In this document: one piece after another, positions 1-64,000 of the stretch
Numbering within the stretch: position 1 is the stretch's first letter
Layout: every line of letters starts with the position of its first letter
DNA from: an uncultured Candidatus Saccharibacteria bacterium
Lineage (GTDB): Bacteria; Patescibacteriota; Minisyncoccia; Phycocordibacterales; UBA9973
Length of the DNA: 64,000 nucleotides
Assembly (NCBI GenBank): GCA_964361705.1
Contig: CAYIBP010000002.1
Span: 12,435 to 76,434 of the forward strand
Direction: 5' to 3'
The notes under the pieces: model-generated
Seen by the model: only the letters and a program-made list of their open reading frames with translations
The model's database searches: none
What the model was told of the DNA's origin: nothing
Program-made: the position numbers and the translations under genes

Positions 1-2029
1 TTTTTTTCAAAATGTCGGTTGGGGTGGTAGTATTGTTCTTCCAGACTTTTGTGACTAGAGGATTCGCAGCCTGAGTAGTGAAAAAATCTAAAGAGCCGTC
101 ACCATTTATGTCAACTACGCTTGTATTGCCACTTTTTAAATATATTTCGCTAGAGGCAGAAAAATCCCAAGAAGAAGCAGACATCCATCCATTACCTGTA
201 TTGAGATGGACATGTCGCCCGATGGAGATTAAATTGTAATCTGGAACAAGGTCTGGCAAACCATCTCTGTTTATATCTAAAAACCTGACTCCCGAATCAA
301 TAATGTTGTCATTATTAACCAATTCCACAGGCGGATCCCAATTATTATCATCCACCCATGATCCATTGCCCTTGTTCATATATACCCACTTGTCATAATT
401 TTGGTTTGATTGATTCCATTCCATCCGTATAACATCTGGAAGATTGTCTCCATTGAGATCTATCATATACTGTTTGGGACCCAAAAGCTCAGGGGCTGGT
501 GAATCCCAACTAGAAGATTGTGAGGCGAATACTGATCCTGTATTCAATTGGGATCCGAAGTTCTGCCCTTGTTTTCTTATAATATCCATCAAACCATCCG
601 CATTCAGATCAATGAAATTCGCACCCCAATTATGGGTATTATCATCACTGCCGAAGGTAACAGTAGGTATCCAAGTACTGCTTTGCGACCAGGATGTCCG
701 GGTATTGAGATATGCATCATATCCCCCAGGATTTTGACTTAATGTCTCTTCCTCGCTCTTCAATATATCAGGTAGCAAATCGCCATTTATATCTCCCATT
801 CTCACCCCCTGATCCCACAGAAATCCGTAACTTCCACCCCTGATCTCATATTGCCGAAACAACATGGGCAGCTGAAAGCCGCTATTCTCGCTCCATGTAC
901 CATTGTTGTTGTTTATATATGTATGTTTTTGTTCAATCGGATCACCATTGTTTTTGTATGATTCTGCAATATCAGGCAGAGAATCTCCGTTGATATCAAT
1001 CATATTCTGTAAGCCCTCTTCAAAATGAGTTGGGGAAGCCCAGCTGGATGTATCAAGAGTCCATCCGGGAGTACTCGTATAATATGTAAAACTCGTCGCT
1101 AGCAGTGTCGTTACCACAGCGCTTTCATCTTGTCCAGATTCTGTAATACTGGAAAGCAGTGACCTTGATCCGTTGTCGCCATTAGTGTAAACAAGAGCAT
1201 ATTTTCTAACCCAAGAGCCATTTACTTTCACCTGAATCTCATTGATCCTGTAATTGTTTGTAATTAAAAAAGCTGTCGCATAAGATTTTGACACATCGCT
1301 TCTAGATTGTCTCAAAAATTCTATTTCAAATATTCCATCTGTTGTACCATTGCCGGTATATTTTATTTTATATGGATATATCTGTCCTGCGTCTTTATAA
1401 TATTCATATTTTATGTAATTATCATTTGTATCGCGCACCTCAGAAAGCATCCATTTGTAAACTTTAGAGTTGTCTGCGGAATCATCTTGTCTCTCGCTAG
1501 TGCTTGCGCCAAATTTATATACTGTGCCATTTTTAGCAGTAACGGTCCAAACATTTGAGGAAAGAGAGTATTTTAGAAAATCTCCGTTTTCTACTTTTGG
1601 TCCATAAGACGATCCTGAAATATTAACAAGTTCACCTGAAAGAGAAGAATTAAAATAATTGCTAGTATACAGTTTATCTGTGCCAGATTTGTTTAATCTA
1701 GTTATATACGGAATATCTGTACTCCAACCATAGCCGAAAATATTTGCTGTGTCACTGGTATTTTGATTGTTATAATTCAAATTCAGATTTGGTTCAACGC
1801 TATTCCTACCAAGAGGTGTCTTTATGTTGTAATTATATGTAAAAGCTCCTGAGTTTTCATCTACACTAAATATATTTTTGTTTGATTGAACCAATCCCGC
1901 AGTCAGATTCTCTGGAGTAAATATCGGTTCTTCCGCCCACACCGCATTCACCGGAGCGAGTAAAAAAGAAAGCGCCAGAAAAGCGCCGAGGGTTAGTTTA
2001 AAGAAACTATGTGTGGTGATGTTTTGCAT
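1..2029 (-). CDS. Secreted SpvB/TcB-N-terminal-like + FG-GAP (beta-propeller) repeat protein, toxin-like. Partial: start codon at 2029-2027, 3' end runs off the window start.
   Basis: Reverse-strand ORF with no stop down to position 1 (absent from the ORF track because it is open-ended). N-terminus MQNITTHSFFKLTLGAFLALSFLLAPVNAVWAEE looks like a signal peptide. It is followed by FGYGWSTDIPYITR and KVYKWMLSEVRDTNDNYIKYEYY, which resemble the SpvB/TcB N-terminal domain, then repeated DINGD(G/S)LPD FG-GAP-like motifs. Confidence 0.6.
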   Translation of the reverse strand, partial: MQNITTHSFFKLTLGAFLALSFLLAPVNAVWAEEPIFTPENLTAGLVQSNKNIFSVDENSGAFTYNYNIKTPLGRNSVEPNLNLNYNNQNTSDTANIFGYGWSTDIPYITRLNKSGTDKLYTSNYFNSSLSGELVNISGSSYGPKVENGDFLKYSLSSNVWTVTAKNGTVYKFGASTSERQDDSADNSKVYKWMLSEVRDTNDNYIKYEYYKDAGQIYPYKIKYTGNGTTDGIFEIEFLRQSRSDVSKSYATAFLITNNYRINEIQVKVNGSWVRKYALVYTNGDNGSRSLLSSITESGQDESAVVTTLLATSFTYYTSTPGWTLDTSSWASPTHFEEGLQNMIDINGDSLPDIAESYKNNGDPIEQKHTYINNNNGTWSENSGFQLPMLFRQYEIRGGSYGFLWDQGVRMGDINGDLLPDILKSEEETLSQNPGGYDAYLNTRTSWSQSSTWIPTVTFGSDDNTHNWGANFIDLNADGLMDIIRKQGQNFGSQLNTGSVFASQSSSWDSPAPELLGPKQYMIDLNGDNLPDVIRMEWNQSNQNYDKWVYMNKGNGSWVDDNNWDPPVELVNNDNIIDSGVRFLDINRDGLPDLVPDYNLISIGRHVHLNTGNGWMSASSWDFSASSEIYLKSGNTSVVDINGDGSLDFFTTQAANPLVTKVWKNNTTTPTDILKK

Positions 2030-2037
2030 TGAGATTG

Positions 2038-2307
2038 TTAAGAAAAAACTTTGTTTTCTAAAAGTTCAATTCTTTTATCGAAATTTGTATCATTGTCAAT
2101 AAGGTCGTCAACCTTTTCATTCAATTCGGCAAAATTATCCCGTGTCTCCATTTTAAAACTTTTTAAATCAACTCTAAGATCATTTATTTCTGATTTTACT
2201 TCGTATATATCCATTTTGGTTGCCATAACTTCAAGAATCCTTGCCGTGGTTTTGGCAATTACTTCGACAGACTTGGCTAGTTTTTTAAAATCAGCATCGT
2301 TTGACAT
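2038..2307 (-). CDS. Hypothetical small coiled-coil protein, immediately upstream of and co-oriented with the toxin-like gene.
   Basis: 89-aa ORF rich in K/E/D/L heptads. Its stop is 9 nt before the 2029 start codon. Confidence 0.4.
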   Translation of the reverse strand: MSNDADFKKLAKSVEVIAKTTARILEVMATKMDIYEVKSEINDLRVDLKSFKMETRDNFAELNEKVDDLIDNDTNFDKRIELLENKVFS

Positions 2308-2354
2308 AGTAGAAGTGTAGCAAATAATATTTTTTTGGCAATCACCAGTATTTT

Positions 2355-2377
2355 CCGTGAAGGACTGTCCTTCACGG
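2355..2377. other. Perfect 10-bp stem / 3-nt loop hairpin (ccgtgaagga-ctg-tccttcacgg) in the intergenic region. No clear U-tract.
   Basis: Palindrome read directly from the sequence. Confidence 0.35.
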
Positions 2378-2395
2378 AAATGGGAGAGGTGAGGT

Positions 2396-3055
2396 TTAGC
2401 TTTTTGACTCTGCGCTAGGTTCTGTGGCAGTACCTTCTTCCTCTTTCTTGCCTTTCTTTTCTACTTCAATAGCAGAGAGGTCTACAGGAGCTGCGACTTC
2501 TTCTTTTTCTTCAACTTGCGCCACGACAGAAGCTACGACTTCTCCAAGACCTGTGATCATAGAAACACCAGAAGGTAGAGAAATATCTGAAACCAAAAGA
2601 TTGTCTTGTAAGGTAGCTAATTTGGAAATATCAGCAGACAAACTGTGAGGCAAATCTTTAGGCAACGCTTCGACTTCGACTTCTTGAAGGACTTTGACGA
2701 GATTGCCCAAGCCACCTTTGACTAGAGGAGAAACACCCACGAATTCAACAGGGACTTTAACTTTTATTTTCTTATTCATATCGATAGCCAAGAAATCCAC
2801 ATGTAGAGGAGCTTCGGTTACAGGATGAAGTTGAACCTCGTGAATAAGCACATCTATATCTTTGCCATCCACATTTAGCTTGACGGCAGAAGATTCCCCC
2901 GCGTCTCGCCAGACTTTTTTGAAATCTGCCATGGATACTGAAACAGGAGTGCTGGACTGACCGGCTCCATAAAAAACAGCGGGCATTTCGCCTACTTTTC
3001 TGAGAGAATCCAAAGATTCATCTTCGCTTCTCTTTTTAGCTTTAATTGCAAACAT
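2396..3055 (-). CDS. rplY: 50S ribosomal protein L25 / general stress protein Ctc
   Basis: MFAIKAKKRSE...VGEMPAVFYGAG...LHVDFL is L25/Ctc-like, with an acidic C-terminal tail. Confidence 0.85.
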   Translation of the reverse strand: MFAIKAKKRSEDESLDSLRKVGEMPAVFYGAGQSSTPVSVSMADFKKVWRDAGESSAVKLNVDGKDIDVLIHEVQLHPVTEAPLHVDFLAIDMNKKIKVKVPVEFVGVSPLVKGGLGNLVKVLQEVEVEALPKDLPHSLSADISKLATLQDNLLVSDISLPSGVSMITGLGEVVASVVAQVEEKEEVAAPVDLSAIEVEKKGKKEEEGTATEPSAESKS

Positions 3056-3078
3056 AAAAGCATTATATACAAAATAAT

Positions 3079-4761
3079 TTAAAAAGCAATGTGTGAAAGC
3101 ATGTATTCTTTGGTACCGGACCCGTCTGTGCCCTCCACCTTTTTACCGGGATTGAATATTCCCTGCGGATCAAAGATATTTTTTATCTGTCTAAATATGC
3201 CTAGCATTTGATGATCATACATCTTTTTTAAATAAGGCGTGCGAATTAGTCCGTCATTATGCTCTGCTGTTATAGAACCATGATATCTATGCACCAGATC
3301 ATATACTTCTTCACTTAGATCGCTCACTATTTGCGCAATTTTTTGTTTTTTAGAATCTATCAGAGGAATGATATGGAAATTGCCATCGCCTGCGTGTCCA
3401 GCCATGGTATATACTAGTTTGTATTTACTCAAGGTGCGGTCAAGCTCTGGAAGAAATTTCGGCAGGAATTCCGGTCTGACAATAATATCGTCGATAAAGG
3501 GCGCAGTGCGAAGACCTTTTGCGTGCTTGCGAAGCAGGGAAAAACTTTCGCGTCTTACACTCCAATACTTCTCGGATTCAGATTCTCCTTTTGTCACATG
3601 GACTTTTACTTTGAAATTTTTTAATCTTTCCTTCAACTTTTGGCATTGCTTATCTGCATCTTTTTCATTCTCACCAGCAAACTCTGCAAGTAAAATCAAT
3701 TTTGGAAATCCTCCAGTAATCATCATTTTCAGTTCTGGCAAAAAACTCCATAAGAACTTTATGGATTCCAAGAACCCGCGATTTTTTAAGAAATCAGGGA
3801 AAAATCGCACAGCCAAACGCATAGTCTTGTCATCATAAGTCTCAAGTGTTTCCGGATTCGTCAACAATATCTCGTCCACCAGACTTCCTAAAGACGCCAC
3901 ATCTTTCATAAATATCGCAACTAATTTTGAATATTTTGGATTTGGCACTAATTTAAAAGTAATCTCAGTAGCAATGCAAAGTGTAGCCTGCGAACCAACC
4001 AATAATTTATTTAAGTCAAAATGAGATTCGCCTACGACATTCCATATATAGTAACCAGCGGAATTTTTGTGCACATTTGGTTTTGCTTTTTTTATTTCAT
4101 CTTTGTTTTTATTTATCAATTCATAAATATTTCCGTAAATCTCCCCCTCTAGATTCTTTTCTCTTATCTTTTTGGACAATTCATCTTGAGAAAGCGACCT
4201 TATTGTATATTCGTTGCCGTCTGAAAAGATGACCTTACTCTTGGTAACATATTTTTCTGTTTGTCCGTATTTTAAAGTTTTTTCTCCAGCAGAATTATTG
4301 CCAAACATTCCACCCATCGCATTTAGGCTCTTTGAAGCCGTATAACAAGGCAGTATCAAATCTTTTTCTAAAGTGATTTTTTCAAAATCTCTATAAAACA
4401 TTCCGGGCTGTACTGTGATCTCATCACCTTCGAATTTTACAAGCTTATTCATGTGTCTTGTAAAATCCAAAATCAAAGATTCACCTATAGCTCCGCCTGA
4501 CATATCTGTACCGGCGCATCTGGCAGTGATGGAAAGATTTTTCCAATCTTTATTTAGTTCCGTATCATGATATTTATTTTTATGAAGAGAAACAAACTTC
4601 ACCAGATTCTTTATATCTTCAGAATCTTTCGGGAAAAGAACAAGACGCGGACGCACTTCAAAAATACTCGCATCGCGAGAATACTTTGTGAGAGTTTCTT
4701 CATCGTCTTCGATTTCCCCTTTGAAGAATTTCAGTAGTTGTTCTTTTAAATCCGAAAGCAT
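3079..4761 (-). CDS. FAD-linked oxidase (GlcD / D-lactate dehydrogenase-like, FAD_binding_4 family)
   Basis: ARCAGTDMSGGAIGESLILDF FAD-binding PCMH motif. 560 aa. Confidence 0.7.
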   Translation of the reverse strand: MLSDLKEQLLKFFKGEIEDDEETLTKYSRDASIFEVRPRLVLFPKDSEDIKNLVKFVSLHKNKYHDTELNKDWKNLSITARCAGTDMSGGAIGESLILDFTRHMNKLVKFEGDEITVQPGMFYRDFEKITLEKDLILPCYTASKSLNAMGGMFGNNSAGEKTLKYGQTEKYVTKSKVIFSDGNEYTIRSLSQDELSKKIREKNLEGEIYGNIYELINKNKDEIKKAKPNVHKNSAGYYIWNVVGESHFDLNKLLVGSQATLCIATEITFKLVPNPKYSKLVAIFMKDVASLGSLVDEILLTNPETLETYDDKTMRLAVRFFPDFLKNRGFLESIKFLWSFLPELKMMITGGFPKLILLAEFAGENEKDADKQCQKLKERLKNFKVKVHVTKGESESEKYWSVRRESFSLLRKHAKGLRTAPFIDDIIVRPEFLPKFLPELDRTLSKYKLVYTMAGHAGDGNFHIIPLIDSKKQKIAQIVSDLSEEVYDLVHRYHGSITAEHNDGLIRTPYLKKMYDHQMLGIFRQIKNIFDPQGIFNPGKKVEGTDGSGTKEYMLSHIAF

Positions 4762-4905
4762 TTACAAAATTATAACATATCTCTCTGAAAACACTCGGTG
4801 CAATAAGGCCGATATCCGTCCTCAATTCTATAAGAAGAATCCATAATATGTCTCAAAATCATAAGTCACCCAAGGCATCACTTTTTGGAGTTTTGCTTTC
4901 TGGCA

Positions 4906-5787
4906 TTACAAGTTATTGAAAAGTTTCAATCTCGCCTCTGCTACTTTTTTTACAGCTTCTACTGCAGGAGCTAAAATTTTATAAGTCGTTATCTCGTTTG
5001 GATTTTCTTTCAAGAATTTCTCTAGAGCTTCTTTGTAGGCCAGACGGATTTCAGTACTAATATGAATGACAGATATTCCAGAAGATATTGCTGATGTAAA
5101 ATCTTCATCACGCAAACCAGACCCACCATGTAGTACTAGTGGCACACCTGCTGACTCTCGGATCTTTTTTACCAAAATTCCATCTATATGTGGTTCACCA
5201 CCCTTGACTATACCGTGAATGCTACCTACAGAAGGCGCTAATAAATCTATATCTGTCATCTGTACAAAATTTTTCGCGTCTTCTGGATCAGTCAGCGTAC
5301 CAGCGCCTTCTGGAATAGAATCTTTTATATTTGAACCCGATCCGATATAACCAATCTCCGCTTCCACTAATACATCTCGGTCGGTCGCATCTCTCAATGT
5401 CTTCACGTACCCTACACATTCTTTTGTTACTGCAACATTCTCCTCTAAAGAAAGCTTTGCCCCATCTATAATGACGGCATCAAATCCCGCATTTATACTC
5501 TGCTTTGTTCTTTCGAAACTATAATGATGATCTGCATTCAAAAAAATAGGATAATCATCCCTCTCACGTATTTCTTTAACCAACACCACCGCTTCTTCGC
5601 TACCAACAAAATCTTCTTCACCTTCAGACAAACCGATAATGACCGGTACTTTTTCACCAACCAACACGCTGACGGATTTTGCTGCTTCATAAACACCATG
5701 CAAGCCTTCTAAATTGGAAATATTAAAATGCCCAATCGCTACCTTCTTCTCCTCCGCTTCTTTTATGTATTCGCGTAATGTTTTCAT
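4906..5787 (-). CDS. fba: Class II fructose-bisphosphate aldolase
   Basis: HFNISNLEG, NADHH, AVIIDGAK and LVLHGGSG motifs of ketose-bisphosphate aldolase class II. Confidence 0.8.
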   Translation of the reverse strand: MKTLREYIKEAEEKKVAIGHFNISNLEGLHGVYEAAKSVSVLVGEKVPVIIGLSEGEEDFVGSEEAVVLVKEIRERDDYPIFLNADHHYSFERTKQSINAGFDAVIIDGAKLSLEENVAVTKECVGYVKTLRDATDRDVLVEAEIGYIGSGSNIKDSIPEGAGTLTDPEDAKNFVQMTDIDLLAPSVGSIHGIVKGGEPHIDGILVKKIRESAGVPLVLHGGSGLRDEDFTSAISSGISVIHISTEIRLAYKEALEKFLKENPNEITTYKILAPAVEAVKKVAEARLKLFNNL

Positions 5788-5801
5788 ATTCTTTAAAGAA
5801 T

Positions 5802-7274
5802 TTAACTTAGCACTTTCTTCAACATCTCTATCACCATTTTTGGATTCGCGCTGCCGTTGGATTCTTTGATAATTTTACCCACCAATGACATTATCGCATT
5901 TTCTTTGCCACTTTTATACACCGCCACAACATCAGGATTTTCGGTTATTGCTTTTTCAACCAAAATTTTAATAGAACTTTCATCTGAATTTTGAATAAGA
6001 TTTTCTTTTTCTAAAACTTCTTTTATATCTATCCTATCGTACACTAATCTTGGTATTAAATCTTTAGCAACTCTTGAAGAAATTTTACCATCTACAAACA
6101 TACGAACTAATATTGCAAAATCTGTCGCAAGAGGAAGCGAATGATTAGGTTCTTTTTTTAAAATTGCTTGCAAATCTGATAAAACAAAGTTCGCTATAGC
6201 TATCGCATATTTTGGGTTATAAGAATTTTCTTTTTTATCAAATAATTCATCAAAACATGACAGAGTTGCTTCAAATTCAAGGCATAACTTATCGTCTGCA
6301 ATCAAAACTTCAATATCTTCCTTTTTTATACCATAATTAAAAAAGCGTTCTCGTCTTTGGAAGGGCAATTCAGGCAATTCGCCTTTCATTTTTTCTAAAT
6401 CAAAAGCCTCGTGAAGCTTCATTTTAGGCAGGTCTGGCTCTGGAAAATATCTGTAATCTGCACTTCCTTCTTTTTTTCTCTGTGAGAAAGTTTTCTGCTT
6501 ACTTTCATCCCAACCTCTGGTTTCCTGTACTATTTCTGTGCCTTTGCCCTCTTCTAAGAGTTCACGCATTCTGTCTAGCTCGTACTTTATAGCTTTCTCT
6601 ACGCTCTTGAAAGAATTTAGATTTTTCACCTCAACTTTTGTGCCGAATTTTTTTGGATCATCTGTTATAGAAATATTCGCTTCCACTCGCATTTCACCTT
6701 TTTCCATATTGGCTTCTGATACCCCCAAATACCACAGTACGAACTGAAATTCTTTTGCAAATGCTGAAGTATTTTTCGAAGCATCCTCTGCACTGTCAAA
6801 GACACGCGCTTCTGTCACGAGCTCCATCAAAGGTACACCCGAGCGGTTGAAATCTATCAATGAATATCCTTCAGCGCCTTCGCCAAAATGTTTGTTGTTT
6901 GCCGTGTCTTCTTCTAAATGCACTCGAGTAATATCAAAACCCGCAAGATGTCCGCCGGAAACTATCGGATATTTGTATTGTGAAGTCTGGAAACCTTTTG
7001 GGATATCCGGATAAAAATAATTCTTGCGATCAAATTCTGTGAAGTCGGCAATAGTACCACCCACAGCTAGACCAACTTTGATCACATTTTCTACTGCCTT
7101 TTTGTTTATCACGGGCAAAGCGCCCGGATGCGCCATACACACAGGGCAAATATTTACGTTTGGATTTTCCTCGTCTGGATCATTCTTGCAAGAACAAAAC
7201 ATTTTGGTATTTGTCTTTAATTCAGCATGTATTTCAAGTCCTATGACGGGATAGTATTTTTTGTATTTTTCCAT
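5802..7274 (-). CDS. gatB: Asp/Glu-tRNA amidotransferase subunit B
   Basis: YYPVIGLEIHAELKT...MFCSC N-terminus and a GatB/YqeY C-terminal domain. Confidence 0.9.
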   Translation of the reverse strand: MEKYKKYYPVIGLEIHAELKTNTKMFCSCKNDPDEENPNVNICPVCMAHPGALPVINKKAVENVIKVGLAVGGTIADFTEFDRKNYFYPDIPKGFQTSQYKYPIVSGGHLAGFDITRVHLEEDTANNKHFGEGAEGYSLIDFNRSGVPLMELVTEARVFDSAEDASKNTSAFAKEFQFVLWYLGVSEANMEKGEMRVEANISITDDPKKFGTKVEVKNLNSFKSVEKAIKYELDRMRELLEEGKGTEIVQETRGWDESKQKTFSQRKKEGSADYRYFPEPDLPKMKLHEAFDLEKMKGELPELPFQRRERFFNYGIKKEDIEVLIADDKLCLEFEATLSCFDELFDKKENSYNPKYAIAIANFVLSDLQAILKKEPNHSLPLATDFAILVRMFVDGKISSRVAKDLIPRLVYDRIDIKEVLEKENLIQNSDESSIKILVEKAITENPDVVAVYKSGKENAIMSLVGKIIKESNGSANPKMVIEMLKKVLS

Positions 7275-7281
7275 AAAAAAA

Positions 7282-8301
7282 TTATTTATTTTTCTTTTCT
7301 AAAATCTTTATTAATCCGTCTCGCAAGGCTTTGACTGAAGCATCGTCAAACAGCGACAGGACAAAAACTTTTGGAGAAAGTTTCTCAAATGCTTTTTTTT
7401 GTTTTTCTATTATTTTTTTATCATCTACAAAGTCTGTTTTGGTTAAAACTATTATCTCTTCTTTAGAAGCTAAGCCTTCGCCTTTTGGTAAACCCAAATT
7501 TTTGTCGTATTTCTCTAATTCTTTTCTTATCTCTTTGTACGCTTTTGTCATGCCAGTAGAGCCTTTTGATAGATTTTCAAAAGACACCAAATGTGCGAGC
7601 ATTTTTGTGCGTTTGATATGTTTTAAAAATTTTATACCAAGACCTTTGCCTTCGTTTGCGCCTTCGATCAATCCCGGAATATCTGCCAGCGTATATCCAT
7701 AAAAATCTCCGAGGTTTGGATCAAGAGTGGTAAAAGCATAATCGCCCACTTTTGCATCTGCATTAGTAATTGAATTTAAAAGTGAAGACTTGCCTGCATT
7801 TGGTAGACCGATAAGACCAATATCAGCAAAAAGCTCAAGCTCTATCTTGAAATTCGCATGCTCGCCGTCTTTACCTGGATTTGATTCTATTGGAGTAGTG
7901 TTAATGGAACTCTTAAAATGTTCGTTACCATAACCACCATATCCACCTCGCAAGAGCATAATCTTTTCGCCTTCCTCTTTTAATTCATATTTCTCCTCTG
8001 TGTCTAAATTAGTAATAATAGAGCCAACTGGTAATTTTAAAACCATATCGTCACCGTTTTTACCATGAAGACTCTTTTTAGAACCATCTTCACCCCTCTC
8101 TGCAAAAAATTCTTTTTTGGCTTTGTATTTCGAAAGGATGTGAATGTCGCGCACAGCTTCTACATAAAAGTCGCCTCCCCTGCCACCATCACCCCCAGCA
8201 GGTCCGCCCTTGGGTACGAATTTTTCTTGTCGCCATCGCACCACGCCATCACCCCCGCGACCCGCCTCTCCATATATTGTTATTTCGTCTACGAATGCCA
8301 T
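7282..8301 (-). CDS. obg: GTPase Obg
   Basis: N-terminal glycine-rich Obg fold (GGDGGRGGD), plus G-domain GLPNAGKSSLL and DIPGLIEGA. Confidence 0.9.
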   Translation of the reverse strand: MAFVDEITIYGEAGRGGDGVVRWRQEKFVPKGGPAGGDGGRGGDFYVEAVRDIHILSKYKAKKEFFAERGEDGSKKSLHGKNGDDMVLKLPVGSIITNLDTEEKYELKEEGEKIMLLRGGYGGYGNEHFKSSINTTPIESNPGKDGEHANFKIELELFADIGLIGLPNAGKSSLLNSITNADAKVGDYAFTTLDPNLGDFYGYTLADIPGLIEGANEGKGLGIKFLKHIKRTKMLAHLVSFENLSKGSTGMTKAYKEIRKELEKYDKNLGLPKGEGLASKEEIIVLTKTDFVDDKKIIEKQKKAFEKLSPKVFVLSLFDDASVKALRDGLIKILEKKNK

Positions 8302-8336
8302 AAATTTTTATCTTATATCAGGATTGAACCTTAATA

Positions 8337-9260
8337 TTAACCTATATTTTTTAAAGCTATCTCTGCTAATTTTAACGCTCCTTCTTTTGATTTTGTTACT
8401 GCCAAGAAAAGACTCTTGTGGCAAAATACAGCGTCTGATACACCTGTGATGTTTTGCAATTCTTCATCGTGGAGTCCTCCCCAGTCTGCAGGAAAATCTT
8501 TTCTATTTTTAAAAGTATGCTTGTCTTTTTGTATAGCCCTCACTCCCCAGAGTTTATCTGCCTTCCTTTGGCTTATCACAAAAAGTGGTTCAGGGTAAGC
8601 TCTGAGAGTGTCTTGACATGGATAGTGATTATCCAGAATTATTATTCTTTTATCTTGTGCATTTCTATAAGATTCTAGAACTTTGTCTTCGGCAAGAACT
8701 GAGCCTTGTGCGTACACTATTTCTCGCGTTAAAAAAAGCTTGGCCATCTCTAGGCATTTAAAAAATGCTTCGTCTTCCCCGCCTTCATCTTCCTGCCAAG
8801 TCGGACGCAGTGAAGCAAAAGCACTCTCTATGGAGTAAGGCTCAATATCGTATTTAAGATCAGATAAAGCAAAACCATTGTCAATTGCATCTATCGGAGC
8901 GACTAGTTTTTTGTCTATGATACTGGCTTCCTTCTCTCCGCCTGCAAGTTCTGCGCCAAATTTCTTCCACACTAAACCAAAAGATGCGTATTCAATAGGA
9001 ACAAATTTTTCATTTGTGTTTACAAGTGGCGCTGAACGAAATCCTGCCCCGCTTGTCTGATGATGGTCAAATTTATTTTTCTCTGCATCATATACGCCAC
9101 CCACATCGTACGCATAGTCTGCTGTGGCTATTATATCTGCATCACGCGTGCGAACAACTTCAAAACTCTCACCACTTTTGTCTAAAAAGAGCGTAAGTGT
9201 CGCCGTAGCAAAAATATCATCGCAGTGAAAGACGCCGTTATGTGTTACTAATTTTTTCAT
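8337..9260 (-). CDS. MYG1/UPF0160 family metal-dependent hydrolase
   Basis: N-terminus VTHNGVFHCDDIFA and a DHHQ motif. Confidence 0.65.
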   Translation of the reverse strand: MKKLVTHNGVFHCDDIFATATLTLFLDKSGESFEVVRTRDADIIATADYAYDVGGVYDAEKNKFDHHQTSGAGFRSAPLVNTNEKFVPIEYASFGLVWKKFGAELAGGEKEASIIDKKLVAPIDAIDNGFALSDLKYDIEPYSIESAFASLRPTWQEDEGGEDEAFFKCLEMAKLFLTREIVYAQGSVLAEDKVLESYRNAQDKRIIILDNHYPCQDTLRAYPEPLFVISQRKADKLWGVRAIQKDKHTFKNRKDFPADWGGLHDEELQNITGVSDAVFCHKSLFLAVTKSKEGALKLAEIALKNIG

Positions 9261-9261
9261 T

Positions 9262-9711
9262 TTAAAAAATACTATCTACCACTTCTTTTACGACCGCGCC
9301 GTCTGCTTTGCCTTTCAATTCTGGCATTATGGCTTTCATCAACATTCCTTTTTGAGATGCGTCATTGATGCCAAGTTCTGCTTTCTTTGTTTTAACTATT
9401 TTTTCTACTTCACTCCTGTCCATCATCTTTGGTAAGTATGTCTCAAGTATTTTGAGCTGGGATTCTTCTTCGGCTACCAAGTCTTCTCTGCCTCCTTTTC
9501 TATACTGATCTATAGAGTCTTTTCTTTGTTTGGCTAAACGAGTGATAACAGCTAGGGCTTCTTCATCAGAAAGTATTTCATTTGGCTTTCTGCCTTTTGC
9601 TACAGATTCATTCATCATAGCGGCAGACATCATGCGCAAAGTCTCGAGCAATACTGTGTTCTTTGCCAACATCGCAGATTTGATCCCATTTTTAATATCT
9701 TCGTGTATCAT
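9262..9711 (-). CDS. GatB/YqeY domain protein
   Basis: YqeY-like sequence from MIHEDIKNGIKSAML onward. Start trimmed to the internal Met at 9711, because the longer ORF N-terminus is low-complexity and would overlap the divergent exonuclease gene. Confidence 0.65.
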   Translation of the reverse strand: MIHEDIKNGIKSAMLAKNTVLLETLRMMSAAMMNESVAKGRKPNEILSDEEALAVITRLAKQRKDSIDQYRKGGREDLVAEEESQLKILETYLPKMMDRSEVEKIVKTKKAELGINDASQKGMLMKAIMPELKGKADGAVVKEVVDSIF

Positions 9712-9749
9712 ACAAACCAGTATATCAAAATTCGTGTTAAAATAACAGT

Positions 9750-10466
9750 ATGAAAAACATAATATTCTTTGACACCGAAACCACCGGCAACACCGAAAAA
9801 GACCTTCTGTGCCAGATAGCTTATAAAAACAAAGACGAAGATTTTGTCGCTCTTTATAATCCGAACCTAAAAATCCCTCCCGAGGCATCTGCGGTGCATC
9901 ACATCACAAACAAAATGGTAGCAGACAAACCTGTTTTCAAAGAAAGCGCAGAATATGAAAAAATAAAAAATCTTTTTGAAGATGAAAACACCGTTCTCGT
10001 CGCGCACAACGCAGTTTTTGATTTGATGATTATAAAAAAAGAAAGCATAGAGCCCAAGAATTTTATCTGCACACTGCGAGTAGCAAGATACTTGGATCCA
10101 GAAGAAAAGATAGAAAGATACAACCTGCAATATTTGCGCTACCTATTGGAGATAGAAGTAGACGCCACAGCGCACGACGCAATGGGTGATGTATTTGTTT
10201 TGGAAAAACTATATGAGAGATTGAAAAAGAAAATAATAGAGATAGAGAATCTGGATGAAGAAAAAGCGATAGAAAGAATGCAAGAAATATCTTCTCATCC
10301 GTCGCTCCTGCGATCCTTTGGCTTCGGCAAGTACATAGGTAAAAAAATAGAAGAAGTAGCAAGAACCGATCGCGGATACCTCGAATGGCTCCTAAAACAA
10401 AAACAAGAAAGTAATCAAAATGAAGAAGATTGGATATATACTTTGAAACATTATCTAGGGAAATGA
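9750..10466 (+). CDS. DEDDh 3'-5' exonuclease (DnaQ-like) with a C-terminal DUF3820-like extension
   Basis: FFDTETTG (Exo I), VAHNAVFD (Exo II) and HDAMGD (Exo III). C-terminal GFGKYIGKKIEE...GYLEWLL. Confidence 0.75.
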   Translation: MKNIIFFDTETTGNTEKDLLCQIAYKNKDEDFVALYNPNLKIPPEASAVHHITNKMVADKPVFKESAEYEKIKNLFEDENTVLVAHNAVFDLMIIKKESIEPKNFICTLRVARYLDPEEKIERYNLQYLRYLLEIEVDATAHDAMGDVFVLEKLYERLKKKIIEIENLDEEKAIERMQEISSHPSLLRSFGFGKYIGKKIEEVARTDRGYLEWLLKQKQESNQNEEDWIYTLKHYLGK

Positions 10467-10481
10467 TGTTAAAATAAACTT

Positions 10482-11579
10482 ATGCAAAATGTGACTTATG
10501 TAGTATTGGGAATATTGGTCGGGTTCGTTTTTGGCGCGGTGGTCTTTATACTTCGCAAACAAAAAAGCAAAAACGAAAAAGAAGATTCTGCGAAAGATCA
10601 ATCTTTCCTTTTGCTCCAACAACAAATGTCTGAACTTGCTCGAACACTTGATTCGAAACTCACTGAATCAAGGCGAGATATGCAAGATGTCGTCAGCGTA
10701 CAATTTCGAGAATCACAAAAACTTCTCAAAGACATAAATGAGCAAATGAGCAAGAGCTTGATAGATGTGGCGCGTGAACAGACTAAAACCAATGAAGCAA
10801 CTAGACAATTCGTGACTATAGCAGAGAAACTCGGCGACCTTGAGAAAACTTTAAAACATCAAAAGCAACGAGGCAACTGGGGCGAAGCCTCTTTGGAACT
10901 CATCCTTTCAAATACTCTTGCCCCTGGCCAATACAAAATGCAGTATGAATTTAAAAATAAAGAAGTTGTGGACGCGGTTATCGTAACCAAAGAAGGAATA
11001 ATACCAATAGACGCAAAATTCTCGCTCGACAATTACGATCGCGTAGTGCATGCGGTAGATGACAAACAACGCGAAGAATTGGAAAAAGAATTTAAAAATG
11101 ATCTCAAGCGTCGTATAGATGAGACAGCAAAATATGTCAGACCCGAAGAAGGCACATTACCTTTTGCATTTATGTACATACCCGCAGAGGCGATATATTA
11201 TGACTTGCTCGTAAACGAAGTCGGTTCTATAAAAGTAAACACTCGCAATCTCATAGACTACGCATACAACGACAAAAAAGTAATCGTTATTTCCCCTACT
11301 ACATTCATGGCATATTTGCAGTCGGTACTTTACGGATTCAAAGCTTTTCGAATAGAAGAGTCCGCCAAAGAAATAATCAAAAAAGTCGAAGACCTTGGTA
11401 AACATTTAAAATCTTTTGACGAATATCACGGCAAACTCGGCAACGCACTCTCTACCGTAGTAAACCACTACAACGCCTCCGGCAAAGAATTGAAAAAAAT
11501 AGATAAAGATGTGCTCCGCATCACCGGCACTTCACCAGAGCTTGCAACACTTTCAATAGAGAAACCAAAGGAAGAATAA
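10482..11579 (+). CDS. rmuC: DNA recombination protein RmuC
   Basis: N-terminal TM helix, long coiled-coil and conserved RmuC C-terminus (FMYIPAEAIYYD...VISPTTFMAYLQ). Confidence 0.8.
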   Translation: MQNVTYVVLGILVGFVFGAVVFILRKQKSKNEKEDSAKDQSFLLLQQQMSELARTLDSKLTESRRDMQDVVSVQFRESQKLLKDINEQMSKSLIDVAREQTKTNEATRQFVTIAEKLGDLEKTLKHQKQRGNWGEASLELILSNTLAPGQYKMQYEFKNKEVVDAVIVTKEGIIPIDAKFSLDNYDRVVHAVDDKQREELEKEFKNDLKRRIDETAKYVRPEEGTLPFAFMYIPAEAIYYDLLVNEVGSIKVNTRNLIDYAYNDKKVIVISPTTFMAYLQSVLYGFKAFRIEESAKEIIKKVEDLGKHLKSFDEYHGKLGNALSTVVNHYNASGKELKKIDKDVLRITGTSPELATLSIEKPKEE

Positions 11580-12384
11580 ATGGAAAATATTCCAAACTAT
11601 TTTAACAAAGAAACAACCTCTCATAGACTCATGTTGACACTTGAGACTGCAATAAGATTACAAGTAAAAGATATTGAGGTAATAGGAATAGAAAATCTAG
11701 AAAAAATTCCTACTGGTAGTAAAATAATAATAGCTACTACACATCTCACTGATCTGGATGTCCCACTTGCTACTTATGCACTAGGCAATAAATTAAATTT
11801 GATTATTACAAATCAATCCACACAACACAAGCTAACAGAAGACCCTCTTGAAAATATAAGCATGCATATTGCAGGAAAATCAAATTTTCTACCCATTGAT
11901 TATAAAAAAAAGAGGAAAATTAAAAATCCCAAGCAAATTCAACCCAGCCAATTTCATCCCTATGCGTAAAGCCCTCGAGGAAGGTAAAAGTATAATTATG
12001 GCATCACACAATCCGTGTCTGAAGGCAACAAACAGTTTAGATGGCATCAAAGGTGGCTATGGAGCAATCTACCTAGCAAATATCTCAGACGCTTTTATCT
12101 TGCCAGTAGCGGTAGAAATAATTGGAATAAAGGAAGCGGGTATGTCTGAAACAAAAATCAAAACATTCCTGCACAAACCTAATGCCATAATCCATATTGG
12201 TCCCCCTATAAAACTGGAAAAAATAAAAGGAATAGAAGATCTGGAAGAACTTGCAAAAAATGAAATCAACGTAGATTTAAAAAAGACGACCTATTTATCA
12301 GTATTAAAAAAACTAGAGAGCTCCCTAAAAACTCAATCCCAATTCCTGATGAGCCAGCTGGCAATGCTAATGCCAAAAAAATAA
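11580..12384 (+). pseudogene. PlsC/LPLAT-family acyltransferase interrupted by a frameshift in an A8 run (11904-11911). The two overlapping ORFs are 11580-11969 and 11869-12384.
   Basis: The HX4D motif (THLTDLD) and GKSNFLPID are in frame 0. The continuation, FIPMRKALEEGKSIIMASHNP, is in the other frame. Deleting one A restores a single ORF. Confidence 0.55.
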
Positions 12385-12467
12385 GCTAGCATTTTACCAG
12401 AACTCGCGACGCTATCTTTGGAGAAGCCAAAAAAGAGAAATAAACTACCGAATTACTACACTTCACC

Positions 12468-12812
12468 TCACAAATCTCTTTTCATCTTTCTCATTTTTAC
12501 CAGACAAAGACAGATCTCATTCATAGTAAGATTGGCTTTTGTTAAGGTTGTAACAATATTATTGTAATCTTTAGCAAAACTATAAAAAATTTGGTTTATC
12601 TCTTGGGTTGTTCTGCCTGTGTAAGCCTCTAGAGTTTGTAAATCGGAAGCTACATCTCTTGCCTCTTCTAGATTTTCTGAATCGATACAGGCAAAAACAG
12701 AGGTAAATTGATTAAATGCATCATCTAATAATTCTTTAAAGGAATCAAATCCCCTATCGGATTGCATGCCCTGTCCTTTAATTTTATCACCTGGAGTTGC
12801 AAGACTTTCCAT
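12468..12812 (-). CDS. Hypothetical protein
   Basis: 114-aa ORF with no recognisable motifs. Confidence 0.3.
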   Translation of the reverse strand: MESLATPGDKIKGQGMQSDRGFDSFKELLDDAFNQFTSVFACIDSENLEEARDVASDLQTLEAYTGRTTQEINQIFYSFAKDYNNIVTTLTKANLTMNEICLCLVKMRKMKRDL

Positions 12813-12876
12813 AATAGATTCTATTGTATCAGAGTCTTACATTTTTTTCAAAAAAATGATATATTCTTTTTTATCA

Positions 12877-12951
12877 GGCCTTATCGTCTAATAGTTAGGA
12901 CGGAAGCTTCTCAAGCTTCAAATCTGGGTGCGATTCCCAGTAAGGTCACCA
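12877..12951 (+). tRNA. tRNA-Glu (anticodon CUC), CCA encoded
   Basis: Cloverleaf folded by hand: acceptor GGCCTTA/TAAGGTC, anticodon loop TTCTCAA, T-stem CTGGG/CCCAG, then ACCA. Confidence 0.8.
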
Positions 12952-14671
12952 ACTGGTTTTCATCAGGCGTAAATCCTGAAGAAAGCTTGAACACATAGGA
13001 CAATTTAGGTGTTCCATTAACTACTTCTTTATAAGTAGGCATTTTTTCGAATACAAGACCGAACAGATCTCTTTGTACTCTTGGATTGCTTGGGTTTAGT
13101 AGTATTTCTGCTGGGTGTTCCATTATTTTCTTCGCATCTCGCATAAATGCCTTGATATCATCTCGAGATATCTGTATTTTATGGCGCTGGTTGCCTGCAG
13201 CTTTAATCTTTACTTCTAAGTCTTCAATTTCTTTTTCAAGCTTTTCTCGTATAACCTGACTTTTTGTTACTTCAAATGCTTCAAGCTTTGATACTTGTTG
13301 TATCTCTAGGTCTGCGATATTTTGGTGAATGTCGCCAGATGCCCTAACAATTTCCTTTTCTCGTTTCCTATATTTGTTTAAGAATGTTGCTTCTAGCCCA
13401 TTAAGTACTTCAGGGACAAACTTCAAACTTTTGATGTATTTCTCTACGTTATGGTCAAAATCTTTCTTGTTTACAGCGAACCTCTCATGATTTCGAGCAC
13501 AATGATAAGATGGAAATCCTTCACCCGACTTGCCTTTAGATACACTTCCCAAAAATGGCTTAGGGCAAAGTGGGCATAATATAAATTTATATGGGAATAA
13601 CGGGTTGAATTTCATTCTTTCTTTACCTGATCTCCCAAAAGGATATCCTTGTACTAGTTCTAGACTACCGTCGACATTTTTCATTATAGCCAACTTACCC
13701 TTATTCGCTTGATTAAAGAGCTCTATTGAAACAAGACCATCATATTGGGCCTTCACGGGTTTGTAGAATGTCCATTTTTCACAAAGTACACCAGCATAGA
13801 TTGTATTTACAATAATACGTTGAAGTTGTTTGACGGTAAGAGGAATTCCTCCTGTTTGGCCAATTATTTTTTTATGGTCTTTGCTGTATCTATCTTGAAA
13901 TGGGGAGCGATAGCCCATAGCATTTACTCTGTCCACAATCTCAGGATCGCTTAACCCTTGAGCTCTTAGTGTAAACATTGCAATATAAAATTTTGCTCGC
14001 TCGGGGTGTGGCAATTGAATGGTTTTCTTTTTTCCATCAACGAATACTTTTTTATTGGTGAATCCATCTGCTGGCCGACGAGCACGATAACCTTGTTGTG
14101 TGAGTCGAATCTCTTGTCCAATCATACGAGTGAGGATGCTAGTGACTTCTTGATTCGCAACAGTTGCTAAAACATTCTCTGTAATTTCACTAGGATGATA
14201 CTTACTCCAATCATATTCCATTCCAAGATTTTCAAGTGTGTTTATAGAAGGTTGTATAACGCCGTTAGTATCTATCATCGCAACTCCATATTTAGCGAGT
14301 TCTCTTTTCATTCTAGAATATTCTTCGCTTCCTGCACGTGTCGCTCGATCAATAGATTTGAAAACGTAATAATCAACCAATCTAGGATGAGCTTTTATGT
14401 ATACAAGTATATCCTCAAAATCTTCTCTATCTGTTTTTCTACCTGAAATGGCCGTAGACCAAACTTTTCCATTGGGCACAATATGCCAATCTCTATCAGA
14501 TATAAATTTACGAATATCACTTTCTTGTCGTTCTAAACTTTCACCGTCCTGTTGTTTCAGAGAGCTTACTCTACACTGAACGACACAATTTTTCTCTTTT
14601 TTATCGTTGATTTTCATAATAATTACTACTATCACATTATGCGCTATTTTTTTCACGAAGCCAATTGTCAA
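12911..14671 (-). CDS. Large serine recombinase (integrase). Its 3' end runs 41 nt into the 3' half of tRNA-Glu.
   Basis: Resolvase catalytic domain VVQCRVSSLKQQDGESLERQ...YVFKSIDRATR, a zinc-ribbon CPLCPKP...HCARNH and a coiled-coil. 586 aa. Confidence 0.85.
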   Translation of the reverse strand: MTIGFVKKIAHNVIVVIIMKINDKKEKNCVVQCRVSSLKQQDGESLERQESDIRKFISDRDWHIVPNGKVWSTAISGRKTDREDFEDILVYIKAHPRLVDYYVFKSIDRATRAGSEEYSRMKRELAKYGVAMIDTNGVIQPSINTLENLGMEYDWSKYHPSEITENVLATVANQEVTSILTRMIGQEIRLTQQGYRARRPADGFTNKKVFVDGKKKTIQLPHPERAKFYIAMFTLRAQGLSDPEIVDRVNAMGYRSPFQDRYSKDHKKIIGQTGGIPLTVKQLQRIIVNTIYAGVLCEKWTFYKPVKAQYDGLVSIELFNQANKGKLAIMKNVDGSLELVQGYPFGRSGKERMKFNPLFPYKFILCPLCPKPFLGSVSKGKSGEGFPSYHCARNHERFAVNKKDFDHNVEKYIKSLKFVPEVLNGLEATFLNKYRKREKEIVRASGDIHQNIADLEIQQVSKLEAFEVTKSQVIREKLEKEIEDLEVKIKAAGNQRHKIQISRDDIKAFMRDAKKIMEHPAEILLNPSNPRVQRDLFGLVFEKMPTYKEVVNGTPKLSYVFKLSSGFTPDENQLVTLLGIAPRFEA

Positions 14672-14870
14672 AAAATAGGTCTGCTATTCTGTCGCAGGTA
14701 ATTCGCATTTGCTCAATTTGTTCATCAGTATATTTACTACTTTCAGGACCTAGTGATTTTTTGAATTCTTCAAAAGATAATTCTGTGGAATTTGAAAATT
14801 CACCCGATCCATTATTCTCAGGAGTTACCTTGTGTTCATTTTTGGTGAATTTTTTGGGTTCGTATTTCAC
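14637..14870 (-). CDS. Hypothetical small acidic protein
   Basis: 77-aa ORF directly upstream of the recombinase gene. Confidence 0.3.
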   Translation of the reverse strand: MKYEPKKFTKNEHKVTPENNGSGEFSNSTELSFEEFKKSLGPESSKYTDEQIEQMRITCDRIADLFFDNWLREKNSA

Positions 14871-14990
14871 CCTTTATTTATATAAAAAAGAGTGCTACGA
14901 AATACATACATCGTAGCTACGATTCGTCAAATATAAGGCGTTAAATTTAATGACTATTTAATTTGCTATCAACAGTGACTGTATCGCACT

Positions 14991-15677
14991 TCATTCTTTT
15001 TTGATTTTTATTTTTTTATTGAGTTTGTAACCTTCACCTTGATTACTTTCAATAAATTCTTGTTCATTTAATCCAAATTCCTTTTCAGCTTTAATTCTCA
15101 ATTTTGCAATTTCTGTGCCGAGTGTCCTTGTGGTTGTATTTATCTTCTTAGCAAGTATATCGCTTTTTGTAAATTCTTCATTTTCAGAAAACCACTCAAG
15201 TATACGATATCGCACACCGTTAGGTTTAAATTTTAATGAACGTTCTTTACCTGAAATATTAGAATGCAAATCACGAGGTGTTAACCAGAAAACCCTTGAA
15301 GCAATCCTTGCATCTTGACTAATTGTCTTTTCAGAATATTTAATTTCCCAATATAAATTTGTTACATCTAAAGGTCTACCATTTTCTCCCATTATACCAA
15401 CTCTTGCGCCAAGTACATTTTGATCAGTAACCGTGGATGGTTTTATGGCTCTAATTTTAAAGCGTCCCGATGATTCTTTCTCAACAACAGAAATCGCCAA
15501 CAGTACATCATTCAGTTTTGATGATCTGAAAATATCAGAGTAATTTTTCACCAAATCGTCCCAAAAGTATAGCTTTAGGGTAATACCATCTCTAAGCTCA
15601 CCGACTACACTCAAATCATCAATTTTGCGCTCTAGGACTTCTAAGATAGCTCTTTGCCTTAGTATTGGGTCAACCAT
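14991..15677 (-). CDS. DNA-binding protein with a C-terminal OmpR/PhoB-type winged helix (Trans_reg_C-like). N-terminal domain unknown.
   Basis: C-terminus YRILEWFSENEEFTKSDILAKKI...TLGTEIAKLRIK...GEGYKL. Confidence 0.45.
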   Translation of the reverse strand: MVDPILRQRAILEVLERKIDDLSVVGELRDGITLKLYFWDDLVKNYSDIFRSSKLNDVLLAISVVEKESSGRFKIRAIKPSTVTDQNVLGARVGIMGENGRPLDVTNLYWEIKYSEKTISQDARIASRVFWLTPRDLHSNISGKERSLKFKPNGVRYRILEWFSENEEFTKSDILAKKINTTTRTLGTEIAKLRIKAEKEFGLNEQEFIESNQGEGYKLNKKIKIKKE

Positions 15678-15920
15678 TTCATTATTATTACACAGTTTTG
15701 TGTCTTTATGCTATTATTAAGCTTACAAATAAATAAGCGACCTAACCCCTTAAGATTTCTTGAGGATATGGTCAAAAGACCCATAGAAGATACTGAACCC
15801 TACGTTCAGCAACTCTTCTATGGGCTATACAGGGAAACTTGTATAGGGTCGTAAGACCTAGCTGGCGTGGGGTTCTGTGCTTCTCACTGCTAGCCATTAT
15901 CAGCTAGCTTTTTATTTTCT

Positions 15921-16781
15921 ATGAAAAACAAATTGAACATAATTTTGAGTATTTTAGTCGCATTTATTTTAATACCTCAAATAGCTCTTGCTTCTTGGTG
16001 GAATCCATTCACTTGGTTTAATAAAAATACTAAACCTGCTGTAGAACAAACTGTTCAGGTACAGCAAAATAATGTTTTAGTTGAAGATAAAAAATTAACT
16101 GAGAAAAAAGTTTCAGAAAATAAAACTCTTACTAAAAAAGTAAACAATACTGACAAAAAATCTAAAAAAGAACCCAACACTCCTAACATACCACAAGTGG
16201 TAATCACTTCAACTCCAACAGTTATTGATGTGTGTAAAAACATCAATGGAATTCAAACAAATGTTTCTAGTGATGTGCGCATAATAGATGACAGCATTTG
16301 CTTACCTATCCCCGATTTATGTAAAAATGTTGAAGGAGCTCAATCATCTTATATTCCTAAAGGAATGTACCGCGAAAAAGATGGCAACTGTTATCCAAAA
16401 CCCATAGAAATTTACCTTCCCGAACCACAACAAACCACACAAAACACAAACCCAGTATCTACGCCAGTCGTTTCACCAGTTGATACAACACCGAAAGAAA
16501 TAACTCAGGAAGAAATGATGAGTGGTTTTATATATCAGTGGACAAATAATGATGTTCATACGTTGTGGATTGCAACAGACGGAGCACAGAAAGGTGACAT
16601 TGTAACTTTATCTTTTAATAATCTTACTGAAACTAAGACTGTGAAAGATGTCTCAAGCAAAAATTCGATTTGGTCGGGATGGACTTTTGATAACCTCGAT
16701 TTCAGTAAAGAATATCCAGTGTTCATAAAAATAGAACGTGGAAATAAATTTACAGTCTTTAATGGTATTGTTAAAAATTAA
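15921..16781 (+). CDS. Secreted hypothetical protein with repeated CKN(I/V)xG(I/A)Q Cys motifs
   Basis: Signal peptide MKNKLNIILSILVAFILIPQIALA, followed by an S/T/P/Q-rich linker. Confidence 0.45.
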   Translation: MKNKLNIILSILVAFILIPQIALASWWNPFTWFNKNTKPAVEQTVQVQQNNVLVEDKKLTEKKVSENKTLTKKVNNTDKKSKKEPNTPNIPQVVITSTPTVIDVCKNINGIQTNVSSDVRIIDDSICLPIPDLCKNVEGAQSSYIPKGMYREKDGNCYPKPIEIYLPEPQQTTQNTNPVSTPVVSPVDTTPKEITQEEMMSGFIYQWTNNDVHTLWIATDGAQKGDIVTLSFNNLTETKTVKDVSSKNSIWSGWTFDNLDFSKEYPVFIKIERGNKFTVFNGIVKN

Positions 16782-16853
16782 ATTTATACTAGGATTTCTA
16801 TATGCAATCAATAAAAATGATATTATTGATTTACCCACGACAACTTAAATATA

Positions 16854-17366
16854 ATGAAAAAATTCTTTAGCGATAAAAATAAAATAGTACTGTCTCTTAT
16901 TGTTGTTATAGCTTTCTTATCCCTTAATTTATCTTTAACAGCTATATTTATTTCTAATACATCTCATGAAATCGAGCAAGAAACCGAGATTGAATCTATT
17001 GCAATAAAAAATCCCTGCATGGCAGATGGTAAATCCAACCTTGAGTGGATCGCCTGCGAAAAAGATTTTTTAGTGATGATTAAGAAAGAAAAGGAAAGAT
17101 ACTTTGATAAGTTGATGAACTTGTTTACGAATAATTCAGAAAAGATGTTGGCCAACGATTCAGAACTGCTAAAAGAATTTACTGATTGGTATGAAAATTC
17201 CAATAACGCTAACCATACAAGGTGTCTGGCCGAAATGTATTACACTCGCGCCGGTTCTGCTTACGAAGGTAATATGACACGTTGCCAGTCTAGTGAAGCA
17301 CAACGAGACATTGAATTACTTAATAAAAATTTTGATTTTCTTTTCGATTCATACGATTATGAATAA
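16854..17366 (+). CDS. Secreted or membrane-anchored protein, possibly DUF1311/LprI-like
   Basis: N-terminal TM/signal sequence. Paired Cys with W/Y/R pattern (WIACEKD...DWYEN...TRC...EGNMTRC). Confidence 0.35.
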   Translation: MKKFFSDKNKIVLSLIVVIAFLSLNLSLTAIFISNTSHEIEQETEIESIAIKNPCMADGKSNLEWIACEKDFLVMIKKEKERYFDKLMNLFTNNSEKMLANDSELLKEFTDWYENSNNANHTRCLAEMYYTRAGSAYEGNMTRCQSSEAQRDIELLNKNFDFLFDSYDYE

Positions 17367-17598
17367 TAAATTAATCTAAAAACTAGACATGGGAATACTT
17401 AGCGTTTTATTGGTAATAGTTTGGATAGTTCTTCGCTCTATGGGGTTAATCCACATGCCTTGGGATAAATAAATTAGACAAAGTGTAATAATAATGGCAC
17501 CAAACTCGTGACCTTGTGTAACCTCGGGGATTACGGCTCATAAATGGGGTAAGGTGGCACTTGCTTACAAATCTCACCACCCCTCGGTAAATTGCCGT

Positions 17599-18201
17599 TT
17601 ATCGTTTGACGAGGATTCTTTTCTGCATATTTTTGTATATCTTATCTTCGTACTCATCAAGTAGGGCCTGATCTTCCTTGTCGATTTCCTCGTCTTGAAT
17701 ATTTTCAACAACAAGGCGAGTCTTATTCATTTCTTTTTCCATATGTTCAAGATATCGCCAAGAGTCGGGGATATTTTTATTATTTTGAATAGATTCTGCT
17801 ATATTTCGCCTAGCCCATAATTTTAAATTGCTTTCTCGGGTATTTTCTACTTCTTCAGCAAATTCAAGATCACTCTCCATGATATCGTCATACTCTTTTT
17901 CGGTCAGTTTATTGGCATGCAAGCGTTGCTCGTTAACGGGAGCTCCAATTAGTGCAGCTTCCTTAATTTTCGTTCTTCTAAAATCGGTCAATAATTGGGC
18001 TAATTCGTCCCGTAGTTCAGGAGTTTCTTGTAACCATCTGTAGTAGGTCGTGGCACCAATTCCTGCATATTCATATTGCTTTTTTGGTCTTTCGCCTCGG
18101 CCAGCCATGTCTTTCAACTTCGGAACACTCACGCAACGCTCTTCTCGCATGGATTCAGAGATTTTTTTGTTTATTTTTGATCGTTTTGTGGGCCTAGGCA
18201 T
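17599..18201 (-). CDS. HTH DNA-binding protein with a phage terminase small-subunit-like N-terminus
   Basis: MPRPTKRSKI...YAGIGATTYYRWLQETPELRDEL resembles small-terminase/HTH N-termini, followed by an acidic C-terminal half. It is the last gene of the methyltransferase-GHKL operon. Confidence 0.45.
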   Translation of the reverse strand: MPRPTKRSKINKKISESMREERCVSVPKLKDMAGRGERPKKQYEYAGIGATTYYRWLQETPELRDELAQLLTDFRRTKIKEAALIGAPVNEQRLHANKLTEKEYDDIMESDLEFAEEVENTRESNLKLWARRNIAESIQNNKNIPDSWRYLEHMEKEMNKTRLVVENIQDEEIDKEDQALLDEYEDKIYKNMQKRILVKR

Positions 18202-18222
18202 CTAAGTAAAATAAAAAACAGA

Positions 18223-20211
18223 TTAAATTTCCGAGTCGTCCTCAATATCTTTTACGAGTGTCATTAATTTACCAACCTCTCTATCTTGATCAAGAAAAGC
18301 AGAATATTGCTTATAGGCATTATTTATAAGTTCTTGATATAGAACAACTCGAATTTTTGCAGCCTTGAGTATCTCTATGGATTGGTTTGTGTCTTTTTCA
18401 TCATTCCATTCCTGAAGCTTTTCTCCAACAATACAAATACATTCAATTGGCTCATTTCCACTTCCAATTTTATCCAGTAACTTCTGTAGAGCGGACTGGT
18501 ATTTTTGTAGTTGATCCACTATTTCAGTAGTTCGAAGGATTCGATTTGATCTCTTGAGCTCAATAATGATATGTTTGCCTGCAGAATTTTTATATTTAAT
18601 ATCAATTCGTCCCTTCTTTTCCTCATCTGTTAATTTTGCATCGATTTTACCAAATGCACTTTTGACTGTTTTCTCCATTACAGGTGTCTCGGTTGCTCTG
18701 TCCCACGCAGAATCAAGAAGCCATAAATTTTCGTATAAATGTTTTTGAACCAATTTCTCCAGAGCATTTGAAGTTACTTTATCTTCAAGCTTCTTTATAA
18801 TTTCAATTCGAGCCCTAACGATTTGGTGATACAAAGTAGCCTCAATATCATTATGTTCAGCAAAGAGTTCACTAAATAAGGCTATGTTTTCGGGAGTGAT
18901 ACGATCAAGTGCTTCAAGATTTTCCTTATATCTAAGGCTTTCAAAGGCCAGTACAGCATGTTTAAATAATGTCTTTTTTTCACTTTCTTCAATAGTAAAC
19001 TGATTGATTTTCCCAAACAAATCTTCGGCGCGCTTTTTAGTTGGTTTCTTCAACGTATCAAACCAACTCTTAATAGCTTTATTTTTAAGAGCTTCTTTGA
19101 CCCCAATTTCTTTTCTATTTTCAGTCCATTGTTTTTGGATATGTTTTAACTCTTTTTGTACAAAAACTTGAAGTGCTTTATAACGGTCAGCATCTTTATT
19201 TATTTCTTGTCTATTTGTTGTTGCAATATCTTCCTCATTATCAAGGTCAAGAAAATCAGCATGAATTTCTCCTATTAAATATTTAGTATATACGCCACCT
19301 TCTGAAAAATCTTCAATAATATCTTCTTGTGCAAGTTTGCCGCGAACCATAACTACAATTTTATTTATATTTTCATCTTCATCCTTTAAATCACCTGAAC
19401 CAGTTACTGTACCTATCCAACCACTAACTTTGTATTTTTTACCAGAAACAATGATTTCATTTGACCGTTTTTCTTTCTTAAGTAGTTTTGTTTTGTCGCA
19501 AAGATCTGAATATTTTTTACTATCGTCACCGAAATACCAAATGTACTGAATTTTATGAAAATAATCACGATCAGTAACCTTCACTTCTCCGCCATCAATT
19601 TTTACAGAAAAATTATACTCCTTACCTAATACACTGAACCTTCTTGCAATTCTTTTCTTTAGAGCTGGTACAGTTGCTTTTGTAATGCTTTTTTTTAGTT
19701 GAACTAGGGTAATTTTTGTTCCACTGCTTGTTAATGTAATTTTATTATCTTCCACAGGGTCAGGATTGTATTCCTTTTCAGCAGTTTTACCGTCAAGAAG
19801 TTCCATGATTTTTTCATGAGATAGGATCAAGCCGTTTTTTTCTTTACCATTGTTAGTTTCAATAGTTGCCTTATTTGCAATTGAAAATAGAGATAATTTC
19901 CCGATACCTTTTCTACCCATAACACTTCTTTTGTATCTTGGAGTTTTACTAACTTCTTTCCTTTTTTCGTAACCAACAAAAAGATATCTCTTATTAATAT
20001 CTGCCAAAGACATCCCTTGTCCATTATCTTCAAGAACAATTGAATCCTTCTCAATATTTATGCTTACTTCACTCGCATCGGCATCCCATGAATTTGCGAT
20101 TATCTCTGATAAAACCGAAGGGATGTTGCTGTAAAGCTTGATACCGAGTTGGTTCAAGACGTTCAATCCGATGGTCATTTTATATTTTGGATCAATGGGT
20201 ATTTTAGTCAT
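18223..20211 (-). CDS. GHKL (HATPase_c, MORC/MutL-like) ATPase with a C-terminal PD-(D/E)xK-like nuclease domain. Putative restriction component.
   Basis: Bergerat-fold motifs EIIANSWDA (N-box), DNGQGM (G1) and GRKGIGKLSLF (G2). C-terminus DIKYKNSAGKHIIIELKRS. Confidence 0.7.
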   Translation of the reverse strand: MTKIPIDPKYKMTIGLNVLNQLGIKLYSNIPSVLSEIIANSWDADASEVSINIEKDSIVLEDNGQGMSLADINKRYLFVGYEKRKEVSKTPRYKRSVMGRKGIGKLSLFSIANKATIETNNGKEKNGLILSHEKIMELLDGKTAEKEYNPDPVEDNKITLTSSGTKITLVQLKKSITKATVPALKKRIARRFSVLGKEYNFSVKIDGGEVKVTDRDYFHKIQYIWYFGDDSKKYSDLCDKTKLLKKEKRSNEIIVSGKKYKVSGWIGTVTGSGDLKDEDENINKIVVMVRGKLAQEDIIEDFSEGGVYTKYLIGEIHADFLDLDNEEDIATTNRQEINKDADRYKALQVFVQKELKHIQKQWTENRKEIGVKEALKNKAIKSWFDTLKKPTKKRAEDLFGKINQFTIEESEKKTLFKHAVLAFESLRYKENLEALDRITPENIALFSELFAEHNDIEATLYHQIVRARIEIIKKLEDKVTSNALEKLVQKHLYENLWLLDSAWDRATETPVMEKTVKSAFGKIDAKLTDEEKKGRIDIKYKNSAGKHIIIELKRSNRILRTTEIVDQLQKYQSALQKLLDKIGSGNEPIECICIVGEKLQEWNDEKDTNQSIEILKAAKIRVVLYQELINNAYKQYSAFLDQDREVGKLMTLVKDIEDDSEI

Positions 20212-21277
20212 AGATGTTTACGTGCTCCTTTATACTTCTTCCAATAATAGACCCGAGTCTTACTGGCACAGCATTGCCGATAAATTTAGCAACCTTGCCT
20301 ATTTGAATTGGTTTTGTTGGATCTGAAAATTGATATTTTTGAGGAAATGTTTGAAATATAGCTGCTTCTCTCAAGCTTATTGCTCTATCTTGTGTTGGAT
20401 GCCCATATCTGCCATTTCCAAGACCCACACATTGTGTTGTCATGGTTGGCGAAGGTTCGTCCCAGCGCATACGACCGTAAACAGAACCGCGATAAGTTTT
20501 TCCTGATTTTTTTTTATGACATTCTAGTATTAATTCTTCGCTCCAGCTTTCTGAATTACCTCCATCGTGAGGAGTAGCTTTTATTCTTTTTAGATTAATA
20601 GGAGCAAGTTTTCTTGATCGATGCAATGGGTCTCTTTTACTAATTTCTCCATTTTTAATAGGCTCTAAGTGTGTAATGACATCACGAACAGTTACCCGCT
20701 TGTTTTTATGTGTTCTTTTAATTAATTGAATTTCACCAAATTTAGAAGCAAGTAATACAAGTCTTCTCCTTTTTTGTGGTACTCCAAATTCAGACACATC
20801 AACAATTTCGTATTTGTAATTATAATTGTTCTTATCAAGAACTCTCAAAAAGTTTGCAAACGCGGGGTATTTATTCTTAACAGCGAGATCACTGACATTT
20901 TCCATTGAAACAATATCTGGTTGGGTTTCAGAGATTAGCTGTGCAAATTTTCCTAATGGTTCAAGCTGTTTTTTTGTAATAGAATTAAGATTTAGTCTTG
21001 AGAATGGTTGACAAGGTGCACATCCTGCGAGCACTCGTATTGTTTCTTTTTTATCTCCAAATAACCTATCTATTTTTTCTGCTGTAACATTTAGAATATC
21101 TTCATCAATAAATTGTGTTTTATTATTGTATTCATACCCGAATTTACAGCTCGAATCATTATCAATTCCAGCCACTACATCAAGACCTTCTTTTATGAGT
21201 CCATGAGTTAGTCCTCCTATTCCACAAAATAAATCAATAACCTTTATTTTTGAAGATTGTAATTTCATTTGCATCAT
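20204..21277 (-). CDS. dcm: DNA (cytosine-5)-methyltransferase
   Basis: Motif I DLFCGIGG, motif IV PCQPFS and ENV. Overlaps the GHKL gene by 8 nt. Confidence 0.85.
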   Translation of the reverse strand: MMQMKLQSSKIKVIDLFCGIGGLTHGLIKEGLDVVAGIDNDSSCKFGYEYNNKTQFIDEDILNVTAEKIDRLFGDKKETIRVLAGCAPCQPFSRLNLNSITKKQLEPLGKFAQLISETQPDIVSMENVSDLAVKNKYPAFANFLRVLDKNNYNYKYEIVDVSEFGVPQKRRRLVLLASKFGEIQLIKRTHKNKRVTVRDVITHLEPIKNGEISKRDPLHRSRKLAPINLKRIKATPHDGGNSESWSEELILECHKKKSGKTYRGSVYGRMRWDEPSPTMTTQCVGLGNGRYGHPTQDRAISLREAAIFQTFPQKYQFSDPTKPIQIGKVAKFIGNAVPVRLGSIIGRSIKEHVNIYD

Positions 21278-21448
21278 AATTATATCATTTATATCTCTTA
21301 ATAAAAAGGGTATCTTTAGTAGACGGGGACCCTCAAACTTCCTAATTCTACTATGTTATTTTGGCCTTAATAGCTCTTTTGTTAGTTCAGGGATTCAATC
21401 AAGAGAAACCGAAAATGATTTGGGGGGTTAAAATTTTACTTGACTAAT

Positions 21449-21468
21449 AATAGGTGTTAAACACCTAT
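21449..21468. promoter_or_regulatory. Perfect 20-bp palindrome AATAGGTGTT|AACACCTATT, adjacent to a TTGACT hexamer, in the 525-bp ORF-free region upstream of dcm. Candidate operator.
   Basis: Read directly from the sequence. Lies 172 nt upstream of the dcm start, on the divergent side of the 21803 gene. Confidence 0.3.
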
Positions 21469-21802
21469 TAGGGTAATATTGAAAATGTCTTTTATTCCCT
21501 TTATTATTGCGTTATAGGGGCAAATGGCGTGTTAAGGTAGCTTGGGTCTATCATACGAAACACGGTTTTCCAGTTTAGAATCATACTTTCAATGGTGTTC
21601 CATTTGAGGTACAATGGGCTCACCAAATGAAACTTGGTAGTTGAAAAGAAACAGGACTATCTTTTCGGCTTCAGTCTGTTTTGTTTAAGCCTCCAATGCT
21701 ATAATCTCTCTAATGGAAATTATGCTAAAAAATTTAGGACTCATCGGAAACAATAGCACTTCTCACGACCACAATATTGGCAATAATTTATAAGAAAAAG
21801 AT

Positions 21803-22243
21803 ATGACACTTTCAACGCATTTTTTACTTGGTGCCATTATAGGAAAAGTGACAGGAAACTACGCAGTAGGCATTGCGTCTTCAGTACTTGTTGATATTGA
21901 CCATCTACAGTCTTATTTTACCCATGGACTTCTCTTGAAACCGAAGAAATTATGGAAAGCCCTTACCGACCAAGTAGACCCCTATAAAGACCAGAGAGGA
22001 ATACTACACAATGTGTTATTTTTTGGAGTTGTTGCTGCGGTTCTCATATTTCTTTTTCATAAAATAGGAATCATTATTGCTATAGGATGGTTTGGCCATT
22101 TATGTCTCGATGCCTTTGATAACTCTGATTATTATCCGCTCTACCCAAATATGTCAATTAACATTCGAGGTCCTATTAAATACGGAACATTACAAGAACT
22201 TATATTCTTCCTGGTTCTTGTAGTTGTTTATTTTGTTATTTAA
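21803..22243 (+). CDS. Membrane-bound metal-dependent hydrolase (DUF457/YdjM-like)
   Basis: LLGAIIG...VDIDHL...GHLCLD His/Asp-rich TM segments. Confidence 0.55.
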   Translation: MTLSTHFLLGAIIGKVTGNYAVGIASSVLVDIDHLQSYFTHGLLLKPKKLWKALTDQVDPYKDQRGILHNVLFFGVVAAVLIFLFHKIGIIIAIGWFGHLCLDAFDNSDYYPLYPNMSINIRGPIKYGTLQELIFFLVLVVVYFVI

Positions 22244-22274
22244 GTTGTGATAATTAACAGTGTCCTATAACTAA

Positions 22275-22718
22275 TTGAGTAAATACTATTTCTTTGTTAT
22301 TCATTTAGACAAGGTTTACTACCCAAATCCATTTAGCTGGAAACATATAGAAAACCGAGATGAATGGAAACAGAAAGTCCGAGAGTTGGTGTCTAGTGAC
22401 AGATGGATTATTGATGGTCATTACAATAGTACTTTGAATATTCGAGTACCTCGAGCAAATACTATTATTTTCTTTAATTTTAATAAAATTTTGTGTCTCT
22501 ATAGAGTATGCAAAAGAGCGATGAATAAAACCCAACCATTTGATAAAGCAGAGGGCAATTTTAATCGTCTATCTTGGAATCTTATAAAAAAGATAATAAT
22601 CTTTTCTCAAAAGAAAGTTTGGGGGCATTTGGAACCTCACAAAGATACAAAGAAAATATATGTGGTACATAACAGCAAAGAGACAGAAAAGCTACTGCTC
22701 GAGTTGATTGAAAATTAG
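22275..22718 (+). pseudogene. 5'-truncated FlaR-like (topology-modulation / AAA P-loop kinase-like) gene lacking the Walker A region
   Basis: FVIHLDKVYYPNPFSW...DRWIIDGHYNSTLNIRVPRANTIIFFNFNKILCLYRVCKR matches the distal part of the FlaR family. The in-frame stop TAA at 22272-22274 and a TTG start leave no room for the P-loop. Confidence 0.5.
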
Positions 22719-23212
22719 AGAATCTTTTCTAAAAATATCCTATGTTCTTTTACCGTATTCTCCGGTATTTCTTTAAAGAATCTTAAATCTCGTGCGTTTT
22801 CGTCTTTTCTTAATTCTCCGCCCAAAATGCTGGTTTCAAGCACTATGCTGATAGTGTGGACTTCGCCTCTTATGCTTGGATCTTTTTTTGCGTTTCGTGC
22901 TTCGTGAGGAAACTCCATATAGCCGAGGCATTTTTCAAATTTCACATCGAGACCTGCCTCTGCCTTTGCTACACGAACAACTGCATCACTTATCAGTTCT
23001 TCTTTGTATACAGTGCCACCTATTAGATTCCACTCATTGAGACAAGGTTCTTCATTTCTTAGAGCAAACAAAATACCATCATCTGATTTTATAACCAAAT
23101 CAACATTGAGACGTGGTACTCTGGTATAAATCTGGAAAAATTCTTCGTCGCTTAGATAATTTTTATGCATACAGGATTTTAGCACAAAACATTTATGCTT
23201 TGCAAAATTCAT
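22715..23212 (-). CDS. NUDIX hydrolase
   Basis: Nudix box GGTVYKEELISDAVVRVAKAEAGL. Confidence 0.75.
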   Translation of the reverse strand: MNFAKHKCFVLKSCMHKNYLSDEEFFQIYTRVPRLNVDLVIKSDDGILFALRNEEPCLNEWNLIGGTVYKEELISDAVVRVAKAEAGLDVKFEKCLGYMEFPHEARNAKKDPSIRGEVHTISIVLETSILGGELRKDENARDLRFFKEIPENTVKEHRIFLEKIL

Positions 23213-23343
23213 ACTGCTATGATTATGGCGCGGTCGTGTGTTAATAATAGTAATAGTAATTGAATTTAGTAATTTAATTTATCTAGTAAAAATTACTTCA
23301 GATAGCTATCAAACCAAATAGCGTGGTATCGGTAAAGTTAATT

Positions 23344-23832
23344 TCATTCTAAATAACTACTAAACCATATAGCATGACAAGTATACCCACCCGGATTCTT
23401 TTGTAAATAATCCTGATGATAATCTTCGGCCTCGTAAAATCTAGTAAAGGGTTCGAGTGTGGTCACTACAGGGTTTGACCAGCGTTTGCTATCATTGACT
23501 ATTTTTATAAAATCTTCGGCTTCTTTTCTTTCTTGTTCGTTTGCGTAAAATACCGCCGAACGATATGAAGTACCACGGTCATTACCTTGTTGATTTAGCG
23601 TAGTAGGGTTGTGTATTTGAAAAAAGAAATCTAAAAGTTTCTTGTATGAAGTTTTCGTATCGTCATACGATATCTCTACCGCTTCTGCATGACCTTCGTG
23701 ATTTTCATAAGTCGGATTTTCAATACTACCACCTGTATATCCTACGCGCGTTTTTACAACACCATACTGACTCCTGATCAAATCTTGTAAACCCCAAAAA
23801 CATCCTCCTGCAAATATTGCTTTTTTTAACAT
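23344..23832 (-). CDS. msrA: Peptide methionine sulfoxide reductase MsrA
   Basis: [10 protein letters not shown] active-site motif. Confidence 0.9.
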
Positions 23833-23884
23833 AATTTTATATCTATAATCTCTGAATTACAAAATTTCAAAAAATTTAGAAAAT

Positions 23885-23957
23885 ATGCCCATAGGATTCT
23901 TCGCTACGACCACAGAGCACTTGCCCTTCCAGGACTTGTGAGAACGACAGTGGGCAT
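23885..23957 (-). other. Conserved ~73-nt structured intergenic element, copy A (between murF and msrA). Family member with 57626-57699.
   Basis: Shares the cores TTCGCTAC, ACTTGCCCTTCCAGGAC and GAACGAC with copy B. The outer 7-bp stem ATGCCCA/TGGGCAT covaries with ATTCTC/GAGAAT in copy B. U-rich flanks. Confidence 0.4.
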
Positions 23958-24072
23958 GTTTTTAAATTTTTTGGGGTTTTGTAATTCAGAGTATAATATG
24001 TTATCTTTTAATTCGGAATTAACGTGAACATCAAAGAGTAGTTGATCGCATAGTGTGAAAACTACTCTTTTT

Positions 24073-25374
24073 TTATTTCTTTTTCAACCACTCTTCATCC
24101 TGACGCACTAGAAGCTTGGATTTGTTTTTTTTGTTTGTTGGTGAAAGTATTGCTTCTACGGCGCGTTCCATGCGGACGCCTTGCGAACCTTTAATCAAAA
24201 CAAAATCCCCTTCTGATACGAAGGTCTTTAAAAACTTTCCAGCTTCAGTTGAATTTAAAAATTCAAAAATATTCTTATTCTTCATACCCCTATCCAGTGC
24301 GCCTTCTTTTATCTTCTGCGCCCTAGGTCCCACAACCACGAGAATATTCACATTTTCTTTTGCAACCTTGCCCATATCTCTATGCGACTCTTCTGTGTGC
24401 TTGCCGAGTTCAAGCATATCTCCGAGTACTGCTATCTTGCGACCTGTAGTTTTGATCTCGCCTAAAGTTCTAAGCGCTGATTCACAAGCAAAAGGAGAAG
24501 AATTATAGGTATCATCTATTATAAAAGATTTATTGATTCCTTTTAAAAGTCTCATCCTTCCAACTGGAACACTATAGTCTTTGAGCCTATCAACAGCATC
24601 AACGATATTCCATTTTAAAGCATGAGCAAGAGCAAGCGCTCCAAAAGATGCATAAATATGGTTCCTGCCAAAAACCCCTTCTACTATCACAGGCAAACTA
24701 CTGCCATTTTGATCAATTCTAAAAACTATCCCTTCAGGTACTCCTTTTTTATTATAAAAAATATTTTCCTCGGAACCTCTAATATCAGAATCCTCTTTGA
24801 ATCCAAAAGTGACTATCCTGTTTTTTGTTTTTGAACTCATCTCTCTTACCGCTTCATCGTCATTGTTTAAAATTAAAACACCATCGCTCTTCAAAGTTTT
24901 TATAAGAGTACTTTTTTCTTCTATCAAATGTTTGCGGGAATCAAAAAATTCTATATGCGCTGGAGTAGAACCGATAGTAGTAATAATCACAACATCTGTT
25001 TTAAGCCATAACGCTGTAGCTTTCATGTCTCCGGGTTTACCCACTCCGACTTCAAGCACAAGCCATTTTGGATATTTATGTGGCCAAAGAAAAAGCCATA
25101 GACCTTTAAAAATATTTGATATCCAAACTAAAGGATTATTCCAACCATTCGGACATCCAAGTATCGTAAGAGGCAATCCTATCTGGCTGTTGTAACTCTT
25201 TTCACTTTTACGCACATAAGATACTCCACTGACCACGGCATACACAGCGTCTTTGGTAGAAGTCTTGCCTACTGATCCGGTAATAGCCACGATTTTTGGT
25301 TTGTATTTGGCAAGCACAAGCTCACACTCCAAACGCAATATATACGCTACTATTTTTCTAAAAAGCGTTTTCAT
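24073..25374 (-). CDS. murF: UDP-MurNAc-tripeptide--D-Ala-D-Ala ligase
   Basis: AITGSVGKTSTKD P-loop, Mur ligase middle and C-terminal domains. Confidence 0.85.
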   Translation of the reverse strand: MKTLFRKIVAYILRLECELVLAKYKPKIVAITGSVGKTSTKDAVYAVVSGVSYVRKSEKSYNSQIGLPLTILGCPNGWNNPLVWISNIFKGLWLFLWPHKYPKWLVLEVGVGKPGDMKATALWLKTDVVIITTIGSTPAHIEFFDSRKHLIEEKSTLIKTLKSDGVLILNNDDEAVREMSSKTKNRIVTFGFKEDSDIRGSEENIFYNKKGVPEGIVFRIDQNGSSLPVIVEGVFGRNHIYASFGALALAHALKWNIVDAVDRLKDYSVPVGRMRLLKGINKSFIIDDTYNSSPFACESALRTLGEIKTTGRKIAVLGDMLELGKHTEESHRDMGKVAKENVNILVVVGPRAQKIKEGALDRGMKNKNIFEFLNSTEAGKFLKTFVSEGDFVLIKGSQGVRMERAVEAILSPTNKKNKSKLLVRQDEEWLKKK

Positions 25375-25384
25375 ATTTCAAGAT

Positions 25385-27106
25385 TTATCTATCTGGAATA
25401 ACTTGATAATAACTAATAAGGAATTTAGAAAGACTAAGGAATGGATCTGTCCAAGTCTCTGCGGCGTAAAGCACACCTTTGGGATTCACTGCATAAAGCA
25501 AAATTATAAACTTGGGATCATAAGCTGGAAAATATCCAAAAAACGAATGCATGTGCCTGTCCTCATAATAACCTCCCCCATTCGGATTCGCAATCTGCGC
25601 TGTGCCTGTTTTTACTGCTATGCTGTAATTTTCTAGATTTGCCTTTTTGTTTTGCACGAGTTTGTCCATCACATTCACAAGCATTCTGGTAGTTTCCATG
25701 GCGGTAGCCGAAGATATTTTAGTTGGAGTATTTAAATAATCCAACTTTTTTTCTAAACCGCTTTCTAATTTGATTTTACTTGCTATATGAGGAGTAACCA
25801 AAAGACCTCCATTTGCAAGAGTCGCAAGCGCGCGTATTGTAGAGAAAGGAGACAAAGCTATACCTTGTCCGAATGCGGCATTCGCATATTCGAGATCACG
25901 AGGACTGTTTAAAATATTGGAAATAAGTCCCTTGGTATCGTTGGGCAGATCTATGCCTGATTTTTCATTTATACCAAAAGAAAGCATATAATCCCGCATT
26001 TTATCTTTGCCTAATTTTTTATACACAAAAACCATACCTGTATTTAGGGATTGGGTGAGCACTTCTTGCATATTTACAACTCCTCTGCCTTTTTTGTCAA
26101 AGTTATATATTTCTTTATCTTCAACTATCACGAAACCTTTGTCATCGTATTTAGTCTCGGAAGTTACTACTCCGGCATCAATAGCAGAAGCCATCACCAA
26201 GGGTTTGATCACAGAGCCGAACTCATATACATTTTCTGCCAGAGGATTTGCGAAAACATAAACATCTTTTTCTTTTGAGAAATTATTTACATCAAAATCT
26301 GGCTTAACAGAAAGCGCGTACATTGAACCATCTTTTGGATTCATTATGATTCCACCTAAAGTGTCAATTTTACGCTTTTCTTTTACATCATTTAACATTT
26401 TTTCTAAAAACCCCTGCACTTCTGGTTCTATGGTGGTTATCAGATCGCCTTCTTTAACTTCTTTATCAAAAAAAGTATCATTGATATTTGAAAAAACTTC
26501 AGCGAAGAAATTAATATATGGATCGTCTTTACCCCTTGCCAAGGTTTTGTCGTATTGCCTTTCGAGTCCGTATCTGCCGGCAAGTTCGTTTTCTTTATAT
26601 GCCACAAATCCCAAGGACTGCGAAGCTAAGTTTTCTCCCGGATAGAATCGCCATTTCTCTTTAAAAATAGACACACCTGAAATTTTCAAAGAAGAAATCT
26701 GGTCAGCTTGTGTTTTGGTCAAACGAGTAGCGATCTCTTCATACGGATCACCTGCCTTGTTTGCTTTGGCAAAAAAATCGTCTTTGTTTAAAGAAATTAC
26801 CTGTGAAAGCTTTTCATAAGATAAATCTTTATTTAAAATTTTACCTGGATTAATGGCGACTTTATACCCCGTGGATTGAGTGGCGGCATAAACTAGCTGA
26901 CCGTCTTTACTAGAAAAATAAATAGTGCCCCTTTCAAACAAAGAAGAAGAAGGAGTTGAATATTGTCTGTCAGCGCGCTCTTTGTATGACTCGTTGTGCA
27001 CTATCTGAACTAAAAAAAGCTTGCTAAGCAAAGCAAAGGCAAACAATACAAACAAACAAAACACGATTCTACTTCTTAAAAGAAAACTATAATTCATTTT
27101 GGGCAA
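25385..27106 (-). CDS. ftsI: Penicillin-binding protein 2 / FtsI transpeptidase
   Basis: N-terminal TM. Motifs SVIKP (SxxK), SLN (SxN) and KTGTA (KTG). Confidence 0.85.
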   Translation of the reverse strand: MPKMNYSFLLRSRIVFCLFVLFAFALLSKLFLVQIVHNESYKERADRQYSTPSSSLFERGTIYFSSKDGQLVYAATQSTGYKVAINPGKILNKDLSYEKLSQVISLNKDDFFAKANKAGDPYEEIATRLTKTQADQISSLKISGVSIFKEKWRFYPGENLASQSLGFVAYKENELAGRYGLERQYDKTLARGKDDPYINFFAEVFSNINDTFFDKEVKEGDLITTIEPEVQGFLEKMLNDVKEKRKIDTLGGIIMNPKDGSMYALSVKPDFDVNNFSKEKDVYVFANPLAENVYEFGSVIKPLVMASAIDAGVVTSETKYDDKGFVIVEDKEIYNFDKKGRGVVNMQEVLTQSLNTGMVFVYKKLGKDKMRDYMLSFGINEKSGIDLPNDTKGLISNILNSPRDLEYANAAFGQGIALSPFSTIRALATLANGGLLVTPHIASKIKLESGLEKKLDYLNTPTKISSATAMETTRMLVNVMDKLVQNKKANLENYSIAVKTGTAQIANPNGGGYYEDRHMHSFFGYFPAYDPKFIILLYAVNPKGVLYAAETWTDPFLSLSKFLISYYQVIPDR

Positions 27107-27440
27107 TTTTTATACTGCCAAGAGATTTGCGAGTCATATAGGTAATTTCTGTTTCTCTAAAACCAAGAGCATGAGCAAACTCTAGGTCAACCTTTTTAGA
27201 TAAAGACAGATATTCAAGTTCAAGATCTGCGACTTCATTTGCTATCCTATGAATGCCAGACTCTGAAGTCTTCCTCTCTACGATATCAAAAATCATATTA
27301 CCCAAGAATAAAACATACAACAAAGACAAAATAGCAAGGGTGTAGAGCATGAAATAAAAAATATGTGTCTGCAGATTACCATTATCTATGATATTTACAT
27401 TATCCGTGTAGCTTTTTAATTTTAATGTTATTTGTTTCAT
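27087..27440 (-). CDS. FtsL-like small bitopic cell-division protein
   Basis: Single TM plus coiled-coil, positioned between rsmH and ftsI as in dcw clusters. Confidence 0.45.
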   Translation of the reverse strand: MKQITLKLKSYTDNVNIIDNGNLQTHIFYFMLYTLAILSLLYVLFLGNMIFDIVERKTSESGIHRIANEVADLELEYLSLSKKVDLEFAHALGFRETEITYMTRKSLGSIKIAQNEL

Positions 27441-27447
27441 TTTATTT

Positions 27448-28377
27448 TTAAATCAACTTTTCCAAAATCCTCAATTTCGCGCTTCGTGATCTCCTGTTTT
27501 CGTTTAATTCTTCTTCCTTCGGTATAATTGGTTTTTTATTTATTAATCTTACTTCTCCTTCTTTTTCTTTTTCTCTAAAAAACTTCTTTACTATTCTGTC
27601 TTCTAAACTATGAAATGAAATCACTGACATCCTGCCTCCTTTTTTCAAAATATTGAAACCTTTGCGTATACCCGCTTCGAGGGCGCCTAATTCGTCATTG
27701 ACTGTTATCCGAAGAGCTTGAAAAGTTTTCGTAGCTGGATTGATCTTCCCTCTTTTATATGAACTCGGTACACTGCTCTCTATAATCTTCGCTAAATCCA
27801 TCGTGGTTTGTATTTTTTTCTTTTTTCTTGCTTCCACTATGGCGCTCGCTATCTTTCTTGAAAACCTTTCTTCACCGTAACCGTAAATGATGTCTGCTAG
27901 ACTTTTTTCTCCCCAATCATTCACGATCTCAAGCGCAGTCAAGTCTTCTGGGCGAGGATTTTCTTTCATGGTCATTAAAAGCGGTTCGTCTTTCATAAAA
28001 GAAAACCCTCTACCGGAATTCTCTAATTGATCTCTACTCAAACCTAAATCAAATATGATACCGTCCACCTTGTCTTCTCCTTCTTTTTTCACAGCTTCGT
28101 CTATGTCTCTAAAATTTATATTGACGAAAGTGATTCTTTTTTTCGTGTTTTTGAATTTGTCTTTAGCCTTATTGAAAGCTCCTTTATCTTGGTCAAGTGC
28201 GATTATTCTCACTTCAGGATATTTTTCCAGAATATTTTTTGAATGCCCTCCTCCTCCAAATGTCGCGTCCACAATCACACCACCTTTCTTGTTGTTTCGA
28301 TCTAGATTCAAACCCTCTATTGTTTCATTTAAAAGAACTGTCGTGTGCACACTCCCATTTTTCGCTTCTTCTTTCAT
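27448..28377 (-). CDS. rsmH: 16S rRNA (cytosine1402-N4)-methyltransferase
   Basis: IVDATFGGGGHS SAM motif and MraW family features. Confidence 0.9.
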   Translation of the reverse strand: MKEEAKNGSVHTTVLLNETIEGLNLDRNNKKGGVIVDATFGGGGHSKNILEKYPEVRIIALDQDKGAFNKAKDKFKNTKKRITFVNINFRDIDEAVKKEGEDKVDGIIFDLGLSRDQLENSGRGFSFMKDEPLLMTMKENPRPEDLTALEIVNDWGEKSLADIIYGYGEERFSRKIASAIVEARKKKKIQTTMDLAKIIESSVPSSYKRGKINPATKTFQALRITVNDELGALEAGIRKGFNILKKGGRMSVISFHSLEDRIVKKFFREKEKEGEVRLINKKPIIPKEEELNENRRSRSAKLRILEKLI

Positions 28378-28378
28378 G

Positions 28379-28822
28379 TTAATTTCCTTTTTCTGCCAAT
28401 TTTTCTGCTAATTGATTCGCTTCTTTCTCAACCATTTCTTTATTTTGTTGCCATACTGTATCGTTCCATATTTCAACTCTATCTTTCACTCCAATTATCG
28501 CCGCATTGTTTTTCAAACCAATCCTTTCTCGTAAAAAGTCCGGAACCAGTATTCTGCCGATGCTATCTATCTCTATCTCTGCCGCGCGACCAAACATATA
28601 TCTGTTGAAACTACGCTGGTCTGCTTTCAAAAAAGATAAATCATTTTCAGAATCAGAAAGTTTTTTTGAAACTTTTTCCCACTCTTTTGTTGTGAAAACG
28701 AACAAACATTTGTCGAGTCCAGGTGTGATGACTATCTTCTTGCCCAGCTCTTTGCGGAACTTTACAGGCAATGAAACCCTATTTTTCTCATCTACTGTGT
28801 GTATGTATTCTCCGATAAGCAT
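28379..28822 (-). CDS. mraZ: Transcriptional regulator MraZ
   Basis: Two DxxxR-containing SpoVT/AbrB-like repeats: EKNRVSLP and SIGRILVP. Confidence 0.9.
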   Translation of the reverse strand: MLIGEYIHTVDEKNRVSLPVKFRKELGKKIVITPGLDKCLFVFTTKEWEKVSKKLSDSENDLSFLKADQRSFNRYMFGRAAEIEIDSIGRILVPDFLRERIGLKNNAAIIGVKDRVEIWNDTVWQQNKEMVEKEANQLAEKLAEKGN

Positions 28823-28842
28823 AAATGTTCATTTCTTAATTT

Positions 28843-28888
28843 CCCACCTTTTCCCACTTGATATATATTTTATCCCACCCTGCCCCAC
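28843..28888 (-). promoter_or_regulatory. Four direct GTGGG repeats (sense of mraZ) with about 10-bp periodicity, flanking a TATATAT element. Putative MraZ operator and mraZ promoter.
   Basis: CCCAC on the + strand at 28843, 28853, 28874 and 28884. MraZ is known to bind GTGG-type direct repeats upstream of its own gene. Confidence 0.5.
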
Positions 28889-29395
28889 CACGCAAGCCAA
28901 AACAGCCCACAAATGTGGATAACTATAGATCTATTTCAGACAAAACAAAACCCTAGTCCGTTTTACAACTTCTTGGGGTTTGGTGAGGGTCTGATGGAGG
29001 CTAGAGCAGATTGCCCGTACAGCAACCGCAACTCTCTCCTTTCGATGCGTCGCAATTGCACCAGCAAATCATCTTCGCAAATGATGATTGCCCCAGCTTT
29101 TCTCGCAGGAAATGAGAAAGGCGACACAGAATGCAATACTTTTTGCTAAATTTCTTCAGCAAGATTAGTGCCCACATAGATTTCTCCTTTGCCCTATACG
29201 GGCGGTTTAAGTGAGTGAAAGAACAAAACCAGCTTCTGATGATTTAGAGAGCTGGTTTTTATTTTGTAAATTTAATAAGTTTTTATTTTTACAACGCAAA
29301 GATCAGCCCTCTAAAAGGATTCTGAGAATGAGAATAGCAATGAGATTTGAAGTTGAAATTGATGTATGTTGCATTTTTGTATTTAAAAATCAAAA

Positions 29396-29420
29396 ACCCC
29401 TCTTTTGGAGGGGTTTTTTT
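29396..29420. terminator. Bidirectional intrinsic terminator-like hairpin (acccctc-ttttg-gaggggt) with an A-run before and a T-run after
   Basis: Read directly from the sequence. Sits about 180 nt downstream of the small ORF ending at 29595. Confidence 0.5.
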
Positions 29421-29594
29421 AATTTCAATTTAAATTAGTATGAAATCAAAAAACCTCTCCTTTGTGTATGACGAGAGTAATAATTCCGAGGTTTTTTGTT
29501 GTAATAATTTTTCGACTCATTCGATGTTATTATCAATAATAACTTTATTAAAAAATAAAGCAAGCGGGGTTGAGAACATATATTATTACTGTGA

Positions 29595-29792
29595 CTATAA
29601 CAAGTGAGCTTTCTCTCTTAACCTACGAATGTATTCTTTTACATCATCTGGAACGAAAAAACCTTCCTCAGCCTTTGTTTTGGGAACATTATGACCTGTC
29701 TTTTCTGCAAGTTTTAGCGCAAAACTAGCGGCCTCTACGCGAGAATTCGCTCCTGTAAATGTATATGTTTTTTTATCTGTTACCTGTTCCAT
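29595..29792 (-). CDS. Hypothetical small protein co-oriented downstream of lysS
   Basis: 65-aa ORF, 45 nt after lysS. Confidence 0.3.
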   Translation of the reverse strand: MEQVTDKKTYTFTGANSRVEAASFALKLAEKTGHNVPKTKAEEGFFVPDDVKEYIRRLREKAHLL

Positions 29793-29836
29793 AGAGTTTA
29801 TTCTATACCCTTCGGCCCGCCTGCAAAAGCTATGCT

Positions 29837-31300
29837 TTACGCATTGCGGGCAGGTCTCATTAATGGGAACATCTGCGTCTCGCGGATGGGTTTGTCAGCT
29901 AGGAATGCAAAGAGCATTTCGCCAAAGCCGAAACCACAAGTGGGTGGCATAGCGTATTCGAGCATTTCTACGAATTCACTGTCCGGCATCATGGCTTCTT
30001 TGTCGCCCGCCTTGATCAGTTCTTGTTGCGCTTCAAAACGCTCTGCTTGATCTATCGGGTCGTTAAGCTCTGAAAAACCGTTGCCGACTTCAGCGCCAGC
30101 GATGATGATCTGAAATCTTTCTGTAAGTTCTGTATTCTTCGGCATTGATTTTGATAAAGGTGAGACAAGCTTTGGGTGACCGGTCAAAAACACAGGTCCA
30201 GAGATTTGCTTTCGGCAATATTTCCACAAAGTGTCCACCAAGCGCTCCATAGTGTCCCCCACATAATCAACTTTTAATTTCTCGAGAGTTTTTTTAACTT
30301 CCTCGTATGTAGTATCTAGCACATCGATGCCTGTCATTTTTTTGACAGTGTCCCTGTAATCAATGCGTTCCCATTTGCCACCAAGATCAAACTTGTGTCC
30401 ACGAGTTTCAAAATCTGTTTTACTAAAAACATCTTGCGCTATTTTTTTGTAAAGTTCTTCGGTCAGCTTCATACCGTCTTCATAGTTTGCATAAGCCCAG
30501 TAAAATTCCATATTTGTAAATTCTTGTAAATGATTTTGATCCGAGCCTTCATTTCTATAAACTCTGCCTATTTCAAAAGTTTTATCGAAACCGGCCGACA
30601 TAAGCCTTTTCTGCCAAAGCTCTCCCACCGATATTCGCAAATACAGAGGCAATTTGAAATCTTCATTGTATGTTTTGAAAGGCGTTGCTTCCGCGCCACC
30701 CGTTGTGATCTCGAGCGTCGGAGTTTCTACTTCGAGGAAACCGCGCTCCTTCATAAAATTGCGAGTGGTTTCCCAGAATTTTGTTTTCTTCACCAAAAGT
30801 TCTTTTGCTTCCGGATTCATCAAAATATCCAAATATCTTTTTCTGAATCTTTCTTCTATGTCCTGCAACCCATGCCATTTTTCAGGCAAAGGAAGTAAAC
30901 TCTTTGAGAGCATCGTCCAATCTTTCGCCTCCAAAGTTTTTTCACCTCTTTTTGTCGTGAAAAATATTCCGTGCAATTCTATAAAATCACCTATATCTGC
31001 AACTTGATTGAAGAAATCCAGTTTATCATCGCCCAAGACATCTTTTTTTAAAAGTCCTTGAAAACTCGCCGTGCCATCATAAAGTGTGACGAAGACTATC
31101 GCGCCCTGTCCCCGCACAGACATGACTCTACCGGCAATCCATTTAGGTTCACCATTTTTTTCCAAACTTTCAAAATCTTGAATTGCTTGATAAAGAGAAA
31201 GTTCACGCTTTGAATCCGCAGGATATGGATTGATCCCTTTTTCTTTTAAGATTTTTAACTTGCCTAAACGCGCATCGCGTATTTCATCTATGGATGACAT
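29837..31300 (-). CDS. lysS: Lysine--tRNA ligase (class II)
   Basis: N-terminal OB anticodon-binding domain. Class II motifs FLEVETP and FEIGRVYRNEG. Confidence 0.9.
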   Translation of the reverse strand: MSSIDEIRDARLGKLKILKEKGINPYPADSKRELSLYQAIQDFESLEKNGEPKWIAGRVMSVRGQGAIVFVTLYDGTASFQGLLKKDVLGDDKLDFFNQVADIGDFIELHGIFFTTKRGEKTLEAKDWTMLSKSLLPLPEKWHGLQDIEERFRKRYLDILMNPEAKELLVKKTKFWETTRNFMKERGFLEVETPTLEITTGGAEATPFKTYNEDFKLPLYLRISVGELWQKRLMSAGFDKTFEIGRVYRNEGSDQNHLQEFTNMEFYWAYANYEDGMKLTEELYKKIAQDVFSKTDFETRGHKFDLGGKWERIDYRDTVKKMTGIDVLDTTYEEVKKTLEKLKVDYVGDTMERLVDTLWKYCRKQISGPVFLTGHPKLVSPLSKSMPKNTELTERFQIIIAGAEVGNGFSELNDPIDQAERFEAQQELIKAGDKEAMMPDSEFVEMLEYAMPPTCGFGFGEMLFAFLADKPIRETQMFPLMRPARNA

Positions 31301-31338
31301 ATAGAGATGATTCTATCATTTTTTTCTATCAAACAAAA

Positions 31339-31812
31339 CTAGAACACTTTCACGATCTCGTATTTTACTGTGCCGTTTGGCGTAGAAACTGATACAGTGT
31401 CGCCTTTTTTCTTGCCAAAGAGAGCTTGTCCAAAAGGAGACCTATTAGATATCTTGCCTTGCGACATATCCGCTTCTTCAGAACCCACCACCTGATAAGT
31501 CTTTTCTTCTTTTTCTCCACCTTTTAATACTGTGACTTTTGAACCTATCTCTATGGTATCTCCACCACCACCAGATACGACTTGGGAAGATTGCAAGATT
31601 TGTTCAACTTTAGCTATACGCTCTTCAAGCTTGCCTTGATCTTCGCGTACTTGATGATATTCTGCATTTTCCGACAAATCACCTAAAGATTTCGCATACG
31701 CCAAAGCCTCAAGAATTTCTTTTCTCTTTTGTCCCTTAAGTTCAATGAGTTCAAGCTCAAGCGCTTTCCTTTTTTCTTCTGTTATATAATTCCCACTCTT
31801 TTTCATATTCAT
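31339..31812 (-). CDS. greA: Transcription elongation factor GreA
   Basis: Coiled-coil N-terminus (LSENAEYH) and an FKBP-like C-terminus. Confidence 0.9.
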   Translation of the reverse strand: MNMKKSGNYITEEKRKALELELIELKGQKRKEILEALAYAKSLGDLSENAEYHQVREDQGKLEERIAKVEQILQSSQVVSGGGGDTIEIGSKVTVLKGGEKEEKTYQVVGSEEADMSQGKISNRSPFGQALFGKKKGDTVSVSTPNGTVKYEIVKVF

Positions 31813-31909
31813 GAGTCTAATATTGTAGCTCCTATTTGTAAAAAAGTAAAGTAGAAAACTCCACTTATCTGACTTGCCATAAATATTTTATATGATATTG
31901 TATATATCA

Positions 31910-32137
31910 ATGGCAAAAACAATAATAGAGGTTAATAAAAACCCCAACGAAAACAACGCAAGCGTACTGCGCCGTTTTTCTCGCAAAGTACAAGAATCCT
32001 ATGTAATCCAAAAAGTGAAAGGATCTCGTTATAACAAGAGAAAAGACTCTAAACTCAAAGTAAAATACGCTACTTTAAAGCGTCTAGCTCGAAGAAAAGA
32101 GACTGAGAAACTACGCAAATTAGGCAAGATAAAGTAG
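31910..32137 (+). CDS. rpsU: 30S ribosomal protein S21
   Basis: MAKTIIEVNKN...LRRFSRKVQESYVIQKVK, with a basic C-terminus. Start moved to the internal Met. Confidence 0.8.
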   Translation: MAKTIIEVNKNPNENNASVLRRFSRKVQESYVIQKVKGSRYNKRKDSKLKVKYATLKRLARRKETEKLRKLGKIK

Positions 32138-32166
32138 TCCTTGCTATCTTTGAATCCATTTTAAAT

Positions 32167-32628
32167 ATGGAAGACATCCTATCTATAATAAACAAAACAA
32201 AGACAAAGAGCCGTTTGTTGCCTTTTTCTCTTTTATCAAAAATCAAAGACAATATTCTAACCAAAAAGTATTCACTTTCAATCGCTTATATAAACGAGAG
32301 TGAAATGCAAAAAATAAATAAAATTCACAGAAACAAAAACAAACCCACAAATGTTTTGTCTTTTTCTTTAACCAAAAATTCAGGTGAGTTACTTCTTTGT
32401 CTGGATACTATAAAGAAAGAAACAGAGAAATTTGAGAGAAATTTTACGGAACTTCTTGGATTTTTAGTTATCCACGGTATGCTTCATTTGAAAGGATACA
32501 AACATAGTAGTAGAATGGAAGTATTAGAATGCAAATATGATCAGAAATATTTCCGTGGGAATAGACATCGGGTCCGCTATGACGCGAGTCGTAGTCGGAG
32601 AATTTTTAAAGGGAGAAAAAACTCCTAA
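32167..32628 (+). CDS. ybeY: rRNA maturation endoribonuclease YbeY
   Basis: HGMLHLKGYKH zinc-binding H..H.....H motif. The 3' end overlaps ftsA by 92 nt. Confidence 0.7.
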   Translation: MEDILSIINKTKTKSRLLPFSLLSKIKDNILTKKYSLSIAYINESEMQKINKIHRNKNKPTNVLSFSLTKNSGELLLCLDTIKKETEKFERNFTELLGFLVIHGMLHLKGYKHSSRMEVLECKYDQKYFRGNRHRVRYDASRSRRIFKGRKNS

Positions 32629-33700
32629 GATTATCGGCGTGGGTGAAAGTGAAACAAAAGGCATGCGACATGGATATGTGACGGACATCGCTTCTTGCGT
32701 TCAATCTCTAAAAGACGCAGTTGCTCTAGCGGAAAAAAGTTCAAACATCCGCATAAGGCGAGCATTCATAGGTATAGGTGGAGTTACTCTACGCGGAGAT
32801 ATGTCCACCGGTATCGGTATCATTACCAAAGCTGATGGAGAAGTCACAAATCTAGACATAACTAAAGCGCTTGAAGATTCCGAAAACAACCTTAACCTCA
32901 ACAATAAAAAAGTTATAAAAGTATTTCCCTTAGCCTTTAAATTAGACGGTAAAGAAATCCTAGGCAGACCCGAAGGTATGCGAGGCACCAAGCTTGAAGT
33001 CAAAAGTCTTTTTGTCACATGTTCGCTTTCACACTTTGAAGACTTAATAGAAGTCGTCAGCAAAGCGGGAATTGAACCTATTGATATAGTAGCAACGCCC
33101 ATCGCAGGAAGTCTGATGGCTATGTCTTCAAAACAAAAAGTAGTCGGTGGAGCATTGGTGGATATAGGTTCAGAAACAGTCTCTCTGGCAGTATTTGAAA
33201 ATAGTATTTTGGTATACCTACATACTTTCCCTATAGGAGGCAATGACATCACGAACGATATCGCCCTAGGTATGAAAATCTCTCTTGAAGAAGCTGATCA
33301 ATTCAAACTAGGAAATATAAAAGAAGGATATGCCAAGAAAAAACTCGATGAGATTATAGAGGCGCGACTCTTTGATGTTTTTGAGTTAATAGAAAATCAT
33401 TTGAAAAAAATAAAAAGAAATGAACTCCTCCCAGCAGGCGTAATTTTTATAGGAGGATCTGCAAACATTCCTTTAATTTTGGAATATTCAAAATCCGCTC
33501 TCAAACTTCCTTCATCAGTCGGTTCAACAAATATGTTCGGCAACATAAAAACAAAACTTCGAGATCCTGCGTGGTTCACAGCACTCGGACTGATCACTCC
33601 TTCCGAAGAAGAAGGTAGTTATCATCAAGATTCTTTACATAATATTTTTCAAAACTTAAAAAGTATTCTTAAATCAAATATCAAGCAACTGATGCCCTAA
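32537..33700 (+). CDS. ftsA: Cell division protein FtsA
   Basis: Actin-like ATPase: VGIDIGSAMTRVVVGE and GIGGVTLRGD. Confidence 0.85.
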   Translation: MIRNISVGIDIGSAMTRVVVGEFLKGEKTPKIIGVGESETKGMRHGYVTDIASCVQSLKDAVALAEKSSNIRIRRAFIGIGGVTLRGDMSTGIGIITKADGEVTNLDITKALEDSENNLNLNNKKVIKVFPLAFKLDGKEILGRPEGMRGTKLEVKSLFVTCSLSHFEDLIEVVSKAGIEPIDIVATPIAGSLMAMSSKQKVVGGALVDIGSETVSLAVFENSILVYLHTFPIGGNDITNDIALGMKISLEEADQFKLGNIKEGYAKKKLDEIIEARLFDVFELIENHLKKIKRNELLPAGVIFIGGSANIPLILEYSKSALKLPSSVGSTNMFGNIKTKLRDPAWFTALGLITPSEEEGSYHQDSLHNIFQNLKSILKSNIKQLMP

Positions 33701-33822
33701 ATTACTGAAATTTATTCCAAAATCATGTTTTACCAATCATGCTTTGCTTTTTTTTGTTTTCTGTTATTATAGACGTTGTAATAGATAAATAATCTTTTTA
33801 TAATTAAAATAGTCAATAAAAT

Positions 33823-35040
33823 ATGCCTAAAATAAACCCTGAGATAGAAAGTTTCGCCAGAATCATGGTCATCGGAATAGGAGGATCCGGTAAGAACGCA
33901 GTGAACCACATGATAAATTCCAAAGTCAAAGGCGTCTCGTTTATATGCATGAACACAGACACTCAAGACTTGCATCACTCCTTAGCTGAGAAAAAAATAC
34001 ACATAGGCAAAAACCTTACCAAGGGTCTCGGCGCCGGCATGAATCCAGAAGTAGGAAAAAAGGCCGCAGAGGAAACCAAAGTTGAAATTCAAGATGTGAT
34101 CAAGGGCGCAGACATGATATTCGTAGCCTGTGGCATGGGTGGAGGCACTGGTACTGGCGCGGCTCCTATCATTGCTCGCGTAGCCAAAGAACAAGGCATA
34201 CTCACAGTGGCTGTAGTCACCAAACCATTCTTCTTTGAAGGAAATCACAGAATGAAAATCGCAGAAAAAGGCATAGAAGAACTTGCCAAAGAAGTAGATG
34301 CGATTATCATAATTCCAAATGACAAATTGATTCAGCTCGCTGACAAGAACACAAATTTCCGAGACGCCTTTGCAAGCTGTGACAATGTCTTACGTCAAGC
34401 AGTAGAAGGAATTTCTGATCTTATTACTATGCCCGGTATTATCAATGTGGACTTTGCAGACATCAGATCTGTGATGACAGACGCGGGTAGCGCTCTGATG
34501 GGTATAGGAATCGCTTCAGGGGAAAACAGGGCTTCAAATGCAGCATTACAGGCTATTAATTCCCCTCTTCTAGAGGTTTCTATAAATGGAGCAAAGGGCG
34601 TACTCTTTGCCATATCAGGCGGAGATGATCTTACTATTCATGAAATACAAGAAGCGGCAAAAATAATAACTGAATCCATAGATAAAGACGCAAGAGTGAT
34701 CTTTGGTACTATTAGAGATGAAAAACTTAAGAAAGGCGAACTAAAAGTCACAGTTATCGCCACAAACTTCACAAACAATGAAGTGCTTCCAAGAAAGAAT
34801 CTTTTCACTGGCACAAACGCTATGAATCAAGCGGTACTCAAAGAAGACAACGCAGTAAAAGCAGTAAAAGAAATTCACAGTACTATACAAACATCTCAAG
34901 GAGCAAGCAACAATATTGTAAATAATGACTTCCTAAAGAAGATAGATAAAAAAGAAACTGCTCCCGAAGAAGTCATCATTGATGACGACGGCGAAGATTG
35001 GAGCGCTGTGCCTGCTTTTCTAAGAAGAAAGAAGAATTAG
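33823..35040 (+). CDS. ftsZ: Cell division GTPase FtsZ
   Basis: Tubulin signature GGGTGTG and an N-terminal GIGGSG. Confidence 0.95.
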   Translation: MPKINPEIESFARIMVIGIGGSGKNAVNHMINSKVKGVSFICMNTDTQDLHHSLAEKKIHIGKNLTKGLGAGMNPEVGKKAAEETKVEIQDVIKGADMIFVACGMGGGTGTGAAPIIARVAKEQGILTVAVVTKPFFFEGNHRMKIAEKGIEELAKEVDAIIIIPNDKLIQLADKNTNFRDAFASCDNVLRQAVEGISDLITMPGIINVDFADIRSVMTDAGSALMGIGIASGENRASNAALQAINSPLLEVSINGAKGVLFAISGGDDLTIHEIQEAAKIITESIDKDARVIFGTIRDEKLKKGELKVTVIATNFTNNEVLPRKNLFTGTNAMNQAVLKEDNAVKAVKEIHSTIQTSQGASNNIVNNDFLKKIDKKETAPEEVIIDDDGEDWSAVPAFLRRKKN

Positions 35041-35066
35041 AAATCTCTTTTCACCCCACCCCCCAG

Positions 35067-35087
35067 CCCCTCCCCAAAAGGGAGGGG
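35067..35087 (+). terminator. GC-rich hairpin (cccctccc-caaaa-gggagggg) after ftsZ with a weak T tract
   Basis: Read directly from the sequence. Confidence 0.35.
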
Positions 35088-35116
35088 TGAACTAATTTTA
35101 TGATATAATAATACGC

Positions 35117-36043
35117 ATGATTTACGATTTGATAATTATCGGGGGTGGGCCTGCAGGCACGGCGGCGTCCGTGTATGCCGCTCGCAAGAGACTCAAAACA
35201 CTATTCATCACCAAGGAATGGGGTGGCCAATCTGTCGTATCAGAACAGATTTACAACTGGATAGGCACACCCACCATATCAGGGGCTGAGCTTGCATCTA
35301 GTTTCAAAAAACACGTCATGGCAAATGTCGGCGAATCTTTGCAAGTCAAAGAAGGAATAAAAGTAGAGATGATTTCTAAAGATTCTGATACTTTCAATAT
35401 AAGATTAGAAAATAAAGAAGAATTCAAAACCAAAACAGTACTGGTCTGTACAGGCAGTGATAGACGCAGACTCGAAGCCAAAAACGCCGATGCTCTAGAA
35501 CACAAAGGCCTCACCTACTGCGCATCTTGCGATGGACCTATTTTTGCAGATATGGATGTGGTGGTAGTCGGCGGAGGCAACGCTGGTTTTGAATCCGCAG
35601 CGCAACTCCTCGCCTACTGCAAATCCGTCACACTACTACACCGCAGTGAAAATTTCCGCGCAGATGAAGTGACCGTAGAGAAAGTTTTAGCAAATCCAAA
35701 AATGAAAGCTTTTAAAAATGTGGAAATACTAGAAATCAAAGGTGAGAAATTTGTAGAAGGAATAATATATAAAGACAAAAATACAGGAGAAATCACAGAT
35801 CTACCCATCGCTGGAATATTCGTAGAAATAGGTCAAATCCCAAACACAAGCTTTATAAAAGACATTGTACCATTGGATGAGTATGGCAGAGTAAAAATAG
35901 ACCCACTAACACAAAAAACAGAAGCCGCAGGCATCTGGGCAGCGGGAGACTGCACCAATATTCTCTACCATCAAAACAACATAGCCGCTGGCGACGCCGT
36001 TCGCGCATTGGAAGACATTTACCTCTACATTCACGCAAGATGA
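35117..36043 (+). CDS. trxB: Thioredoxin-disulfide reductase
   Basis: FAD site IIGGGPAGTAA, redox CASCDG and NADPH site VVGGGNAG. Confidence 0.9.
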   Translation: MIYDLIIIGGGPAGTAASVYAARKRLKTLFITKEWGGQSVVSEQIYNWIGTPTISGAELASSFKKHVMANVGESLQVKEGIKVEMISKDSDTFNIRLENKEEFKTKTVLVCTGSDRRRLEAKNADALEHKGLTYCASCDGPIFADMDVVVVGGGNAGFESAAQLLAYCKSVTLLHRSENFRADEVTVEKVLANPKMKAFKNVEILEIKGEKFVEGIIYKDKNTGEITDLPIAGIFVEIGQIPNTSFIKDIVPLDEYGRVKIDPLTQKTEAAGIWAAGDCTNILYHQNNIAAGDAVRALEDIYLYIHAR

Positions 36044-36071
36044 GTTTTAAATAAATAGCCCAAAAAACAAC

Positions 36072-36106
36072 CAGCCGTAACATTTCCCCCGGAAATGTTA
36101 CGGCTG
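36072..36106. terminator. Perfect 16-bp stem / 3-nt loop hairpin. It is followed by a T-run on the minus strand (gttgtttttt), so it is terminator-like for minus-strand transcripts and only weakly so for trxB.
   Basis: cagccgtaacatttcc-ccc-ggaaatgttacggctg. Confidence 0.5.
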
Positions 36107-36358
36107 TAAATCAAAGCGATTGTGCACGGAAACGCTCCCTCTCCTTGCGCTTTTCCTTTCTTGTTTGCTTGTTTCCCGAAGCAAGACGCGGCTGAGCGAA
36201 AATCGGCGTCGGCCTTTTTTTCCTCCCCGTCAAAACAACTTTTGTTTTTTTTGGCGTTTGCCTTTTTTCTTTTTTTCCCCTCTTCTCCCTTCTTTTTTTG
36301 CCCAGCCACAGGCAAGAAAAATATAAGGCAAGAAATGGGGAGACAAGAATAAAAACCA
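36107..36358. repeat. 250-bp strand-skewed low-complexity tract: polypyrimidine on +, purine-rich on -. GC content is higher than the surrounding sequence.
   Basis: Overlapping K/R-rich ORFs in several frames on both strands, typical of compositional bias. One minus-strand frame (from ATG 36427) has a strong SD, AAAGGAGGGAAAAATG. Confidence 0.5.
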
Positions 36359-36396
36359 CTAGGAGGCATCGCTGCTATGACAGCGATGCCTCCTAG
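36359..36396 (-). terminator. Perfect 16-bp stem / 6-nt loop hairpin followed on the minus strand by TGGTTTTTATT. Intrinsic terminator for the 36511-36771 gene.
   Basis: ctaggaggcatcgctg-ctatga-cagcgatgcctcctag. Confidence 0.5.
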
Positions 36397-36510
36397 TATT
36401 AACATGAACAAAATTTCTTTTTTCATTTTTCCCTCCTTTGGGGAAAAGTGAACAACCAAAAAAAACGGATTTATTTCACATTAACACATATAGAATATAT
36501 ATCAAATTTC

Positions 36511-36771
36511 TTATTTTTTTGCTTCTCTTGCTCTCTTTAAATCTTCTTCCATCTTTTTTATTCTTTCATCTTCTTGCTGTTTTCTCCTTTTTTCTTCCTC
36601 TTCGGCTCTAGTAAGCTCTCTCTTAAAATCATCTAGTTTACGCTGATTATTTTGTATCTCCAATTCTTTGTCATGAACCTCTCGCTTCTTGTTTTCTAAA
36701 TCTCTCTTATTGATCTCAATTTCTTTCGTGTACCACTCTACCTCTCTTTTCAGTTGATTTATATCTGCCAT
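36511..36771 (-). CDS. Hypothetical coiled-coil protein (E/K/R-rich)
   Basis: 86-aa ORF. Confidence 0.35.
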   Translation of the reverse strand: MADINQLKREVEWYTKEIEINKRDLENKKREVHDKELEIQNNQRKLDDFKRELTRAEEEEKRRKQQEDERIKKMEEDLKRAREAKK

Positions 36772-36889
36772 ATATTTTATAAGTTAATTAATAACACCTA
36801 CATTATAAAACAATAAGTATGTTTTGCAAAATGATAACACGGTTGTCACCGCAAACTAAAAAAGCCCAGCAGTGGGCTTGTTTTAGTTG

Positions 36890-36964
36890 TGGTGACCCTA
36901 CTGGGAATCGCACCCAGATTACCAGCTTGAAAAGCTGATGTCCTAACTATTAGACGATAGGGCC
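36890..36964 (-). tRNA. tRNA-Glu (anticodon UUC), CCA encoded
   Basis: Reverse complement gives GGCCCTA...anticodon loop TTTTCAA...T-arm CTGGG TGCGATT CCCAG...TAGGGTC ACCA. A terminator-like hairpin (agccca-gcag-tgggct) lies 3' of it, at 36863-36878. Confidence 0.8.
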
Positions 36965-37163
36965 ATATTGAATCAAAAACATTATAAATCTATCATTTTT
37001 TTGAAAAAATGGCAAAAGATGATAGATTACAAGGCAAGGAGGCGTGGCTATGAAATATGAACTGCTTCATATTTCATCTGGTTCTGCTGAAAGCAGAAAT
37101 ACTCAATGCTTTATGCGAGAGTATAGGGATGTACGAAGCCACGCTATGAATTGCAATAAATAC

Positions 37164-37250
37164 GGAGGCGTGGCTGAGTGGTTGAAGGCACCGGTTTCGA
37201 AAACCGGCATTGGGGAAACCTAATCGTGAGTTCAAATCTCACCGCCTCCG
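37164..37250 (+). tRNA. tRNA-Ser (anticodon CGA), long variable arm, CCA not encoded
   Basis: Acceptor GGAGGCG/CGCCTCC, anticodon loop TTCGAAA, variable arm ATTGGGGAAACCTAAT, T-arm GTGAG TTCAAAT CTCAC. Confidence 0.8.
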
Positions 37251-37467
37251 CAGTTTGAAACGCAGTGAGAACTGCGGAGGCGAGCAAGCAAACTGCTTTG
37301 CTTGCTTGTGAGGTTTGAACGACGGAATGTCATTTTTTCAACAGAAAAAATGCATGAGTCGGTGGCTAGACCAAAAATTTCTGACGAGAAATTTTTGAGT
37401 CAAAGCCAAATCTTACCACCTCCGCAGAAAAACGAATTTTCAATTTTTAGAATACACCCCATAAATT

Positions 37468-38157
37468 TCATAATATTTCATACAACCCTCGCCTTTTCTT
37501 GTCAGATTGTTGCACATAAAAATACTTTGCCATATCTTTGAAACCGTATTTTTGGAGGCTGTTCATTATCTTTTCATAAACAGTATCATACACTTCCACA
37601 CCCAACCTCTTTTCTTTAAAAACACTTTTTATCATCCTAATTCCATCATCTTTAAACCAGAAAAACTGTCCTTCAAATTTATCTACACAATGTACAAATT
37701 GAGCTTCTTTTGTTTTTTGACCTTCTAACTCTTTATATAATTTCTTTATTTCTTTTTGTATGAAACGCGGTGATTTTTCGGCAACGGTATCTACCATTTG
37801 CATATCTTTGTCTCTATCTTTCTGAGTCTTTTGAGGATTTATGATTTCGCCATTTTCAATCTCGGGCATATCGTGCATCAAAATCATCCTGATCACCTTC
37901 TCAAAATCCATCTTGTGTTCTCTATCTTCCAAATCTCTGAAATAATGCGCCAGAAAAATAGTATTTGTCAGATGCTCTGCCACGGACTGCGTCTCAAACT
38001 TTTCAACCCTCTTTTTGCCAAACCTTATAACCCTGTTTAGATTGTAAACATACAAAAGCTTCTGTATTTCTTTCAGAATGTTTCCTCTTTCTTTAGAGCT
38101 TACCTTGATGGGCTGTGTCATAGATATAATACTAACGCTTAATTTGAGAAAAATCAA
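37468..38157 (-). CDS. HD-domain phosphohydrolase (YfbR-like 5'-deoxynucleotidase family)
   Basis: H...HD...D pattern (AEHL...MHDMPE). Confidence 0.65.
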   Translation of the reverse strand: MIFLKLSVSIISMTQPIKVSSKERGNILKEIQKLLYVYNLNRVIRFGKKRVEKFETQSVAEHLTNTIFLAHYFRDLEDREHKMDFEKVIRMILMHDMPEIENGEIINPQKTQKDRDKDMQMVDTVAEKSPRFIQKEIKKLYKELEGQKTKEAQFVHCVDKFEGQFFWFKDDGIRMIKSVFKEKRLGVEVYDTVYEKIMNSLQKYGFKDMAKYFYVQQSDKKRRGLYEIL

Positions 38158-38182
38158 AATATAGTATAATCTTCAATATAAC

Positions 38183-38803
38183 ATGTCACAAAAAGATAAG
38201 TCCGAAAAATTAAAATCAATTCATCAAAAATGGTTTGAGCAATGTGAATGTGAGCTAAGAAAAACTGCCACGCAGCCTGTACCGGGTGATGGCTCAGCGA
38301 ATGCGGAGATTGTTTTTATAGGCGAAGCGCCGGGCAAATCCGAAGATGAGCAAGGCGTGCCTTTTATTGGTCGCGCGGGTAAATTTTTATCTGAAATGCT
38401 CGCACTCATAAATCTAAAACGCGAAGACATATACATTACAAACATCGTAAAATACCGCCCGCCAAACAATCGCGATCCAAGCCCAGAAGAGAAATCCGCT
38501 TGTCGAGAATGGCTCCTCCAAGAAATCAAACTCATCTCGCCTCGCCTAATAATTTTTTTAGGCAGGCACGCGATGAATAATTTCTTCCCCGAACTTCAGA
38601 TATCAAAAGCTCACGGAAAAATGCTAGTGAAAAAGTTTACGGGAATGAATACAAAATATTTCTTCCCTCTTTATCATCCAGCCGCAGCGCTGTACGACGG
38701 CTCGATGCGAGAGGTTTTGATAGCCGATTTTAAAAAGATCCCAAAAGTATTAAAAGAGATTGAAAAAAAAGAAAAAACCCACAATATCAAGGTAGAACAT
38801 TGA
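38183..38803 (+). CDS. Uracil-DNA glycosylase, family 4
   Basis: GEAPG motif in IVFIGEAPGKSED, and HPAAALY. Confidence 0.8.
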   Translation: MSQKDKSEKLKSIHQKWFEQCECELRKTATQPVPGDGSANAEIVFIGEAPGKSEDEQGVPFIGRAGKFLSEMLALINLKREDIYITNIVKYRPPNNRDPSPEEKSACREWLLQEIKLISPRLIIFLGRHAMNNFFPELQISKAHGKMLVKKFTGMNTKYFFPLYHPAAALYDGSMREVLIADFKKIPKVLKEIEKKEKTHNIKVEH

Positions 38804-38877
38804 CATCCCACTTCAGCTTTATGATTTTTTAAAAAAATGTTAATATATTTCCAAGCCCTAAAACAGGGCTTATATTT

Positions 38878-39636
38878 ATGGAAAATAAAGCAAAAGTAAA
38901 AATAATAATACTAGCAGCCGGCAAAGGTACCAGGATGGAATCAGACTTGCCGAAAGTATTGGTATCCTTAAATGGTAAACCTATGATTCAACATCTCTTG
39001 GAGAGTATACGGCTTTCTGGTTTAGACCCACACCCTGTCGTAGTCGTAGGATACAAAAAAGAACTAGTTATAAAAGAACTGGGCAATAAATACATATATG
39101 TTGATCAAAAAGAAATGCTCGGTACAGGACACGCCGTACATATGACAGAAGAAATTTTAAGAGACAAAACAGATAATGTCATTGTACTTTACGGAGACAT
39201 ACCTTTTATAGATCATCAAACAATACAAAATATATTCGCCGAACATTTTTCTTCAAAGAGTAAGATGACTATGGGTACAGTAAAATTAAAAGATTTTAAA
39301 GATTGGCGTGCTTGTTTCGAGCATTATTCCAGAGTCATCAGAGACGAAAGTGGAAAAATTATTAGGACAGTAGAAAAAAAAGACGCAACAGAAGAAGAAT
39401 TGAAAATAACAGAAATAAACCCCTGCTTTTTTTGTTTTGATGCAAAATGGCTCTGGGAAGAAATAAAAAATATAAAAAACGAAAACTCTCAAAAAGAATT
39501 TTATCTACCCGATCTCATCGCTTTGGCAGTAAAAGAAAACTCACTAGAGTCTATAGAAATAGAACCTCACGAGGCTTTAGGAGCAAATACAAAAGAGGAA
39601 CTTCAAACACTTGAAAGAATGCGAGAGAAGATGTAA
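38878..39636 (+). CDS. Sugar-1-phosphate nucleotidyltransferase (GlmU N-terminal domain-like)
   Basis: LAAGKGTRM, YGDIPF and EFYLPDLI. Confidence 0.7.
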   Translation: MENKAKVKIIILAAGKGTRMESDLPKVLVSLNGKPMIQHLLESIRLSGLDPHPVVVVGYKKELVIKELGNKYIYVDQKEMLGTGHAVHMTEEILRDKTDNVIVLYGDIPFIDHQTIQNIFAEHFSSKSKMTMGTVKLKDFKDWRACFEHYSRVIRDESGKIIRTVEKKDATEEELKITEINPCFFCFDAKWLWEEIKNIKNENSQKEFYLPDLIALAVKENSLESIEIEPHEALGANTKEELQTLERMREKM

Positions 39637-39726
39637 TATCCAACTTGGATCAAAAAGGAGACATGTATGCAAAAAACACTTTTTTGCAATGATGTCTTGG
39701 ACGGAAATGTATAGGCCTCTGCAAAG

Positions 39727-40215
39727 ATGATGCAGAGGGCCTTAGAGTTTGGGAGGATTGCTGGAAAGCTAGGAGAGGCTCCAGTGGGGGCTGTCGCAGC
39801 AATCGGGGAAAATTTCCTGTGTGGAGCAGGAAATCAAATTAATCATTTTCCCCACGACCCATCGGCACATGCCGAAATGGTCGTAACAAGGGAGGTGGCA
39901 AAGATCTTAAGAACGAGATTTTTGCATGAAGTCACATTGTACACAATAGCACCACCGTGTGCGATGTGTCTAGGGATGATGATGTCTTCTTACGTCGGGA
40001 AGATTGTGTACGGCCCGACAATAGAAGATGCTTTCTCCATCCACCCCGGGTGGAGATCCTTCCGAATTTCCGTGCAAGAGATGTTGAAACTATGGCAGGG
40101 AGATAATATTCTTCCTATCATAGTAAACAATTTCATGCGCAAAGAGTGCATGGAATTGTTGAAATCTTTTCGGGTGCGAACAGATCCATCTTTGCCCCCC
40201 AAACACCTCGGCTGA
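39727..40215 (+). CDS. CDA-fold nucleotide/tRNA deaminase (TadA/dCMP deaminase-like). Locally GC-rich.
   Basis: Zinc-binding HAE and PCAMC motifs. Confidence 0.65.
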   Translation: MMQRALEFGRIAGKLGEAPVGAVAAIGENFLCGAGNQINHFPHDPSAHAEMVVTREVAKILRTRFLHEVTLYTIAPPCAMCLGMMMSSYVGKIVYGPTIEDAFSIHPGWRSFRISVQEMLKLWQGDNILPIIVNNFMRKECMELLKSFRVRTDPSLPPKHLG

Positions 40216-40360
40216 GTTTTTGTCCTCCAAAAACAAAGACTCAGCCATAATTACAAAAAAAAATGTTAAAATAAAATATTCGCGCGGTTAGCCATCCAAA
40301 CGACTTAATTCAAGTTAGAGTTTAATTGTTTATTCGTACCATAGATGATATCATACAGAT

Positions 40361-41053
40361 ATGATATCAAAGTGGTTTAGTTTAAAAAATAAATCCATTG
40401 CCTTAAGGAAAAAAGGTATTTCTATAAGAAGTATAGAAAAATATTTAAAAATACCCCGCTCTACCTTGAGCGGTTGGTTTAAAAATGTAAAACTAACAAA
40501 AACTCAAATGAAGGTTTTAGAAATAAAACATAAAAACGCTCTCATAAAAGGTAGAAAGAAAGCTATGCTATGGCACAATCAACAGAAATCAAAAAGAATC
40601 TTAAATGCGGAAAATGAAGCAAATAAAATTTTATCCAAATTGGATAACAATTCAAAAACAATAGAGCTCGGCTTGGCTATGTTATATCTGGGAGAAGGCT
40701 TTAAGAAATCGCCCAGAACGGGTATGGGTAACTCCGATCCCCTTTTACTTAGATTTTTTTTGAAAATATTAATCAATGTATATAAAGTAAAAAAGGAAAA
40801 AATCAGATTTGAATTACATATCAGAGCAGATCAAAATCCTGTTACAATAAAAAAATATTGGGCAAAAGAATTAAAAATATCTATAAATGATTTTCGTTCT
40901 GTATCTGTCGATAAGAGAACAATAGGAAAACCAACATACAAGGACTACAAGGGTGTATGTGTAATAGACTGCGGAAATATTGCTATACAAAGAAAATTAA
41001 TATATATTGGTAGGAAGTTTTGTGAAAGGTCAATAGAAACTCTGGGCGGTTAG
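40361..41053 (+). CDS. HTH + LAGLIDADG-like (homing-endonuclease-like) protein. Its last 10 nt overlap the tRNA-Val 5' end.
   Basis: N-terminal HTH (IRSIEKYLKIPRSTLSGWF). LAGLIDADG-like element LGLAMLYLGEGFK. Confidence 0.4.
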   Translation: MISKWFSLKNKSIALRKKGISIRSIEKYLKIPRSTLSGWFKNVKLTKTQMKVLEIKHKNALIKGRKKAMLWHNQQKSKRILNAENEANKILSKLDNNSKTIELGLAMLYLGEGFKKSPRTGMGNSDPLLLRFFLKILINVYKVKKEKIRFELHIRADQNPVTIKKYWAKELKISINDFRSVSVDKRTIGKPTYKDYKGVCVIDCGNIAIQRKLIYIGRKFCERSIETLGG

Positions 41054-41119
41054 CTCATTTGGCTAGAGCGCGTCGTTGACGTCGACGAGGCAACAAGTTC
41101 GAGTCTTGTACCGCCCACC
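41043..41119 (+). tRNA. tRNA-Val (anticodon GAC), CCA encoded
   Basis: Acceptor GGGCGGT/ACCGCCC, anticodon loop TTGACGT, T-arm ACAAG TTCGAGT CTTGT, ACCA. Followed by a T-run. Confidence 0.8.
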
Positions 41120-41186
41120 ATTTTTTTTATAATCCTGTATCGCGCACAAAAAATAAAATTCAAAAAAACCTGTATAAAATAAAATA

Positions 41187-41219
41187 AGCCGAGTCAACGC
41201 TACGCTGACTCGGCTTTTC
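41187..41219 (+). terminator. Intrinsic terminator (agccgagtca-acgctacgc-tgactcggct + TTTT) downstream of tRNA-Val
   Basis: Read directly from the sequence. Confidence 0.6.
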
Positions 41220-41317
41220 TATGATTCCAACTTGGCCAAAGCTGGACACCCATTGTAGCATATTATACGGATAAGTCAATATCTTAAATAAAGTATATTT
41301 TATGCTATCATTCCCCT

Positions 41318-43513
41318 ATGGACGAAAAGCTATTAAAACCTTATGACCCAAAGGAAACCGAGGCAAAGATACTGAAGAGATGGGACGAAAGCGGATATTT
41401 CAATCCTGATGTTTGTATAGATAAAGGAATTGCAAAAGCCGACGCTCCTCACTTTTCTATCGTACTCCCTCCTCCAAATGTTACAGGCAGTCTGCACACA
41501 GGCCACGCGCTGATGCTCATTATTGAAGATATAGTCGTGCGTTACAAAAGAATGCAAGGCTTTCGTACACTCTGGCTCCCTGGGACAGACCATGCGGCTA
41601 TCGCCACTCAATCAAAGGTAGAAAAAATAATAGAAAAAGAAGGTTTACGCAGGGGCGAGATGGGCCGCGAAGCATTTTTAGCCCGGGTAGAAAAGTACGC
41701 TTCAGAATCACATGACACCATTGTAAACCAAGCCAAAAAGATGGGCGCGTCTATGGACTGGTCGCGTGAGGCTTTTACTCTGGACGAAAAGAGAAACACC
41801 GCTGTCAGAACTGCTTTTAAAAAAATGTACAGTGATGGTTTGATATACAGAGGTAACCGCATAGTAAACTGGGACCCAAAAGGACAAACAGTGATTTCAG
41901 ATGATGAATTAATCTACGAAGAAAGAAAAGCCAATTTTTACACTTTCAAATACGGTCCTTTTGAGATAGGTACAGCAAGACCCGAGACAAAATTCGGCGA
42001 CAAATATGTGGTGATGCATCCAGACGATACGCGTTATCAGAAATGGAAACATGGCGACAAACTCACAGTAGAATGGATAAACGGCCAGATAGAAGCCACT
42101 GTGATCAAAGACGAGATGATAGACATGGAGTTCGGCACAGGAGTCATGACCATCACCCCTTGGCACTCTCATGAAGACTTTGCATTGGCGGAAAAATATA
42201 AAATCGACAAAGAACAGATCATAGACAAATATGGCAAGCTCCTCCCTATCGCTGGAGAATTTGCTGGAATGAAGATAGTTGATGCACGTGAAAAGATTGT
42301 TGAAAAATTAAAAGCTAAAGGGTTGCTCGTTTCAGCAGACGAAAATTATGTTCACAGAGTAGCCACAGCAGAGCGAACAGGATGTGTGATAGAACCACAA
42401 ATAATGCTCCAGTGGTTTATAGATGTGAATAAAAAAATAAAAGAACGAGGCAACAAATCCCTCAAAGAGTTAATGCTCGAACCGATAAAGAACAAAGAGA
42501 TAAGCATACTCCCCGACCGATTTGAAAAGGTTTATTACAACTGGGTAGAGAATCTGCGTGACTGGTGCATCTCCCGCCAAATCTGGTACGGACACAGGAT
42601 ACCTGTATGGTATCGTTCGACTCCCCTCACGACAAGCAAAGAAGAAATATTTTGCGATACAGAAGCACCGACAGAACCAGGTTGGGTTCAAGATGAAGAC
42701 ACCCTAGATACTTGGTTCTCTTCTGGACTTTGGACTTTCTCTACTCTAGGCTGGCCCGAACAAACAGCAGATTTGAAAAATTATCATCCTACGAGCTTAA
42801 TAGAAACAGGTCACGATATTATATTCTTTTGGGTAGCCAGAATGATCTTGATGTCGCAATACCTCCTAGGCGAGGTACCCTTCAAAGATATTTATTTCCA
42901 TGGCATAGTGCGCGCAGCAGACGGCAAGAAAATGTCTAAATCTTTGGGTGATAAAGCTATTGATCCCCTCACCATAATAGACAATTATGGCAACGATGCC
43001 CTGCGTATGGCTATGATCGTGGGCAATACCCCTGGTAACGATTTGAAACTAAATGAAAATGACATAAAAGGTTACAAGAAATTTGCAAACAAAATATGGA
43101 ACGCTTCTCGTTTTGTACTTGAAAACACACAAGACTTAAATAAAGAAAAAATTTCTCTTGAAGTTTTAGACGAAGAAGACAAAAAAAGTCACGAGGAGTT
43201 GAACACTTTGCTGACTGAAGTTACAAAAGAAATGAACGAATACAGATTTTCTATCGTCGCTGAAAAACTATACCATTATTTCTGGCACACTTTTGCTGAT
43301 ATTTTGATAGAAAAATCAAAAAAGAAAATCTCTGAAGGAAAAAATTCAGATTCTGCAAAAGCCTTACTCTACACACACTTGGACACTCTCCTTCGCGCAA
43401 TGCATCCCTTTATACCTTTTGTTACTGAAGAAATCTGGTCCTTAATGAAAAAAAGAAACAAAGATGATTTAATAATGATAGCCAAGTGGCCCTTATCAAA
43501 AAATGACCAGTGA
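41318..43513 (+). CDS. valS: Valine--tRNA ligase (short form without a C-terminal coiled-coil)
   Basis: HIGH region PPPNVTGSLHTGHAL, KMSKS and the CP1 editing domain. Confidence 0.9.
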   Translation: MDEKLLKPYDPKETEAKILKRWDESGYFNPDVCIDKGIAKADAPHFSIVLPPPNVTGSLHTGHALMLIIEDIVVRYKRMQGFRTLWLPGTDHAAIATQSKVEKIIEKEGLRRGEMGREAFLARVEKYASESHDTIVNQAKKMGASMDWSREAFTLDEKRNTAVRTAFKKMYSDGLIYRGNRIVNWDPKGQTVISDDELIYEERKANFYTFKYGPFEIGTARPETKFGDKYVVMHPDDTRYQKWKHGDKLTVEWINGQIEATVIKDEMIDMEFGTGVMTITPWHSHEDFALAEKYKIDKEQIIDKYGKLLPIAGEFAGMKIVDAREKIVEKLKAKGLLVSADENYVHRVATAERTGCVIEPQIMLQWFIDVNKKIKERGNKSLKELMLEPIKNKEISILPDRFEKVYYNWVENLRDWCISRQIWYGHRIPVWYRSTPLTTSKEEIFCDTEAPTEPGWVQDEDTLDTWFSSGLWTFSTLGWPEQTADLKNYHPTSLIETGHDIIFFWVARMILMSQYLLGEVPFKDIYFHGIVRAADGKKMSKSLGDKAIDPLTIIDNYGNDALRMAMIVGNTPGNDLKLNENDIKGYKKFANKIWNASRFVLENTQDLNKEKISLEVLDEEDKKSHEELNTLLTEVTKEMNEYRFSIVAEKLYHYFWHTFADILIEKSKKKISEGKNSDSAKALLYTHLDTLLRAMHPFIPFVTEEIWSLMKKRNKDDLIMIAKWPLSKNDQ

Positions 43514-44192
43514 TCCAAAAATACTAGTACTAGCGCTCCTAGGTGGCATTATACCAGCCCTGTTGTGGCTTGCGTTTTGGCTTAGAGAAGACAATAAGCG
43601 CCCAGAGCCTAAAGGTCTGCTTGCCGTCGTCTTCTTCTTTGGAATGCTTTCTATCGCGGTAGTTATACCTCTGCAACAATTCATAAGAGACAATATCGCA
43701 TCTTATGATTGGCAAATAGTAAGCTGGGCCGCCGCAGAAGAACTTGTAAAATACTTGGCTGTTATAATACTTTTAATAAACAACAGAAACATAGATGAAC
43801 CGCTGGATTGGCCAATATACCTCATCACAGCAGCTCTGGGATTCGCTGCCATAGAAAATTCTCTGTACTTGCTCAAACCTCTCATGTTAGGACAGAACAC
43901 TGTCGGACTTTTTACTGGACAGATCAGATTTTTAGGAGCAACACTTTTACATGCCGTATCAAGCGGTATCTTAGGTATAAGTCTGGGTCTTGCCTTCTTT
44001 ATGAATGGATTTACAAAGAAAATGTATCTAATAGTCGGACTTGCTCTGGCTACTATCTTGCATAGTATATTTAATTTCTTTATAATAGAGAACAACGGAA
44101 GTAATCCTCTGAAAGCTCTGGGTTTTCTATGGGTGGTGACAGTGATAGTAATGCTACTTTTTGAAAAATTACGAAGAATGAGTATTAAATAA
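43503..44192 (+). CDS. PrsW-family intramembrane metalloprotease
   Basis: EELVKY (EExxK), GFAAIEN and HSIFNF motifs across multiple TM helices. Confidence 0.65.
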   Translation: MTSDPKILVLALLGGIIPALLWLAFWLREDNKRPEPKGLLAVVFFFGMLSIAVVIPLQQFIRDNIASYDWQIVSWAAAEELVKYLAVIILLINNRNIDEPLDWPIYLITAALGFAAIENSLYLLKPLMLGQNTVGLFTGQIRFLGATLLHAVSSGILGISLGLAFFMNGFTKKMYLIVGLALATILHSIFNFFIIENNGSNPLKALGFLWVVTVIVMLLFEKLRRMSIK

Positions 44193-44216
44193 TTTATTAA
44201 GTTTCCATATAAAATT

Positions 44217-44687
44217 ATGCACAATAAAAAAAGAAGTTTTTTCCAAAGATTAATGGGCGGATTTAATCCAGAAGATGAAGACACTACAGAGAGCGATGCG
44301 TCACCATCAAAAAAAGACAAGAAAGACACACATAACTGGATGGAAGAAGAAAACGAAGAGCTTGAGCTGACCGTAGATGTGTATCAGACCCCCACTGAAA
44401 TAGTCTTGCAAACGATGGTAGCAGGAGTAAAGCCCGACAACCTAGACCTTACAATAGCTCGTGATATGATCACTATCAAAGGCAAGCGCGAAGAAAACAG
44501 GAATATAGATGACGAAAACTATTTCGTCAAAGAACTCTACTGGGGTAAATTCTCACGTGTAATACTCCTCCCTCAAGAAGTAGAACCCGAAGAAGTAGAT
44601 GCCACCGAAAAGCACGGACTACTCACTATCAGACTCAGAAAAGTAGATAAAGAAAAAAGAAATAGTGTAAAAGTTAAATCTCTATAA
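44217..44687 (+). CDS. Hsp20/alpha-crystallin small heat-shock protein
   Basis: ACD domain with GLLTIRL near the C-terminus. Confidence 0.85.
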   Translation: MHNKKRSFFQRLMGGFNPEDEDTTESDASPSKKDKKDTHNWMEEENEELELTVDVYQTPTEIVLQTMVAGVKPDNLDLTIARDMITIKGKREENRNIDDENYFVKELYWGKFSRVILLPQEVEPEEVDATEKHGLLTIRLRKVDKEKRNSVKVKSL

Positions 44688-44700
44688 AGTTAAATCTTTG

Positions 44701-44773
44701 TGCCGAGGACCAGAATTGAACTGGTGACCTATCCCTCTTCAGGGGAGCGCTCTACCAACTGAGCTACCTCGGC
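44701..44773 (-). tRNA. tRNA-Phe (anticodon GAA)
   Basis: Reverse complement gives GCCGAGGTAGCTCAGTTGGTAGAGC...loop CTGAAGA...T-arm ACCAG TTCAATT CTGGT...CCTCGGCA. Confidence 0.75.
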
Positions 44774-44783
44774 TTTTTGGTTT

Positions 44784-45050
44784 TTAAAACTTCTTCAATA
44801 AATCCTGAATACTGCTGCTGTTCATTTTCTTCTCTATACCCGTTATAGAGCTATAAATGTCTATCATTTTGTTTAAATATGGCTCTATGTAATAAAACGA
44901 ACCCAAAGCTATGCCTACCACTATTATGATCTTTAAAGTACTCCAGATGGCTTCCCTTTTTTGAACGCCACGCACCTTTTTAAGCATCTTGTTATTTTCT
45001 TCAGTAAGAGCAAAGGTCTCTTTTAATAACTTTTTATCATCTGAATCCAT
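44784..45050 (-). CDS. Hypothetical small membrane protein
   Basis: 88 aa with one TM helix. Confidence 0.3.
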   Translation of the reverse strand: MDSDDKKLLKETFALTEENNKMLKKVRGVQKREAIWSTLKIIIVVGIALGSFYYIEPYLNKMIDIYSSITGIEKKMNSSSIQDLLKKF

Positions 45051-45137
45051 GGAAATATGTTAGCACAATTCTATAAAAAATCCAATTGTTAAAATTGGAT
45101 TTTTTGTGCTAAATTATATAGTGTTTACTAGACAGAT

Positions 45138-45209
45138 GTCCTCGTAGTTAAATGGATATAACAACTCCGTCCTAAGGAGTAGTTGCCGGTTCGATTCCTG
45201 CCGAGGACA
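45138..45209 (+). tRNA. tRNA-Arg (anticodon CCU), with one T-stem mismatch
   Basis: Acceptor GTCCTCG/CGAGGAC, anticodon loop GTCCTAA and T-loop TTCGATT. Confidence 0.6.
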
Positions 45210-45217
45210 CACCCATT

Positions 45218-45457
45218 TTATGCTTCTAATCCGAGCAATTCTGCGATTTTTGGCTTGTTGAAGCCTACAACCATATCATCACCTATTATTATCACAGGTA
45301 CCCCCATTTGACCGCTTTTATCTATCAACTCTTTTCTTCTTTCGGTATCATTAGCCACATTGTATTCCGTATATACAACACCATTTTCTTTAAAATAATC
45401 TTTCGCCATATGACAGAAATGGCAGGAAGGGGTTGAATAAATCGTTACGTGTTTCAT
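45218..45457 (-). CDS. Glutaredoxin/NrdH-like redoxin
   Basis: CHFC active site in a thioredoxin fold. 79 aa. Confidence 0.8.
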   Translation of the reverse strand: MKHVTIYSTPSCHFCHMAKDYFKENGVVYTEYNVANDTERRKELIDKSGQMGVPVIIIGDDMVVGFNKPKIAELLGLEA

Positions 45458-45541
45458 TTTTTAAATAATTTTAATACTAATACTTGTATCTTATCATGCT
45501 TGTTCAAAATCAACAAAGATAGTAATATCTTATTGGTAAAA

Positions 45542-45612
45542 GCGGGATTAGTTTAGTGGTAGAATGAGTCCTTCCCAAGGATTAGACGGGGTTTCGATTA
45601 CCCCATCCCGCA
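45542..45612 (+). tRNA. tRNA-Gly (anticodon CCC)
   Basis: Acceptor GCGGGAT/ATCCCGC, anticodon loop TTCCCAA, T-arm GGGGT TTCGATT ACCCC. Confidence 0.75.
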
Positions 45613-45621
45613 CAGATAGAA

Positions 45622-46632
45622 TTATTTAACCAAGTTAATAACCTGACCAGAGGCAAAGCTTTTTATGTTTTCGGCAGTGGTTTTCATAATATTAAAAACA
45701 GCTTCTTTTGTATTAAAAGCAATGTGCGGGGTCACGATAACATTTTCCATATCTAAAAGCATCTTGTCTTTTAATAAAATCGAATAACTTGCCAGTTCTT
45801 TATTTACAGATTCACCCGTCAATATTCCCGGCTCTTCTTTTAATTCTTTTTCATCTTCCAACACATCTAGGCCAGCACCAGCAACCATGCCGTTTTTTAG
45901 AGCCATTACTAGAGCATCAGTATCTATCAATTCCCCTCGCGCAGTATTGATAATGTAAGCGTCTTTTTTTAGAAGAGAGATATTTTTTTCATTTATGAGA
46001 TGGTGATTTTCCTTGGTATATGGAGTATGCAGTGTCAATATGTCAGCTTCACTCATGACTTGATCTAAATTCTTGTATTCAAAAGCATGTTCTTTGGCAT
46101 ATGGCATATCTGGATACAAATCGTAAGCAACCACATTCATACCAAAACCTTTTGCGATTTTAACCACATTTTTGCCAATCTTGCCGGTACCTACCACTCC
46201 CAATGTCTTGCCACATAATTCAAATCCTTTAAGATGTTCAACATTGAAATATCCTTTGGTCCTCAAATGATTCGCGGAGTCATTTATTTTTCTTGATAAA
46301 CCTAAAATGAGAGCAAAGGTAAACTCTGCCACAGTATTGGAACCGTACGCTGGCACATTGGAAACTTTTATTCCCTTGGTCTTCGCATAATCACAATCGA
46401 TGTGATCAAATCCAGTCGAGCGAGTAGCAATAAACTTCAAACTTGGCAGACTGTCTATGACTGTTTTATCTACAGAAGAATTCACGAAAACTGAAACAAT
46501 CTCTGCTCCATCAGCTTTTGTGATATTTTTTTCATCTATATAGTCCTCAATGAAAACAAGTTCGTCTTTTGGCAAAAGTTCCTTAAAAGTTTCCTGTTCT
46601 AATTTTGTAGCTTCAAAAAAGGCTATTTTCAT
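45622..46632 (-). CDS. D-isomer-specific 2-hydroxyacid dehydrogenase
   Basis: NAD-binding motif GVVGTGKIGK and catalytic R/E/H positions. Confidence 0.8.
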   Translation of the reverse strand: MKIAFFEATKLEQETFKELLPKDELVFIEDYIDEKNITKADGAEIVSVFVNSSVDKTVIDSLPSLKFIATRSTGFDHIDCDYAKTKGIKVSNVPAYGSNTVAEFTFALILGLSRKINDSANHLRTKGYFNVEHLKGFELCGKTLGVVGTGKIGKNVVKIAKGFGMNVVAYDLYPDMPYAKEHAFEYKNLDQVMSEADILTLHTPYTKENHHLINEKNISLLKKDAYIINTARGELIDTDALVMALKNGMVAGAGLDVLEDEKELKEEPGILTGESVNKELASYSILLKDKMLLDMENVIVTPHIAFNTKEAVFNIMKTTAENIKSFASGQVINLVK

Positions 46633-46691
46633 ATTTTATTCAAATGTTATATATACAATATAATTATATCACAATGCAAATCCTGAGCTTC

Positions 46692-47069
46692 TTATTTAAA
46701 CCATTTACTAAAAAAGTAAAGAAATGAATTTTGGTGTTCTTTTTCTTCGGTATTATTTGGCTTTTCTTCTTCTACTATCAGTATCATACCCTCGCCTTCT
46801 TTGGCCAAACCAAACTTTTCTCTAATGCGCGCTTCCACTCCGCCTTCTGTATTCAACTTTGCTATATCAGCATTTAGTTTCTCTTTGGACTTTTCAAGGG
46901 AAGTAAGTTTTTCTTTCACGATCTGTTTATTTTTCTCAGTTTCTTTCATTTTGTTTACAAAACCAAATATATTGTAAGAAAAAAATACTATAATTACTCC
47001 CAAAAAAACAAGAAAAACCTTGGAATGCAGTGTTCTTTTTAAGCTTTTATTTTTTTGAAAATCGCGCAT
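46692..47069 (-). CDS. FtsB/DivIC-like septum formation initiator
   Basis: TM plus coiled-coil, and EARIREKFGLAKEGE. Confidence 0.5.
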   Translation of the reverse strand: MRDFQKNKSLKRTLHSKVFLVFLGVIIVFFSYNIFGFVNKMKETEKNKQIVKEKLTSLEKSKEKLNADIAKLNTEGGVEARIREKFGLAKEGEGMILIVEEEKPNNTEEKEHQNSFLYFFSKWFK

Positions 47070-47315
47070 GATATGCTACAATGATAGCATGTTTTTCAAC
47101 AAAAAATACCAGAAGAAATTGCAGTTTGTCTGGGCAGTTATTTGCGTCATTATCATCATAAGTATGATATTGCTCTATTCGCCTATATTTAGCCTGTAAA
47201 AATATCAAAGCTCAATCCTTAAGTTTTGATTTTTGCGAAAGAAAAATAAATCTTGCCAGAGCATTATCCTTATGACCTAACAGAGCAAGATTTGATTTTT
47301 CTGTAGCAAAAATTG

Positions 47316-49148
47316 CTATTTATCTCCCTGTCGCATCATTTTCAAGAAGACATCTTGAGTGATGTTTATTTTTGCGTTTTCTTTCATTTTTGCCTTACCC
47401 CTCTTTTGCTTTTCCAAGAGTTTTTTCTTTCTGCTAACGTCACCCCCGCCCACCACCTTGCTACCATGCATTAACACATCTTTACGAAAAGAAGACACAG
47501 ATTCCGAAGCGATAATCCTGCCGAGAGCCTGACCTTGTATCTTGAAAGCAAACTGTTGTCTTGGGATTATATTTTTCAACTTTTCTACTTGAGAACGCGC
47601 TTCTTCTTCGATTCTGCGTCTAGAAACAATTCTACAAAAAGCAACCATAGGCTCATCTGCTACTAATATATCCAGCCTCACCACATCAGCTTTTCTGTAT
47701 TCAGATATTTCATAAGAAAAAGAGGCATATCCAGATGTAATGCTTTTCAGATCATCAAAGAAATTGCGCATTAATTCACGCAGTGGCATTGCTAGTTTTA
47801 TCATCGATCTATTATCTCCAAATGTTTCCGTAGTTTCAACAATAGCTTCGTGATCAAATAAAAAAGGCATCAAGATACTTGTATATATTTGCGGAGTTAT
47901 AATCTTTACAGAAATCCAAGGTTCGTAAACTTCAGACACATTTCCGTCTTCTGGAAAAAAATGTGGAGAATATATTATCTGTTCTTTGTGATTTTTGAGG
48001 ATTACTTTATAGGTAATTGATGGCATAGTAACCACAAGATTTAAGTTGAATTCCCTTTTTAAACGCTCTGTAATTATCTCAAGATGGAGCATTCCTAAAA
48101 ATCCGCAACGAAAACCTTTACCTAAGGTACCAGACGATTCTTCTTCATAGGAAAAAGCCGAGTCAGAAAGTTTAAGTCTAGAAAGAGCAAGTTTAAGATC
48201 GGGGAAATTATCAGCGTCTTCTGGATAAACAGATGCCCAGACCACCGGCTTTGGATTCATATATCCAGGCAGAGATGGCATAGGTTTTTTACTAGATGTT
48301 ATCGTATCTCCGACAGACGCTATCCCCGGCTTTTTTATACCAGTGACTATGTATCCTATCTCTCCGGTACTTATAGAATCCTTCGGATTTTCTTCGGGAG
48401 AAAATATACCAACTTCTAAAGCCGAGAATTTTTCGTTTGAAACAGCAAAAATCAAGGAATCACCTTTTTTTATTGACCCCTTGAAAAGTCTAACATATAC
48501 TATTACTCCTCTGTGATTATCATATTTAAAATCAAACACTAACGCCTGCGAGCTGTCTCTAATATCTTCTGTCGACACCGGAGCTGGTACTTTTTTTATA
48601 ACTTCTTCAAGCAAGTTTGCCACGCCATACCCAGTCTTGCCAGAAACTTCGAGAATACTGTCAGGATCAACATCTAAAAGCACAGCGACTTCCATCTTTA
48701 CTTCATCGATGCGCGCAAGAGGTGAATCTATTTTTGATAAAACAGGTATAATAGTAAGTCCGCTTTCCTTTGCCATCTCTAGCGTCGTAAAAGTCTGCGC
48801 TTGTACGCCTTGTGTGCTGTCTATAAGTAATATTGATCCTTCTACTGCTTTCAAGGCGCGAGAAACTTCATAAGAGAAATCTATGTGCCCAGGAGTGTCT
48901 ATGAGATTTAAAATATAATCTTGACCCTCGCTATTCTCGGGACTGTTCGCACTATAAACCATACGGACAGGTTGCATCTTTATAGTGATACCGCGTTCAC
49001 GCTCGAGCTCCATAGAGTCTAATACCTGATCCCGCATCTTCCTCTCGGGAATAGTGTGCGTGATCTCAAGCATTCTATCCGCCAAGGTACTCTTGCCATG
49101 ATCTATATGCGCTATTATTGAAAAATTTCTAATATTTTTTAAATCCAT
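47316..49148 (-). CDS. lepA: Elongation factor 4
   Basis: G-domain AHIDHGKSTLADR and the LepA C-terminal domain. Confidence 0.95.
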   Translation of the reverse strand: MDLKNIRNFSIIAHIDHGKSTLADRMLEITHTIPERKMRDQVLDSMELERERGITIKMQPVRMVYSANSPENSEGQDYILNLIDTPGHIDFSYEVSRALKAVEGSILLIDSTQGVQAQTFTTLEMAKESGLTIIPVLSKIDSPLARIDEVKMEVAVLLDVDPDSILEVSGKTGYGVANLLEEVIKKVPAPVSTEDIRDSSQALVFDFKYDNHRGVIVYVRLFKGSIKKGDSLIFAVSNEKFSALEVGIFSPEENPKDSISTGEIGYIVTGIKKPGIASVGDTITSSKKPMPSLPGYMNPKPVVWASVYPEDADNFPDLKLALSRLKLSDSAFSYEEESSGTLGKGFRCGFLGMLHLEIITERLKREFNLNLVVTMPSITYKVILKNHKEQIIYSPHFFPEDGNVSEVYEPWISVKIITPQIYTSILMPFLFDHEAIVETTETFGDNRSMIKLAMPLRELMRNFFDDLKSITSGYASFSYEISEYRKADVVRLDILVADEPMVAFCRIVSRRRIEEEARSQVEKLKNIIPRQQFAFKIQGQALGRIIASESVSSFRKDVLMHGSKVVGGGDVSRKKKLLEKQKRGKAKMKENAKINITQDVFLKMMRQGDK

Positions 49149-49163
49149 GGATATATAAATTCC

Positions 49164-50924
49164 CTACTCCAAAAACCCGCAAGTCTGATGTTGCCACAAG
49201 CTCGCGTATGTCTTGCCTCTCTTCCTCAATTCTTCGTGAGTGCCTTCTTCTATTATCCTACCATTATCAAGGACGATAATCCTATCCATCTTTTGAATAG
49301 TAGAGAGTCTGTGCGCTATGACCAAAGTAGTTTTACCCTTCATTAATTCGCTTAAAGCTTCTTGAATATATGACTCGCTTATACTATCCAACGAACTAGT
49401 AGCCTCATCTAGCACAAGTATCGGAGCGTTTTTCAGCATTGCTCGCGCTATGGCGACTCTTTGTCTTTCACCACCAGAGAGCTTCACACCTCTTTCACCA
49501 ACCAGAGTGTCGTAACCATTGGATAATCCTGAAATAAATTCATGGGCATGGGCTTTTTTAGCCACAGAGATAATCTCTTCCTCTGTGGCATCTGGTTTTG
49601 AGTAGCTGATATTTTCTTTGATTGTTCTATGGAAAAGTATTGATTCTTGAGGTACATAAGAAATAACACTTCGCAAGTCGTCTTGGGATATTTTTGAAAT
49701 ATCCTGTCCATCGATCAAGATTTGACCACTGTTTACATCCATAAATCGCAATAACATTTTAGTGAGAGTGGTTTTCCCTCCGCCAGAATGACCCACCACG
49801 CCTACTCGTTCTCCTTTGTTTATTTTCAAATTAAAATCCTTAAACACAACTTTATCTTCTATGTATCCAAAAGAAACATCACTAAATTCCACAGTACCTT
49901 CTTTTACCCTAAGGCTCTCTGGATTCGTAACATCTTTTATGTCGATTTCTGTTTCAAAAATATCAACAACTTCTTTTACATCAGCCATAGATTTCATAAA
50001 CTTTGTAATACCTTCTGACAGATCCCAAATACGATCAAAAATAGATGAAAGATAAGCGTAAACCAGCACAAAAATACCTAGAGTTATTTTATCCTGCATC
50101 CAAAGATTGATCATGGTATAAAGTATAAATATTTCGAATGATACTATAAAAGCAGCTTGAAAAGCTCCTCGAATAAAACCAAACCTTGAGGCATTGTAAG
50201 TACTGTCTTTGAGTAAAGTACTCCATCTTCCTAGATAAGAATACTCTCTATTAAAAGAAGAGAACATTTTTACATTGAGTATGTTTGTAATAGAATCAGC
50301 CAATACTCCAGTTATAGAGGAATCAGCCTCAGCTTCTTTCATATCCAGTTTAATCTTCTGCCGCACAAACAATAGGACCAGAAATGAATACACAGAAACC
50401 CAAATCAGCAAATATAATGTCAGTATCTTGGAATTGAAATAAATACTTATTATTGAACCTATCACCATCGTAATGATAGGCAAAAATACATTTGTAATCT
50501 GATTTTCGATCACTGTCGTTGCCCCAACCAAGCGTTTCACTTTGGCAACCAAACTACCTGCAAAATTATTTGCGTAAAATTTATATGAATGCTTTGCAAG
50601 CTTAGAAAAAGAGAAATCATATATATCTTTAATTACTCTGCTCCTGAACCTCAGAACGATAAAATCTCGATAACGCGCGCAAAAAACAGCTAAAACATAT
50701 CCGGTGACGATGACAAGAAGAGAAGCCAAAGCGATGTCTAATCTACTTGCCTTATCTACGCCCATCAGGCTCAATGCATCTATTATACCCTTGTAACCGT
50801 AAGGTATTATAATAAAATAAAAAATCGTTCTGAAAACAACAACAAAAGATAAAGCAGAAAAGGCGACCTTATATGGTCTGACAAAGATCCACAAATATTT
50901 AAATATCTTCTTAAACGAAAACAT
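49164..50924 (-). CDS. ABC exporter (fused permease-ATPase, MsbA-like)
   Basis: Six TM helices. Walker A GHSGGGKTT, signature LSGGERQR and Walker B ILVLDEATS. Confidence 0.85.
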   Translation of the reverse strand: MFSFKKIFKYLWIFVRPYKVAFSALSFVVVFRTIFYFIIIPYGYKGIIDALSLMGVDKASRLDIALASLLVIVTGYVLAVFCARYRDFIVLRFRSRVIKDIYDFSFSKLAKHSYKFYANNFAGSLVAKVKRLVGATTVIENQITNVFLPIITMVIGSIISIYFNSKILTLYLLIWVSVYSFLVLLFVRQKIKLDMKEAEADSSITGVLADSITNILNVKMFSSFNREYSYLGRWSTLLKDSTYNASRFGFIRGAFQAAFIVSFEIFILYTMINLWMQDKITLGIFVLVYAYLSSIFDRIWDLSEGITKFMKSMADVKEVVDIFETEIDIKDVTNPESLRVKEGTVEFSDVSFGYIEDKVVFKDFNLKINKGERVGVVGHSGGGKTTLTKMLLRFMDVNSGQILIDGQDISKISQDDLRSVISYVPQESILFHRTIKENISYSKPDATEEEIISVAKKAHAHEFISGLSNGYDTLVGERGVKLSGGERQRVAIARAMLKNAPILVLDEATSSLDSISESYIQEALSELMKGKTTLVIAHRLSTIQKMDRIIVLDNGRIIEEGTHEELRKRGKTYASLWQHQTCGFLE

Positions 50925-50954
50925 CTTGTGATTCTAGCAGAAAAAGCCTTTATT

Positions 50955-52634
50955 TCAAAGCTCTTCTTGCGGTGAAGCGAGTACTTTGGTGCGCCAGAAT
51001 TTGGTTTTGAGGGTTTCTGTAAGGTCTTTTAGTTCTTCATTTTTCAATACATGCAAGACAAAAATGCCGGCGCATATGCCAAGAATCCCAGAAATAAATC
51101 CCTGTAAGAATATTCCAACAAAAGTATCTATGTCAAACACGTGTGAAAATACATTGAGACTTAAATAAGACACAAGACCTAGTACAAAAGAGGCGCCGAG
51201 ACTTTGAAAAAATGTTTTAAATATCAAAGACTCATTGTTCATCAAGTCTCTTTTTACAAAGATCAGATGTAGAATAAAATTTAATATAACCCCCACAGAA
51301 TACGCAAGAGGAAGCATTAAAACTTCTGTGCCTTTTATATCTGTTACTTTCAAAAGCGATTCTATAAAATATCTGAAAAAGGGAACATCATGAAAAACTT
51401 TCAGAAAAATATAAGACAATGCAACAATCACAATCGAAGAAAATAAGTTGATATAAAGAGGTCTTTTAGTGTTATTCATAGCATAATACGCACGAGAAAG
51501 CAGAGCCACCATACCCTGTGCCAAAACAGAAATAGAAAAAATAGCCAGAGACGCGGCGACAAGTTTGGTATTATCCCAAGTAAAATTGCTAGAACCCAAT
51601 ATCACGCGCACTATTTGCGCGCGAAGCACTATAAAAAGAAAAACAATGGGTAAAGACCAAAAAACTATTTGTCTCGCAGTGGATTTTAGATGGTTTTTAA
51701 ACTCGCTATCTTTTTGTCCTGAAAAGGATTTCACTAGAGTAGGAAATGCCGCTACAGCATAAGAGATACCTATGATATTAAGTGGCACAGATTGCAAACT
51801 AAAAGAAAGATTAAAAATAGAAATAGATCCTTCTGAAAGATATGAAGCAAAAGCTATGATGGCAATGAGGGTGATATTATTAAAAGAAAGTCCCAAAGTG
51901 CGAGGCAATGAAGTTAAAGCAATCTTTTTTATTTCCGTAAAATCAATATTTGAAGTAAATTTCATAGAAAAACCGCATCCAGAAGAAGCAAAAAGTTGAA
52001 TCAAAAAATGCATCAATGCACCTAAAACTACTCCAAAAACAAGCCCTTTCACTCCAAACAATGGCGAAAGAAATACAACACCTATTATTATGCCTAAGTT
52101 ATAAAATATAGGACTCAAAGAATATAAAAAGAACTTTTTAAAAAGTTGAGTGATGGTACCGAAAAGATTTGATAGTCCTAAAAGTATCGGAGAAAGAAGC
52201 ATGATTCTTGAAAACAAAATTACTTTCTCCTGCATATCATCAGTAAAACCAGGAGCAACAAACGAAATTATAAAAGGCATAAATAAAAAAACCAATACAG
52301 AAACAAACACTATAGCGAAAAAAAACACCGTAAACACTTCATTCAAAAGCTTGCGCGCATTGTCTGTCACTTTATCTCCATCCATTTTATTTACAATAAA
52401 AGGTATAAGCACCATGATAGAGGCAAGAGATGCTATGGATATAAATATCAGATCTGGCACACGAAAAGCCGTATAATAAGCGTCCAGTGACGCAGACGGT
52501 CCTATAAAATGAGCTATAAATCTATCACGAAAGAGCGCTAGTATTTGAGACAGGAATGTAAAACACCCCAAAAGCAGAGCAGCCTGGTTTATATTTCCAT
52601 ATTCTCTGCTAAAAATCTTCAATATTTTCTGCAT
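50955..52634 (-). CDS. murJ: Lipid II flippase MurJ
   Basis: MviN/MurJ N-terminus and 14 TM helices. Confidence 0.85.
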   Translation of the reverse strand: MQKILKIFSREYGNINQAALLLGCFTFLSQILALFRDRFIAHFIGPSASLDAYYTAFRVPDLIFISIASLASIMVLIPFIVNKMDGDKVTDNARKLLNEVFTVFFFAIVFVSVLVFLFMPFIISFVAPGFTDDMQEKVILFSRIMLLSPILLGLSNLFGTITQLFKKFFLYSLSPIFYNLGIIIGVVFLSPLFGVKGLVFGVVLGALMHFLIQLFASSGCGFSMKFTSNIDFTEIKKIALTSLPRTLGLSFNNITLIAIIAFASYLSEGSISIFNLSFSLQSVPLNIIGISYAVAAFPTLVKSFSGQKDSEFKNHLKSTARQIVFWSLPIVFLFIVLRAQIVRVILGSSNFTWDNTKLVAASLAIFSISVLAQGMVALLSRAYYAMNNTKRPLYINLFSSIVIVALSYIFLKVFHDVPFFRYFIESLLKVTDIKGTEVLMLPLAYSVGVILNFILHLIFVKRDLMNNESLIFKTFFQSLGASFVLGLVSYLSLNVFSHVFDIDTFVGIFLQGFISGILGICAGIFVLHVLKNEELKDLTETLKTKFWRTKVLASPQEEL

Positions 52635-52650
52635 CTTTATCTATCTGATA

Positions 52651-54702
52651 TTATTTTAAAGAATTCACATATTGGGCCAATTCTTTATTATCTGGAGCCA
52701 GAGAAAGTGCCTGCTCTGCATAAGAAAGCGCAAGATTTCCATTACCATCCTTTTTTTCTATTTGGGAAGATGTTATTAACGCCTCCAAATAATCTGGCTT
52801 AAGAGCTAAAGCTTCTTTGGCATATTTCCTTGATTCTCCTATATTCCCTTCCGCAAAGAATATTCTGGCAATGGAAAGCTTTATTCCTGGATTCAAAGGG
52901 TTAAGAGAAATTGCTTTTTTGAAAGATTCTACAGCCTTTGGATAGACATCTTTTACTCCGAGCAAGCCTAAAGTGTGATACACAACTCCTAAGGTACTAT
53001 AATTCAAATAATTTCCATTATTATATTCTATAGCCATTTCAGCGCTCTTGACTGCTTTATCAAAACTAACTTGAAGATCAGCTTTGTCTTTTTCGGATAA
53101 AGATGATCCTTTGCCAACCAAAGTATCTATCTTTGTCAGATGTACCTGGGTATAAGTGCGCAAATATAGATCATTTGTATGTAGAGAAATTGCCTTTTCT
53201 ATAGCACTTTCTGCTATTTGTATATCAGAGGCTGTTAAGACTTTTCTGAAATAAGAAACAGAAACTAATCTTTCCACAAATTTAAATGCGGCAGCTACGG
53301 AGAAAATCATCAAAACAACCAAAAAGACGATCGAGAAGAAACTTTTTCGTGGATCATCTAAAAATGAAATTGAAATTTTCTTGTCCTCTCTGTCTGAAAC
53401 AGACAATCCGACAAAAATACCAGTAAAAGCAAAAGCGAGTAACAAAACAACACTTCCAGTAGAATAAAAGAAGGCCGCAACAAAAAGATAAACTGATGCT
53501 ATAAAGAAAGCTGATGCCTCCCAATTTATATTTTTTCTGATACTTAAAAATAGTGATCGTAATCCCATAAATATCAATATCACAAAAAATATCAACCAAG
53601 CAACAATACCGAGAATTCCGTTTGTCGCAAAAAATGTAGGTAAGATACCAGAAGCAACGCTAAATTGGGTATCCCAAAAACCGGTTAGATTTATAGAGCC
53701 TGGTTTGTAAAGTCCCCAAACATCTGCAAATTTATTTGGACCAACTCCCAAAATAGGGTCCTTTGCTATAACATTCCCAGTGATAGACGTAGTCACCTGA
53801 AATGTGGGCCTTATTTCAGTGGATGAAAGACCTAGACGATCTGGCAGTATACGCCCTATGGATTGTCCGGACATCAAGAAGAACAAAGACAGCATAACAA
53901 CGATGAAAGAAAACAATGGGAAGCGTCTCTTTTCTCCTTCTATTTGTTTCAAACTAAAAGAAAAAAGCACTTTATAAACAAAAATAACAAGAGCGAAAAC
54001 TCCCACAATAGCCCATACAAGAGAGAAATTCACAACTGCTGTCATGGCTATTGATAAACAAATCAGAATTACAAGCAAGAACTTGCTCATTTTTTTCGTA
54101 GAGAAAAACTCTATCATGAACAAAAACATAGTGGTGAAAAATCCAGCAAACAATCCAAAAGTATTCCATGAACCCAAAATATTGTCCGTCTTGCTGACAA
54201 GAGAGCCAAACGAGAGGACATCCGGAACAAAAAGACGCAACGCTTGGAATATGAATAGAATCACTGAAAAAATCGCAATCCCCACAAAAACTTTTTTCGC
54301 TTTTTTAGCATTACCAAAAAGTATTGAAGAAAACAACATCAACAAAAAAGCTACAAGCATAAAATATACTGTTCCAATATCGAGTATGACTCCAAAAAAA
54401 GAAGCGCCTATAGTAGAAGAAAACAATCCTGAAAGAAAAACGGAAAGCAAAATACCCAATCCAGATACTAAAATCCAAGACTTTGGCATAAGAATCTTTC
54501 CATCTTTAAACCTGGCAACTACCCAAAATGTTATAGAAATAGTGAGTCCTAACACCACCAACAACCCCTTTGAGGCTTCAACCGGGATATTGGTAAATGG
54601 TAAGAAGAAAACTGGTAAAAGTATTATTACTAAAAATAACGATAAGAAAGAAATTCTATCTAAAATATTTGATAACATATTACTATATAATACTACACGC
54701 AA
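52651..54702 (-). CDS. Polytopic membrane protein (O-antigen ligase/Wzy-like) with a C-terminal TPR domain
   Basis: About 12 TM segments followed by TPR repeats (ALKPDYLEAL...). Confidence 0.55.
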   Translation of the reverse strand: MRVVLYSNMLSNILDRISFLSLFLVIILLPVFFLPFTNIPVEASKGLLVVLGLTISITFWVVARFKDGKILMPKSWILVSGLGILLSVFLSGLFSSTIGASFFGVILDIGTVYFMLVAFLLMLFSSILFGNAKKAKKVFVGIAIFSVILFIFQALRLFVPDVLSFGSLVSKTDNILGSWNTFGLFAGFFTTMFLFMIEFFSTKKMSKFLLVILICLSIAMTAVVNFSLVWAIVGVFALVIFVYKVLFSFSLKQIEGEKRRFPLFSFIVVMLSLFFLMSGQSIGRILPDRLGLSSTEIRPTFQVTTSITGNVIAKDPILGVGPNKFADVWGLYKPGSINLTGFWDTQFSVASGILPTFFATNGILGIVAWLIFFVILIFMGLRSLFLSIRKNINWEASAFFIASVYLFVAAFFYSTGSVVLLLAFAFTGIFVGLSVSDREDKKISISFLDDPRKSFFSIVFLVVLMIFSVAAAFKFVERLVSVSYFRKVLTASDIQIAESAIEKAISLHTNDLYLRTYTQVHLTKIDTLVGKGSSLSEKDKADLQVSFDKAVKSAEMAIEYNNGNYLNYSTLGVVYHTLGLLGVKDVYPKAVESFKKAISLNPLNPGIKLSIARIFFAEGNIGESRKYAKEALALKPDYLEALITSSQIEKKDGNGNLALSYAEQALSLAPDNKELAQYVNSLK

Positions 54703-54724
54703 ACGTTATTTAACAATAACAACT

Positions 54725-57598
54725 TTAATACAAAATGTTGATAACTCTATTCTTTACATAAATTATCTTTTTCGGATTCGAACCTCCTAAATACTTTAAG
54801 ACAGCAGCATTCATCAAAGCTTTCTTTTTTACATCATCTTCACTATCATCAGCAGAAATAACCAACTCACCGCGAGCTTTGCCATTCATTTGTATTGCAA
54901 TCTTAATTTCATCGTCTTTTATTAAACTCTCTTCCCATTTTGGCCAACCGGAAAGATGAATACTTTTCTTTTCACCAAGATTAAGCCATACATACTCTGC
55001 GATATGCGGAGCAAATGGCGCAAGTATCTGCATGAATTTTTTCAAATCTTCTCTATTCACGCTGTGGCCTTTGATAAAAGAAGACTCCATCTCTGTCGCC
55101 AGAATCATCATCGCGGAAATAGCCGTATTAAAACGCATATTTTCGATATCTTCTGAAACTTTTTTTATAGTTTTATGCAGAATTTTTGTAAGAGTACTTG
55201 GCGAAGGATTTTTATCTTCATTACCCTTTTGGCTGATTCTCCAAACCTTTTCTATAAACCTCCTTGATCCGATGATACTATCCATACTCCAAGCCACTGC
55301 ATCTTCGAACGGACCCATAAACATCTCGTATACGCGCAAAGTATCTGCACCGTAAGTTTTTACAATACTGTCAGGATTCACCACATTGCCTATGGATTTA
55401 GACATCTTTATTCCGCCTTCGCCCAATATCATACCGTGCGAAGTACGCTTTGCATAAGGTTCGGCTTGTGGTACGAGTTTTAAATCATATAAAAATTTAT
55501 GCCAAAAACGAGAATACAAAAGGTGTAAAGTCGTGTGTTCCATACCGCCGTTGTACCAATTTACCCCGCCGTGGCGTGGGTCGCTTCCAAGCCAGTATTT
55601 TAGATTTTTCTTGCTTGCAAATTCTTTACTATTTTTTGGATCAGTGTAACGCAAATAGTACCAAGAACTTCCCGCCCAGTTTGGCATAGTGTCTGTTTCC
55701 CTTTTGGCCTTGCCTTTGCATTTTGGACATTTTACATTTACCCACTTTGCAATACTTGCCAATGGCGACTCCCCTGTGTCTGTAGGTTTGTAACTTTTCA
55801 CATCTGGCAACTTTACCGGTAGATCTTTTTCTGGCACTGGCACGAGCCCGCATTTTTCACAATTCACGAGCGGTATCGGCTCACCCCAGTATCTCTGTCT
55901 GGAAAATATCCAGTCACGAAGTTTGAATTTTGTAACAATCTTGCCGCCCACAAATTTTGTGATTTCCTTTTTGGCTTGCTCACTAGTTAATCCATCAAAC
56001 TTTCCGGAATTTATTAATACACCTTCTTGAGTGATGCAGTGTGTTTTATTTTTAAACAACTTCCACAACTCTTGACCTTCACCATGATCTAAAAAACTAT
56101 CCAGCTCACTTTCTGTAAGCCACACCACCTCGTGTTTCATTTTTTCTTCGTTAGATACGCCAACATTTTCATTGTTTTCTAATTTGAAATGCAAACCTTG
56201 AAAATGAGCAAATCTGTTTTCATTTTTATGGGGTGCCCAAAATTTAGCATGCATTTTACCACCTATATATTTTATAAATTTAACATTCTTAAAACCAGTC
56301 TCTTCGAGAATTTCTCGCATTCCTGCGGTGACATAATCTTGCCCATCTGTGCCACCAACAACAAAACTACGCCAACTCTGTTTTTTCCATTTTAAACCAA
56401 TATATTTTTTTTCTTTCCAATGTTCCACGATACACATAGAAACATCTCTTTCTATAAATGGCTCATCTTCGTGTATCTTGTCCGGACCACTTGTATCTAC
56501 CCATACAGGTTCTATGACATCCCTTATTTCAATATTATATTTTTTTGCAAATGCACCATCTCGATCATCATGCGCGGGCACGGCCATTATCGCGCCGGTG
56601 CCGTATTCTGCCAATACATAGTCGGCTATGAACACAGGTATCTCTTCCTGACTTGCAGGATTTATGGCTTTGATACCTTTCAATTCCACACCCGTTTTTT
56701 CTTTTTCATCTGAAGTACGTTCGACTTCTGATTTCTTTTTTGTTTTTACTATATATTCATCTACCTCTTTTTTATTTTTTATTTTATCTCCAAGAGTTTC
56801 AACCAAGGGATGCTCTGGTGCCAAAACCATATATGTCGAACCAAAAATAGTATCAGCACGGGTAGTAAAAACTCTTATTTTCTTGTCTGAGTTTTTTAAA
56901 GAAAATTCAATTTCTGAACCTTCGGACCTCCCTATCCAATTCCTCTGCTGTATTTTTACCCGTTCTGGATAATCCACTGTGTCCAGATCTTTATCTAGTC
57001 TATCTGCGTATTTTGTGATGGCTAGTATCCATTGTTCTTTTTCTCTTTTTTCTGTCTGCCCGCCACAACGCTCGCACACTCCACCTATGGCTTCTTCATT
57101 TGCCAAACCAATCTTGCAAGAAGGACACCAATTAATAAAAGATTTTGCTTTGTACGCCAAACCCTTTTTGAAAAATTGTAAGAATATCCACTGTGTCCAT
57201 TTGTAATATTTTGGATCGGTAGTATTTATCTCGCGAGACCAGTCAAAAGAAAAACCCACAGACTTCAACTGTCTTCTAAAAGTATCTGTATTTTGTTTCG
57301 TCACCAAAGCTGGCTTTTTGCCTGTCTTTATAGCATAGTTTTCTGTCGGCAATCCGAAAGCGTCCCAACCTATAGGATACAAGACATTGCATCCTTCCAT
57401 GCGACGCTTTCTGGATATAATATCCATCGCTGCATAACTGCGAATATGTCCAGTATGTAGCCCTGCACCTGAAGGATAAGGAAACTCTACCAAAGGAAAG
57501 AATTTCTTACCCTTGCCATCAAGAGCTTTGTATAAATTTTTCTTCTCCCAATCTTTCTGCAATTTGCCTTCTATTTTCTTGTGATCGTAGTTTTTCAT
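54725..57598 (-). CDS. leuS: Leucine--tRNA ligase
   Basis: HIGH region HTGHIRSY, KMSKS and the CP1 editing domain. 957 aa. Confidence 0.95.
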   Translation of the reverse strand: MKNYDHKKIEGKLQKDWEKKNLYKALDGKGKKFFPLVEFPYPSGAGLHTGHIRSYAAMDIISRKRRMEGCNVLYPIGWDAFGLPTENYAIKTGKKPALVTKQNTDTFRRQLKSVGFSFDWSREINTTDPKYYKWTQWIFLQFFKKGLAYKAKSFINWCPSCKIGLANEEAIGGVCERCGGQTEKREKEQWILAITKYADRLDKDLDTVDYPERVKIQQRNWIGRSEGSEIEFSLKNSDKKIRVFTTRADTIFGSTYMVLAPEHPLVETLGDKIKNKKEVDEYIVKTKKKSEVERTSDEKEKTGVELKGIKAINPASQEEIPVFIADYVLAEYGTGAIMAVPAHDDRDGAFAKKYNIEIRDVIEPVWVDTSGPDKIHEDEPFIERDVSMCIVEHWKEKKYIGLKWKKQSWRSFVVGGTDGQDYVTAGMREILEETGFKNVKFIKYIGGKMHAKFWAPHKNENRFAHFQGLHFKLENNENVGVSNEEKMKHEVVWLTESELDSFLDHGEGQELWKLFKNKTHCITQEGVLINSGKFDGLTSEQAKKEITKFVGGKIVTKFKLRDWIFSRQRYWGEPIPLVNCEKCGLVPVPEKDLPVKLPDVKSYKPTDTGESPLASIAKWVNVKCPKCKGKAKRETDTMPNWAGSSWYYLRYTDPKNSKEFASKKNLKYWLGSDPRHGGVNWYNGGMEHTTLHLLYSRFWHKFLYDLKLVPQAEPYAKRTSHGMILGEGGIKMSKSIGNVVNPDSIVKTYGADTLRVYEMFMGPFEDAVAWSMDSIIGSRRFIEKVWRISQKGNEDKNPSPSTLTKILHKTIKKVSEDIENMRFNTAISAMMILATEMESSFIKGHSVNREDLKKFMQILAPFAPHIAEYVWLNLGEKKSIHLSGWPKWEESLIKDDEIKIAIQMNGKARGELVISADDSEDDVKKKALMNAAVLKYLGGSNPKKIIYVKNRVINILY

Positions 57599-57625
57599 AA
57601 ATTAGTATTTTTTAAGAATCAAAAT

Positions 57626-57699
57626 ATTCTCGTAGGAGTATTCGCTACTGACAGATAGGACTTGCCCTTCCAAGACAGAGTGCGAACGACGGAGAGAAT
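57626..57699 (-). other. Conserved ~74-nt structured element, copy B, in the leuS 5' region. Family member with 23885-23957.
   Basis: Shares the ACTTGCCCTTCCAAGAC, TTCGCTAC and GAACGAC cores with copy A. Terminal stem ATTCTC/GAGAAT. Confidence 0.4.
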
Positions 57700-57710
57700 G
57701 ATTTTAATTT

Positions 57711-58274
57711 TTATTGCTTTCCAAATTTCTTCACAGCAAGCCAGATGAGCGCCACGAGGGCAAGAGCGAGAATTATAACTTTTACCAAATTATCAGCAGA
57801 TGACCAATATCTGACAGAAGCAATAATGAGAGATAGCACACCACCCCAAGAAAGCCCTAATGTTAGTATTTCATTTGTTAAAAATGATCCAATAGCCAAA
57901 GACAAAACACCGAGCACTACAAGCATGATGAATATATTTCTTTCATAACTCTGTCTTGCTTTGTCGTATTCCTGTCTCTTTGTAAAATCTCTGTCACAGT
58001 AATCTCCTGGCTGAGGAACTTCTTGCCCATCTATAAGTTTGTAATATCTGGTATTCTCTACCCACTGTCCGCCGACATCGAGACATTCAGATTTGGTTTT
58101 TATCTCTTCCACTACTTGCTGTTGCGGAAAATAGCCATCATAACTAGGAGCTTTGTAAAAAAGCGAAATTGTGTAATTAAAGAAAAGATTAAGCACAACC
58201 ACCATACCTATAATAAGAGCCCATTTGAGAACCTTTGGTTTATTTGTTTCCATATTGGAGAGATTATAGCACAT
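57711..58274 (-). CDS. Hypothetical membrane protein (N- and C-terminal TM helices)
   Basis: 187-aa ORF. Confidence 0.4.
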   Translation of the reverse strand: MCYNLSNMETNKPKVLKWALIIGMVVVLNLFFNYTISLFYKAPSYDGYFPQQQVVEEIKTKSECLDVGGQWVENTRYYKLIDGQEVPQPGDYCDRDFTKRQEYDKARQSYERNIFIMLVVLGVLSLAIGSFLTNEILTLGLSWGGVLSLIIASVRYWSSADNLVKVIILALALVALIWLAVKKFGKQ

Positions 58275-58349
58275 TTAGAGCAAATCGGTATATAGGCTAA
58301 AAATACAAATCCCTCAGCTGGCGAGCCGAGGGGAGGTGATGAGAAATTT

Positions 58350-58541
58350 TTACCGTCTTTCTCGGGACGTTTTTTTTGCGCGTTCCGGCCATTCCGCAAA
58401 AGCGGCGCCCAACAAACAAAGCAAAGCAAAGCTGCCCGTGAACTTTGAAAATATCGCTACTGAAATTTCAAAGCATGCAGCAGTTGGCAAAATGATAGCC
58501 GCGATCAACAAAGCTATCAGAGGTGTCGTCTCTTTAGACAT
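58350..58541 (-). CDS. Candidate small two-TM membrane protein (63 aa) with a strong SD (AGGAGAA-N7-ATG)
   Basis: MSKETTPLIALLIAAIILP...FALLCLLGAAF. Start chosen at the internal Met, which is preceded by the RBS. Confidence 0.3.
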   Translation of the reverse strand: MSKETTPLIALLIAAIILPTAACFEISVAIFSKFTGSFALLCLLGAAFAEWPERAKKTSRERR

Positions 58542-58650
58542 ATCAGTTCTCCTGAAAAATGTTTCCGTGTTTCCCCTCACGGCGCGGGTGTGGGCTTGAG
58601 CAGCCCATGTGATTTGTACGACTACCAGTATATTATAGCACAATATATAC

Positions 58651-59568
58651 TTACTTGTCAAACCAAATGGCCGTATTTGAGAGAGACATGGCACGGGAGG
58701 TTGATTTTTCAAGTATGCACAGCTCGCCTTGTTTTATTTCCCCTTTCAGTCCATCCATCGCATCTGCGAGCGCGTAGCCTAAAGATAGCGCCGAAGAATC
58801 TATGGCATAAGAGTTTAAAATTACAAAAAGAGGATCATCACTCAGTATTTTCCGCACTTGTGCTAAAAGTTTCGGCAAATCGCGTTCTATTTTCCATTCT
58901 TCGCCTTTAGGTCCACGGCCGAATTTTGGCGGATCCATTATTACTGCATCATATTTCATTCCCCTTTTTTCTTCTCGCGCTAAAAATTTCAAAGCATCAT
59001 CTAAAATAATTCGCATTGGCATTTTTTCCAGTCCAGCAACTTTCTGGTTTTCTTTCACCCATTCCAAAGTTTGTTTAGAAGCGTCCACATGTGTCACTTC
59101 CGCGCCAGCGCGCAGAGCAAACAAGCTCGCCACGCCGGTGTAGCCAAAGAGATTTAGGAATTTGGGCTTGCGAAGGTCAATCTTTCGTAAATTTATTTTT
59201 TCCTCTATAAAATCCCAATGTACCGCCTGCTCTGGGAAAAATCCAAGATGCCTAAAAGGCGTCGGCGAAGCCAAGAATTTCACACCTTTGTATCCCATAG
59301 ACCATTTTTTATCTATCTTGTTTTTAAACTTCCACCCAGCCTTCGCGCCTGTCTTTGCGCTCCAAAATTTTCCATCTGCATTCTCCCATTCTTTTTTTCC
59401 TAAAGTCTTTTTCCAAACGGCATCTTCATACGGACGCACAAAAACATACTGACCAAAACGCTCCAATTTTTCACCCTCACCCGTATCGAGCAGTTCGTAA
59501 TCAGTTTTATCCTGAGTACCTCCGAAGGACCAATCTTTGCTAAAAAATATTTCTAGTTTGTTTTGCAT
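58651..59568 (-). CDS. Class I SAM-dependent rRNA methyltransferase (RlmI/RlmK-like)
   Basis: LNLFGYTGVASLFA and the DPPKF motif. Confidence 0.75.
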   Translation of the reverse strand: MQNKLEIFFSKDWSFGGTQDKTDYELLDTGEGEKLERFGQYVFVRPYEDAVWKKTLGKKEWENADGKFWSAKTGAKAGWKFKNKIDKKWSMGYKGVKFLASPTPFRHLGFFPEQAVHWDFIEEKINLRKIDLRKPKFLNLFGYTGVASLFALRAGAEVTHVDASKQTLEWVKENQKVAGLEKMPMRIILDDALKFLAREEKRGMKYDAVIMDPPKFGRGPKGEEWKIERDLPKLLAQVRKILSDDPLFVILNSYAIDSSALSLGYALADAMDGLKGEIKQGELCILEKSTSRAMSLSNTAIWFDK

Positions 59569-59605
59569 AAAATTTTAAAAAAGATATAATTTTCATAATT
59601 ATTTT

Positions 59606-60595
59606 TTAAATCAAAAATTCTATTACATCTCCATCTTTTACCACATATTCTTTCCCTTCTGTGCGCACTAAGCCCTTTGCGCGAGCGTTGGCGTATGATC
59701 CAGAGTCCAGCAAATCTTTCCAATTTATAACTTCAGCTCTGATGAATTTTTCTTTAAAATCATTGTGTATAGCGCGACCCGCCTCCGGCGCGGTAGAGTG
59801 TTTTTTTATAGTCCAAGCACGTGTTTCATCTTCACCTGTTGTGAAAAATGTTTCTAGCCCTAGAAGTTCATAACTCTTTTTTATCAAATCATCAAATCCT
59901 TTTTCAAAAACAGGATCTATTTTGACAGATAAACCCGGTAGGTCTATGTCTTTATTTTCATTTGCTTCTGACACATTTAGCACATAAAGCATGGGTTTAA
60001 AGGTGAGTAAATTCAGAGATTTTATTTTTGCTTTTTCTTCGAGAGATAATTCTGATTCACTTGCCATTTTTCCTGCTTCAAGACTTTTCATTACTTTTTG
60101 TAAAACAAGATCTTCTGCTACTGCTTCTTTATCACCCTTTTTTACATCACGTACCAGACCAGCCAATCTCTTTGAAACGACTTCCATATCAGCCAAAATA
60201 AGTTCAAGATTTATAACACCGACATCTTGCAGGGGGTCAACTTTATTTGCCACATGTATCACAGAATTATCTTCAAAAGTTCGCACCATATGCGCTATAG
60301 CATCCACTTCTCGAATATTAGTCAAAAATTTATTACCCAAACCTTCGCCTTTTGAAGCCCCAGCTACGAGTCCGGCTATATCCACAAATTCTATTACTGC
60401 TGGTATAGTTTTTGCTGATTTTGAAAATTCTGAAAGTTTATTTACCCGCTCGTCTGGCACAGGCACGATACCCACAGATGGATCAATGGTACAAAAAGGA
60501 TAGTTCTCTGCTGGAACGCTCTTTTTCGTTAGGGCATTAAAAAGCGTGGATTTACCCACGTTTGGTAGACCTACTATTCCGATACTTAAAGACAT
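59606..60595 (-). CDS. ychF: Ribosome-binding ATPase YchF
   Basis: GIVGLPNVGKSTLFNALT, plus TGS domain. Start set at the MSLSIG Met. Confidence 0.9.
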   Translation of the reverse strand: MSLSIGIVGLPNVGKSTLFNALTKKSVPAENYPFCTIDPSVGIVPVPDERVNKLSEFSKSAKTIPAVIEFVDIAGLVAGASKGEGLGNKFLTNIREVDAIAHMVRTFEDNSVIHVANKVDPLQDVGVINLELILADMEVVSKRLAGLVRDVKKGDKEAVAEDLVLQKVMKSLEAGKMASESELSLEEKAKIKSLNLLTFKPMLYVLNVSEANENKDIDLPGLSVKIDPVFEKGFDDLIKKSYELLGLETFFTTGEDETRAWTIKKHSTAPEAGRAIHNDFKEKFIRAEVINWKDLLDSGSYANARAKGLVRTEGKEYVVKDGDVIEFLI

Positions 60596-60637
60596 GGGAA
60601 TAATATAGCAAAACAATATAAAAAAGTCATCTTGACT

Positions 60638-62002
60638 TTACTTTAACGCTGTTAATTTTGAAGCCAAACCTATATAATTCTCGGGTGTTATATTTTTCAA
60701 TTCTTTTTTTACCTTCTCTGAAACTTCAAGAGAATCTACAAATTTATAAATATCTTCTAGTGTGAGTTTTCTGCCACGAGACAATTCTTTCAATTTTTCA
60801 TAAGGCATTTCCGCACCTTCTCGTCGCAATATGGTCTGGATGGCTTCGGTTATGACTTCTGGACGTGATGTTAAGTATTCTTTTATCTTTATTTCATTCA
60901 CGGAAATCTTGCCCAAACCTTTTAATATAGAAACATATGCAAGAAAAGCGTGTCCAAATGCCATGCCAAATGTACGCTCTACCGTAGAATCAGAGAGATC
61001 GCGTTGAAGTCGCGACACCGGAAGCTTACGAGCAAAAAATTCAAATAAGGCGTTTGCGATACCTAGATTGCCTTCGCTATTTTCAAAATCAATCGGATTT
61101 ATTTTATGTGGCATTGTAGAAGATCCAACCTCGCCTTGTTTTGGTTTTTGGATTACCCAATCATCAGAAATATATCTCCACATATCTTGATCGAAATCGA
61201 GCAGTATGTTATTTGTGCGTTTCATCGAATCGAAGATTCTGACATAACTATCATGGCATTCTATCTGGGTAGTGACAAGATTTATTTCTAGTTTCTGTAT
61301 TCTGTCTTTATTTAAAGTTTCAATAAATCTTTTACTAAAATCAACCCAGTTTACTTTTGGATAAGCTACACTGTGTGCGTTGTAGTTGCCCGTGGCTCCG
61401 TTTAACTTTGATTTTATTTTAATACTTTTTAGATTTGCGAGCTCGTCTTCCAAACGTACAGCAAAAACTTTCATTTCCTTGCCAAACGTAGTGGGTGATG
61501 CGGGTTGTCCGTGTGTTCTAGCAAGCATTGGCAAATCTTTATATTTTTTGACCAAAATATTTAGTTCAGAAATTATTTTTTTTATTTCTGGAATCATGAC
61601 TTCTTCTAAGGAAGATGAGAGCATCAGAGCGTAAGCAATATTGTTTGTATCCTCAGAAGTCAGAGCAAAATGCGCCCATTCAACAACATCTTTCAAAGAG
61701 GTTTTACCTAGTTTTTCTTTTATGAAATATTCTACTGACTTTACATCGTGATTCGTGGTCGCCTCAAAGTTTTTTATGGCAGTGTATGAATTATCATTAA
61801 ACTTTTCATACAAATCAAAAAGCATTTGCTCTTCTTTTTTGGTAAATTTTCTAAGATTTATTTTAGGTTCTTTTGATAATGCCACAAGATACGCGCACTC
61901 CATCATCACTCTGTATCTCATCAACGCTTGTTCGGAAAAATACTCGGCTAAAACCTTTGTCTTTTCCCTATATCTCCCATCCAAAGGACTTATAGCTTGC
62001 AT
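60638..62002 (-). CDS. purB: Adenylosuccinate lyase
   Basis: Fumarate-lyase signature GSSTMPHKINP. Confidence 0.9.
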   Translation of the reverse strand: MQAISPLDGRYREKTKVLAEYFSEQALMRYRVMMECAYLVALSKEPKINLRKFTKKEEQMLFDLYEKFNDNSYTAIKNFEATTNHDVKSVEYFIKEKLGKTSLKDVVEWAHFALTSEDTNNIAYALMLSSSLEEVMIPEIKKIISELNILVKKYKDLPMLARTHGQPASPTTFGKEMKVFAVRLEDELANLKSIKIKSKLNGATGNYNAHSVAYPKVNWVDFSKRFIETLNKDRIQKLEINLVTTQIECHDSYVRIFDSMKRTNNILLDFDQDMWRYISDDWVIQKPKQGEVGSSTMPHKINPIDFENSEGNLGIANALFEFFARKLPVSRLQRDLSDSTVERTFGMAFGHAFLAYVSILKGLGKISVNEIKIKEYLTSRPEVITEAIQTILRREGAEMPYEKLKELSRGRKLTLEDIYKFVDSLEVSEKVKKELKNITPENYIGLASKLTALK

Positions 62003-62961
62003 TATATTTTTGCTAAATTATTTTTAATACGCTCTGCTGTACTTTGCGAAAAATCATGCTCAAACTTTTTTCCTGTAATCGTCTCATAAATCTCTATATA
62101 CCGACGAGAAAGCTCGGCTACTAAATCAACTGGCGCTTTAGGTAAGACTTCGTCTTTATAAGGATCACAATGTTCTTTGAACCATAGACGCAAAAATTCT
62201 TTATCAAAATATTCTGGCTCTTCTCCGCGAGAAAAACGTTCCTCGTAAGTATCAGCTTTCCAGTACCGCGAAGAATCCGGTGTATGGATCTCGTCTATTA
62301 GCGTAAGTTTGTTTTCTTCATCTAACCCGAATTCATATTTAGTATCTACTAGTATGAGTCCTCGTTCTTTTGCAATCTCTTGCCCCTTTTTAAACAATGC
62401 CTTAGCAACTCTCTCCAACTCTAAAGCCATTTCTTCTGGGAGTATTTTTTCTTCTACGATTCCCTTGGGTGTTATCGGTCTATCATGTTCATCTGATTTA
62501 GTGGTAGGAGTAAAGACGGGTTCTAAGAGTTTTTGATTTTTCTTCATATCATCTGGAAGTATAAAATTGCCAAAATCACGTTTTCCTTCTTTGTAATGTG
62601 TCCAAAGCGATGTAGAAGTAACTCCAGTGATGTATCCCCTCATCACACACTCGATAGGTATGGGCTTACATTTTTTGGCAACGAGTACATTTGGATCAGG
62701 GGAACTTAAAACATGATTTTTGACGATGTCTTTTGTTTTGTCAAACCAAAACAAACTGATTTGGTTTAATATCTCTCCCTTAAAAGGTACATTGGCAATG
62801 TTTCTATCAAATGAAGAGTGCCTGTCTGTTGAGATCAAAGTTATATGATCCGGTGCTGTATACACATCGCGAACCTTGCCCACTTTTTTCTCGCCAAGAT
62901 TTGGAAAATCCGTTTCTATAACTACATCATTTATATGTTCTTTTATTTTTTCTATGTTCAT
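62002..62961 (-). CDS. purC: SAICAR synthetase
   Basis: Long-form PurC sequence: GKVRDVY...ECVMRGYITG. Confidence 0.9.
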   Translation of the reverse strand: MNIEKIKEHINDVVIETDFPNLGEKKVGKVRDVYTAPDHITLISTDRHSSFDRNIANVPFKGEILNQISLFWFDKTKDIVKNHVLSSPDPNVLVAKKCKPIPIECVMRGYITGVTSTSLWTHYKEGKRDFGNFILPDDMKKNQKLLEPVFTPTTKSDEHDRPITPKGIVEEKILPEEMALELERVAKALFKKGQEIAKERGLILVDTKYEFGLDEENKLTLIDEIHTPDSSRYWKADTYEERFSRGEEPEYFDKEFLRLWFKEHCDPYKDEVLPKAPVDLVAELSRRYIEIYETITGKKFEHDFSQSTAERIKNNLAKI

Positions 62962-62967
62962 ATAATT

Positions 62968-64000
62968 TTATTTTAAAATTACTTTTTTATTACCATTTAC
63001 TACTTGACCTATTTCAAAAACTTTGTATTCTAGATATTTGTTTAAAACTTGAAACACTTTTTCTTTTTCGCTTGTTGGGAGAATCAAAATCAATCCTATG
63101 CCCATATTGAAAACGCGAAACATCTCCTTTTCTCCAACATTACCAAGTTTTTGCAAATAAGAAAACAGAGGTAACACAGGCCAAGTGCCTGTATTGATAA
63201 TCGCATCTAAGTTGCCAGGCAAAACTCTGGGAATGTTCTCAATCAAACCACCACCTGTAATATGAACTATGCCACGAATATCTATACCACCATCTAGCAT
63301 TTCCAAAACTGGTTTAGAATAATTTATATGTACTTTCAAAAGAGCCTCTCCAACAGTCATACCTAAATCAAAAACATTTGTATCTACTTTGTGTCCTGCT
63401 ACTTCAAACAGCAATTTCCTAGCCAAAGAAAAACCATTCGTGTGTAATCCGCTAGAAGCGAAACCTAAAACCACATCGCCTTCCTTTATCTTTTCTCCCG
63501 TGATTATTTTTTCTCTTTCAACTACACCAGTAATAGAGCCGGCAATGTCATGTTCGCCTTCTCTATAAACTCCGGGCATTTCGGCGGTCTCTCCACCGAC
63601 GAGGGCGATGTTGTTTTCTCGGCAAGCTTTTGACATACCGTAAACCATAGCTTGCATAACCTCGGGCACGAGCTTGTCGTGAGCTACATAATCCAAGAAA
63701 GTTAGTGACCTCGCTCCCATTGACAAAAGATCATTTGCGCAGTGATTCACTATATCTTCTCCGACAGTGTCATATTTATTCATCATCTTTGCCACAGAGA
63801 GTTTAGTGCCAACACCATCTATACTCTGCACTAAGACAGGATTTTTGTAGTTCTTTAATGCTTCACCTATATCATACAAACCTCCAAAACTGCCAATACC
63901 TGTGAGCACAAAAGAATTGTGAGTACTCGCAACATCAGATTTGATTCGGTCCACAGATTCATTGCCAGCATCTATGTCCACACCAGATTGTTTGTATAAA
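62968..64000 (-). CDS. purM: AIR synthetase (phosphoribosylformylglycinamidine cyclo-ligase). 5' end lies beyond the window.
   Basis: The frame is open to position 64000 (LYKQSGVDIDAGN matches the PurM N-terminal YKDAGVDIDAGN). AIRS C-terminal domain also present. Confidence 0.85.
   Translation of the reverse strand, partial: LYKQSGVDIDAGNESVDRIKSDVASTHNSFVLTGIGSFGGLYDIGEALKNYKNPVLVQSIDGVGTKLSVAKMMNKYDTVGEDIVNHCANDLLSMGARSLTFLDYVAHDKLVPEVMQAMVYGMSKACRENNIALVGGETAEMPGVYREGEHDIAGSITGVVEREKIITGEKIKEGDVVLGFASSGLHTNGFSLARKLLFEVAGHKVDTNVFDLGMTVGEALLKVHINYSKPVLEMLDGGIDIRGIVHITGGGLIENIPRVLPGNLDAIINTGTWPVLPLFSYLQKLGNVGEKEMFRVFNMGIGLILILPTSEKEKVFQVLNKYLEYKVFEIGQVVNGNKKVILK

Follow-up and report, generated by a model that had tools for sequence, protein, structure and literature searches.

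A probable Rhs/YD-repeat polymorphic toxin locus with a single-chain TcB-TcC-like main gene in a Patescibacteria (CPR) MAG

The locus described here is very probably an Rhs/YD-repeat polymorphic toxin locus, harboured by a Patescibacteria (CPR) MAG and headed by a single-chain, TcB-TcC-like main gene. Within the window, by which we mean the whole stretch of 64,000 nucleotides analysed, only a truncated frame of this gene is present. This frame is part of a complete, intact-looking antagonism locus that comprises the toxin, three candidate immunity genes and spare tips, and the host of the locus is an ultra-small groundwater bacterium. Extreme tip diversity, cognate-looking immunity genes and orphan cassettes, as seen here, typify polymorphic toxins that serve antagonism.

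The frame at the window edge and its upstream neighbour

The toxin frame lies on the minus strand, opens with an ATG at 2029 and continues, in translation, for 676 codons with no stop up to the window edge (Table 1). The first-pass annotation had noticed this uninterrupted reverse-strand frame and had attributed its absence from the ORF list to the lack of a stop inside the window. Both points proved right, as the list leaves out ORFs running off the sequence. Hence, some caution is advisable with ORF tracks, which lose genes cut by window ends.

Table 1. Features at the beginning of the window, in window coordinates.
Feature	Coordinates	Strand	Basis or remark
Toxin gene, 5' third (codons 1-676 of 2133)	1..2029	-	Open frame; rest beyond window position 1
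FG-GAP-type beta-propeller, ~aa 335-676, six loops, cut by window edge	1..1027	-	FG-GAP_3; AF2
SpvB/TcB-N-type beta-rich domain, ~aa 55-320	1070..1867	-	Pfam SpvB; Foldseek
Predicted Sec-type signal peptide, aa 1-29, ...APVNA/VW	1943..2029	-	Hydrophobicity; AF2 helix
89-aa coiled-coil-type small protein gene	2038..2307	-	ORF
Sigma-70-like promoter match, TTGCCA-16-TACACT, TG before -10	2314..2341	-	Consensus scan, pattern match only

The motifs that had been quoted for a SpvB/TcB-N block, FGYGWSTDIPYITR and KWMLSEVRDTNDNYIKYEY, are present in the translation. Similarly, the estimate of at least five FG-GAP repeats was borne out by a count of six DxNxDxxxD loops of FG-GAP type, at aa 345, 413, 474, 524, 585 and 640; the Asp and Asn residues of these loops vary hardly or not at all in an alignment of 44 family sequences. 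The profile search that had been proposed placed both domains of the window fragment above the curated Pfam cut-offs (SpvB, 52.9 bits, cut-off 22; FG-GAP_3, 71.1 bits, cut-off 26.9). A weak TcdB_toxin_midN match was also detected at the truncated end of the fragment (15.7 bits, cut-off 24.8). In TcB, a domain of this SpvB/TcB-N type is where the shell begins.

The AF2 model of the N-terminal fragment (pLDDT 87.7) shows a helix at aa 10-23 followed by a low-confidence linker at aa 24-51, and is confident in the propeller region, which superposes on the TcB propeller. When this model was compared with the PDB by Foldseek, the top 13 matches were TcB chains (E 1e-26 to 1e-20, TMq 0.57-0.68), and the SpvB N-domain 6p0x was matched at E 1.8e-10. 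When the first 800 residues were compared with PDB sequences, no match emerged even at E<=10; the kinship of the N-terminus to TcB is visible only in fold comparison.

A signal peptide had also been claimed, and a signal-peptide-like N-terminus was indeed found. It reads MQNITTHSFFKLTLGAFLALSFLLAPVNA followed by VW, with hydrophobic 19-mers at aa 8-32 and small residues in positions -3 and -1; the predicted cleavage site was read from the sequence instead of being called by a predictor. A hydrophobic N-terminus recurs in most homologues (108/120). From these features we infer that the toxin is Sec-exported. A terminator-like match at 1987..1971, inside the signal-peptide coding region, was treated as a chance occurrence. 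The GC content of the toxin gene (40.0%, vs 37.1% for the window) is unremarkable as a signal of horizontal transfer.

Upstream of the toxin, the stop codon of an 89-aa ORF sits 8 nt ahead of the toxin ATG. The idea that this small gene encodes a chaperone or partner, which we examined from the side of the toxin loci, is not supported. Pfam matches of the 89-aa protein were generic coiled-coil only, a word-indexed homologue search with it returned nothing, and a single-protein search of species genomes found no relative. Exhaustive phmmer retrieved a family of 61 representatives at E<=1e-3, all of them short proteins, and the HMM of this family had 0 matches within ~6-10 kb of 86 homologous toxin genes. 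Since the family is absent from all 86 homologous toxin loci, the 89-aa gene is not a conserved partner. It is a lineage-specific neighbour, possibly or even probably co-transcribed with the toxin, and the sigma-70-like match upstream of it is a candidate promoter for both genes.

Shell, core and the question of a Tc complex

A public contig (L001/L092) is identical to the window, with 0 mismatches over 12,307 bp, and extension through L001 (10279..16680) yielded a complete toxin of 2133 aa. The RHS shell predicted to lie beyond position 1 was found there, as RHS_repeat (60.5 bits, cut-off 22, 6 stretches), YD_repeat_2x (TIGR01643, 72.6 bits) and the Rhs-associated core TIGR03696 (50.4 bits, cut-off 32.5, aa 1857-1912). 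This core also occurs in the first of the two orphan cassettes described below, where it scores 54.1 bits. The RHS/YD repeats span ~1,000 residues and a DNRLRE domain is inserted among them (39 bits, cut-off 34); a TEN_YD-shell Pfam match is on record for the repeat region only. PDB sequence matches are to Rhs shells (E 1e-23 to 1e-13). The core aligns to Rhs, TcC (YenC2, TccC3) and SGS1 cores, SGS1 being its second-best PDB sequence match (E 4e-6).

The consensus of the aspartyl protease is DPXG-X18-19-DPXG, with two catalytic Asp (PMC10684867). A DPxG motif had been sought beyond the window, and this expectation was realised in part. DPTG is present and so are both core aspartates, D1908 and D1963, which are nearly invariant in the family, and the second half of the motif aligns with NNPLRLTDPDG of YenC2. 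However, the first half reads DPIY and the spacer has 51 residues (DPIY-X51-DPTGE); across the family, spacers range from 27 to 79 with a median of 33.

Altogether, because an SpvB domain, a six-bladed propeller, RHS/YD repeats and an Rhs-associated core are joined in one protein, the toxin is a single-chain equivalent of a TcB-TcC cocoon. The window fragment alone shows SpvB and FG-GAP domains only, and some relatives go under no more than the NCBI name 'FG-GAP-like repeat-containing protein', which would suit an adhesin of the generic FG-GAP/RHS surface type that is not a toxin at all. We regard this alternative as extremely improbable: over its full length the protein includes an Rhs-associated core, in which both aspartates are present, and ends in a hypervariable tip, genes are tightly linked downstream, and relatives end in recognised toxin domains. 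No PAAR family is among the Pfam matches on the full protein, and in place of a T6SS-type PAAR/VgrG-binding or prePAAR module the N-terminus consists of the signal peptide and SpvB. Teneurin-type YD shells are preceded by an FN-plug and an NHL propeller, and in the Foldseek comparison the N-terminal model matched teneurin structures only marginally (E 2e-3, probability 0.14-0.18, TMq 0.10).

The first-pass annotation had called the protein Tc-toxin-like. This is right for the TcB-like N-terminus, in which SpvB and the FG-GAP propeller are recognised by both Pfam and Foldseek, and for the RHS core, but a Tc complex in the strict sense is contradicted by the single polypeptide, the signal peptide and the lack of a TcA-like gene. 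TcdB_toxin_midN is absent from the full-protein matches and midC was not found; among the homologues, some have PF12256 in their precomputed Pfam columns and in the locus tables. A published Tc census uses the TcdB_toxin_midN/midC domains as markers and demands that tcA or tcB lie less than 10 kb away (PMC7861908). We found no TcA-like gene in the 64-kb window, in the ~6 kb downstream to the contig end or at 86 homologous loci, and therefore we do not consider the locus a strict Tc complex. The window holds no ORF >957 aa and none of its large ORFs is TcA-like, and at 80 further loci the extra ORFs of >=1200 aa encode RpoC, a LamG protein and a CBM protein only.

It could still be argued that the toxin serves as a fused BC subunit within a true Tc (ABC) complex. 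A TcA pentamer, encoded elsewhere in the genome, would then dock on the propeller and inject the tip into its target cell, eukaryotic or other. The best structural matches of the N-terminal fragment are TcB chains, TcA-binding propeller included, and the weak TcdB_toxin_midN match, in a family for which this domain is listed in some homologues, points the same way. In addition, orphan TcC genes distant from tcA are known (PMC7861908), and the MAG is incomplete, the TcA search having covered the window, the contig end and the homologous loci. Nevertheless, such a complex is very unlikely given the ORF content of the window and of the further loci, the neighbour rule of the census, the predicted signal peptide, and the immunity-like genes and orphan cassettes, which antibacterial Rhs systems also have and which point to bacterial targets. 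Tc subunits are not known to carry a signal peptide, and the title of PMC10847048 has them freed by lysis.

Tip, downstream genes and family

Family similarity collapses straight past DPTG. Among 86 relatives, whose tails measure 126-236 aa, all pairs are similar ahead of the motif (3655/3655) and only 164/3655 in the tail, and so the variable C-terminal toxin region that had been predicted takes the form of a hypervariable tip. In the present toxin, the tip has 166 aa after DPTG and is basic and Gly-rich (17.3 kDa, pI 9.6, GRAVY +0.15 vs -0.64 for the whole protein). The Tse5, RhsA and Rhs1 cargos belong to the same size class (PMC10684867). Local BLAST and HMM searches among family members showed that the main tip type recurs as the C-terminal tip of 6-7 homologues, and the tip of the first orphan cassette is 63% identical to that of a full-length relative (P0112). 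A word-indexed homologue search with the main tip returned nothing, and it has no match in Pfam, NCBIfam or the PDB. The tip-family profile gave only noise against the PDB and Pfam, with no sequence similarity to solved structures, Tse5 chains among them. The model of the closest homologous tip has a pLDDT of 47.8 and is unreliable.

The tip would most likely act in or at the membrane, as a depolarising or pore-forming moiety, because it is Gly/Ala/Ser-rich, predicted helical and paired with membrane-embedded candidate immunity proteins. It contains no strongly hydrophobic 19-mer, and its invariant polar residues (Q, D, Y, R and H) would also suit an enzyme.

The main gene is followed, 2 nt downstream, by a gene for a 154-aa membrane protein. 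Next come two orphan cassettes of core plus tip, and lastly a longer, truncated copy, the fourth, which is 66% identical to aa 1475-2047. Main and orphan sequences share 78-83% nucleotide identity up to DPTGE/K and are unrelated past it. Each orphan cassette is trailed by a small membrane-protein gene, and the resulting 154-, 82- and 115-aa ORFs, all hydrophobic, begin 2, 3 and 11 nt past the preceding stop. The predicted downstream immunity gene has its counterpart in the immunity-like 154-aa gene. At a related locus (L079), 13 nt separate a tip of the same class (33 bits) from a downstream gene for a homologue of the 154-aa protein (E 2e-8), and in the homologue P0006 a barnase is followed by Barstar. 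Position and co-occurrence make the downstream membrane proteins candidate cognate immunity proteins. At four other loci with the same tip class, the 144-153-aa downstream proteins were also compared with the 154-aa protein; the hhalign probability was 4.9%, which does not support homology, and only size and layout are shared. At least two core-bearing ORFs are present in 28/65 related loci. Orphan cassettes are typical of Rhs loci generally.

Relatives of the toxin, with the same SpvB-propeller-RHS architecture, are encoded by at least 341 loci in species-representative genomes, and the best 80 come mostly from CPR lineages. This overturns the premise that a toxin of such kind is unusual in a CPR genome; the locus is ordinary, one of many in a large family that databases already contain. 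The tips of relatives include barnase with Barstar, HNH, Tox-GHH and M15/CHAP domains, and their shell inserts vary as well (LamG, Ig-like and others). Some relatives carry nucleases, which must reach a cytoplasm; this counts against the favoured reading, in which a Sec-exported cocoon would have to deliver its cargo without TcA, T6SS or T7SS.

CPR bacteria depend on hosts, and the toxin might instead serve to interact with a host without lethal effect, as in mosquito SGS1 or the teneurins. The shell would then shield helices that insert into a host membrane for attachment or nutrient leakage, and not for the killing of competitors. SGS1 offers a precedent, as a single-chain Tc-like shell with inserted receptor domains and a cleaved helical moiety inside (PMC9935623). 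Its core match to our protein, the inserted DNRLRE domain and the helical, Gly-rich tip agree with this proposal. However, cognate-looking immunity genes, orphan cassettes and an extreme tip diversity that extends to nuclease and M15/CHAP domains speak against it, and we judge it unlikely.

Under the antagonistic reading, the toxin would be exported by Sec and the core aspartyl protease would cut past DPTG(E), so that the basic tip of 17 kDa stays enclosed in the shell. Binding to the surface of the target cell would fall to the propeller together with the DNRLRE insert, and the tip would be released at the target membrane. The 154-, 82- and 115-aa membrane proteins would shield the producer and its kin, and recombination across the 78-83% identical core repeats might swap tips. 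More tentatively, and with considerable doubt, we suggest that CPR bacteria, taken to lack both T6SS and TcA, may use members of this family as BC-type cocoons that are exported by Sec and work on their own. Variable surface inserts would replace TcA for targeting, and the cargo would be delivered directly at the membrane of the host or competitor. If this is true, Rhs cocoons would have a mode of delivery that depends on neither TcA nor T6SS, and membrane-active tips might permeabilise host cells for the episymbiont.

The value of this single locus is modest and lies in a corrected annotation and a candidate new tip/immunity family. A systematic description of the family, taking in the TcA-less architecture, the long-spacer protease motif, the variable shell inserts and the unclassified tips, would add to knowledge of CPR competition and dealings with hosts, because the searchable literature offers no more than one line, in PMC6031116, on a Saccharibacteria genome with an RHS toxin.

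Comparison with known systems

Several known systems resemble the present locus in part. CPR bacteria are not known to have a T6SS. WapA of Bacillus subtilis is a Sec-dependent Gram-positive Rhs toxin with a signal peptide, RHS repeats, a C-terminal toxin and an adjacent immunity gene, and mediates contact-dependent inhibition without a T6SS. It has cell-wall-binding repeats, not an SpvB domain with a propeller.

Tse5 of P. aeruginosa (8cp6) shares with our toxin the RHS shell, a core of the aspartyl-protease type, a cargo of ~16-17 kDa, whose encapsulation is predicted in our case, and a linked immunity gene, which is tsi5 for Tse5 and a candidate here (PMC10684867, PMC9637101). In Tse5, the cargo is a fragment that forms pores and causes depolarisation (PMC10684867, PMC9637101). 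Unlike our toxin, Tse5 is delivered by a T6SS and undergoes cleavage of an N-terminal plug. CDI ionophore toxins resemble the present locus in their helical tips with Gly-zipper-like motifs, the helices being a prediction in our case, and in their close-set, often unannotated small hydrophobic immunity ORFs (CdiI) (PMC11630599). Their delivery scaffold is a CdiA filament, unlike the Rhs cocoon found here.

Mosquito SGS1 (8fjp) is a single-chain Tc-like Rhs/YD shell as well, in which a propeller lengthens the chamber and beta-sandwich receptor-type domains interrupt the repeats; behind the aspartyl-protease site lies a C-terminal moiety that is helical and hydrophobic (PMC9935623). Unlike our toxin, SGS1 is eukaryotic, has 3364 aa with two propellers and extra domains, is accompanied by no immunity genes or cassettes and is not known as a toxin.

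Finally, unlike the TcB-TcC cocoons (TcdB2-TccC3: 4o9x, 6h6e, 6suf; YenB-YenC2: 4igl), the toxin described here forms a single chain that starts with a signal peptide and has no TcA gene nearby, and domain arithmetic gives it a shorter shell of ~1,325 aa plus propeller. It also differs from them in its DNRLRE insert, immunity genes and orphan cassettes, in a TcdB_toxin_midN match below the cut-off and in a protease spacer of 51 residues vs ~18. With these cocoons it shares the SpvB-type domain, the FG-GAP propeller, the RHS shell, the Rhs core with two aspartates and the hypervariable C-terminal cargo.

The complete toxin and its TcB-like front end

On the reverse strand, the window begins with a frame of 676 codons without a stop (1..2029, ATG at 2029), which continues past the window edge. 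The first-pass annotation had spotted this gene and interpreted it correctly as a partial toxin. The frame is absent from the ORF list because, as then proposed, it is truncated at the edge and the ORF tool omits ORFs running off the source; the motifs quoted at that time are present in its translation. Exact look-up of the neighbouring 89-aa protein led us to the ENA groundwater contig Hain_H52_01um_R3_721 (32,135 bp), which shows 0 mismatches to the window over 12,307 shared bases. The complete gene has 2133 codons (public contig L001, 10279..16680) and encodes a full protein with RHS/YD repeats, a core and a variable tip. An identical protein is recorded on an 84.8-kb contig. Its cluster mates are labelled "[Patescibacteria group bacterium]", fragments are annotated as "hypothetical protein, partial", and the closest species-level relative among the matches listed comes from a Candidatus Nomurabacteria MAG (59% identity).

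The N-terminus has a hydrophobic core (aa 8-32) followed by VNAVW, and signal-peptide cleavage would fall between VNA and VW; this end is hydrophobic in 108 of 120 homologues. Profile searches of the window fragment supported both the SpvB-like block (Pfam SpvB, 52.9 bits, cut-off 22) and the FG-GAP repeats (FG-GAP_3, 71.1 bits, cut-off 26.9). At least five such repeats had been announced, and we found six DxNxDxxxD loops (aa 345, 413, 474, 524, 585 and 640), whose acidic positions show little or no variation across a family alignment of 44 sequences. A PDB sequence search with the first 800 residues gave no match. AlphaFold2, supplied with 43 homologues, modelled the 676-aa fragment confidently (pLDDT 87.7, pTM 0.83). 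The top 13 Foldseek matches in the PDB were all TcB subunits (TcdB2-TccC3, TcdB1, YenB; E 1e-26 to 1e-20, TMq 0.57-0.68, about 740 columns). The SpvB N-domain came next (E 2e-10), and T6SS Rhs proteins and teneurins were only marginal matches. Together, the model and this ranking support a predicted TcB-like front end.

RHS shell, protease motif and downstream cassettes

The RHS/YD repeats expected beyond window position 1 follow the SpvB domain and propeller (RHS_repeat, 60.5 bits; YD_repeat_2x, 72.6 bits). A DNRLRE domain of about 165 aa is inserted in them (NF033679, 39 bits, cut-off 34; approximately aa 1462-1626), which Pfam sees only as a weak TGF-beta-propeptide match. The Rhs-associated core (TIGR03696, 50.4 bits, cut-off 32.5) reads RYYDANTGRFTSQ-DPIY-X51-DPTGE and aligns with its counterparts in T6SS Rhs proteins, SGS1, YenC2 and TccC3, including NNPLRLTDPDG of YenC2 (residues 669-689 of the 690-residue solved chain). 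The canonical Rhs aspartyl-protease motif is DPXG-X18-19-DPXG (PMC10684867). Of the predicted protease motif, both aspartates (D1908, D1963) and the second half, DPTGE, were found, whereas the first half is DPIY and the spacer measures 51 residues. Across the family, the first half is DPx[F/Y] instead of DPXG, and the spacer is long (27-79 residues, median 33). Tse5 is cleaved four residues after the second Asp (PMC10684867); with the cut placed likewise, the predicted cargo would be aa 1968-2133 (166 aa, 17.3 kDa, pI 9.6). The GRAVY value of this tip is +0.15, against -0.64 for the whole toxin.

Features of the toxin locus (public contig L092) and of the window
Feature	Sequence	Position	Strand	Size	Remarks
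Main toxin gene	L092	3597-9998		2133 aa	
imm154, first small membrane protein	L092	10001-10465		154 aa	
Orphan 1	L092	10564-11916		450 aa	
Second small membrane protein	L092	11920-12168		82 aa	
Orphan 2	L092	12373-13638		421 aa	
Third small membrane protein	L092	13650-13997		115 aa	
NYN-domain gene	L092	14036-14569		177 aa	
Fourth toxin copy	L092	14574 to contig end		612+ aa	5'-truncated
tRNA-Glu(CTC)	window	12877..12951	+		
Large serine recombinase	window	12911..14671	-	586 aa	3' end overlaps tRNA-Glu(CTC)
LOOT RNA (RF03000, Rfam)	window	15739..15859	+		full-length match, 82.4 bits, gathering score 46.4
Type II restriction enzyme	window	18223..20211			PADLOC 327 bits
C5-cytosine methylase	window	20204..21277			Pfam 188 bits
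Leucyl-tRNA synthetase	window	54725..57598	-	957 aa	NUDIX match aa 407-501, 24.3 bits, cut-off 21.1

Downstream of the toxin lie two core-plus-tip cassettes (orphans 1 and 2), which share 78-83% nucleotide identity with the main-gene core and with each other; all three diverge completely immediately after DPTGE/K. Each is followed by a small ORF, at 2, 3 and 11 nt from the respective stop, and the three encoded proteins are all hydrophobic with TM-like segments. The first-pass annotation had called for a search for a downstream immunity gene, and imm154, 2 nt after the toxin stop, is a candidate. The fourth copy matches residues 1475-2047 of the main protein over its own residues 34-589, at 66% identity; this copy starts inside the DNRLRE insert, extends to a related tip and runs off the contig at 16409. 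Repeats probably explain several assembly breaks in this region. Such arrays are common in the family, with at least two core-bearing ORFs in 28 of 65 related loci.

Variable tips and candidate immunity genes

We compared the 86 members (query plus 85 homologues) whose second motif is located by a regular expression. Over the 250 residues that precede this motif, 3655/3655 pairs show significant similarity, whereas over the tails after it (126-236 aa) just 164 pairs do, in line with the variable C-terminal tip that had been predicted. Precomputed Pfam lists of relatives include barnase, HNH, Tox-GHH and restriction-endonuclease-like toxins, M15/VanY peptidases and CHAP. P0006, a 51% identical homologue, ends in a barnase-type ribonuclease, and a Barstar gene follows after 4 nt. 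In its locus (L006, 1..13898), the P0006 gene lies directly after a phage-integrase gene, with a second integrase and unannotated ORFs further upstream; these integrase neighbours suggest that the toxin rides a mobile element in that genome.

The tips of the main gene and of both orphans have no match in Pfam or NCBIfam, and a profile of the main tip family found no match in PDB or Pfam. Six or seven family members end in a tip of the main type, P0001 being the best match (38% identity), and the orphan-1 tip is 63% identical to that of the full-length homologue P0112. A tip HMM placed the class C-terminally in toxins of five additional genomes, including a Terriglobia MAG, and in the Ryanbacteria locus L079 (33 bits). 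In L079, the next ORF, 13 nt after the toxin, encodes a homologue of the 154-aa protein (E 2e-8), by sequence an independent co-occurrence of tip and candidate immunity gene. At four other loci of this class the next ORF encodes a protein of 144-153 aa that contains TM segments and ends in a conserved domain; homology of these proteins to the 154-aa protein is unsupported (hhalign probability 4.9%). In the P0001 locus, whose tip class is the query's, an uncalled hydrophobic ORF of 65 aa follows the toxin stop after 65 nt (L007, 8805..9002, +) and is possibly an unannotated immunity gene.

The tip family has invariant glycines within hydrophobic stretches (GxxGG) and invariant polar residues Q, D, Y, R and H (VPGRLP, GxHTQ); the P0001 tip model is all-helical and unreliable (pLDDT 47.8). 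By analogy with Tse5 (PMC10684867, PMC9637101) and with CDI ionophores and their small hydrophobic immunity proteins (PMC11630599), we lean slightly towards a main tip that would act in or at the membrane. The main alternative is an enzyme active at the membrane face.

Genomic context, distribution and comparison with Tc toxins

The 89-aa coiled-coil gene ends 8 nt ahead of the toxin ATG and is preceded by a promoter-like site (TTGCCA-16-TACACT, 2341..2314), so that co-transcription of the two genes is plausible from the sequence. Between the L25 stop and this site lies a perfect 13-bp inverted repeat (2353..2379, -; TTCCGTGAAGGAC a GTCCTTCACGGAA), with no T-run and no terminator call. The family of the 89-aa protein has 61 representatives at E<=1e-3 and 17 at E<=1e-10, with lengths of 51-219 aa except for one marginal 2491-aa match. 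Its members share a C-terminal block, DLKSFKxET...DKRIExLExKVF, and match only generic coiled-coil Pfam families, with no curated family of their own. Several carry a variable number of tandem ATKEDLKxF-type repeats before this block (alignment A3). The family HMM detects the query locus (113 bits) and nothing in six close homologous loci or 80 genome loci, and the upstream neighbours of homologous toxins are mutually unrelated (integrase, L21, BacA, DivIC and others). Across these loci, the gene is therefore not the conserved partner or chaperone that had been suggested as a possibility.

Elsewhere in the window, 12877..21277 is a probable integrated island, in which the recombinase is followed by four ORFs without family match and the LOOT RNA, and then by the restriction enzyme and the C5-cytosine methylase. 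The NUDIX match in leucyl-tRNA synthetase lies directly past the editing domain and may be an unusual insertion.

Of 8000 candidates scored in a word-indexed search, 470 were relatives at E<=1e-10, and a species-genome scan confirmed at least 341 loci. The best 80 of these belong mostly to CPR lineages (Nomura-, Saccharibacteria-labelled, Paceibacterota, Falkow-, Doudna-, Uhr-, Kaiser-, Wolfe-, Ryan-, Gracilibacteria and others). Scattered relatives among the matches listed come from Bacteroidota, Acidobacteriota, Planctomycetota, proteobacterial bins and Candidatus Methanoperedens. Close relatives of the N-terminal module, at 38-40% identity, are also present outside CPR, in the archaeon Candidatus Methanoperedens (L038), Terriglobia (L033), Niastella (L026) and Bacteroidales (L053); the Terriglobia protein carries the query's tip class. 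These relatives and the shared tip class imply that whole toxins or tips have moved horizontally between phyla and between domains. For a Saccharibacteria genome, an earlier report notes in one sentence an RHS polymorphic toxin accompanied by an immunity gene (PMC6031116); we found nothing in the searchable literature linking SpvB or RHS repeats to CPR lineages.

A census of Tc toxins defines TcC by the presence of tcA or tcB less than 10 kb away and uses TcdB_toxin_midN/midC as TcB markers (PMC7861908). Here, TcdB_toxin_midN is weak (15.7 bits, cut-off 24.8), at the truncated end of the window fragment. We found no TcA-like gene in the window, where the largest ORF is leucyl-tRNA synthetase and the other large genes are housekeeping, nor in the remaining downstream sequence of the contig (about 6 kb), which holds just cassettes, small ORFs and the NYN gene. 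TcA was likewise absent near the toxin gene in 6/6 close homologues and in 80 further loci, whose additional ORFs of at least 1200 aa encode only RpoC, a LamG protein and a CBM protein. Judged over these regions and loci, the protein is not a Tc toxin in the strict sense. The TcB/TcC-type reading of the first-pass annotation holds for the TcB-like fold, RHS shell and core. The gene encodes a predicted Sec-type Rhs polymorphic toxin, a single chain resembling TcB-TcC, and is accompanied by candidate immunity genes and spare tips in a Patescibacteria genome. The family to which the toxin belongs is large and already annotated in databases, and within it this member is ordinary. Four minor features set it apart: no TcA nearby, a protease motif with a long spacer, the DNRLRE domain inserted in the shell, and an unclassified pair of tip and candidate immunity protein. 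Unlike Tc toxins, it is a single chain with a predicted signal peptide and no TcA nearby.

Follow-up and report, generated by a model that had tools for sequence, protein, structure and literature searches.

The DNA analysed here, a stretch of 64,000 nucleotides that we call the window, comes from a groundwater Patescibacteria genome and contains a foreign block of about 10 kb. At the edge of this block a tRNA-Glu(CUC) gene and, on the opposite strand, the gene of a large serine recombinase (LSR) run into each other (Table 1). The recombinase reading frame stops with a TGA, the reverse complement of 12911-12913, that overlaps the anticodon CTC (12910-12912) in the anticodon loop, and its last 13 codons are therefore antisense to the 3' half of the tRNA gene; positions 12911-12955, read as the reverse complement, give the C-terminal codons ...NQLVTLLGIAPRFEA and the stop. 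The tRNA carries an encoded CCA (12949-12951), which is missing at the empty site of the relative L100 described below.

Table 1. Features of the window around tRNA-Glu(CUC)
Feature	Position	Strand	Basis
tRNA-Glu(CUC), presumed integration target (attL side)	12877-12951	+	ARAGORN; Rfam tRNA, 59.9 bits
Antisense overlap of recombinase 3' end and tRNA 3' half, 41 nt	12911-12951		direct sequence reading
Inferred att core supplied by the element, from the T-loop through the tRNA 3' end	12932-12951		analogy with L026, L066, L069, L072
LSR, 568 aa from ATG at 14617 (586 aa from TTG at 14671)	12911-14617/14671	-	gene calls, Pfam, PHROG, AlphaFold model
Window DNA absent from the L100 empty site, 10.4 kb	12961-23341		blastn synteny, tetranucleotide composition
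Acidic protein, 77 aa, immediately upstream of the recombinase	14637-14870	-	tblastn
Putative HTH regulator, 228 aa	14991-15677	-	weak HTH_11 match
LOOT RNA, Rfam RF03000	15739-15859	+	82.4 bits (gathering score 46.4), model positions 1-121 of 121
Secreted or membrane proteins downstream of LOOT, 286 aa and 170 aa	15921-16781 and 16854-17366	+	N-terminal hydrophobic signal sequences
Restriction-modification (RM) module: 200-aa unknown protein, endonuclease, methyltransferase	17599-21277	-	Pfam, NCBIfam, PADLOC
BbrUII/HgiDII-family type II endonuclease	18223-20211	-	NCBIfam NF050001, 764.7 bits (cutoff 550); PADLOC REase_II
Dcm C5-methyltransferase	20204-21277	-	PF00145 (DNA_methylase), 3.3e-55; TIGR00675; PADLOC MTase_II
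ORF-free region, 525 bp	21278-21802		ORF scan
YdjM/DUF457	21803-22243	+	Pfam/NCBIfam
FlaR-like 'DNA topology modulation' gene, first ~27 residues missing	22275-22718	+	NCBIfam
NUDIX	22715-23212	-	Pfam
Second tRNA-Glu(UUC)	36890-36964	-	ARAGORN

By sequence and fold the overlapping protein is a large serine recombinase; its recombination activity is only inferred, without biochemistry or reads. The ATG start is favoured over the TTG by public gene calls and by the alignment of homologues. Matches were obtained to the Pfam families Resolvase (PF00239, 9.8e-13) and Recombinase (PF07508, 5.2e-6), to a PHROG integrase (6e-38) and, for the catalytic domain, to TP901-1 (1.5e-8). In an alignment of 40 sequences the catalytic RVSS motif keeps its R16 and S18 conserved, and C348, C351, C373 and H377 do not vary at all. 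In the AlphaFold model beta-hairpins occupy residues 346-383 and long helices residues 402-481, and in Foldseek it matched the full-length serine integrases 9dxf, 9dxd, 9rah and 4kis (E 1e-15 to 8e-8). Together with the PF07508 match and the invariant Cys and His residues, this gives the protein the C-terminal recombinase domain and the zinc ribbon with an embedded coiled coil that mark the class. The tail encoded within the tRNA (residues 558-568) is modelled as disordered.

The recombinase belongs to a conserved core module, in which it is joined by the 77-aa protein and by the LOOT RNA with membrane or secreted cargo behind it. The 77-aa reading frame lies directly upstream of the recombinase in 21 loci (tblastn) and gave no Pfam, PHROG or PADLOC match; it might possibly be a recombination directionality factor or an accessory factor, a role that is inferred. 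L021 and L026 have homologues of the 228-aa protein in the corresponding place. The LOOT RNA is flanked by a promoter-like site (15689-15717) and, ahead of the next gene, a terminator-like hairpin (15889-15908), both from a promoter and terminator scan. At related loci it was on the cargo side in 27 out of 27 occurrences (P about 3e-8), and in these loci it travels with the recombinase family. The two secreted proteins downstream of it had no family match in Pfam, NCBIfam or PHROG.

In the RM module the endonuclease and methylase genes overlap by 8 nt, and by family criteria this HgiDII-type pair is a true type II restriction-modification system. In the strain variant L018 the sequence becomes different precisely where the Dcm gene starts, at 21282. 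The ORF-free region contains a palindrome at 21448-21470, and several assemblies break around 21342-21350. YdjM/DUF457, the truncated FlaR-like gene and NUDIX all lie inside the DNA that is missing from L100.

An earlier note on this locus, made from the sequence alone, had described the tRNA-Glu(CUC) with an opposite-strand recombinase whose last 13 codons lie in the tRNA, and a second tRNA-Glu(UUC) elsewhere in the window; both claims held (the former by ARAGORN, Rfam and sequence reading). Every item of its cargo list (acidic ORF, regulator, secreted pair, RM-like operon, ORF-free region, DUF457 and FlaR-like genes) is present. The RM-like operon proved to be a true type II endonuclease and methylase pair, and the palindrome, given as 20 bp, spans 23 bp (11+1+11). 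The note would have considered its island refuted if the recombinase were a pseudogenised remnant with a disrupted catalytic serine, which was not borne out, the serine being intact.

Recurrence of the overlap in the recombinase family

More than 380 homologues of the recombinase were found, at 49-84% identity, and in most of them the C-terminal tail corresponds to an antisense tRNA T-arm and CCA (for example LVTLRGIEPRF and LVTLPGIEPGLTA). Among 71 related loci in species-representative genomes, a convergent tRNA is entered or crossed by the recombinase reading frame in 57. It ends inside the tRNA in 52 loci (Glu-UUC 23, Glu-CUC 12, Lys 6, His 4 and six others) and reads through it in five (Arg 3, Trp 2). 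The frame of the overlap is constant in all 57, the T-loop being read as G[IFLV]EP. Tail sequences differ according to the tRNA, and in the species-representative loci the type of tRNA follows the recombinase clade. Hence the antisense overlap is not due to chance, since the same overlap in the same frame recurs in 57 of the 71 loci, and for these loci we can state that the family habitually runs backwards into tRNA genes across Patescibacteria.

Members of the family are also found on a plasmid-like contig. These and other copies away from tRNAs share a conserved C-terminal tail, '...G[FL]xWNTIExxIxxW'. In IMG/VR only two relatives were present among 2.9 million viral contigs, and the family is therefore not that of a typical prophage. 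No other genome was found to hold the element in nearly identical form; the best-matching recombinase reaches 84% identity. A true tRNA 3' end in a non-integrated family member was not found either, one member from outside the Patescibacteria having been checked.

Empty site, island extent and far-end repeats

An empty site exists in L100 and L101 (RmuC 89% identical), where RmuC and tRNA-Glu(CUC) are followed by 135 bp and then by msrA-murE-PBP. The tRNAs of L100 and of the window share 73 identical nt, and the match is lost directly behind ...GGTCAC. By blastn synteny, L100 11105-11222 corresponds to window 12842-12960, and L100 from 11343 to the window from 23342. The tetranucleotide composition deviates over 13.75-23.75 kb (z = 2 to 5.3) and is normal on both sides. 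The DNA absent from L100 includes the NUDIX gene, and the island therefore reaches beyond 22718. In four relatives (L102, L104, L106 and L108) this site is occupied by other cargo, which makes the 3' side of this tRNA a hotspot. All 20 public contigs of the window's own population have the integrated form, and neither an excised circle nor an empty site turned up among them.

How the far end of such an element looks can be seen in only a few relatives. Direct repeats of the tRNA 3' end, 15-19 nt long, lie on the far side in 4-6 of them, including L026 (where the repeat adjoins folE), L066, L069 and L072; a shuffled control was never better than 4 mismatches in 16. In these four the repeats cover the tRNA from T-loop to 3' end and stop in the T-loop, and in L026, L066 and L072 they clearly bracket recombinase-containing units of 5-9 kb. 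From these repeats we infer that the att core lies between T-loop and tRNA 3' end and that the tRNA end is resupplied by the element; for the window this is an analogy, and the exact crossover position is likewise inferred. About 90% of the related loci have no displaced tRNA fragment within 10 kb, so the inference rests on 4-6 loci. In the window, 12961-23400 contains neither a displaced tRNA fragment nor a recognisable far-end site (best local alignment score 16, shuffled 16-22). The far-end repeat was either lost by this element or never kept.

Several expectations of the earlier note concern these results. It had asked for a relative in which tRNA-Glu is joined to the msrA side, which L100 and L101 provide, and for deviant composition, which was found from about 13.7 to 23.7 kb and supports the island. 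The island of about 9-10 kb integrated at the tRNA that it proposed is supported as to integration and corrected in size to 10.4 kb. That the far boundary is not recognisable in the window also held; the explanation that this is expected for serine recombinases with 2-bp cores is too simple, several relatives having repeats of 15-19 nt.

Interpretation and rival readings

We regard 12.95-23.3 kb as a likely integrated genomic island, or what remains of one, whose own recombinase, encoded at its border, inserted it at the 3' end of tRNA-Glu(CUC). The overlap, its recurrence in a constant frame throughout the family, the empty site of a relative, the foreign composition, the conserved core module and the far-end repeats of a few relatives are shown. 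As to the mechanism, the att site of this Patescibacteria-wide family would overlap the 3' end of the recombinase's own gene and would mimic the final ~20 nt of tRNA genes (T-loop to 3' end). After recombination with a tRNA gene the tRNA would still be complete, with the element providing its 3' end. The recombinase frame would continue in antisense through the portion of the tRNA that belongs to the host, up to a stop, which for tRNA-Glu is in the anticodon loop. Convergent transcription of the tRNA may, by inference, dampen expression of the recombinase.

Could the recombinase instead be resident or domesticated and stably tied to tRNA genes, perhaps as an invertase or resolvase of the DNA segment beside the tRNA, while the variable genes arrived otherwise? 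Most loci, including the window, have no far-end att remnant; the block of tRNA plus cargo between RmuC and msrA occurs in both orientations (L108 versus L100 and the window, and the order murE, tRNA, LSR in L034, L089 and L027); inverted tRNA-end fragments are present in L028 and L069; and where relatives have different cargo beside this tRNA, a recombinase is missing. However, the spread is patchy, with an empty site in one relative (RmuC 89% identical), the recombinase clades occupy different tRNA species, and clear direct repeats surround the 5-9-kb units of L026, L066 and L072. The integrase fold and domains, including zinc ribbon and coiled coil, and the members on a plasmid-like contig also speak against this reading, which we consider unlikely.

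It might also be argued that the overlap arises only from the way ORFs are called, the gene in this genome merely having no stop ahead of the tRNA, and that the island is defined by a tRNA hotspot without any mechanistic link to the recombinase. The predicted disorder of tail residues 558-568 and the variation of the tails with the tRNA would fit, but coincidence cannot produce a constant-frame overlap in 57 of 71 loci, in different species and at least 10 tRNA types, and this possibility is all but excluded. A degraded prophage is very improbable as well. It would be favoured by the PHROG integrase match and by the superinfection-immunity-like small membrane proteins and ImmA-like peptidase of some relatives. 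However, capsid, tail, terminase and lysis genes are absent, the delimited relatives measure only 5-9 kb, and the IMG/VR matches are limited to the two mentioned. The five non-recombinase proteins compared with PHROG, namely the cargo of the core module and the 200-aa protein, matched nothing there, and no protein of the region belongs to a virion, packaging or lysis family in Pfam, NCBIfam or PADLOC.

Returning to the favoured reading of an island, the window copy is probably stranded and composite, consisting of the LSR core module, a separately variable RM module and the YdjM/FlaR-like/NUDIX part. We infer that it is unable to excise as a unit, because its far-end site is undetectable, the island is composite and contains a pseudogene, and in one assembly of the same population codon 185 of the recombinase has a nonsense mutation (GGA>TGA). 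A bolder reading, which is no more than possible, sees in the window the founding example of small integrative elements that form a class of their own across Patescibacteria. Their LSR would use tRNA genes as attB, with attP in the 3' coding end of the LSR and LOOT as the regulatory RNA of the element. If this were true, integration would swap the native C-terminal helix for a short disordered tRNA-antisense peptide, which would build a switch of activity or directionality into the enzyme, and would expose the recombinase gene to convergent transcription from the tRNA. The orphan LOOT would then be the element's own regulatory RNA, controlling a membrane or secreted cargo gene.

Comparison with known integrases

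The integrases of phiC31, Bxb1, A118/LI and TP901-1 have the same domain set, and 9rah and 4kis among the fold matches are those of phiC31 and LI. As in phage and ICE serine integrases, the gene lies at the edge of the element beside the attachment site. In contrast to them, only the catalytic domain is detectably related by sequence, the apparent target is a tRNA gene and not a protein-coding or intergenic site, and the inferred att site overlaps the recombinase frame. Some elements of the family have a flanking block of 15-19 nt identical to the tRNA, whereas the core of phage and ICE integrases is a minimal 2 bp; the hosts of the family are Patescibacteria, and its elements are small and not phages. 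According to papers of 2015 and 2020, there were next to no reports of serine integrases that target tRNA genes; the later one, by Mageeney et al. (PMC7192596), found 14 of 297 candidates and asked for proof by experiment. In the literature that could be searched we found no description of large serine recombinases running backwards into tRNA genes.

Islander tRNA islands share with this family the integration in the 3' part of a tRNA, the restoration of the gene by the element and an integrase beside the regenerated tRNA, and in L026, L066, L069 and L072 both ends carry the Islander signature of intact tRNA and displaced 3' fragment. However, Islander islands (T-loop sublocation of Williams 2002) use a tyrosine integrase, whereas here the serine recombinase is the only recombinase present. 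The window itself has the intact tRNA, the adjacent integrase and the empty site of a relative, but neither a displaced fragment nor a tyrosine integrase.

In IntP of the myxophage Mx8 attP lies inside the integrase coding sequence, and integration creates a new int 3' end and a different C-terminus (PMC6070905). The target of Mx8 is a tRNA-Asp gene. Mx8 Int is, however, the tyrosine recombinase of a true phage, whereas the new C-terminus of the window LSR comes from the antisense strand of a tRNA. The phiRSM-type small serine recombinases (cited in PMC7192596) are site-specific integrases of the serine family as well, but they are small, resolvase-like enzymes of Ralstonia filamentous phages without recombinase, zinc-ribbon and coiled-coil domains. 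The integration site of phiRSM is a tRNA-Ser gene.

The recombinase gene and its tRNA

We consider it likely that a large serine recombinase (LSR) which targets tRNA genes has inserted an island at tRNA-Glu(CUC) in the window, the recombination activity itself being inferred. By its domains, motifs and modelled fold the window protein is a large serine recombinase: the ORF matches Pfam Resolvase and Recombinase as well as a PHROG integrase, the catalytic R16/S18 motif is conserved and the Cys/His zinc-ribbon pattern invariant in the alignment of LSR homologues, and the four top PDB matches of the AlphaFold model (mean pLDDT 77) are all full-length serine integrases. An ATG at 14617 would give a protein of 568 aa, the length also found in public assembly gene calls and in homologues. 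The final codons (...NQLVTLLGIAPRFEA) are tRNA sequence read on the opposite strand, from the CCA end to the anticodon loop, and the TGA stop, the reverse complement of 12911-12913, shares positions with the anticodon (12910-12912). The earlier note had observed that the 3' end of the recombinase gene overlaps tRNA-Glu(CUC), and this held when read from the sequence together with ARAGORN and Rfam.

Exact-protein look-ups traced the window to groundwater metagenomes from Hainich (wells H51 and H52) and returned near-identical contigs. All 20 of these contigs, from several samples, carry the integrated form; they are 98.5-100% identical to the window, all but one at 99.6% or more. When an empty or excised form was sought in the same population by such look-ups, only contigs ~100% identical to the window were returned. 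One of the contigs (L001, sample ERZ1292617) carries GGA>TGA at window position 14065, that is at recombinase codon 185, an invariant Gly185, and this nonsense allele splits the gene into ORFs of 190 and 355 aa. In different runs, Logan contigs stop within the tRNA, at 12897 (island side) and 12923 (host side), and no repeat explaining these contig ends was found.

Features of the window and far-end tRNA repeats of related loci (L numbers are handles for fetched loci)
Feature	Location	Strand	Length or match	Basis or remark
tRNA-Glu(CUC)	12877-12951	+		ARAGORN and Rfam
LSR ORF	12911-14671	-	586 aa from TTG start	ORF reading
LOOT RNA (RF03000, orphan motif)	15739-15859	+		Rfam
Palindrome TAATAGGTGTT-A-AACACCTATTA	21448-21470		23 bp	between divergent promoter-like hexamers
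Terminator-like hairpin	~21650-21690	+
tRNA-Glu(UUC)	36890-36964	-
tRNA-Ser(CGA)	37164-37251	+
Far-end tRNA repeat	L066		19/19 nt	9.1 kb away
Far-end tRNA repeat	L026		16 nt	5.3 kb away, directly after folE
Far-end tRNA repeat	L072		15 nt
Far-end tRNA repeat	L069		18 nt	additional copies

A family of recombinases ending in tRNA genes

A protein search with the LSR returned over 380 homologues, most of them patescibacterial, which share 49-84% identity with it. Most of their C-termini resemble LVTLRGIEPRF, LVTLPGIEPGLTA or LVTLQRIEL, and such tails are what the antisense strand of a tRNA encodes from the CCA end through the acceptor stem into the T-arm; GIEP is the reverse complement of GGTTCGATTCC. 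From species-representative genomes we fetched 79 loci, 71 of which allowed the end of the ORF to be placed. In 52 of the 71 this end falls within a convergent tRNA; in 5 further loci the LSR ORF reads through the whole tRNA (Trp 2, Arg 3), in 3 a tRNA-type tail is cut off by the contig end and in 2 the tail is degenerate and tRNA-like. Among the 52 the tRNA is Glu-UUC in 23 loci, Glu-CUC in 12, Lys in 6 and His in 4, and Trp, Tyr, Gly, Asp, Leu, Arg-UCU and Arg-CCU occur once each. Across the family loci the LSR reading frame is constant relative to the tRNA 3' end, and the tRNA type goes with the recombinase clade. No tRNA is present at the remaining 9 loci; 8 of these, mostly outside Patescibacteria, have a conserved tail not derived from tRNA, '...G[FL]xWNTIExxIxxW'. 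The tRNA-Glu(UUC)/tRNA-Ser(CGA) pair is unoccupied in the window and is an occupied target of related recombinases in six fetched loci (L026, L044, L056, L058, L075 and L079).

Serine integrases have been described as enzymes that do not target tRNA genes (PMC4383910, PMC7192596). Mageeney et al. (2020), with 14 of their 297 serine-integrase elements located at t(m)RNA genes, called this use previously unreported and requested experimental proof (PMC7192596). In the literature that we searched there was no description of a tRNA-targeting LSR family in Patescibacteria/CPR, and the window LSR is one member of a widespread family for which no published account was found there. Serine integrases are the main tools for the insertion of large DNA. 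A large natural family with clades specialised on tRNA 3' ends would add new attB/attP logic, and would let tests ask how serine integrases read the conserved, partly symmetric T-arm of tRNAs. Patescibacterial genomes are tiny, and genetic tools for these bacteria are almost lacking; the family may be a common and recognisable marker of gene flux in them and a source of candidate integration vectors.

The conserved C-terminal motif is kept in copies away from tRNAs, namely in L111, whose enzyme is 76% identical to that of the window, in L112 and in members outside Patescibacteria. L112 is a plasmid-like 17-kb contig (Logan SRR11006471) with genes for a DnaG-like primase, SymE, NYN, CBASS (CD-NTase with Cap15), LexA-like and Replic_Relax proteins, a context that resembles that of a plasmid or another mobile element. 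The codons before the native motif, LVxxxG[FL], stand where integrated copies have the tRNA-derived LVxxxG[IF], and their DNA looks like a tRNA 3' end, which suggests that the att site lies inside the gene and that the native tail is swapped for a tRNA-encoded peptide. Integration would in this case replace the native LSR tail with the tRNA-encoded peptide, which in the window LSR (residues 558-568) is predicted to be disordered in the AlphaFold model. However, an exact scan of JGI metagenome contigs with the 17-nt block of L063, a locus outside Patescibacteria, gave 74 matches, none in a tRNA gene and one in a recombinase gene. A true tRNA 3' end in L063 is hence not supported, with the restriction that the scan required an encoded CCA. 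Nor was a coding remnant of the native tail found at the far end of the delimited elements (L026, L066, L069, L072 and L111). For these two reasons the swap is kept as a hypothesis only, one that might be possible and that is inferred from sequence alone. If true, it would parallel the arrangement of Mx8 IntP (PMC6070905), giving serine recombinases a counterpart to the Mx8 IntP/IntX switch.

Empty site, inferred attachment core and far boundary

Homologues of the left-flank protein RmuC were searched and their contigs looked up for comparison of the site. In two relatives (L100 and L101, 89% identity) RmuC is followed by tRNA-Glu(CUC), 135 bp and then msrA-murE-PBP-ftsL-mraW-mraZ. The tRNA of L100 is identical to that of the window over 73 nt, after which L100 reads AAAACC... 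and the window CAACTGG.... By blastn synteny, L100 lacks 10.4 kb of the window 3' of the tRNA (12961-23341), and also a second stretch, 11581-12841, in the interval from RmuC to the tRNA. Tetranucleotide deviation reaches z = 2 to 5.3 across windows at 13.75-23.75 kb with baseline values outside, and the GC content of the deviant region is 0.33-0.36 vs 0.376. The earlier note had inferred an island of about 9-10 kb from the sequence and proposed to look for an empty site with the tRNA joined to the msrA side, for deviant composition and for att half-sites near the island ends. The island inference is supported: the empty site was found, with msrA 135 bp from the tRNA, and the deviation was confirmed over 13.75-23.75 kb. 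The search for half-sites gave no site above chance in the window, repeats of the tRNA end being present only in relatives. Every item of its cargo list was found, among them the 'RM-like operon', which proved to be a genuine type II endonuclease of the BbrUII/HgiDII family together with a Dcm methylase, and the truncated ORF at 22275, which is FlaR-like, 147 aa long and lacks its N-terminus.

Four further RmuC relatives carry unrelated cargo at the RmuC/tRNA site and no recombinase: 1.7 kb at the tRNA in L104, 4.2 kb in L102 with a degenerate tRNA-end fragment ~330 nt downstream, a DUF5343 and HEPN pair in L108, and TraG/VirD4-like genes adjoining RmuC in L106, where ARAGORN gave only an unreliable tRNA-SeC and no tRNA-Glu. 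Since relatives differ in cargo there, we regard the 3' side of the tRNA as a hotspot and msrA as its conserved right flank. The 5' side is variable too, because the three small genes of 11581-12841 (129, 140 and 114 aa) are absent from L100. A conserved sequence of ~50 nt (GGGCTGGAAAATTTGCTTTCGACG.AAAG.AAATTATTGTGGCTCACA) lies 3' of tRNA-Glu(CUC) in L102 (~13400) and L104 (~7480); in L102 the degenerate tRNA 3'-end fragment stands before it. Between RmuC and msrA/murE, the tRNA with its 3'-side cargo occurs in both orientations (L108 at 7438-7510, L034, L089 and L027 vs L100 and the window), which suggests that the whole block of tRNA and island has inverted.

In four relatives the last 15-19 nt of the tRNA recur beyond the cargo as an exact or nearly exact direct repeat (see table), with weaker candidates in L022 and L033; the best match of a shuffled-query control had 4 mismatches in 16. 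All far-end repeats begin at the tRNA 3' end and end within the T-loop, and as every one spans this segment we take it to be the shared att core. The element would thus supply a replacement tRNA 3' end, and the LSR ORF would cross the element-supplied block and run on into host tRNA sequence. For the window this core is likely by analogy with relatives, and the sequence by itself does not show where exactly the crossover falls. No far-end tRNA repeat above chance was detected in 12961-23400 by exact and 3-mismatch patterns, 14-mer scans, gapped local alignment against shuffles and repeat finding; within 10 kb such a repeat is likewise missing from ~90% of relatives. The window island is now probably composite and stranded.

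Several other readings were considered and set aside. Two inverted-repeat pairs (I3 and I5) were candidate att sites, and were dismissed as AT-rich or within genes. The tRNA-Glu(UUC) at 36.9 kb might have been the partner site, its 3' end matching that of tRNA-Glu(CUC) in all but 1 of 18 nt, but the two genes are inverted to each other. An inversion, or a 24-kb element, reaching to tRNA-Glu(UUC) was rejected, since the interval contains the dcw cell-division cluster and is collinear with that of the empty-site relative. Encoded CCA, as a marker of tRNA ends supplied by the element, was not decisive (27 of 52 recombinase-linked tRNAs vs 19 of 54 other tRNAs). A prophage reading was rejected: relatives are encoded in only 2 of 2.9 million IMG/VR contigs, and no virion genes were present among the proteins searched against PHROG (core-module cargo and the 200-aa protein). 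The elements are very probably small islands.

Cargo and LOOT RNA

An acidic 77-aa ORF directly upstream of the LSR is conserved in 21 loci without a family match; a role as directionality or accessory factor is possible and only inferred. The 228-aa HTH protein has homologues in L021 and L026. Other cargo is not conserved and differs from locus to locus, that of L066 including ThiF/E1, Prok-E2 and an ImmA-like peptidase.

The paper that is reported to have described the LOOT motif does not discuss it in its main text. Rfam matched it in 6 of 7 relatives tested, and a covariance model built from the Rfam hits found it in 27 of 67 loci with at least 3 kb upstream. In all 27 the RNA is found on the side of the cargo, at a distance of 0.4-7 kb from the LSR gene (P about 3e-8); besides the window, these loci are L021, L023, L024, L026, L028, L031 and 21 further ones. 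LOOT is directly upstream of, and co-directional with, a gene for a membrane or secreted protein, the first ORF 3' of it almost always starting with a signal peptide or transmembrane helix. In the window a promoter-like site precedes LOOT, and behind it stands a terminator-like hairpin, separated by 12 nt from the start codon of a 286-aa secreted protein. LOOT is a regular component of these recombinase elements, and the orphan RNA gains a genomic home and a testable role.

The restriction-modification module seems to vary independently. In the strain variant L018 the match to the window stops precisely at the Dcm start codon; to the left of 21282 its positions 1-32 are 32 nt without counterpart in the window. 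Two contigs of a single sample meet at 21342-21350. The palindrome and the second terminator-like hairpin lie in a 525-bp ORF-free region, which gave no Rfam match at the gathering threshold; the hairpin suggests an unannotated transcript.

What the first reader, a model, noticed from the sequence alone, without database searches (positions are those of the whole stretch)
17599..21277. RM-like defence operon on the island: C5-methyltransferase, GHKL (MORC-like) ATPase-nuclease fusion, and a small-terminase-like HTH protein
Seen in sequence:
- Three co-oriented minus-strand genes with an 8-nt overlap (20204-20211) and a 21-nt gap.
- The first is a canonical Dcm-type C5-methyltransferase (DLFCGIGG, PCQPFS, ENV).
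- The second has all Bergerat-fold GHKL motifs (EIIANSWDA, DNGQGM, GRKGIGKLSLF) and ends in a D-x12-IELK segment that resembles a PD-(D/E)xK nuclease core.
- The third has a small-terminase/HTH-like N-terminus and an acidic tail.

Established knowledge: MORC/MutL-like GHKL ATPases associated with restriction-modification operons were predicted by comparative genomics. I recall this from Iyer, Abhiman and Aravind, 2008, from memory only. Almost none have been tested experimentally.

Inference: this is a methylation-gated ATP-dependent restriction module, possibly with a dedicated DNA-binding specificity or regulator subunit, carried on a mobile island. It is my best candidate for the unusual system in this window.
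Basis: partly seen in the sequence, partly recalled or inferred. Interest (0 to 1): 0.8.

Follow-up and report, generated by a model that had tools for sequence, protein, structure and literature searches.

The report
Known HgiDII-type restriction system on island
The first two genes are an ordinary member of an already named restriction-modification family (BbrUII/HgiDII: a cytosine methylase plus a nuclease with an ATPase head), and the third gene is a phage-packaging-like gene of the mobile island next to them, not part of the system.

Summary

- **The R-M pair.** Genes 1 and 2 are a two-gene Type II R-M system. The 662-aa protein matches the NCBIfam equivalog 'BbrUII/HgiDII family restriction enzyme' over its full length (764.7 bits, cutoff 550). 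In 60 of 80 homologous loci from many phyla, an orthologous C5-methyltransferase lies directly upstream.
- **N-terminal half.** It folds like MORC, Hsp90 and MutL (GHKL plus middle domain).
- **Gene 3 is not an R-M subunit.** None of the 80 R-M loci has it. Its 19 homologues, all from Patescibacteria, lie near large terminases in phage contigs, or in small serine-recombinase islands with other cargo. It looks like a terminase small subunit.
- **The island.** It abuts tRNA-Glu and also carries a LOOT RNA.

Verdict: a new member of a known kind, of low interest as a defence system. The possibly satellite-like island is the more novel lead.

The parts
20204..21277 (-). C5-cytosine DNA methyltransferase (357 aa), the modification subunit of the R-M pair.
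   Evidence: Pfam DNA_methylase 3.3e-55. PADLOC MTase_II 4.6e-83. TIGR00675 dcm 1.5e-37. Orthologues of 44-78% identity lie directly upstream of REase homologues in 60 of 80 loci.
18223..20211 (-). BbrUII/HgiDII-family Type II restriction endonuclease (662 aa): GHKL ATPase, middle domain, helical linker and PD-(D/E)xK nuclease.
   Evidence: NCBIfam NF050001 equivalog, 764.7 bits against cutoff 550, residues 10-656. PADLOC REase_II 3.6e-98. At least 4788 homologue clusters.
19717..20121 (-). GHKL (Bergerat-fold) ATP-binding domain, residues 31-165. Motif I is E36/N40, motif II is D62-G64-G66, motif III is G99-G104.
   Evidence: Pfam HATPase_c_3 7.9e-19. All motif residues are invariant in 44 homologues.
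19192..19716 (-). Middle (transducer/S5-like) domain, about residues 166-340.
   Evidence: Foldseek aligns about 400 columns of the model to the N-terminal plus middle domains of MORC2 (E 6.6e-12), TRAP1, GRP94 and MutL. pLDDT is low for residues 280-335, so the borders are approximate.
18712..19191 (-). Long helical linker, about residues 341-500.
   Evidence: Secondary structure of the AF2 model; low confidence for residues 426-518.
18292..18711 (-). PD-(D/E)xK nuclease domain (Shedu/NucS/RecB-like), about residues 501-640. Candidate catalytic residues: E513 (18673-18675), D537 (18601-18603), E551 (18559-18561), K553 (18553-18555), and Q567...Y571 (18499-18513).
17599..18201 (-). ORF3 (200 aa): terminase-small-subunit-like HTH protein. 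It belongs to the mobile island, not to the R-M system.
   Evidence: 18 of 19 family members hit phrog_4102 'terminase small subunit', best 2.5e-7; the window copy itself scores E 0.03. Homologues lie 2-3 small genes upstream of TerL in phage contigs L006 and L008, and in islands without R-M. It is absent from 80 of 80 R-M loci.
17367..17598 (.). Conserved non-coding stretch of the island, between the convergent genes sec170 and ORF3.
   Evidence: About 76% DNA identity to L004 9845-10105 and to L001 2922-3000. Function unknown.
15739..15859 (+). LOOT RNA (Rfam RF03000), an island component.
   Evidence: 82.4 bits against gathering score 46.4. Also found in islands L001 and L004 and in L090.
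12911..14671 (-). Large serine recombinase of the island.
   Evidence: Pfam Resolvase 9.8e-13 and Recombinase 5.2e-6. Its 3' end overlaps tRNA-Glu.
12877..12951 (+). tRNA-Glu(CTC), the probable integration target and proximal island junction.
   Evidence: ARAGORN and Rfam tRNA 59.9 bits. In L004 the recombinase gene overlaps the 3' end of a tmRNA gene in the same way.

Best explanation
Genes 1 and 2 form a two-gene Type II restriction-modification system of the BbrUII/HgiDII family.

How it most likely works:
- The C5-methyltransferase methylates a short palindrome in host DNA. By family membership this is most likely GTCGAC, the HgiDII site (inferred).
- The 662-aa enzyme cuts unmethylated copies of that site with a C-terminal RecB/NucS/Shedu-like PD-(D/E)xK nuclease (E513, D537, E551-x-K553).
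- Its N-terminal GHKL ATPase plus middle domain probably works as an ATP-driven dimerisation clamp that licenses the nuclease. This step is inferred from MutL and MORC, and from VcSduA, where both the ATPase Glu and the nuclease Lys are required.

Gene 3 is co-transcribed here but is a separate module. It is a terminase-small-subunit-like DNA-binding protein of a roughly 8.5-kb serine-recombinase element integrated at tRNA-Glu. The R-M pair is probably cargo of that element.
For: - Family membership: full-length equivalog match, 764.7 bits against cutoff 550; PADLOC REase_II and MTase_II.
- MTase adjacency: an orthologous MTase lies directly upstream on the same strand in 60 of 80 loci from many bacterial and archaeal phyla.
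- Literature: R.HgiDII is a REBASE Type IIP enzyme with a GHKL N-terminus; M.HgiDII is a characterised m5C MTase for GTCGAC, and M.BbrUII is a characterised m5C MTase.
- ATPase: GHKL motifs are invariant, and the fold matches MORC2, Hsp90 and MutL.
- Nuclease: fold and motif evidence.
- VcSduA E27A and K557A both abolish defence.
- ORF3 independence.
- Third gene elsewhere: the only recurrent third gene in the family is Vsr, in 7 of 80 loci.
- Island features.
Against: - No biochemical or methylome data exist for this copy.
- GTCGAC is not avoided in the window (3 observed, 4.8 expected). Across 1 Mb of homologous loci its depletion (O/E 0.68) ranks only 8th of 64 palindromes, so the recognition site is unconfirmed.
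- The window protein itself has only sub-threshold nuclease hits: NucS 2.6e-4 in NCBIfam and NucS_C 0.097 in Pfam.
- The models are of moderate quality, pLDDT about 71.
- From memory, HgiDII was used as an ordinary Mg-dependent Type II enzyme, so an ATP requirement is not established.
- The distal island border was not found, so 'cargo of the island' is an inference.
Confidence: 0.85

Rival explanations
1. All three genes form one system, with ORF3 as a DNA-binding specificity or regulator subunit of the GHKL nuclease.
For: The three genes are co-oriented, the gap is 21 nt, and no terminator-like site separates them. ORF3 has an HTH-like N-terminus.
Against: 0 of 80 REase loci have an ORF3 homologue. 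The closest REase relatives, L090 (86% identity) and L093 (72%), lack it. ORF3 homologues sit in phage packaging modules and in islands with unrelated cargo. The family's founders are two-gene systems.
Confidence: 0.03
2. The 662-aa protein works as a Shedu-type (type I-D, paraMORC3-like) infection-sensing nuclease and not as a sequence-specific Type II enzyme, with the methylase only moderating self-toxicity.
For: It has the same architecture as VcSduA. The best structural matches of its C-terminal domain are SduA. SduA_C hits occur in 19 of 44 members. Shedu genes are often found inside R-M loci.
Against: The equivalog match is to a family whose founders are REBASE Type II enzymes with a defined site. 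There is no PADLOC Shedu hit, and there are strong REase_II hits. The obligate upstream orthologous MTase is the signature of classical R-M; paraMORC3/VcSduA-type proteins are typically stand-alone.
Confidence: 0.1
3. ORF3 is an excisionase or recombination directionality factor, or a transcription regulator of the island, and not a terminase small subunit.
For: Three family members weakly hit an excisionase PHROG (E 0.017). Pfam hits are generic HTH families: HTH_23 and HTH_Tnp_1_2. In the phage contigs 2-3 small ORFs separate it from TerL.
Against: 18 of 19 members hit TerS PHROG 4102, and three further TerS PHROGs are hit. Four members hit Sf6_terminase. In the phage contigs it lies in the packaging module with no integrase nearby.
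Confidence: 0.25

Closest known systems
HgiDII (Herpetosiphon) and BbrUII (Bifidobacterium breve UCC2003) Type II R-M systems; NCBIfam NF050001.
   Same: Full-length equivalog-level match of the REase. The domain order is the same (GHKL N-terminus plus a conserved C-terminal domain). A cognate C5-MTase lies immediately upstream. It is a two-gene system.
   Different: The host is a Patescibacteria MAG. Identity to the homologues recovered from other phyla is about 40-59%, and the sequences of the two founders themselves were not available for comparison. It sits beside or on a small serine-recombinase island. The recognition site was not verified. No Vsr gene is present, whereas 7 of 80 relatives have one.
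VcSduA / type I-D Shedu / paraMORC3 (GHKL + S5 + DUF4263 or RE-fold nuclease).
   Same: The architecture and size are the same. The catalytic Glu (E36 here, E27 there) and nuclease Lys (K553 here, K557 there) are at near-identical positions. The nuclease is SduA-like at the fold level.
   Different: Those proteins are typically stand-alone genes. This family is tightly coupled to an orthologous MTase and is classed as Type II R-M. The window protein does not reach significance for Pfam SduA_C and has no PADLOC Shedu hit.
MutL, MORC and Hsp90 GHKL ATPases.
   Same: The N-terminal roughly 400 residues superpose on their ATPase plus middle domains. The Bergerat motifs are conserved.
   Different: Sequence identity is only 13-17%. 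The C-terminal nuclease is PD-(D/E)xK, not the MutL C-terminal endonuclease. It has no repair partners.
Phage-inducible chromosomal islands and other phage satellites that encode their own small terminase. This comparison applies to ORF3 and the island only.
   Same: A small integrative element at a tRNA gene, carrying a recombinase, HTH proteins, a TerS-like gene 62-64% identical to a phage gene, no structural genes, and variable defence cargo.
   Different: It uses a serine recombinase, not a tyrosine integrase. The host is a CPR bacterium. It carries a LOOT RNA. No helper phage, induction or packaging evidence exists, and the far border is undefined.

Membership tests
BbrUII/HgiDII family Type II restriction enzyme (NF050001) | Full-length match to the family model above its curated cutoff. 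| tested here: met
   764.7 bits against 550, residues 10-656 on profile positions 1-659.
BbrUII/HgiDII family Type II restriction enzyme (NF050001) | N-terminal GHKL domain with intact ATP-binding motifs. | tested here: met
   HATPase_c_3 7.9e-19. E36, N40, D62, G64, G66 and G99-G104 are invariant.
BbrUII/HgiDII family Type II restriction enzyme (NF050001) | Cognate m5C methyltransferase encoded next to it. | tested here: met
   In the window. In homologues: 60 of 80 loci have the orthologue directly upstream.
BbrUII/HgiDII family Type II restriction enzyme (NF050001) | Cleaves unmethylated GTCGAC. | tested here: inconclusive
   Only indirect site-avoidance tests were possible: 3 observed against 4.8 expected in the window, and O/E 0.68, rank 8 of 64, over 80 loci. 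Biochemistry is needed.
PD-(D/E)xK nuclease superfamily (C-terminal domain) | An alpha-beta-beta-beta-alpha-beta core with D...(D/E)xK on adjacent strands. | tested here: met
Shedu (SduA, DUF4263/PF14082) | Significant match to the SduA_C model. | tested here: inconclusive
Shedu (SduA, DUF4263/PF14082) | A single-gene system that is independent of a methylase. | tested here: not met
   An orthologous MTase is directly upstream in 60 of 80 loci.
MORC / paraMORC GHKL+S5 ATPases (Iyer 2008) | A GHKL domain followed by an S5-like middle domain. | tested here: met
   Foldseek gives MORC2 E 6.6e-12 over about 400 columns, and also MORC3 and MORC4. The middle domain is modelled at low confidence.
Sensor histidine kinase | A DHp/HisKA domain with a phospho-accepting His. 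| tested here: not met
   No HisKA hit in Pfam. The fold neighbours are MORC, Hsp90 and MutL.
Terminase small subunit (ORF3) | Sequence match to TerS families. | tested here: inconclusive
   The window copy scores E 0.03. 18 of 19 family members hit phrog_4102, best 2.5e-7. Four hit Sf6_terminase, best 0.0084.
Terminase small subunit (ORF3) | Encoded just upstream of the large terminase in phages. | tested here: met
   In L006, L008 and L009 the homologue lies 2-3 small ORFs upstream of TerL (phrog_675, 2.6e-84), and portal and major head genes follow.
Phage satellite (PICI-like), for the island | Helper-phage-dependent excision and packaging. | not testable with these tools
   Only the gene content is suggestive.

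The most novel reading that the evidence does not exclude
The R-M pair is defence cargo of a previously undescribed family of roughly 6-9-kb integrative elements in Patescibacteria (CPR).

What defines the family:
- A large serine recombinase whose 3' end overlaps a tRNA or tmRNA gene.
- A LOOT RNA.
- A conserved non-coding stretch.
- A terminase-small-subunit gene 62-64% identical to one in CPR phages.

On this reading the elements are phage satellites that hijack helper-phage packaging and carry swappable defence genes: HgiDII-type R-M here, and an AriA/NsnB-like ATPase in L001.
Probability: 0.25. Interest if true: 0.65.

Novelty: new member of a known kind. Interest (0 to 1): 0.27.

Why it matters
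As a defence system it adds little. It is one more copy of a very large, already named R-M family with at least 4788 sequence clusters.

Two modest points have wider value:
- **The unassigned domain.** The C-terminal domain of R.HgiDII, reported in 2008 as matching no known fold, models here as a Shedu/NucS-like PD-(D/E)xK nuclease with an invariant E-D-ExK-QxxxY signature. That places a classical Type II enzyme family beside the recently tested GHKL-Shedu proteins. It makes the question 'what does the ATPase do in a Type II enzyme?' testable with a well-behaved enzyme.
- **The island.** The third gene exposes a family of small islands in CPR bacteria that carry a TerS-like gene and a LOOT RNA. 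This gives the orphan LOOT RNA a genomic context and suggests satellite-like elements in a phylum where none have been described to my knowledge.

Tried and rejected
1. A single-sequence scan of reference genomes for the REase found nothing. It was repeated with an alignment.
2. GTCGAC avoidance was not informative, either in the window or across 80 loci: many palindromes are equally depleted.
3. PDB sequence searches with the full protein, the family profile and a C-terminal-only profile gave only GHKL hits or nothing. The nuclease assignment therefore rests on fold comparison and on Pfam hits in relatives.
4. Island att sites: there are no significant direct repeats between the tRNA-Glu region and either candidate distal border, and none in L004 either. 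There is no second tRNA 3' fragment.
5. The 525-nt stretch beyond the MTase has no homology to the related islands, and no ORF in it suggests a controller protein.
6. The search for an empty site:
   - Contigs carrying the flanking genes either contain the island or stop inside tRNA-Glu, probably because of the second tRNA-Glu at 36890.
   - One low-coverage contig (L103) diverges exactly at 21282/21283. Its 32 orphan bases could not be extended.
7. tblastn of ORF3 against 50,697 annotated phages gave no meaningful hit.
8. The O'Connell Motherway 2009 BbrUII paper is not held. The main text of the LOOT discovery paper does not discuss the motif.
9. The histidine-kinase reading is rejected.
Full report
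**Observation.** The MTase stop and the REase start overlap in tATGACTAA, with an AAGGAG 13 nt upstream. One public gene call uses M12 instead (651 aa), but homologues conserve residues before M12, so the longer form is preferred. The gap to ORF3 is 21 nt, and no terminator-like site separates the genes. Every motif quoted is present and statistically secure: Pfam DNA_methylase 3.3e-55 and HATPase_c_3 7.9e-19.

**What genes 1 and 2 are.** The 662-aa protein matches the NCBIfam equivalog NF050001, 'BbrUII/HgiDII family restriction enzyme', end to end at 764.7 bits against a curated cutoff of 550. It also matches PADLOC Type II REase models (3.6e-98), and the MTase matches Type II MTase models (4.6e-83). 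R.HgiDII is a REBASE Type IIP enzyme. [quoted passage not shown] M.HgiDII is an experimentally characterised m5C methylase for GTCGAC, and M.BbrUII is a characterised m5C methylase (PMC5867850). The family is very large, with at least 4788 clusters at E<=1e-10 that are typically 54-59% identical.

**Neighbourhood test.** I fetched 80 loci from reference genomes across many bacterial and archaeal phyla. In 60 of them an orthologous, full-length C5-MTase (44-78% identity) lies directly upstream on the same strand, within 200 nt. Four have it in another arrangement, five are cut by a contig end, six have only a distant C5-MTase, and five have none. The only recurrent third gene is a Vsr mismatch endonuclease, downstream in 7 loci. 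None of the 80 loci has an ORF3 homologue. This is a conserved two-gene module.

**Anatomy of the nuclease.** An AlphaFold2 model of the whole protein (pLDDT 70.6) matches MORC2 bound to DNA (E 6.6e-12), TRAP1, GRP94, Hsp90, MutL N-terminal domains, MORC3 and MORC4 over about 400 columns. 'MORC-like GHKL plus middle domain' therefore holds at the fold level. The catalytic E36, N40, D62-G64-G66 and the G99-G104 loop are invariant.

The invariant residues sit on the expected elements: E513 on a helix, D537 on one strand, E551-x-K553 on the next strand, and Q567-xxx-Y571 on the following helix. This is the RecB-like E-D-ExK-QxxxY pattern, which Iyer et al. reported in part (E-D-ExK) for paraMORC3. 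No solved structure of the family exists.

**Mechanism.**
- Shown: family membership, domain folds, invariant catalytic residues and obligate MTase linkage.
- Inferred: the MTase protects GTCGAC, and the REase dimer cuts unmethylated sites.
- Inferred: the GHKL module acts as an ATP-driven dimerisation clamp that licenses the nuclease. This is by analogy with MutL and MORC, and with VcSduA, a GHKL-DUF4263 protein of the same layout in which E27A and K557A each abolish phage defence (PMC12137116).
- Not shown: whether ATP is needed. From memory, HgiDII was used as an ordinary Type II enzyme.
- Not confirmed: the recognition site. The avoidance tests were uninformative.

**Gene 3.** ORF3 has no Pfam, PADLOC or NCBIfam hit and only 19 homologues, all from Patescibacteria or groundwater metagenomes.
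- In L006, L008 and L009 the homologue (62-64% identity) sits 2-3 small ORFs upstream of a large terminase (phrog_675, 2.6e-84), with portal and major head genes following.
- In L001 and in L004/L005 the homologue (72-73% identity) lies at the far end of a small element from a serine recombinase, with unrelated cargo. In L001 that cargo is an AriA/NsnB-like ATPase (6.9e-39).
- Eighteen of 19 family members hit the PHROG 'terminase small subunit' 4102 (best 2.5e-7). Three other TerS PHROGs and Pfam Sf6_terminase also appear.
- The closest REase relatives, L090 (86% identity) and L093 (72%), have no ORF3.

ORF3 is therefore a TerS-like island or phage gene, not an R-M subunit. An excisionase or regulator role is a weaker alternative.

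**The island.**
- The serine recombinase gene (12911-14671) overlaps the 3' end of tRNA-Glu(CTC) at 12877-12951. In L004 the equivalent recombinase overlaps the 3' end of a tmRNA gene.
- A full-length LOOT RNA (RF03000, 82.4 bits) lies at 15739-15859. It recurs in L001, L004 and L090 in the same relative position.
- The 286-aa protein is 66% identical to its counterpart in L001. The non-coding stretch 17367-17598 is about 76% identical to L001 and L004.
- The element has no structural phage genes.
- Its distal border could not be fixed. There are no att repeats, no homology beyond the MTase, and no clean empty site. One low-coverage contig (L103) diverges exactly 5 nt upstream of the MTase start codon, but it could not be extended.

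That the R-M pair is island cargo is likely (about 0.65) but not proven. The host is a Patescibacteria MAG. NCBI labels a fragment of the REase only as 'ATP-binding protein, partial'.

**Comparison and verdict.** This is a member of the BbrUII/HgiDII Type II R-M family. It works like, and is architecturally the same as, paraMORC3 / type I-D Shedu (VcSduA), but it fails the Shedu membership tests: it is not a stand-alone gene and the window copy has no significant SduA_C match. Its claims of novelty and of a three-gene system do not hold. Novelty: new member of a known kind. Interest is low (0.27). What lifts it slightly is the fold assignment for a long-unassigned Type II domain and the satellite-like, LOOT-bearing island family in CPR bacteria, which deserves its own follow-up.

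Noticed in passing
window 15739-15859 (+); also L001 4156-4276, L004 11106-11228, L090 6174-6292: A full-length LOOT RNA (Rfam RF03000, 82-93 bits against gathering score 46.4) lies inside the island, just upstream of the opposite-strand genes for secreted-looking proteins. It recurs at the same relative position in related serine-recombinase islands. This gives an orphan RNA motif a consistent mobile-element context.
   Followed up: partly
window 12877-21282 (approx.); L001; L004 7950-14033: A family of small Patescibacteria integrative elements. The serine recombinase gene overlaps the 3' end of a tRNA or tmRNA gene. The elements also carry an HTH protein, a LOOT RNA, 2-5 opposite-strand genes, a conserved non-coding stretch, a TerS-like gene and variable defence cargo (R-M here, an AriA/NsnB-like ATPase in L001). 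Possibly phage satellites.
   Followed up: partly
window 17367-17598: The non-coding stretch between the convergent genes sec170 and ORF3 is conserved at about 76% DNA identity in islands L001 and L004, but not in the phage contigs. It could be a pac-like site, a terminator region or an RNA. There is no Rfam hit.
   Followed up: no
window 21282/21283; L103 1-32: One low-coverage contig from a sister sample is identical to the window rightwards from 21283, which is 5 nt upstream of the MTase start codon. To the left it carries 32 nt found nowhere else. Other assemblies break at 21342-21350. This may be a strain-variable junction at the edge of the R-M module, or an assembly artefact.
   Followed up: partly
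L093 4105-6009: Next to a 72%-identical copy of this R-M pair lies a second GHKL protein (634 aa). Its N-terminus resembles this REase family (PADLOC REase_II 5.4e-26). Its C-terminus (residues 411-561) matches the PADLOC SpbK model (2.2e-18). From my own knowledge SpbK is a TIR-domain protein, which would fit the GHKL+TIR 'paraMORC4' architecture of Iyer 2008. A further C5-MTase plus a DUF4928 Type II REase follow.
   Followed up: no
L016, L024, L025, L061, L065, L080, L085 (just downstream of the REase homologue): Seven of 80 family loci carry a Vsr very-short-patch repair endonuclease as the third gene (Pfam Vsr 1.4e-16 to 1.8e-28 in the three tested). The window system has none.
   Followed up: yes
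window 36890-36964 (-) and 12877-12951 (+): The two tRNA-Glu genes (TTC and CTC anticodons) have near-identical 3' halves. This probably explains why several public assemblies break inside the tRNA at the island junction.
   Followed up: partly
window 15921-16781 (+) and 16854-17366 (+): Two island genes encode proteins with hydrophobic, signal-like N-termini and no family match. The 286-aa one is 66% identical to its counterpart in island L001. Function unknown.
   Followed up: no

Follow-up and report, generated by a model that had tools for sequence, protein, structure and literature searches.

In-frame coding palindromes are so far known mainly from Rickettsia, of which they have been treated as a peculiarity. 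The Rickettsia palindromic elements (RPEs; Ogata et al. 2000, 2002), as portrayed in the accounts drawn upon here, are palindromic repeats that reside both in spacers and, in frame, within open reading frames (ORFs) (PMC10969869; PMC1166351), and the latter account gives 728 RPEs for R. felis. MITEs, such as Correia, ERIC, RUP and BOX, are small non-autonomous hairpin repeats that can be co-transcribed and may also be found within ORFs (review PMC10969869). REPs are hairpin repeats of 20-40 nt, extragenic and high in copy number, with a GTAG motif at the foot of the hairpin, and the attC sites of integrons are recognisable by their structure, their stems varying in sequence and yet remaining complementary, with conserved R''/R' boxes at the foot of the stem, a variable centre and a cassette context. 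For CPR bacteria, our literature search turned up no description of comparable elements.

Here we analyze a 64,000-nucleotide stretch of DNA, referred to throughout as the window, in which a preliminary description had noticed two short, similar elements and had read them either as a lineage-specific RNA that regulates msrA and leuS in cis, as an attenuator or a processing site, or as a REP/MITE-like repeat. Comparison with related genomes points to a family of palindromic (hairpin) insertion elements, low in copy number, in Paceibacteria-type Patescibacteria (CPR), to which the two window elements probably belong as intergenic members.

Two homologous elements in the window

The two elements, designated copy A and copy B, are homologous sequences of 73 and 74 nt on the minus strand (Table 1), and both coordinates and gene context agree with the preliminary description, which had placed them between genes, upstream of msrA and leuS. 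Copy A is flanked by a Mur-ligase gene and by msrA (Pfam PMSR), and copy B by the ORF of a 187-aa membrane protein and by leuS, lying 12 nt past the stop of the former and 27 nt ahead of the start of the latter. Read on the minus strand, as the reverse complements of the + strand blocks originally listed, the two copies have in common GTCGTTC.CAC, TGGAAGGGCAAGT, GTAGCGAA and TCCTA, in equal order and with equal spacing save for one 1-nt indel. The 13-mer TGGAAGGGCAAGT occurs exactly twice in the 64-kb window, once in each element, which bears out the common internal blocks reported at the outset. The closing stems differ between the copies and are complementary within each, ATTTT follows both elements on the minus strand, in keeping with the T tracts noted on their 3' side, and in both copies an inverted-repeat search shows the stems running outward beyond the segments first delimited. 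The arms of this inverted repeat span ~23850-23891 and 23951-23991 in copy A (82-88% complementary), and 57614-57631 and 57694-57711 in copy B (72% complementary). The covariance model of the family recovers only copies B and A in the window, and its next match there, at 23.6 bits, is a generic hairpin.

Copy A is the most degenerate member of the family, with TTCTC in place of TTCGC and 17-27 differences between its core and every other core, and its 1-nt deletion breaks the reading frame that is usual in the family. In copy B this frame is open and yields the peptide NHSLRRSHSVLEGQVLSVSSEYSYENILILKKY, and because stop codons precede the open frame the copy is not part of the upstream gene. 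Taken alone, the 73-nt cores fold no better than shuffled sequence on either strand (z -0.4 to -0.9); the stable, covarying part of the element is its outer stem, and not the core by itself. Inside the ORF upstream of copy B, at 57757-57773 (-), lies the series ATTCTCG-CT-CTTGCCCT, complementary, in matching order, to two segments of copy B situated 60-130 nt downstream, AGGGCAAG and CGAGAAT; this complementarity is probably due to chance, the other reading being an alternative pairing.

Table 1. Coordinates of the elements, their neighbors and other hairpins in the window and in related loci (window positions unless a locus is given)
Feature	Position	Strand	Description
Copy A, conserved core	23885-23957	-	P1 ATGCCCA/TGGGCAT, degenerate P2 TTCTC/GCGAA, apical CTGGAAGGGCAAG; covariance-model match 23869-23975, 73.6 bits
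Copy A, outer stem, 3' arm (minus-strand reading)	23850-23884	-	...ATTTTCTAAATTTTTTGAAATTTTGTAATTCAGAG; inverted repeat
Copy A, outer stem, 5' arm (minus-strand reading)	23958-23991	-	CTCTGAATTACAAAACCCCAAAAAATTTAAAAAC; inverted repeat
msrA	23344-23832	-	
Mur-ligase gene	24073-25374	-	
Copy B, conserved core	57626-57699	-	P1 ATTCTC/GAGAAT, P2 GTTCGC/GCGAA..C, apical CTTGGAAGGGCAAG; covariance-model match 57611-57717, 98.6 bits
Copy B, outer stem, 3' arm (minus-strand reading)	57614-57625	-	A/T-rich; inverted repeat
Copy B, outer stem, 5' arm (minus-strand reading)	57700-57711	-	A/T-rich; reaches the stop codon of the upstream ORF
leuS	54725-57598	-	
Membrane-protein ORF	57711-58274	-	
LOOT RNA motif (RF03000)	15739-15859	+	full-length match, 82.4 bits (gathering score 46.4)
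Perfect hairpin	36072-36106		16 bp, 3-nt loop
Perfect hairpin	36358-36397		17 bp, 6-nt loop
Spacer hairpin	2352-2380		near-perfect, 14 bp
Spacer hairpin	41186-41216		near-perfect, 14 bp; just past tRNA-Val
Second family, PolA linker	L016:3278-3406		in frame
Second family, PolA linker	L018:3427-3558		in frame
Second family, UvrC	L002:~5361-5490		in frame
Second family, LeuS of a close relative of the window	L025:5863-5970		opposite orientation
REP-like short palindromes, L026	2-24, 958-980, 1228-1250, 1441-1463, 11764-11774, 12052-12062		
REP-like short palindromes, L028	11751-11802, 17079-17127		

Rfam 15, with its T-box, riboswitch, SRP and tRNA families, returns nothing for the two copies at the gathering score and noise alone at E <= 10, in accordance with the initial impression that no known motif is matched. 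ARAGORN is negative at both copies for a tRNA or tRNA-like gene, and a scan for intrinsic terminators (short G+C-rich hairpin, small loop and T run) is negative at both sites, where the loop would be the core of ~60-70 nt and only four T directly follow the stem. Conceivable likenesses to an SRP-like GGAA loop, a K-turn, hairpin-ribozyme loops and 16S h21 were dropped for want of a supporting tool result.

Elsewhere, the window contains a LOOT RNA motif and several further hairpins (Table 1). The two perfect ones lie within an inter-ORF stretch of ~470 nt without a convincing gene and are the next-best, generic matches of the covariance model, on both strands, and the two spacer hairpins look like ordinary terminators. 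The LeuS protein (957 aa) carries a NUDIX domain (PF00293) inside the synthetase, as do almost all of its closest homologs, and some LeuS homologs of 1100-1350 aa have endonuclease-like domains (PF04480, PF18741) too.

LeuS homologs of 66-78% identity were located on contigs of four relatives (L025-L028), where the upstream DUF5671 gene ends 35, 11, 12 and 72 nt before leuS. Gaps of 11, 12 and 35 nt leave no room for the element upstream of leuS in three of these four relatives, and the covariance model detects no copy of the family anywhere in 75 kb of the four contigs. The element is hence absent at leuS in all four and is no conserved component of a leuS leader. The window copies are family members lying between co-directional genes, and not dedicated regulators of msrA or leuS; at most they may serve, incidentally, as intercistronic hairpins.

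Distribution of the family and its host genes

One genome per species was scanned with the pattern TGGAAGGGCAAGTN{8,20}GTAGCGAA, giving 14 loci of which two are chance matches. The remaining 12 true loci hold 13 copies, all of them in Patescibacteria MAGs labelled Nomurabacteria, Paceibacterota or 'Saccharibacteria'. A metagenome scan that permitted synonymous codons contributed four new copies, and a covariance model built from 19 sequences three more, which are diverged. Looking for further copies in related CPR genomes, with a covariance model among the means, had been proposed as a check in the preliminary description, and it thus yields 20 distinct copies outside the window, or 22 with the two window copies. 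Copy number is low, with two in the 64-kb window, one or two per fetched locus elsewhere and none in the 75 kb of the four relatives. When a UvrB fragment served as protein query, the only matches were short and incomplete UvrB calls in which the element is absent, and viral contigs gave no match to the element.

Long ORFs contain at least 19 of the 20 copies outside the window, in one constant orientation and reading frame (L013, a short locus, is not counted); among the copies of the genome scan, at least 12 of 13 are in a long ORF uninterrupted by stop codons, L013 being the exception. The peptide encoded by the intragenic copies is ...ALRRSHSILEGQVLSGSSEYSSEH..., and their open frames suggest that the inserts are translated within the host proteins. 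By Pfam, these hosts are UvrB, DNA polymerase A with its 5'-3' exonuclease, PolyA_pol+HD (CCA-adding type), RrnaAD (KsgA) and UvrA; the window itself has no uvrB, polA or cca gene. The element occupies two sites in UvrB, one after IRPTGLVDPE...RP (site 1) and another after PPETLLSYFP (site 2), and the linker that follows the 5' nuclease domain in DNA polymerase I, and it lies inside the ORF in UvrA, in the PolyA_pol+HD protein and in KsgA. Alignment with the solved UvrB 2fdc_A breaks exactly at the two sites and locates the UvrB insertions at the single-residue junctions 330/332 and 427/429.

Presence and absence at these sites differ between genomes. Site 1 of UvrB is empty in L014 (VSEKENYKGQ) and in L022 (VSEGENYPGQ); site 2 is empty in L002 and filled by a family element in L012, L014 and L030. 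In L009 a family element at site 1 coexists with a different hairpin at site 2, which is 62 nt long, near-perfect, in frame and devoid of the conserved core (oriented ORF codons 366-390), and site 1 of L012 holds yet another insert. Genomes of this clade have polA, uvrB, uvrA and uvrC next to one another, and the apparent preference for repair genes is therefore explainable by local copying. Two contigs traced from the UvrB-fragment search, L029 and L030, display the conserved repair cluster polA - uvrB - uvrA - uvrC - UDG - SpoU - fpg with genes fragmented as in error-rich long-read assemblies, and are for that reason uninformative on the reading frame.

Stem covariation and core conservation

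The complete element measures ~100-140 nt and is composed of a conserved core of ~70 nt on an outer stem of 15-20 bp. Within the core, P1, (A)TGCTC/GAGCA(T), leads through an asymmetric internal loop to P2, (G/A)TTCGC/GCGAA with a 2-nt bulge, and a second asymmetric loop leads from there to the apex, CTTG-GAAGGG-CAAG; TTCGC/GCGAA is almost invariant. Pair 31-80, which extends P2 across the 2-nt bulge, covaries (A-U in 10 sequences and G-C in 8), and some copies have extra pairs beyond the P2 bulge (GAA/TTC, GCA/TGC, GTGA/TCAC). In the 19-sequence alignment the outer stem comprises 20 bp, 19 of which have changes on both sides, and 89% of its cells are paired, as against 36-43% when the partners are slid. 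The sequence of this stem differs at every insertion site and its complementarity is kept. Covariation had first been argued from the two closing stems of the window, an argument that holds and gains much weight from the larger alignment, in which none of 500 shuffles reaches the observed score. As to which strand folds, the outer stem favors the antisense strand, since most of its mismatches, read on the sense strand, are A.C and not G.U, and in 14 of 19 copies folding is better for the antisense sequence; the inner helix 40-44/66-70, G-U-rich on the sense strand, favors the sense strand. Coding-strand composition could bias both results.

Part of the outer stem can belong to the host. At UvrB site 1 (L009, L018, L023) the 3' outer arm consists of the conserved host codons YPGQI and the 5' arm is their inverted complement, and the same holds at UvrB site 2 (L014, L012) for the host codons IPDFL; in L002 and L007, both outer arms consist of insert sequence. 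Inspection of the stem bases by eye revealed no target-site duplication and no conserved target motif in the fetched loci, nor was a parent insertion sequence (IS) seen in them.

The core is constrained at the nucleotide level, synonymous sites included. The metagenome pattern permitted the synonymous codons YTN GAR GGN CAR and returned only (T/C)TGGAAGGGCAAGT, always with GAA GGG CAA. In five UvrB site-1 orthologs, synonymous codons were compared at third positions between 108 flanking host codons and the core: 477 of 893 positions are identical in the flanks (0.53) and 132 of 150 in the core (0.88), or 75 of 93 (about 0.81) once an approximate set of codons forced by the search pattern is removed. 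With orthologous cores intact beside saturated synonymous sites, a host function fits at least as well as selfish persistence. Core differences per 71 nt average 15.8 between different sites of the same genome, 14.0 between genomes at the same site and 15.7 when both site and genome differ, and these distances give no sign of general concerted evolution or recent spread. The sole exception is the pair L004 and L011, whose cores, in UvrB and PolA respectively, differ by 1 nt, and this near-identity hints at occasional copying between genes.

Three of the six frames of the core consensus are open, and the intragenic copies all use the hydrophilic one. Given that the other sense frame reads VVRTLSWKGKFYLVV, the constant frame and orientation are explainable by what protein loops tolerate. 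A peptide-profile search of a set of 5.8 billion proteins gave three word candidates and zero matches, and the copy B peptide had zero matches among 1.84 billion representative proteins, a comparison to which a query of 33 aa lends little power.

A second hairpin family and Y1 transposase genes

A second family of coding hairpins combines site-specific outer stems with a conserved core of its own, ...AGGTCCTCGG.TCTC.GGGGCCCCG.ACCCC.GCCAGACC..., and has members in PolA, UvrC and LeuS (Table 1). This second family, together with the different hairpins found at the same sites, indicates that several families of coding hairpins reuse the same protein loops.

Solitary Y1_Tnp genes scoring above the Pfam cut-off are found in L006, L026 and L028, and the one in L006 adjoins the PolA gene that bears the element. 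The match of Y1_Tnp to the NCBIfam model of REP-associated tyrosine transposases is 52.7 bits, below the cut-off of 80. In these three loci the Y1 genes are flanked by other hairpins and not by the element studied here, and the window has no Y1 gene; the involvement of a RAYT-like Y1 transposase is a lead, not evidence. L026 contains five or more copies of the 23-nt palindrome ACTTGGAAGTC-N-GACTTCCAAGT, two inside the Y1 gene and one beside it, with more matches to its arm motif in leuS. Such REP-like palindromes of L026 and L028, including the relative CTTGGTAGTCGGAGTACC..., are located inside or beside the Y1-like gene and, in frame, in leuS. In L006, the same hairpin, AAAAATAAACAGGC/GCCTGTTTATTTTT, stands on both sides of the Y1 transposase-like gene (5125-5155 and 5817-5855), and could correspond to IS200-like ends or to bidirectional terminators.

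Discussion

The interpretation of the window elements as intergenic members of a palindromic insertion-element family builds on direct observation of family membership, in-frame intragenic location, presence/absence differences, stem covariation and nucleotide-level conservation of the core. The underlying process may be envisaged as follows. Element DNA would enter, or disappear from, intergenic spacers as well as the loops and linkers of essential genes, and survival inside genes would be limited to those copies that keep the frame open, which would consequently be read through as a hydrophilic stretch of ~30 aa (...RRSHSILEGQVLSGSSEYSSEH...). The mobile or copied unit might be the conserved core with P1, and the outer stem might be built or lengthened in place, with adjacent host sequence as one of its arms, through either fold-back template switching or selection for pairing. 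Fold-back template switching is known from quasi-palindrome mutagenesis, and the near-perfect stems that accompany lost or decayed cores fit with a templated process. A possible mobilizing enzyme would be a RAYT-like Y1 (HUH) transposase that works on hairpins of single-stranded DNA. Much more tentatively, we suggest that these elements could represent an undescribed type of CPR insertion. In this scheme, loops of essential genes would receive a copy of the conserved core (~70 nt) along with a new inverted copy of adjacent host sequence (a target-derived stem), whether through fold-back synthesis or through a Y1/HUH enzyme that recognizes hairpins in single-stranded form; the core would then come under nucleotide-level selection, possibly as an RNA or DNA signal of the host in the polA-uvrABC cluster.

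Several other explanations compete with insertion. The cis-regulatory role initially proposed for msrA and leuS would amount to a gene-specific leader RNA (attenuator, riboswitch or T-box-like), as might be expected from two copies placed just ahead of a gene start and followed by short T runs, but it is already contradicted by the data: at least 19 of 20 further homologs are intragenic, as are all of those with known context, and upstream of leuS the four relatives have no copy, three of them lacking the space for one. With no matching family in Rfam and neither copy called in the terminator scan, we regard this reading as extremely unlikely. Scarcely better placed is the notion that conservation concerns the peptide (...SHSILEGQV...SSEYSSEH...), as a functional module that several enzymes have acquired. 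Use of the same one of three open frames by all intragenic copies speaks for it, but tolerance of a hydrophilic peptide explains this constancy equally well, synonymous positions are conserved (GAA GGG CAA is invariably found where GAR GGN CAR was permitted), the window copies are not translated within a gene, copy A being frame-broken, and the protein search, weak as it is with so short a query, provides no match. A protein module is thus very unlikely.

A role for the core as a functional structured RNA deserves more consideration. Carried in the sense orientation in mRNAs, such a module could be a site for protein or RNase binding, or for cleavage, that co-regulates uvrA, uvrB and polA along with msrA and leuS of the window, the long stem serving to present its loops. 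Conservation at synonymous sites, the sense orientation of every copy of known context (those of the window included), the retention of orthologous copies across species with compensatory stem changes, the G-U richness of the inner helix on the sense strand and the enrichment of repair functions among hosts are all in its favor. Against this, the protein sites in question are vacant in close relatives or hold unrelated hairpins there, the repair bias could stem from local copying between neighboring genes, and a second hairpin family shares the architecture with another core and in both orientations; moreover, sense-strand mismatches of the outer stem are mostly A.C, the antisense strand generally folds better, Rfam is empty even at permissive E-values and the core alone has no unusual stability. 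We therefore see an RNA module as possible, yet doubtful. It could also be argued that the complementarity is not selected at all, arising from arm-to-arm templated correction (quasi-palindrome template switching), and that occasional copying between sites conserves a core without function. This would agree with outer stems that are near-perfect despite a lost or decayed core (UvrB site 2 of L009 and the LeuS inserts of L025, L027 and L028), with the host-coded arm and with the near-identical cores of L004 and L011 in different genes. Core divergence is, however, about equal within and between genomes, and correction of this kind accounts for the stems but leaves unexplained why unpaired core loops are conserved across species, which makes it improbable as a full account.

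The family is new for the phylum Patescibacteria, and suggests that hairpin DNA within essential genes is tolerated, or put to use, time and again in reduced genomes. Three of its features are unusual for bacterial repeats: site-specific stems that are in part host codons, a core conserved at synonymous sites and protein loops that are occupied repeatedly, by different families of hairpins. They make palindrome maintenance, template switching and a possible Y1-transposase activity directly testable. From a practical standpoint, the inserts lengthen UvrA, UvrB, UvrC, PolA and LeuS in CPR bacteria and can mislead annotation, alignments and phylogenies, and coding hairpins can likewise lead astray the search for regulatory RNAs, of which the initial interpretation of the window is an example.

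Comparison with known systems

Of the two repeat classes invoked in the preliminary description, the general idea holds, in that the element is a repeated palindromic insertion element, but the strict definitions of REPs and MITEs do not apply to it. With REPs and RAYTs it shares the hairpin-forming repeat, a GTAG motif (within GTAGCGAA) and the occurrence, in genomes of the same clade, of solitary Y1 (IS200-like) genes that weakly match the RAYT model, one relative (L026) having genuine REP-like palindromes of 23 nt within its Y1 gene and close to it. Unlike REPs, however, the CPR element is 100-140 nt long, low in copy number and mostly intragenic, bears GTAG inside the core and has no copy flanking a Y1 gene; size, GTAG position and copy number (two in 64 kb, none in 75 kb of relatives) all set it apart. 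Its likeness to MITEs lies in being a small hairpin-forming repeat able to sit in ORFs, but MITEs are defined by common terminal inverted repeats, target-site duplications and a parent IS, and the outer stems of the CPR element are unrelated between sites, so that no common terminal inverted repeats exist. Like attC sites, it is recognizable by structure, with stems that change in sequence and stay complementary. The architecture is nonetheless reversed with respect to attC, the center being conserved and the base variable, and its copies lie inside housekeeping genes, without integron context, which argues against membership in that class.

The closest parallel is provided by the RPEs, although the two systems differ in several respects. 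The CPR element is far lower in copy number, it conserves the apical core only, on an outer stem that is site-specific and partly made of host codons, and this core is conserved across species at synonymous sites. As the hosts are Patescibacteria, a different phylum, common descent with the elements of Rickettsia is unlikely, and the likeness is here one of behavior. It is nevertheless an extensive one. In both cases, a bacterium with a reduced genome harbors palindromic repeats of ~100-150 bp, established here by 22 copies with covariation, which invade intergenic regions and the ORFs of unrelated housekeeping genes alike; the copies inside genes keep the frame and provide the host protein with a conserved peptide where its fold can tolerate one, and several families of such repeats exist side by side.
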